From contig CAVNZM010000013.1 in the NCBI GenBank assembly GCA_963693365.1, positions 4,824,140-4,888,139 on the forward strand: DNA of 64,000 nt. Direction: 5' to 3'. Source of the DNA: Amoebidium appalachense (lineage: Eukaryota; Protista; Ichthyosporea). The translations under genes and the position numbers were made by a program. Numbering within the stretch: the first letter of the stretch is position 1; every line of letters begins with the position of its first letter. This document shows positions 1 through 64,000 of the stretch, piece by piece. Under the pieces are notes generated by a model. The model was not told the origin of the DNA. It saw only the letters and a list, made by a program, of their open reading frames with translations, and made no database searches.

Positions 1-424
1 CAATTGTTATTTCTATGTATACAAACACAGACCGTTCGTAATAAAATCATATATGAGCCAGATATAAAATCTGAATTCCGCGTCAGTGGGGGTTCCGTTC
101 ACGTGTAACCTTCTATAAGAGCTTACATTCCGCGATAGTGGTCGTTATTATGCACGGGTGCCCATCCATGTAAAACATCTACGTACTAGAGCCCTGTTTT
201 CATGACACTGGGGCCGTTGGTATTCGTATCCATGAAATATTGAGGATTTTATGCATGCAAACCCATTCCATACAACATGCCCTTCAACCTAAATTCCGTA
301 TAAAAAAATTTCATTTCCCCCATTTTTTTCTCCCTCTCCTACTCTTCTAAAAACATGCTTTTACACCCTACGAATCCCATAAAGAAAAAAATGATTTCTC
401 CACATTCCCCCCATTATTTCTTAC

Positions 425-13560
<13,136 letters not shown>

Positions 13561-14541
13561 TCCCGCTATCCTCGACTGCTCTTGTATTCAACGCATACCA
13601 GGCTGGACTGCTCACGTAAAGTAGGCTAACTTCTAAAAGTGATTCCACGAGTAGACGTCATGCAGTAGCAAAAGTTTTTTTTTCTACACGACAAGGCAAC
13701 AACGTTGTCAATATGAAGAAAACTTGCCAGAATAAAAACAGGGAAAACGCTATTCGGTGTCATAGAAAAAGTGAACGTAACGTGATCAAGTGTGCTGAAT
13801 CCAGAAAAATGTGGCAAGGCTTTTCTGACTTGCTCCCACGCATTCATTCGAATCGAGCCAGAAAATCGGGTTTGGTTCGAAAAGCCGTTTACCAACATTC
13901 TACATATGCATAGGATTCCTTCACTGCAATAGGCGCATGGATGCAGTCTGTATGTATCCATTCCAAATCAAAAGCCTTGAAGTTCTATAATTTTCTCTAT
14001 GGCTTCATTTAGTATTTATGGAACCTTTTGTTGGTGGAAGCTGTTTACGACACTCGAATCAGCCGATGCATGGTGGCCCCAAGTGCTCTCGATTCGAACC
14101 GGAATGTGATCACTGACCATTCCTGGAGAGTCATGGTGATGTCATCAAGCCATATGTGATTGGTTCCTTTTGCAACGTTTGCGATAACGCGATATGATTT
14201 GGCCTCTTGAGGAATTTGCCTAATCACAGCCATCTAATTGGTGGTGATGGCATAATGGCGCGAGTTTTGAAAATCCGATGTCGATGCTGGTTGATGGATG
14301 ATCATTCATCACATCATGCATTCATGCATTTGTACACGTGTTCCGGCTTCGTTGGTGTGCGTGTGCAGTGAAGTGAACTTGCGTGTGCGTGTGTGTTTGT
14401 GTGTGTTTGTGTGTTTGTGTGTGTGTGTGTGTGTGTGCGTGTGTGTGTGCGTGCGTGTGTACACCGTGTGCGCGCGTGGATGTGTGTACATGTGTACATG
14501 TGTGTCCGTCTAGATCTGTGTGCGTGCGTGCGTGCCATCTG

Positions 14542-14580
<39 letters not shown>

Positions 14581-14622
14581 ATGCAGGCGTACGTTTACAC
14601 GTTGGTGTGTGTGTGTGTGTGT

Positions 14623-14660
<38 letters not shown>

Positions 14661-14671
14661 ACATGTACATG

Positions 14672-14706
<35 letters not shown>

Positions 14707-14736
14707 ATGCATGTGTGTGCGTGTGTGTGAACGTGT

Positions 14737-14792
<56 letters not shown>

Positions 14793-14999
14793 TTTGTACG
14801 TGTGTGTGTGTGTGTGTGGGTGGGTGGGTGGGTGGGTGGGTGGGTGGGTGGGTGGGTCACGGTGTGCGTGTGTATGCTCAGCCTAGGCCTTCCGGCGCCA
14901 GCATCAGCCGCAGCCTCCTCATCATTTCTTCTTTATTTTTTATGTTTCCTTCTTCTTCTCTTCGTCTTTCTTTCTTTCTTTTTTTTTTTGTGTGTGTGT

Positions 15000-15035
<36 letters not shown>

Positions 15036-15208
15036 AGGTGGTGGTGGTGGTGGTGGTGGTGGTGGGGGGGGGGGGGGGGACATGTACAGAGTTACCAGGG
15101 ACGTGTAGAACTTCAGCCAATGAAACAGCGTCGAGAATTTGAATGGAGAGGAGGGGGGATGCAGGCGGGGCGCCCCGGAAGGAGGGGGGGGGGGGGGGGG
15201 GGGGCCGG

Positions 15209-15265
<57 letters not shown>

Positions 15266-16219
15266 TCGGATCTACTCGGATGTGTGTGTACACACATGTG
15301 TGTGTGTGTGTGTTTGGGAGGCGGGGGTTACACACACACCAGAGGTTAATTATGTAGTAGGTGCCTGCAGCGCGCGCTGGTACATTATATCGGAATTCGA
15401 AAACAGGATGGGACCATAAAAAGTCATGTCGTGCACGGTCGGTCACTCACGTGCCCGTGCACCTCAGTGCACGTGAGCTCATGAATTAATTTTATCACAC
15501 ACATATTCTTCGTCATGAAAATTATGCACTGTTATTACATTTTGTGTACACACCCTTCGTACTCACAGTCAAGTTGAGCAGAATCTGATATATTTAGCAC
15601 CGTGACAGTCTGAGATAGGTGATATCTATTACGATCTATCAACCGTAACGTGAATTTGTGACCTCCCTTAAGCCGCGCATCACTACGTAACACTCATGAT
15701 CAGGAGGCATAAGGTGTGAGTTCAACCCCAGTGATAGATATTGATATTCAGAATCTCAAGAAATTAAAACAAAGTGTCACATGGTTCATGAAATGACATG
15801 ACCAATCTGGAGATATATGGATGGCCTAATTACACAGTGTCATAGTGTATATACTCAACCTCCTTCGGCGTGCGGAATGCAATATATGTATGCAATAGCC
15901 AGGATGACGTCATTCGTATGTTCGTTCCAAATTCAAATGCTGTTAACAAGCACCAGACAATGGCGAAGTCTTATAAATTGCAGTAATTTCTTGCGGTGTT
16001 CGTTTCTCCCCCTTAAACCCCCCCTCTCCTCCCCACCCCCCTCCCCCCTCCCCCCTTCTCCGAAGACCGAGGACCACACACACATACATGCACACACACT
16101 ACCTATGCAGCCACCCATCTACCCACACAATGAACTACCCAACTCCATACACCTCAAAGCTAACATGTTTCATTACAGCAACCACGTGACACCTCCGCCT
16201 ACGATATATGCCAAGCCAT

Positions 16220-27146
<10,927 letters not shown>

Positions 27147-27224
27147 CTGCCGAGAGAAAAACGGCAAAGATTAGCCCCCCTCCGCTCCCCCTCTCTATCT
27201 TTTTTTTTTTTATTCCTTCCCCCG

Positions 27225-27255
<31 letters not shown>

Positions 27256-27442
27256 TCTTTGCGCATCTTTCCCGACATGGCTGCCCCCAACACTGAACAA
27301 GGCACAGCTGCAAAACATCAAAAAGGAGGCCCTTTGACCAGATAGACGGTGAATAAAGATTATGTACGTCTCTTCATTTTGTACTTACGTATTTGTACTT
27401 GGTGTATTATTTTTTATTTATTTTATTTTATTTTGGGTGGGT

Positions 27443-27484
<42 letters not shown>

Positions 27485-27637
27485 ATATTGAAAAGGTGTT
27501 CACACTGTGCCCAAAATTTTAGGACATGCAGGGCAAGCAGAATCCAGAACACAGCAAGAAAAAGAAAACCAAAAGAAAGCAGCAAACAGGGCACACATTC
27601 GAGATGCCCCTCTGCGTTTGCCCATCTAGGTAGGTGT

Positions 27638-27693
<56 letters not shown>

Positions 27694-27958
27694 CGCGCAC
27701 GTGCGTGTTTGGGGAGGGGGGGGGGGGGGGGGAGGAGGAGAAGGGGGAGAGGGGTGGGATCATTTCTTTGACCAACTACACCTTAAGAAAGGGAAATGGG
27801 AGGGAGAACAGTAGAAGGGCAGATCATACAGGCAAGCATACAGGCAGAAAGGAAAGAAAGGAAGACGAAGAGATAAGAAGAAAGGGGGAAATGTGTATGC
27901 ATAGAAGAACGAAAAACGACATTCTGGAAAATAGAAAGAGGAAAGAAAAAAAAAAAGA

Positions 27959-28031
27959 CGACCCTGGCAGGACTCGAACCTACAATCTTCTGCTCCGAAG
28001 GCAGACGCCTTATCCATTAGGCCACAGGGCC
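27959..28031 (-). tRNA. tRNA-Arg, anticodon TCG
   Basis: GGCCCTGTGGCCTAATGGATAAGGCGTCTGCCTTCGGAGCAGAAGATTGTAGGTTCGAGTCCTGCCAGGGTCG: 73 nt, acceptor stem, anticodon stem TCTGC/GCAGA with loop CTTCGGA, GTTCGA T-loop, followed by an oligo-T Pol III terminator. Confidence 0.96.
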
Positions 28032-28304
28032 ACCTGTCTCCCTCTCCAAATCGTCCAATACGATCATCCACATCCATATTATCCGCTCACTTGAAATGCA
28101 TGAGAATAGAACATGACTTTAGGGTGCCTACTCAACGTGTCCTATTTGCGTGCAGCTCACACCGTGCTTTTGGTGATGATGTGTATATATATGTGTATGC
28201 TAGGGGCAAGACAGACATTCGGACATTTGTATGTGCCTGTGTGGTTAGCGTGGGTGTGGGCGAATGTGTGGGTTTGTTGGTAGTGGCGGTTACATGCCTG
28301 TGTC

Positions 28305-28371
<67 letters not shown>

Positions 28372-28518
28372 GTGTGTGTGTGCATGCGTGTGTGCGTGCG
28401 TGCGTGGGTGGTGGTGGTGGTGATGGTGGTGTGGTGGTGATTGTATTGTGTGTCTTGGTGGTGGTGTTTTTTTTTTTTTTTTGTTTTTTGTTTTGTTTTT
28501 TGTTTTTGTTTTTTGTTT

Positions 28519-28569
<51 letters not shown>

Positions 28570-28581
28570 TGAATACACACG

Positions 28582-33749
<5,168 letters not shown>

Positions 33750-34906
33750 CTGGAGAAAAGGGTGCCCTGAATTCTTTCTATGCCAACAACCCGGGGAGCC
33801 AGTTCTACACCACAAAACCTTCCTAATTCATAAACTCGCTTCTAAGGACCAAAAAATCCTCCCATCTCTGAAGCTCCTTTTTCATCTGACTAATGGGTGG
33901 TGCCGCAATCTTTGAACCTCCGAGGCCACAAAACTGAAACTTTGAAACCTCGATTGCTCTAGACTCTCATTGTCACCTCTGTCAGTCTGTGACAGTCACC
34001 TGATGACGTCTTACAAGCAAAATCCCCAATGGCCATTCGCTGCCAGCACATCAAAGTATCATAGTCGAACATTTTTTTTTTGCACTTTTACCATATCTGG
34101 TTATTTGCTTGGGGAATTTGCGTAACGAGGTTACATGAGCCTAAGTTTTATTGGCTACGCGCGCACCAGCATGACGTCACAATTGACATCAGACACTGTG
34201 TGACCGAAACCACGGCCCTCTGAAAACGGATTTCTCGAGGACCACGCCGAAACGCAGCGTTGCTGCGAACAGCTGCCAGGCTGCAGGTGAACGAGCCCAA
34301 CCCACACAAGAGGGTCGGCCCAAACTACCCCGAAAATACAACCTTCCTCTACCAACCCATGCAACCTGCAGGGCCAGCGCTTTCCATCTGTCACTACCCA
34401 GCAGATGTCAAGTTGCCAGCATCAAAGCCCCTCTCAGCACCTTAAGTCCCCCGGCCAATTGCAGCACGAGCACAGCCACCCATGGATGCACATGGAGGTA
34501 CGTAGCTGGCCCGGGCTCCACCTAAACGCTAGACGACCACAAGCAGCCACGAGCAAACGCCCTCCCCCTCCCGAACTATGTACAGCCCCCACGTGTTTTG
34601 AAAGAAACCAGTCAGCTGCCACCTGTACACACCATAGCGCAAATCCAACCTCACAGCCTTCCCCCCTTCCCCCCCCCTCCCCCGGGGCGACCTACCGTAC
34701 CCTCTCTAAATGTATACTGTCTAGCTTCCAACACACATTCAAATACAAGAACCCACAACCCCATCCACCCAAACCTGACCCCTTTCAAACAAGTAATGAG
34801 CTAGCACGGCTGCATTGGCATGTCGCCTATAAAACAGCAGCAAAGATTCTAATGGAAAATTCCCGCGGAAACAGCCCATATATATATAATCAATATGTAT
34901 AAGCCT

Positions 34907-35359
34907 TTGGACTGCTCCCCCTAGTTGAACAGTTTGGGGGGAAAGCCGAAGGCTCTAAATTCGGATATTCGGGATTTGGTTGTAAGGTTTTACGGGTCGG
35001 GCCGAAGGCCTTAACGGGCCGCAGGCCCGCCTATTGGGCCGCCAGGCCCGGGGCCCCGGGGACCGGGGGCCTCCCCACCCACGCGGGCCACCCCCCGGCC
35101 CGGCCCGGCCCGCGGGGGCACGGGGAGTAGAGCTCTACTCCCCGTGCCCCCGCGGGCCGGGCCGGGCCGGGGGGTGGCCCGCGTGGGTGGGGAGGCCCCC
35201 GGTCCCCGGGGCCCCGGGCCTGGCGGCCCAATAGGGCGGGCCTGCGGCCCGTTAAGGCCTTCGGCCCGACCCGTAAAACCTTACAACCAAATCCCGAATA
35301 TCCGAATTTAGAGCCTTCGGCTTTCCCCCCAAACTGTTCAACTAGGGGGAGCAGTCCAA
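34907..35359. repeat. 453-bp spacer-less palindrome, putative opened hairpin terminus
   Basis: Centre gagtagAG|CTctactc at 35132/35133. Arms of 226 and 227 bp are reverse complements except for one extra G near 35234. Confidence 0.97.
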
Positions 35360-35490
35360 TATTGCTTCGCTCTTTCCAGTAGATCACTTCCAAATATCTA
35401 TCACGTGATGACCTTCCCGATTGTTCTTCCAATGACATTTTCTATCACTATCGACAGTTCTCCAATATTAGAACAGAAAACGGTTTATAC

Positions 35491-35582
35491 CCACATGGCC
35501 AGATGGCCAGATCAAATCCAGTCTGTGAGCAGGGGGGGGGATCCACCTGAAGTCAAAACAATCTGGCCATCTGGCCATGTGG
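35491..35582. repeat. 22-bp perfect inverted repeat with a 48-bp spacer
   Basis: ccacatggccagatggccagat (35491-35512) and atctggccatctggccatgtgg (35561-35582). Confidence 0.95.
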
Positions 35583-35615
35583 CCATAGAATAGATTAGTA
35601 TGTAAGGCACTGGCT

Positions 35616-37035
35616 GCCACCACTGGGGGGCGTGGTTCCGGCAGCAGGGGGGGAGGGGAGGCACACGTGCACAGGAGGCCGGGGAGAGTGGGGGAAGCAT
35701 GTTGGAATGCCACCACTGGGGGGCGTGGTTCCGGCAGCAGGGGGGGAGGGGAGGCACACGTGCACAGGAGGCCGGGGAGAGTGGGGGAAGCATGTTGGAA
35801 TGCCACCACTGGGGGGCGTGGTTCCGGCAGCAGGGGGGGAGGGGAGGCACACGTGCACAGGAGGCCGGGGAGAGTGGGGGAAGCATGTTGGAATGCCACC
35901 ACTGGGGGGCGTGGTTCCGGCAGCAGGGGGGAGGGGAGGCACACGTGCACAGGAGGCCGGGGAGAGTGGGGGAAGCATGTTGGAATGCCACCACTGGGGG
36001 GCGTGGTTCCGGCAGCAGGGGGGAGGGGAGGCACACGTGCAGGGGGGCTGGGGAGAGTGGGGGAAGCATGTTGGAATGCCACCACTGGGGGGCGTGGTTC
36101 CGGCAGCAGGGGGGGAGGGGAGGCACACGTGCAGGGGGGCTGGGGAGAGTGGGGGAAGCATGTTGGAATGCCACCACTGGGGGGCGTGGTTCCGGCAGCA
36201 GGGGGGGAGGGGAGGCACACGTGCACAGGAGGCCGGGGAGAGTGGGGGAAGCATGTTGGAATGCCACCACTGGGGGGCGTGGTTCCGGCAGCAGGGGGGA
36301 GGGGAGGCACACGTGCACAGGAGGCCGGGGAGAGTGGGGGAAGCATGTTGGAATGCCACCACTGGGGGGCGTGGTTCCGGCAGCAGGGGGGGAGGGGGAG
36401 GCACACGTGCAGGGGGGGCTGGGGAGGCACACGTGCACAGGAGGCCGGGGAGAGTGGGGGAAGCATGTTGGAATGCCACCACTGGGGGGCGTGGTTCCGG
36501 CAGCAGGGGGGAGGGGAGGCACACGTGCAGGGGGGCTGGGGGAGTGGGGGAAGCATGGCACCGCTGGGGAATGGCACCACTGGGGGCGTGGTTCCGGCAG
36601 GCCAGCAAGAGGGCGGATATGTGAGGCACACATGCTGGCGAGGAGGGCAAGGAGGGCGAGACTGGCGAGCCACCCACAGTGAGAAAGTATTATGTATGCA
36701 TAGAGCATGTTGCCTGTGCAGCAGGTAGATGTGCATGAGGCACCAGAGTGGTGCAAGTTTCTGGTGGCTCTGTTTGACTAATAAAGGCATATGCTGCAAC
36801 CACTGGGGGCCTGGTTCCGGGAGGAGGGGGGGCTGGGGGAGGGGGAGGCTGGGGGGCCGGGGGGGGAAGCATGGCACCGCTGGGGGCGTGGTTCCGGCAG
36901 CAGGGGGGGCTGGGGGGAGGGGGAGGCTGGGGGGCCGGGGGGGCGGAGGAGGCGGGGGGGCCGGGGGGCGGAGGAGGGGGGGCTGGGGGCCTCACAGTTG
37001 GTTCCGGGGGGCACGGGGGGGGGGGCTGGGGGGGG
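35616..37035. repeat. Subterminal G-rich tandem array, ~93-bp unit, about 10 copies plus a degenerate tail
   Basis: gccaccactggggggcgtggttccggcagcagg recurs at 35616, 35709, 35802 and onward; each unit contains CACGTG. Confidence 0.95.
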
Positions 37036-37128
37036 GGCAAAAAGTCTCTCTCTCCTATGCACACATATACTAAGTGTGAGGCCGGGAGGCCAAATATAAA
37101 TGCTAAGTGTGAGGCCGGGGGATGCAAA

Positions 37129-37161
<33 letters not shown>

Positions 37162-37874
37162 CAGGCCAAATATATATGCTAAGTGTGTAATGCTAAGTGT
37201 GAGGCCGGGGGGCCAAATATATATGCCAAGTGTGTGATGCTAAGTGTGAGGCCGGGGGGCCAAATATATATGCTAAGTGTGTAATGCTAAGTGTGAGGCC
37301 GGGAGGCCAAATATATATGCTAAGTGTGTAATGCTAAGTGTGAGGCCGGGGGGCCAAATATATATGCCAAGTGTGTAATGCTAAGTGTGAGGCCGGGGGG
37401 CCAAATATATATGCTGTGTGAGGCCGGGGGATGCAAAAAGCTCTCTCTCTCTCTCTCTCGGCAGGCCAAATAATGCTAAGTGTGTAATGCTAAGTGTGAG
37501 GCCGGGGGGCCAAATATAAATGCTAAGTGTGTAATGCTAAGTGTGAGGCCGGGAGGCCAAATATATATGCTAAGTGTGTAATGCTAAGTGTGAGGCCGGG
37601 GGGCCAAATATATATGCCAAGTGTGTAATGCTAAGTGTGAGGCCGGGGGGCCAAATATATATGCTGTGTGAGGCCGGGGGATGCAAAAAGTCTCTCTCTC
37701 TCTCTCTCTCGGCAGGCCAAATAATGCTAAGTGTGTAATGCTAAGTGTGAGGCCGGGGGGCCAAATATATATGCTGTGTGAGGCCGGGGGATGCAAAAAG
37801 TCTCTCTCTCTCTCTCTCGGCAGGCCAAATAATGCTAAGTGTGTAATGCTAAGTGTGAGGCCGGGGGATGCAAA

Positions 37875-37919
<45 letters not shown>

Positions 37920-37997
37920 CAGGCCAAATATATATGCTAAGTGTGAGGCCGGGAGGCCAAATATAAATGCTAAGTGTGAGGCCGGGGGATGCAAAAA

Positions 37998-38033
<36 letters not shown>

Positions 38034-38222
38034 CAGGGAGGGGGGAGGGGGGAGGGGGGCAAATAAATGCATCCGTGCATGCAAATAATGCTAGAGACCG
38101 GGAGGGGGGAGGGGGGAGGGGGGCAAATAAATGCATCCGTGCATGCAAATAATGCTTAGTGTGAGGCTGGTGAATCCGGGGGCCAAGTAAATGCATCCGT
38201 GTGAGGCCGGGGGATGCAAAAA

Positions 38223-38260
<38 letters not shown>

Positions 38261-38338
38261 CAGGCCAAATATATATGCTAAGTGTGAGGCCGGGAGGCCA
38301 AATATAAATGCTAAGTGTGAGGCCGGGGGATGCAAAAA

Positions 38339-38376
<38 letters not shown>

Positions 38377-38560
38377 CAGGGAGGGGGGAGGGGGGAGGGG
38401 GCAAATAAATGCATCCGTGCATGCAAATAATGCTAGAGACCGGGAGGGGGGAGGGGGGGGGAGGGGGCAAATAAATGCATCCGTGCATGCAAATAATGCT
38501 TAGTGTGAGGCTGGTGAATCTGGGGGCCAAGTAAATGCATCCGTGTGAGGCCGGGGGCAA
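37036..38560. repeat. Subterminal compound array built on tgctaagtgtgaggccggg, ggccaaatatata and (CT)n-cggcagg modules
   Basis: Many copies of gtgtgaggccggg interleaved with variable (CT)n tracts. Confidence 0.95.
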
Positions 38561-38816
38561 CACGTGCTTATATATTTATTTGTATTTCCACTGAGCTTTA
38601 CAAAATAAATACATCCGTGGTGGCACACGTGTCTTCTTAATGTAATATATTTATCTGTATTTCCACTGCATAAGTTTTACATAGTATCGAAATACATCCG
38701 TTGTGGCTCCCCTCTCCCAAAAAATACACTCGGTTGTTTGTAACCCCCCCCCCCCCAACAATACACCCAGTTTGCTTGCAAAAACTATACCCCAAACACC
38801 CCCCACCCACCACACA

Positions 38817-39527
38817 CTACTTGCTGGGCGCGTGTCTCTTGGGGTCATGCTCGACATCGTCACTGCCTCTCTTACCACCCTTCGGGGTGGTGGTGCGAGG
38901 GGTACCCAAAAGCGCGGGGGGGGGTCCCGGAACGACACGGCCGGGAGGGGCAGGGGGCTTTGTTGAGCCGGCCGGGAGGGGCAGGGGGCTTTGTTGAGCC
39001 GGCCGGGGGGGAGGGGGCTTGCGGTGGGTCTGGTCGGAGGGGTTGTACACAGAACTCATCGGGTTTTCGTCGATACATGCAGACAGCCTGTCACGCTGAA
39101 GCCTGTACTCTTCAGCCGTGGCCCTCACGCTCGCCAACTCGACCTCCCTTGCCTGAAGAGCATCCCGAGTCTCCTTCAGCTGCTGCACAAGCCCCGCTAC
39201 ATTACCGTACCCACGGGACATACGATGGAGCAATTCTTGTGCTTCATTCGCACTCGATGCTGCAGACTCTTGTAGAGCCTCGTTCTGGCGTTGCAGAGCT
39301 TCGTTCTGGCGAACAACTTTCCCCGAAACCTTCTCGACGTCGACGGACAACGACTTGAGCTGCTCCTCGACAACATTGACCCGATTGCAAAGCTCGTTCC
39401 ACGTCTCGGGGGTGACATAGACCCGACGGCAAAGCTCGTCCCACATCTCGGGGGTAACACGGAAGGTCTTTTCCCCCTCACCCCCCTCCCCACCCCCTTG
39501 ACTATGCGGAGACTTGGGCTCTGACAT
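38817..39527 (-). CDS. Hypothetical coiled-coil protein, 236 aa
   Basis: Intronless ATG ORF with a duplicated VTPExWxELCxRV motif, a heptad-rich middle and a Pro-rich tail. Confidence 0.7.
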   Translation of the reverse strand: MSEPKSPHSQGGGEGGEGEKTFRVTPEMWDELCRRVYVTPETWNELCNRVNVVEEQLKSLSVDVEKVSGKVVRQNEALQRQNEALQESAASSANEAQELLHRMSRGYGNVAGLVQQLKETRDALQAREVELASVRATAEEYRLQRDRLSACIDENPMSSVYNPSDQTHRKPPPPRPAQQSPLPLPAGSTKPPAPPGRVVPGPPPALLGTPRTTTPKGGKRGSDDVEHDPKRHAPSK

Positions 39528-40778
39528 GACTAGTAACGCTCAAAAACAAAAGAAAGGATTTTCGAGGTGAGAGTGATCGAAATGAGAAACCCCAATCGGT
39601 AACGCTTAAGGTTAAGAACAAAAGGGTCAAGAACAAAAGAAAGGAATTTTTGCCTCGAGTAAGGTTTAGACAGCGTGAAAGGATTTGATCGACAAATGAC
39701 CCCCAAATCAGTTAGACTGCCTTTTTATAGCCCCAGCTCCAACAGACATCTTACTCGCGGATCGAAATGGGGGATCGATTCGGGACGATTGTCCAAATTA
39801 TGAGTACGTGAATTGGCTTGACTGCTTTTTTTAGGTCTTTTTTTACTTGTAATGTTTTTGGCTCAACATGGAAAATAAATTCATAGGGAACAGCGCGAAC
39901 AGGTACAACTGCATCTTGTTTTGGGTAGCTCTGGCATGGGCTTTCTAGAAGATGCGCATGCCCTTGGATTGGTTGGGGCATTTTCACAATTTTAATGCCC
40001 CGGTGAAAAGGATTCTTAAAAAACTCATCACAATCAATGCAAAATTCAAGTGTTTTTCTACATAATTTTATTTATTTCATTCAAGTCTTGTGTACAACGA
40101 ACAAAAAACATCAACATGGATGCCATTGCCGCGGGTCATTCGAATATCACCCCTTTTTGCCCCCCCTCCGGTGAGATGGCTTTTGAATTATTCCGTTTTT
40201 TTTAACGCCCACTGTCAAAACGATTATAAAAACCCTCTTTTATCACAATCAAATCTATTAAAATTCAAAATTATACTTCTCTGGATAAGATCATTACAAT
40301 GAAGTATTAATGATTTTGTTTATACACAATATGTACACAGAAGACCCGCGAATTCAGGATCCTTTTGATTGGCTGGACAGCGATTGGGGTCATGTGTCTT
40401 TTTGATTGGTTGGACAGCGATTGAGGTATCTCGTGGATCACGTGAACTTCTGAGAACTGTCTGGAGGGGGGCAAGGCTTTTCAAAGCAAACATCGATGTG
40501 CCTGTAACGCAGTGCCTTCTATTGACGCTGTATTAAGATATATTTATGGATAAGTACAGTACACAAAATAAACACATACAATAAAAATAATCTCAAATCT
40601 TCGCATTGTGGTAGCCTAACTGCAACGGGTATCGGTGGCCGAGACAGTGATTGAAATACATATATGTGGGTACACATTTTTGCCCTACTTCGATTACCAA
40701 TGCTCGAATTATATGACCAAGCGTGCACTTGAACAAACCCGTCGGTTCTACAGTCTCTCACTTCCGGCAACAGTCTGT

Positions 40779-40980
40779 CACGTCTTAGCGCTACACATTT
40801 TTAGCCACAGCAAAACTTCCTTTTACCCCGAAAGATTTTCTACTACACGTCTTAGCGCTACACATTTTTAGCCACAGCAAAACTTCCTTTTACCCCGAAA
40901 GATTTTCTACTACACGTCTTAGCGCTACACATTTTTAGCCACAGCAAAACTTCCTTTTACCCCGACAGATTTTCTACTAC
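40779..40980. repeat. 3 x 67-bp tandem repeat ending ~50 bp upstream of the KDM4-like start codon
   Basis: cgtcttagcgctacacatttttagccacagc at 40781, 40848 and 40915. Confidence 0.95.
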
Positions 40981-41030
40981 TCGCTTGCACACAAACCACA
41001 ATTCGCTCACGCACAAACCATTATATTAAC

Positions 41031-41764
41031 ATGGCCGGTTCCGATTTTCAAGAATGGCTCGGCACAACACAAGCCTACCCATATGCTAAACGTGCAACTT
41101 TTCATTTTTCCACCTCTTTCGATGCACACAACGTTTTTGCACATGGGCGGGTCCACGCTATAGAACGCATCGTTTTGGTGGGAAACAAAACTGCCGATTA
41201 TCCTGTCAGGCTCTCCATTCTACACAAGGACGAGCAACACGAAATTCTTATGTTTTTCAAAAAAGGCAAGAAAGGAGAGCAGTCAGGCTGGAAAATTAGG
41301 GAGGAAAAGTTCATAGCCGGAAAGATACCAGGAAACGTAATGAAAATTCTGAGACAGGGGGGGAAAGACTGGGAAGTTTACGATTTGGGGGCATATGCCG
41401 ACATACACAGAAAGACAATCGACTCCGGGTTCACGTTTGCTGCGGGCCCTGAATACAACGAGGATACCCCTACCCTTGCCAAGTTACTCTACCTTCTCAG
41501 AACATGCCCAATACCCGAAAAGGGGGATTCCCTTTCCATAAACGACGACCCAACACACAGACTCGAACTCAGTCACACAATTCGAACAAACATGACGGAC
41601 CGTGATTGCGTTCTGTTTTTTGGCGGGGTTCGTTATATCAGACTCCCTTCTCTCCAGAAGGCTGCCACCTTGTGGGCTGCCAAACGTCTTCGTCTTAACA
41701 ATTTCTCGGCCAGATTTGCGGCGGTAGCAAGCCCACTATCGAGGCTGGCGCCGCCTGCAGGTTG

Positions 41765-41799
<35 letters not shown>

Positions 41800-44611
41800 A
41801 CACACACACACATGCACACACACACACACACACACATGCACACACAAAAGGCATTCGGGCACACACATGCACACACACAAAGGCATTCGGGCACACACAT
41901 GCACACACAAAAAGGCATTCGGGCACACACATGCACACACACAAAGGCATTCGGTGACACACATGCACACACAAAAAGGCATTCGGGCACACACATGCAC
42001 ACACACAAAGGCATTCGGGCATACACATGCACACACACAAAGGCATTCGGTGACACACATGCACACACAAAAAGGCATTCGGGCACACACATGCACACAC
42101 ACAAAGGCATTCGGTGACACACATGCACACACAAAAAGGCATTCGGGCACACACATGCACACACACAAAGGCATTCGGGCATACACATGCACACACACAA
42201 AGGCATTCGGTGACACACATGCACACACAAAAAGGCATTCGGGCACACACATGCACACACACAAAGGCATTCGGTGACACACATGCACACACAAAAAGGC
42301 ATTCGGGCACACACATGCACACACACAAAGGCATTCGGGCACACACATGCACACACAAAAAGGCATTCGGGCACACACATGCACACACACAAAGGCATTC
42401 GGGCACACACATGCACACACAAAAAGGCATTCGGGCACACACATGCACACACACAAAGGCATTCGGGCACACACATGCACACACAAAAAGGCATTCGGGC
42501 ACACACATGCACACACACAAAGGCATTCGGTGACACACATGCACACACAAAAAGGCATTCGGGCACACACATGCACACACACAAAGGCATTCGGGCACAC
42601 ACATGCACACACAAAAAGGCATTCGGTGACACACATGCACACACACAAAGGCATTCGGGCACACACATGCACACACACAAAGGCATTCGGGCACACACAT
42701 GCACACACACAAAGGCATTCGGGCACACACATGCACACACACAAAGGCATTCGGGCACACACATGCACACACAAAAAGGCATTCGGTGACACACATGCAC
42801 ACACAAAAAGGCATTCGGGAACACACATGCACACACACAAAGGCATTCGGTGACACACATGCACACACAAAAAGGCATTCGGGCACACACATGCACACAC
42901 ACAAAGGCATTCGGGCACACACATGCACACACAAAAAGGCATTCGGGCACACACATGCACACACACAAAGGCATTCGGGCACACACATGCACACACAAAA
43001 AGGCATTCGGGCACACACATGCACACACACAAAGGCATTCGGGCACACACATGCACACACAAAAAGGCATTCGGGCACACACATGCACACACACAAAGGC
43101 ATTCGGTGACACACATGCACACACAAAAAGGCATTCGGGCACACACATGCACACACACAAAGGCATTCGGGCACACACATGCACACACAAAAAGGCATTC
43201 GGTGACACACATGCACACACACAAAGGCATTCGGGCACACACATGCACACACACAAAGGCATTCGGGCACACACATGCACACACACAAAGGCATTCGGGC
43301 ACACACATGCACACACACAAAGGCATTCGGGCACACACATGCACACACAAAAAGGCATTCGGTGACACACATGCACACACAAAAAGGCATTCGGGAACAC
43401 ACATGCACACACACAAAGGCATTCGGGCACACACATGCACACACAAAAAGGCATTCGGGCACACACATGCACACACACAAAGGCATTCGGGCACACACAT
43501 GCACACACAAAAAGGCATTCGGGCACACACATGCACACACACAACTCCCAATATTTACACACACCACCCACCACACACAGAGCAGGAAGAGAAGTTCCCA
43601 GTCGAACCCCAATCGCCCCGGTCCACGACACCCATCATCTCCAGACGTATTCCAACCTTTCGCTTGACACCTGACATATTGGAGAGGTACACACTGGAGC
43701 AGTTCCTGTACAAAATCGGCAAGTATGACGACGTGAGGAGGGCGGGGGCTGCGAGGCTAGTCCTACCCGAGGAGGTGAAGGAGGCACTGGCAGCAGCATC
43801 CCAGGAGCTGGATTTGCCCGGCAGACCCCACAACGTACAAAATCTGCAGGCAACAGAAAACAAAGACGTATATGCTCTGACGCATGAACTGGACCACGGT
43901 AACCTACCGGCCCCACAGGTGTGTTACTTGAGTTTTGGATGGAGAGGAAGCCTCACACCTAGCAATGTTTGCATTTACTTGGCCTGCCGAGAGACACTTT
44001 TTGCACGCCCCGGCCTCACACTTAGCAATGTTTGCATGAATTTACTTGGCTTGTTTTTGCACGCCCCGGCCTCACACTTAGCAATGTTTGCGTGATTTTA
44101 AAACTTGGCCTGCCGAGAGACACTTTCTGCACGCCCCGGCCTCGCATGCCCTGACTAAACATTATACTAACATTGCAACCCGTGAATTAGGGCAATGCAT
44201 CGTTGTCCGAGAGAGAGTTTTGGGACATGCTGGACGAGCATTGGCCTGAAAGCCGTCCCGAGGAACGGAATCAGTTGGGGAAACCTGTGTTTGAATTCCA
44301 CTACGCCAACGAGCACAGCATTCCACCTGGCACACGCACCCCCAGCGAGGTAAGCGGGCGAAGTTGCTCTGCACACCATTTCAGCACTTGCAACCTCCCC
44401 TTTGTGACCCCCAATCCCGCACATTGCATCGTTTGTATAGTTGCACCATGCCTCCGGACCGTAGCTATGTAGCTAAGTGCATGCCCATTCAGGTGGTCAG
44501 CGAGACCTACAAATGGATGCCCAATTTAAGGAAATTGGACTCTGTTCTTCATCGCATCCATGAATACCAGCACCTCGACGGGATATGCATTCCCATGTTT
44601 TACAAGTACTA

Positions 44612-44642
<31 letters not shown>

Positions 44643-45884
44643 AAAAAATCCTCACAAGAATTCAGAATAGTTCACTTGCCCGCACAGATTTCCCGTCCTC
44701 ACTCACCCTCCCGACCTCTAATTTTGAATTGACTACCCCATATCCACACACAAGAATTCAGAATAGTTCACTTGCCCGCACAGATTTCCCGTCCTCACTC
44801 ACCCTCCCGACCTCTAATTTTGAATTGACTACCCCATATCCACACAAGAATTCAGAATAGTTCACTTGCCCGCACAGATTTCCCGTCCTCACTCACCCTC
44901 CCGACCTCTAATCGAATCGACTTTGTTTCAATCTTTTGCAGGTCCCGCTATCTTGGTTTGTTCGGCCCACATCCAGAGGATGCTGCCTTCGGCAGTCTCA
45001 ACCTAATGGTTGACGGTCCGCACGGAAAACACTGGTATTCGATTAGCCCTGGCAGTCGAGATCGTGTCGAAAGGGTCCTTCGGGATATCCATCCGGATGC
45101 AAAGTCCAAGAAGCCGTGCCCTGGGTTCATGATGCATAAGGTAAGCAGCCAAATTAAGCAAAAGACACGGCACAAAGGCATTCGGGCACACACATGCACA
45201 CACACGACACAAAGGCATTCGGGCACACACATGCACACACACGGCACAAAGGCATTCGGGCACACACATGCACCACACACGGCACAAAGGCATTCGGGCA
45301 CACACATGCACACACACGGCACAAAGGCATTCGGGCACACACATGCACTTAAGCAAACACACGGCACAAAGGCATCGGGCACACACATGAACACCCAAAG
45401 GCATTCGGGCACACACATGCACACTATCATGTGCTTACACCCGGGGTGGGACAGAATATTTTTGTGAACCCGAGGCTGTTTGGAAAAAGGGGCATCCACG
45501 TCTACCATGCAGAGCAAAGGCCGGGCGACCTTATTTACACCCTGCCTGGGGCCTACCACATGGGGTTCGCCTCTGGCGCCCCACCTTGCCGAGGCGGTCA
45601 ACTTTGCAACTCGTGATTGGTTGGAACATTTGAACGGGAAGGTACCCCCGTTTTGCACATGCCCCGATCGCCAAAACGAGACATTCGAGGTACAACCCCC
45701 ACACCCCCCCCCCCAAAAAAAAAAAAAAAAAAAACGAGACAATTCGTTGGTCTGAAGGTAGTTGAAACAATCTATTGGTATCAAAGTAGTTACACACACA
45801 CCATTACACCCCCGGTATCAAAGTAGTTTGGGGGATTAACTATTAAGCACCTAATCTATCGGTCTAACAGTGTAACACACACGC

Positions 45885-45921
<37 letters not shown>

Positions 45922-46059
45922 CACACACACATGCACACATGCACTTAAGCAAACACACGGCACAAAGGCATTCGGGCACACACATACACACACACGGCAC
46001 AAAGGCACCTAATCTATCGGTCTAACAGTGTAACACACACGCACGCACACGCACACACG

Positions 46060-46132
<73 letters not shown>

Positions 46133-46192
46133 CAGCTCGACCTCCCTATTTTGAAACGTGAGATGGTGGACTATCGGATGCAGAAGCCGTGA
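41031..46192 (+). CDS. KDM4-like JmjN+JmjC histone lysine demethylase with an unrecognised 243-aa N-terminal domain; 7 exons; apparent +1 frameshift near 45580
   Basis: Phase-consistent GT-AG exons: 41031-41760, 43581-43918 (JmjN: [18 protein letters not shown]), 44191-44349 (EREFW..HYANE), 44493-44605 ([18 protein letters not shown]), 44942-45140 ([21 protein letters not shown]), 45455-45689 ([19 protein letters not shown], then [14 protein letters not shown]), 46136-46192 (stop). Both the Fe ligands H-x-E..H and the KDM4-type Zn ligands C..H..CxC are present. Confidence 0.9.
41828..43542. repeat. 32-bp satellite (about 53 copies) filling intron 1 of the KDM4-like gene
   Basis: Unit aaggcattcgggcacacacatgcacacacaca with few variants; a 576-bp block is repeated (42274 versus 42850). 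Confidence 0.97.
44654..44912. repeat. ~96-bp tandem repeat (about 2.7 copies) in intron 4 of the KDM4-like gene
   Basis: acaagaattcagaatagttcacttgcccgcacag occurs three times. Confidence 0.93.
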
Positions 46193-46210
46193 GGTTGCAA
46201 TGGCCCGATA

Positions 46211-46600
46211 CGGTGGGGGAAACGTAGTTGTGGTGGTGTGGTGTGGGCAGTAGGCACATCTATAGGGTTCGTGGTGGGTGCGGTGGGGAAACGTAGTTGT
46301 GGTGGTGTGGTGTGGGCAGTAGGCCACACATTCACATCTATAGGGTTCGTGGTGGGTGCGGTGGGGAAACGTAGTTGTGGTGGTGTGGTGTGGGCAGTAG
46401 GCCACACATTCACATCTATAGGGTTCGTGGTGGGTGCGGTGGGGAAACGTAGTTGTGGTGGTGTGGTGTGGGCAGTAGGCCACACATTCACATCTATAGG
46501 GTTCGTGGTGGGTGCGGTGGGGAAACGTAGTTGTGGTGGTGTGGTGTGGGCAGTAGGCCACACATTCACATCTATAGGATTCATGGTGGGTGCGGTGGGG
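46211..46600. repeat. 78-bp tandem repeat (about 5 copies) just after the KDM4-like stop codon
   Basis: ggtggggaaacgtagttgtggtggtgtggtgtgggcagtagg recurs at 78-bp spacing. Confidence 0.93.
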
Positions 46601-46889
46601 AGAGACGTGGTACAAAGTTTTCATTGTTTCAACAAGTTTTTTTATTATTTTTGTATTTAGCTCGATACCAAAAATTTCCGTAATGTTAACTCGAATGTGG
46701 TCTGCAAAAATATGTGACGTACCAAATTTTCTTTCCAAGTTTTTATGTGTATTGTAGTCACCCATAGTGGCGGAGAGACTCCAATAAATATACCAATTCT
46801 GCTTTGAATCTGTGACATGTGTGCAATCACACACACACACACACACACACAAAGCTCAACACACACACACACACACACACACACAAAGC

Positions 46890-47183
46890 TCAACACTTTC
46901 TCTCATGATTTTCCGTTTCGGCTGGTAGGGTCTCCGGCTCCATCATCTTCTGCAGCACGATGGCTGTCTGCCGTTGGTTTTGGGGCACCCACTTCTTGAA
47001 TCCGCACTTATCCGCAAGCTCTTCGGGCAGGTCTATGTAGCCTTTTTCCGCAAGCTCTTGTGCGTATGCTCGTTGCTCCATCTGCGTCCGCCGGGCGGTG
47101 GCCTCGGTCGGCACAATAGTTGCCTGCACCACGGGTGCCTTGCCGGGCTCCTCCTTTAGCTTGTACTCCCATCGGTACGCCAT
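46890..47183 (-). CDS. Hypothetical protein, 97 aa
   Basis: Non-repetitive ATG ORF (MAYRWEYKLKEEPGK..) directly downstream of the next ORF on the same strand. Confidence 0.6.
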   Translation of the reverse strand: MAYRWEYKLKEEPGKAPVVQATIVPTEATARRTQMEQRAYAQELAEKGYIDLPEELADKCGFKKWVPQNQRQTAIVLQKMMEPETLPAETENHERKC

Positions 47184-47219
47184 ACTCTATGCCACAAAAA
47201 TCTCTTGCCGTGTCAATCC

Positions 47220-47591
47220 TCATGCCCGCTCCTTGATCACCACCGCCGGCGCATGTGCACACGTGGGGCACGCCGGGCACTTCTGCTCGGGCGGGCAGTG
47301 CTTGCATGCGGGACACTGGGTGCACCGGGTGGGGCTTGCACCGCACACGTGGCAGCGGGGGCAGTGCGCACACTTGCGGCGGGGCGAGCAGCTGCCGCAG
47401 CTGGCACACATCGGGCATGTACCGGGGCACTTGAGCACCGCCAGCCGCCGCCGCACACGCGGGCTGAACGTGTCCCACAGCACGTAGAGAATGAGCCCGG
47501 CGAGCACGGCCAGCAGGATGGGGGAGGGAGGGTTTGTTGTTCGCAAGGCGGAGAGGGGACGGGGCGGTAGAAAGGGTGCGCCGGCGTCCAT
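47220..47591 (-). CDS. Small membrane protein with a Cys-rich (CxxC/CPxC) tail, 123 aa
   Basis: MDAGAPF.., hydrophobic helix ILLAVLAGLILYVLW, basic stop-transfer stretch, then repeated CxxC. The longer track ORF starting at 48602 just runs through a tandem repeat. Confidence 0.7.
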   Translation of the reverse strand: MDAGAPFLPPRPLSALRTTNPPSPILLAVLAGLILYVLWDTFSPRVRRRLAVLKCPGTCPMCASCGSCSPRRKCAHCPRCHVCGASPTRCTQCPACKHCPPEQKCPACPTCAHAPAVVIKERA

Positions 47592-47762
47592 GTTACTCGG
47601 TGCATGATATAATGCGGTGGTGGGGGTGCGCGAGAGGTGATGGGGGGGGGGGACTTTTCTCCGATTGCGGAGTGGGGTTTCCAATCCGGAGGGGGGGGGG
47701 GGGGGGGGGGGAGAAGGGAAGGGGAGAGGGTTTTCCCGATTTTGGGAGGATGTAACGTTGAT

Positions 47763-48585
47763 CAAAATCGGACTTGTGTTGTGGCACTCCGAATAATGGA
47801 ATAAAACGTTGACCGAATTCGGATATGTGTTGTGGCACTCCGAATAATGGAATAAAACGTTGACCGAATTCGGACTTGTATTAATTGCTACCGAGCACGC
47901 CGAAAAATGAGATGCAACTTTGCCCAAATTCGGACTTGTATTAATTGCTACCGAGCACGCCGAAAAATGAGATGCAACTCTGACCGAATTCGGACTTGTA
48001 TTAATTGCTACCGAGCACGCCGAAAAATGAGATGCAACTTTGACCAAATTCGGACTTGTATTAATTGCTACCGAGCACGCCGAAAAATGAGATGCAACTT
48101 TGCCCAAATTCGGACTTGTATTAATTGCTACCGAGCACGCCGAAAAATTGACCGAATTCGGACTTGTATTAATTGCTACCGAGCACGCCGAAAAATGAGA
48201 TGCAACTTTGACCAAATTCGGACTTGTATTAATTGCTACCGAGCACGCCGAAAAATGAGATGCAACTCTGACCGAATTCGGACTTGTATTAATTGCTACC
48301 GAGCACGCCGAAATATGAGATGCAACTCTGACCGAATTCGGACTTGTATTAATTGCTCCCGAGCACGCCGAATAATGGAATAAAACGTTGACCGAATTCG
48401 GACTTGTATTAATTGCTACCGAGCACGCCGAAAAATGAGATGCAACTTTGACCAAATTCGGACTTGTATTAATTGCTACCGAGCACGCCGAATAATGGAA
48501 TAAAACGTTGACCGAATTCGGACTTGTATTAATTGCTCCCGAGCACTCCGAATAATGGAATAAAACGTTGACCGAATTACTTGTA
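47763..48585. repeat. 60-bp modular tandem array with ccgaattcgg palindromes (about 14 units)
   Basis: Constant part aattcggacttgtattaattgctaccgagcacgccgaa plus one of two ~22-bp linker types. Confidence 0.95.
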
Positions 48586-48617
48586 TTATGGTGCTTATCC
48601 ATTGAAATGTCTTGGGG

Positions 48618-50216
48618 CTACTGCGCTTGCTCCTGACTGCCCTTCTTGAACACGCTCATGACGAGGTCCCTTGTCAAGTCGTCTTCCATGTGCTCCCTCG
48701 CCATCTCCAGCATGGCCGCAGCAAAAGTCACAAAGTCCACACCGAACAGCTCGCGCTCGACGTTCTTGTGTTTGAGTGCTGTGTGCAGGCACTTCTCCGC
48801 AAGCGCCAGCTGCTCGGACGGCACGGGCAGCGCAAAGAGCAGGCGCTTGTTGGGTCCCACATGCCACGTACCGGCCTGCTTCATGCGGCCCTTCACGTCC
48901 TTCAGACTGAGTCCGATTTTCAGGCAGGGCGGGTCGCCATACTCGGACACGAACACGTAGATGCCGGACTGCTGCTTGGTGCACACGTGGTTGGTGACCC
49001 GGCGCAGCTCCTCGCTGGCATCCTCGTATTCGGGTGGGATGTGGTCCTGCTTGATGCTGTCTGTTGCCTGGAGCTCCAAAAGCCGGCACTGCGCCTCGAG
49101 TTTCAGGCGCTCCTCGCGAATCACACCTGCGCGCTTGTCACACAGAGCGCCTTCCTCGCGCATCATCATGATCTCCGTGTACTGTGCAGATTCGGCGATG
49201 CGCGCCTCCTTGTACAGACTCAGTGCAGTTTCCATCTCGGCCTGGTTGGTCATGAACTGGGTGATGTCTCCGAGCTTCAGTCTCTTGGGCTCCCTCTCGG
49301 GTGTCCTGTCGGCATCCATTTCTGCTTGCACACTGTCACGCATGAAAGCGTTGGGTCCTGACGGGTTGGCCGCTGCCGTGGCACGGTTGCGCTCGATGTC
49401 CTCCACGAGTGTTTCGTCTCCACCTTCCAGGCGCGCTATATCTTGAGCCCACTTGTCGATGATCGCGGAACCATAGCGTGAGCCAGATGCAATTTTTAGG
49501 GTTAGCCTACCCAGCGACTTAGCAGGCACACCAGGTGATGCCTTCCCTCCGACTTGAAATTGACAGTTGGTCACGTTAAGAGAATCTTTGAGTTGAGGGT
49601 TATTCTGCAAGAGACGGCGCAGATAGCAACCCGCTGCATTCCTGTCCAAACCACGCACCAGCATGGTATAGTCCACCAAGCTTGCCATCTTCACACCGTC
49701 GACCTCACATACTCGAATGGCATAGTCGCCAATGCCAATACATTCGCCTTTTTCAGCGACAATCTCGTCTGCGGTCATTACGACTTCGTTGTGTTCAGTT
49801 TCCATGGTTTGCGAGACTGAGGGGTTGTGATGTGTGTTGGGTCTTTTTATACCCTTGGGTTGACTGTCGGGGTTCACCTTGTTGGACATCAGCCGCGTGA
49901 TAAAATTGATGCTGCTCATGCGAGCATGGTGCGCGCGCTTGCCGGGAAGAAGGAAGATGATCTCGAGGAGGTCACGGAACGAGGCCACTGGGGTGAGCCT
50001 CCCCACTCCATTGATGCGAAGTTGGTAAATGCGGCTTACCAAAGGCTTTTTGGATTCATTTCCACCCTTTTTCATCTCATGCCAAGCCATCTTGGCAGCA
50101 TCCATTCCAAATGCTCTGTCCGGTAGCCATGCTGTGTCAGACTGACCCCAGTTGGCTGTGTGTGCTCCTTTTATACCTGCGCACATCAGTCGTGCCGAGA
50201 ATGCTGGCAGCAACAA
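48618..50216 (-). CDS. NCLDV-type DNA-binding protein with a C-terminal T5orf172 (GIY-YIG-like) domain
   Basis: TPVASFRDLLEIIFLLPGKRA and ARLEGGDETLVEDIERN motifs, a coiled coil, then GIYVF..LKIGLS..VKGRMKQ..AEKCLH..RELF. True start codon uncertain. Confidence 0.8.
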   Translation of the reverse strand: MLLPAFSARLMCAGIKGAHTANWGQSDTAWLPDRAFGMDAAKMAWHEMKKGGNESKKPLVSRIYQLRINGVGRLTPVASFRDLLEIIFLLPGKRAHHARMSSINFITRLMSNKVNPDSQPKGIKRPNTHHNPSVSQTMETEHNEVVMTADEIVAEKGECIGIGDYAIRVCEVDGVKMASLVDYTMLVRGLDRNAAGCYLRRLLQNNPQLKDSLNVTNCQFQVGGKASPGVPAKSLGRLTLKIASGSRYGSAIIDKWAQDIARLEGGDETLVEDIERNRATAAANPSGPNAFMRDSVQAEMDADRTPEREPKRLKLGDITQFMTNQAEMETALSLYKEARIAESAQYTEIMMMREEGALCDKRAGVIREERLKLEAQCRLLELQATDSIKQDHIPPEYEDASEELRRVTNHVCTKQQSGIYVFVSEYGDPPCLKIGLSLKDVKGRMKQAGTWHVGPNKRLLFALPVPSEQLALAEKCLHTALKHKNVERELFGVDFVTFAAAMLEMAREHMEDDLTRDLVMSVFKKGSQEQAQ

Positions 50217-50388
50217 TCGACTGGTTTACGGGGAGGGGGGGTATGATTTCTCCGCAATGCAAACAAATTTGTGCGCGCATACACAGGCATGCGCTCGGAC
50301 GACACCTTGGGGGTGGCCCTGCTTATATACGCGTGCTGCACCATCCGGGGCGCAGTCGCACACACACACGCACTGCGTGATATATTTA

Positions 50389-50907
50389 TCATTCTCTACG
50401 CAGCCGCCTATTTTTCTTTACTGATTCACATAGCTGCAGCGACAGGATGTCGCAGCCCGTGTCGTGCCAAAGGAAGTCCTTCAAAAAGTCGATTCGCAGA
50501 AGGGTTGTTCGTTGGCTCTTTGCCTCCATGGGAACCGCACGTCCCTCGCCCATGCCCTCCTCCTCCGCCGGATCCCTCGGTGGCAGCAGCGACAGCGTGG
50601 TGTCCCAGCGCTCCCAGGTCAGCCGAAACGACTTGCCCCAATCCAGGTCGATGGTCACCGCATCCCCGGCCCCCTCCAGTGGACACGTCGAAAATACAAG
50701 GTGGTTGAGTCCAGTCCTGTTCGACGCTTCTACCGACTGCAGCGGCAGCATCGTGTCCGACAGCATCGTGTCGCCCTTGCCGAGTCGTGCGTGGAGCTGC
50801 AGCGGCCGGCTCGCCACCCGCCCGGCGCCGTTCGAGTCGAATGTCATGCTCGAGACAAACAGAGAGAGGCGGCTGACGAATAGCTTCAGGTCCTGCTCAA
50901 AAGCCAT
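50389..50907 (-). CDS. Hypothetical protein, ~172 aa
   Basis: ATG ORF MAFEQDLKLFVSRL.. with ordinary globular composition. Confidence 0.55.
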   Translation of the reverse strand: MAFEQDLKLFVSRLSLFVSSMTFDSNGAGRVASRPLQLHARLGKGDTMLSDTMLPLQSVEASNRTGLNHLVFSTCPLEGAGDAVTIDLDWGKSFRLTWERWDTTLSLLPPRDPAEEEGMGEGRAVPMEAKSQRTTLLRIDFLKDFLWHDTGCDILSLQLCESVKKNRRLRRE

Positions 50908-50974
50908 GGTCGGTTCTGGTGCAGATGCAGACTGGCAGCTCCCCGTGTCAGACACACGCTTTTATACCCTCCAG

Positions 50975-51283
50975 AGTCCCCGCCTGCGTCGTCGAACGCT
51001 CGTTCGCAAGGTGTCGGTGCTCGAGGCGCTGCACGACCATGAGTGCACTCTTGCGTGTCTGGGCGTGTGCGTGCGCGGCCCGGACTCGGGTTGCGAGGTG
51101 CTCAGCGTGCGCTGTTGTACGTCTCCTTGGACCGCAGGGGTCCGCCCGGGAGACCTGATCGTGGTCTGTGACATCAAGCCTGTCGGCCCCGGTTGGCGGA
51201 AGATGTATCTCGAGCTCGAGGAGGGTGCGTGGACCAGCAACCTGTGCGCGGCTGGGTGCAAGAGGAGGAAGTGGTTTCACTAG
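50975..51283 (+). CDS. PDZ-like domain fragment, start not identified
   Basis: LGVCVRG..CEVLSV..SPWTAGVRPGDLIVVCD resembles the PDZ V..GSPA..AG...GD.I signature; preceded by a pyrimidine-rich cag acceptor at 50972-50974. Confidence 0.45.
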   Translation, partial: SPRLRRRTLVRKVSVLEALHDHECTLACLGVCVRGPDSGCEVLSVRCCTSPWTAGVRPGDLIVVCDIKPVGPGWRKMYLELEEGAWTSNLCAAGCKRRKWFH

Positions 51284-51456
51284 AGAGGTTGTGCAGCCGA
51301 GAGCCCACAATTTTTAGGCAAGGGTCATGTCAAAGCAAAGAGGTCGCTCCAAAAAGAGGGGTCACAGACGTGTGAAGTACGTGTATGCAGACGAGTTCAT
51401 GCCAAAATACAGGAGACTGGTGCTCCGCCAGAGCGTGCGAGTGAAGCGTAAATGAG

Positions 51457-52872
51457 TTATTGTTTGGTTTCTGCGTCCGTTGGATTGGTTTTCGCTTTAA
51501 ACGGAGCCAATAGCCTCTCCATATCTTCCATCGAAACTAGCCTGCTGAACAGCACGCCAAGGTCTTGCGTCACCTCGTGCCAATCATAGAACAGGTACCC
51601 CATGCGGATGCGCCCGTCCTTGAACAGCGCGACGTAGTCTATGTCTCGCACATGTCTGATGGCGACCGTGAGTGCCTCGAGCCTCTGCTTCATTGGAGTT
51701 CTCTGTGTTTTGCTGTCGACCTTGAATCCGTGTGGGTTGAATCGAATAAACATGGTCGGCACTTCGTGCGCAGATGCCTGGTTGAACATCCGTGCAATCT
51801 CGCACGTGGTGTCATAAGCACGGTGTTGCTCTTCGTCCACCTCGACCACAAGTACAAATGTCCCAAAGTCGTAGTAGAGATCAGGACGAGTGCGCTCCCC
51901 ACAATCATTTGGCACGATTTTGTCGTGGCTGGTGGGTGGACCTATGGAACGCGATATGTGACGTAACACCTTTATTTCAGGACGCGCCTCAGACCACTTA
52001 GCTCGGCGTATGGATTGTGGGTCGCAAGTGGCGCATAGGTTTCCCCTCTTGTGTACTTGTGTCAGCGTGCACGCCACGCAGAAGTTGCGCAGGTCACACA
52101 GCCTGCAGGTACGCCTATGCTTACCGTGTTCACAAACTCCCTTTCCACCACATGCTTTGCAATGATACCTCCGTTTACCGTGGTCGCAAACACTGGATCC
52201 GCCGCACAGATTACAATCGAATTTCAGTTTGCCATGTTTGCAAACACCCAATCCGCCACACGCTTTGCACGCATACCTTCGTTTACCGTGTTCGCAAATC
52301 CTGGATCCGCCACACAGATTACAATCGCATTTCAGTTTGCCGTGTCCGCAAAAACCGGATCCGCCGCACGCCTTGCACTGAGACCTTTGTCTGCCGTGTT
52401 CGCAAATCCTGGATCCGCCACACAGATTACAATCGCATTTCAGTTTGCCGTGTCCGCAAAAACCGGATCCGCCGCACGCCTTGCACTGAGACCTTTGTCT
52501 GCCGTGTTCGCAAAAACTGGATCCGCCGCACGCCTTGCACCGAGACCTTTGTCTGCCGTGTTCGCAAACACCCAATCCGCCACAAGCCTTGCATGAGTAC
52601 CTTTGTCTGCCGTGGTCGCAAACACCGAGTCCGCCGCACGCCTTGCACCGAGACCTTTGTCTGCCGTGTTCGCAAAAACCGGATCTGCCGCACGCCTTGC
52701 ACCGAGACCTTTGTCTGCCGTGTTCGCAAAAACCGGGTCCGCCGCACGCCTTGCACCGGTCCCTCCGTTTACCGTGTTCACATTCAGGATAACATTTTTT
52801 CGATTTCATTTCCTTTATTGTGTCGACAGAGTTCATTCCCATTATAAGTGACAGAAAATATTGCACATACAC
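51457..52872 (-). CDS. Tandem Zn-binding repeat (CEHGRQRSxCKACGG, about 13 copies) protein with a C-terminal PD-(D/E)XK/Vsr-like endonuclease domain
   Basis: 18-aa Cys/His repeats followed by RPDLYYD..VVEVDEEQH..IRFNP. Confidence 0.88.
   Translation of the reverse strand: MYVQYFLSLIMGMNSVDTIKEMKSKKCYPECEHGKRRDRCKACGGPGFCEHGRQRSRCKACGRSGFCEHGRQRSRCKACGGLGVCDHGRQRYSCKACGGLGVCEHGRQRSRCKACGGSSFCEHGRQRSQCKACGGSGFCGHGKLKCDCNLCGGSRICEHGRQRSQCKACGGSGFCGHGKLKCDCNLCGGSRICEHGKRRYACKACGGLGVCKHGKLKFDCNLCGGSSVCDHGKRRYHCKACGGKGVCEHGKHRRTCRLCDLRNFCVACTLTQVHKRGNLCATCDPQSIRRAKWSEARPEIKVLRHISRSIGPPTSHDKIVPNDCGERTRPDLYYDFGTFVLVVEVDEEQHRAYDTTCEIARMFNQASAHEVPTMFIRFNPHGFKVDSKTQRTPMKQRLEALTVAIRHVRDIDYVALFKDGRIRMGYLFYDWHEVTQDLGVLFSRLVSMEDMERLLAPFKAKTNPTDAETKQ

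Positions 52873-64000: not shown

Follow-up and report, generated by a model that had tools for sequence, protein, structure and literature searches.

A GC-rich terminal palindrome at the edge of a multi-copy, giant-virus-like insertion in Amoebidium appalachense: a possible captured hairpin telomere

The question addressed here is by what route giant viruses enter the chromosomes of protists when they have no known integration system. Several large viruses have genome ends that are closed on themselves. The TIR-ended genomes of pox-, asfar- and chloroviruses are described as having hairpins (PMC11814242), and a title in the same source describes the cloned vaccinia hairpin as an imperfect palindrome. 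The ends of kaumoebavirus are reported to be incompletely paired flip/flop loops and are likened to those of the poxviruses (PMC7909422). When a hairpin end is replicated, the product is a head-to-head mirror junction (PMC9111995, PMC13236599). Clandestinovirus, a relative of the viruses found in Amoebidium, is described as having a linear genome (PMC8383183).

Insertions like the one described here are known from Amoebidium itself. Their integration has been called apparently stochastic, and the insertions were contrasted with adintoviruses, which have kept their terminal repeats (PMC11244446). The Amoebidium insertions are reported to be enriched in recombinase and integrase domains, and 39% of them (52) carry a JmjC gene (PMC11244446). 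The main text of that paper makes no mention of palindromes, hairpins or inverted repeats, and the readable text of its two supplementary files, some pages of which are pictures, makes none of palindromes or inverted sequence. Insertions in Acanthamoeba are described as having no obvious TIRs (PMC12210455). Palindromes are known from the endogenous virophages and related elements of Halocafeteria seosinensis, where they measure 52 nt and lie within TIRs that adjoin TSDs; the elements are small, encode capsids and carry RVE integrases (bioRxiv 10.64898/2026.07.28.741278).

The window analyzed here is a stretch of 64,000 nucleotides of the Amoebidium appalachense genome, and all positions refer to it. 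Its left part (1–34906) is host DNA, which includes exons of a 6-phosphofructo-2-kinase. Microsatellites make up 16.8% of this part compared with 1.9% of 35360–64000, and the CpG o/e is 0.48 compared with 0.81. The exon of a host gene lies about 1 kb from the junction: a contig of run X9 links 33662 to sequence at 32104–32133, with canonical GT/AG at both sites of the 33662/32133 join. X9 carries its DNA label only by guess, and because its contig makes this join across canonical GT/AG, it behaves as RNA, the join marking an exon of the host gene. This first exon (33662–33934, minus strand) is transcribed away from the insertion. A tRNA-Arg(TCG) gene is found at 27957–28032 on the minus strand, apparently in intronic host DNA, and three host copies of 165–200 bp, 97–100% identical to each other (28815–29018, 29712–29914 and 30172–30336), are perhaps duplicated exons.

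Host DNA at 34906 is followed directly by a palindrome of 453 nt, made from a left arm of 226 nt (34907–35132), recognized by its mirror symmetry and by junction contigs, and a right arm of 227 nt (35133–35359) that runs into the element. The symmetry axis lies between 35132 and 35133 (GTAGAG/CTCTAC) with zero spacer, and the putative hairpin tip spans 35121–35144. Pairing is perfect over the innermost 103 bp out from the axis, and the sole mismatch of the arms out to 34907 and 35359 is a 1-nt indel, GGG in place of the expected GG, near 35233–35235. Beyond these limits, the mirror symmetry breaks off abruptly. An assembly error may account for the indel: at position 34660, the window is one C shorter than both X1 and X2, the two runs used below, a difference in a homopolymer. 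In 200 shuffles of the region 34401–35800, the best perfect half-length was 9 (mean 5.2). Within 120 nt of the axis, 86% of the bases are G or C, compared with 51% for the outer arm.

The palindrome is a real feature. A preliminary description made from the sequence had reported a spacer-less, GC-rich palindrome set exactly between an AT-rich host end and the virus. The arm lengths, the zero spacer and the GC-rich core all stand, while its perfection is not strict, given the 1-nt indel. The boundary is borne out as well, since microsatellites, CpG o/e and contig depth all switch at the palindrome and only the right arm enters the element. So is the AT-rich host end: A and T make up 80% of the flank's final 30 nt, which places this stretch in the top 1.1% of host-side 30-mers. 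Microhomology at the junction is not above chance, as a match of at least 5 nt is found in 113 of 1160 host 30-mers, and a join driven by microhomology was rejected on that count.

Ten stems of 5–7 bp, forming short internal hairpins, were listed inside the arm. A lone right arm folds no better than its shuffles (z −0.76), and Rfam gave no matches across 33400–41000. The 22-mer at the axis had one match among metagenome contigs, in unrelated sequence and judged to be chance, and the 18-mer at the arm end had none among viral contigs. A degenerate repeat straddling the arm end was considered and rejected, as 110 of 500 shuffles were equally good.

X1 and X2 are two samples from two studies, of the years 2024 and 2011, and one of them may be the source of the assembly. 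In each run, the host flank from 33935 to 34906 belongs to a single contig of 1.5 kb, and these contigs enter the left arm by 15 nt (X1) and 14 nt (X2) with every letter exact. The same host-to-arm join in two samples makes it very improbable that the palindrome is an assembly artefact, produced by a fold-back read or by the misjoining of two loci at the axis, and a fold-back at the level of reads would not give differing flanks. A fold-back chimera, which the preliminary description had named as a refutation, is accordingly unlikely. On the side of an artefact, the junction contigs fall below the bridging rule of 31 letters, one run may be what the assembly was made from, and no contig crosses the axis among the 23 of 463 pieces listed.

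The depth of the 1.5-kb flank contig was taken as the 1x reference, 107.8 in X1 and 35.5 in X2. Most of the flank bins are at exactly this depth (15 of 20 in X1 and 17 of 20 in X2), and at the arm depth climbs into the thousands. Contig depths are approximate: rare paths are dropped, and fragments that form hairpins are possibly depleted from the libraries. Contigs of the exact outer arm are at about ten times the flank depth (9.6x in X1 and 10.5x in X2) and extend for 110 nt without a break in each run, and those of 35362–35443 are at 13.9x and 15.8x. The ratio of interior to arm is thus 1.45 and 1.51, and because the two libraries are so alike, a large library effect is unlikely. Contigs farther into the subterminal segment reach 65x for an exact one (X2, 35414–35481) and 76x for one with 7 differences (X1, a variant of 35453–35527). 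Around the axis, depth is low, with bin means of 770 and 92, and X1 has a depth of 1432 at 35169, 37 nt off the axis.

In X2, one contig begins at 35330 and leads, at 10.3x, from the arm end into the interior. Its depth (367) is about that of the exact-arm contig (371), which stops at 35353 because a variant path of 6.6x plus 0.7x merges back at 35324. The arm forms the outermost part of a terminal module that exists in multiple copies, with most of the measured depth entering the same interior. Since most of the arm depth continues into one shared interior, the arm is not a stand-alone MITE. That a free-standing foldback or MITE-like repeat came to lie at the boundary by chance is most improbable, as such an element would have unique flanks on both sides, and the arm end in X2 enters the same interior at 10.3x and 15.8x. 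The arm depth summed in X1, 13,000–25,000 or more than 100 times that of the flank, would fit a repeat of this kind, although these figures are sums over overlapping contigs and not a copy number. The preliminary description had named scattered MITE-like copies as fatal to its reading, and for the near-identical subfamily they are not what is found.

Four very small runs (X12–X15, 1–2 million letters) contain 24–37% of the words of 33500–41700, as expected if part of this region is high-copy. X12 yielded no contigs on 33410–35610, possibly a false negative. No junction of any other locus was seen among the 18 of 64 loose ends listed, and a loose end that X1 and X2 share behind 35363 could represent either a further junction or an interior variant. 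Joints from 34999 to 35157 and from 35108 to 35241 were dropped as evidence, as diverged arms on GC-rich words could yield them. Skips at low depth from 34935 or 34936 to 35345 were also dropped, since a single arm folding on its own C/G runs is sufficient to produce them.

The X2 depths allow a balance to be drawn at the arm end. The input is 371 + 235 + 25, or 17.8x, and the output to the interior is 561, or 15.8x, which leaves about 2x. This surplus includes the present host junction as one. A second solution could permit up to 7.5x of exits, provided that the arm end was skipped by the 5.5x joining at 35362, and left arms of about 222–227 nt would therefore be present at many loci, as made by a fixed cut. 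The balance thus ranges from 2 to 7.5 exits out of about 18, on the rough contig depths of X2.

The upper end of this range, which sets 7.5 exits against 10 interiors, would suit a terminal palindrome of fixed length. An enzyme of the element, such as a DDE integrase or a fixed-site nickase, would open the hairpin and insert both ends, so that most full copies would have a left arm of about 226 nt and a TSD; the free genome would still be hairpin-ended, and integration would be enzymatic. There is precedent for this in the Halocafeteria virophages and PLVs, with palindromes inside TIRs by TSDs and linked to RVE integrases, and in the punuivirus, whose TIRs come with 6-bp TSDs and are also found as relics at other places in the genome. 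The unbroken 110 nt of the exact-arm contigs also mean that no shorter left arm ends there among the exact copies. Yet the simplest balance gives only about 2 exits of 18, the arm depth equals the arm-to-interior depth when it should be double, the published palindromes are 52 nt long and belong to small viruses, and the ORFs scanned across the visible 29 kb include no recognizable integrase. We consider a fixed enzymatic cut unlikely, though it is the alternative to be taken most seriously.

Beyond the right arm is a subterminal multi-copy segment of 255 nt (35360–35614), followed by 3 kb of tandem arrays: a G-rich array with a 92-bp unit in about 9–10 copies (35615–36557) and a set of nested satellite arrays with periods of 47, 110, 250 and 341 bp (37164–38557). 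A motif of the nested arrays recurs inverted at 43989–44083, in an intron of the JmjC gene, and has no match on the host side, which ties the terminal module to the viral genes. The 255-nt segment, with a summed depth of about 28,000 in X1, holds a perfect 22-bp inverted repeat (35491–35512 and 35561–35582) with a 48-nt spacer. The RNA-like run X9 has a 4.4-kb contig, at a depth of 357, that ends in 36 nt matching 35547–35582, so the 35491–35582 motif may also be present at places other than the virus end.

The first ORF of the element (38817–39527, minus strand, 236 aa) has weak matches only, which are probably due to coiled coil. It is followed by a multi-exon, KDM4-like JmjC gene (41031–45690, plus strand) with JmjC exons at 44941–45140 and about 45420–45690, AG/GT exon bounds and repeat-filled introns (Pfam JmjC, E 3e-07). 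For the first JmjC exon, 37 of 38 PDB matches are of the KDM4 family or Rph1 (best E 0.0013), and the second is nearer to plant JMJ and KDM5, on the weak scores of single exons. The frames upstream, from 41031 onwards, appear to belong to the same gene. The one at 41031–41735 (235 aa), possibly its N-terminal exon, had no matches among 1.84 billion representatives. A 32-bp CA-rich unit occurs in 54 copies at 41829–43544, in a presumed intron of this gene, and recurs at 45165–45424. The reading frame shifts at about 45575, either through a real lesion or through an assembly error.

The remaining genes are dense and intron-less, with MYND and C2H2 fingers among them. A T5orf172-domain protein (48618–49847, minus strand; Pfam E 0.006) has Atlas neighbours of which 5 of the 7 taxon-bearing rows are Nucleocytoviricota, which is a lead only. 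A Cys-repeat protein (51457–52842, minus strand) has two homologues, both of which carry the EsV-1-7 cysteine-rich motif, and we assume for it a putative endonuclease role. A DUF5906 primase-associated helicase (56460–58193, minus strand) is recognized with Pfam E 1e-17 and PHROG primase E 3e-33; its homologues are just 22–34% identical and are mostly Prim-Pol/PriCT-type relatives. Searches with the helicase alone detected no relatives; those with an alignment kept 80 of 239 loci, at 25–34% identity. Among the 81 loci compared, the perfect half-length never exceeded 14, and none matched 34907–38600 in DNA. The ORF at 58446–59219 gave a single weak Atlas lead (0.79). Intron-less genes for a Fic-domain protein and a class-III aminotransferase lie at 59339–62434, on the minus strand.

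Thirteen chosen ORFs fill 69% of 46.8–64 kb, and microsatellites make up 0.7% there versus 16.8% on the host side. The ORFs scanned within the visible 29 kb yielded no capsid, polymerase, integrase, resolvase or protelomerase gene. Among the core genes checked (major capsid, A32, VLTF3, PolB and D5), just the DUF5906 helicase was seen, in an element that runs off the window. Exact-sequence lookup of 7 proteins of the window in a protein collection found none of them. Two duplications of 77–78% identity are present: 62789–63061 is a second partial copy of the 3' end of the Cys-repeat gene (51482–51754), and the non-coding stretches 60234–60454 and 62496–62717 flank the aminotransferase gene. 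About 13 copies of a 60-bp unit lie between viral ORFs at 47754–48578.

The reading that we prefer, and that we hold to have an even chance of being right, sees in the palindrome an end of a linear giant-virus genome: a hairpin telomere that was opened or replicated, broke about 226 nt from the axis and was linked to an AT-rich site of the host by end joining. An off-tip nick in a hairpin, followed by extension, yields a mirror copy. In this reading, the free genome would be capped by a closed hairpin, GC-rich and paired throughout, with its tip at the present axis. Either replication through the tip, by way of a head-to-head junction, or an off-tip nick with strand displacement would give a perfect palindrome. 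The molecule would then have broken, or been cut, 226 nt from the axis, and its open end would have been joined to the AT-rich host site by end joining without microhomology. The left arm would be a 226-nt stump of the mirror strand, and its length would vary by locus.

What suggests a truncated mirror is that the symmetry is lost at precisely the point where multi-copy sequence is replaced by DNA at flank depth. The X2 depth that comes into the arm end (17.8x) is also close to that going onward (15.8x). The order of palindrome, satellite arrays and genes resembles the layout of giant-virus terminal repeats, and a JmjC gene with introns among intron-less genes is the mark of the Amoebidium giant-virus insertions. 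Capture at double-strand breaks has a precedent in AAV, which is hairpin-ended and integrates more upon induced double-strand breaks (PMC11607603). Several things weigh against hairpin capture. The axis is perfect, whereas pox/asfar-type hairpins are imperfect; depth at the axis is low, and the tip is only presumed to be common to the copies; the loose ends listed show no junction of another locus; the second solution of the X2 balance would point to a fixed cut; the ORFs scanned gave no capsid, polymerase, resolvase or protelomerase; and the retention of many termini is equally expected from integrase-driven insertion, with recombinase and integrase domains enriched in the Amoebidium insertions.

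Fold-back priming usually leaves a loop, and the palindrome is without one. This makes it doubtful that the left arm arose through a one-off fold-back during host repair, in which an end broken inside the module snapped back on a short palindrome or a hairpin cap, 226 nt were copied and the product was joined to the chromosome. Such an event would be uninformative on the ends of the virus. The arm is rich in the short hairpins that it would need, a balance of about 2 exits and a low axis depth are what it would leave, and some joints hint at diverged near-axis sequence in related copies. The X1 depth at 35169, on the other hand, suggests many copies near the axis, which a random break would not predict, and we rate a one-off fold-back as quite unlikely. 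It is highly improbable that the palindrome was an internal one, serving a circular genome as replication origin or telRL-like linearization site and cut by chance at its edge. Ectocarpus EVEc does have an internal telRL-like site in an inverted repeat, but here host DNA at flank depth starts from the first unpaired base, and the break would have had to hit the arm edge exactly.

Hairpin capture and the fixed enzymatic cut both start from a hairpin-ended free genome, which taken jointly they make probable. The hairpin topology of the free virus and the independence from an integrase are both inferred from the integrated copy. Entry without an integrase draws on hairpin capture and the one-off fold-back together and is weaker than the preliminary description had stated. 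Its captured hairpin telomere survives in part: the mirror symmetry is lost where multi-copy DNA changes to host DNA and the right arm enters the element, while the hairpin-ended free genome is a deduction. Its appeal to pox- or asfar-type ends does not hold up at the tip, since incompletely paired ends would not leave a perfect, zero-spacer axis, and an end of the telomere-resolvase type fits better, although the element could function in a similar way to those viruses. It had also missed that the arm is multi-copy and that terminal palindromes were already published for small protist viruses.

A wider proposal, possible but less likely than hairpin capture at this one locus, is that a family of viruses with fully paired, GC-rich hairpin telomeres enters the chromosome through its hairpins. 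Dozens of insertions would then begin with one module, consisting of the tip, the satellites and the KDM4-like JmjC gene within about 6–10 kb, each with its own stump of mirror arm. The subterminal depth of 65–76x is of the same order as the number of JmjC-bearing insertions (52). If the module heads most insertions, a JmjC gene 6–10 kb from the tip may owe its 39% presence to its position, which offers a positional explanation for the enrichment. Since the module is multi-copy, many junctions can be compared: scattered arm lengths without a TSD would speak for capture by repair, and a fixed arm with a TSD for an enzyme. If a recognizable telomere was indeed kept at the junction, it would reveal the topology of an uncultured virus and be a rare direct trace of both its ends and its entry.

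Of the known systems, the GEVEs of Amoebidium are similar in gene content, with intron-less gene blocks in an intron-rich host and a multi-exon, KDM4-like JmjC gene (PMC11244446). Dense methylation outside CGC/GCG is a further hallmark of that type. The present element shares the gene-dense, intron-poor block and has such a JmjC gene, on weak single-exon scores. It differs from MITEs and foldbacks, which have unrelated DNA flanking both ends, in the interior shared at 10–16x. The punuivirus GEVE of Chlamydomonas reinhardtii has a similar terminal repeat with a satellite array and terminal relics at several loci, but it has defined ACC-GGT ends and 6-bp TSDs (bioRxiv 10.1101/2024.09.03.611062). 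The available text of that preprint makes no mention of palindromes or hairpins, and that of a 2026 punuivirus preprint makes none of palindromes, hairpins or JmjC. The telRL-like site of Ectocarpus EVEc differs in being internal, and integration is proposed to proceed via a tyrosine recombinase at attP (PMC13236599).

With the hairpin-ended Nucleocytoviricota (poxviruses, ASFV, chloroviruses and kaumoebavirus), the locus shares the plan of a TIR capped by a hairpin and the mirror form of concatemer junctions. The junction centre is imperfect in kaumoebavirus and vaccinia, whereas here it is perfect and GC-rich, with 103 bp fully paired from the axis in place of an incompletely paired flip/flop tip. 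In the telomere-resolvase ends of phage N15, Borrelia and Agrobacterium, the replicated junction is an inverted repeat around an axis (PMC9111995), and an inverted repeat around an axis is what is found here. A cognate resolvase gene was not seen among the ORFs scanned, and the element extends beyond the window. Among the papers listed by literature searches, none was seen to describe an end of this kind for an insertion that bears a JmjC gene or comes from Amoebidium; one of the queries was swamped by unrelated papers. A further likeness is to the endogenous virophages and PLV subtype 4 of Halocafeteria seosinensis, which have a palindrome at the junction and a proposed terminal hairpin (bioRxiv 10.64898/2026.07.28.741278). 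Compared with theirs, the palindrome described here is 453 nt long and GC-rich, stands before at least 29 kb of giant-virus-like genes and has a left arm that is possibly variable. The novelty lies in a multi-copy, giant-virus-like end whose terminal palindrome is long, GC-rich and perfectly centred.
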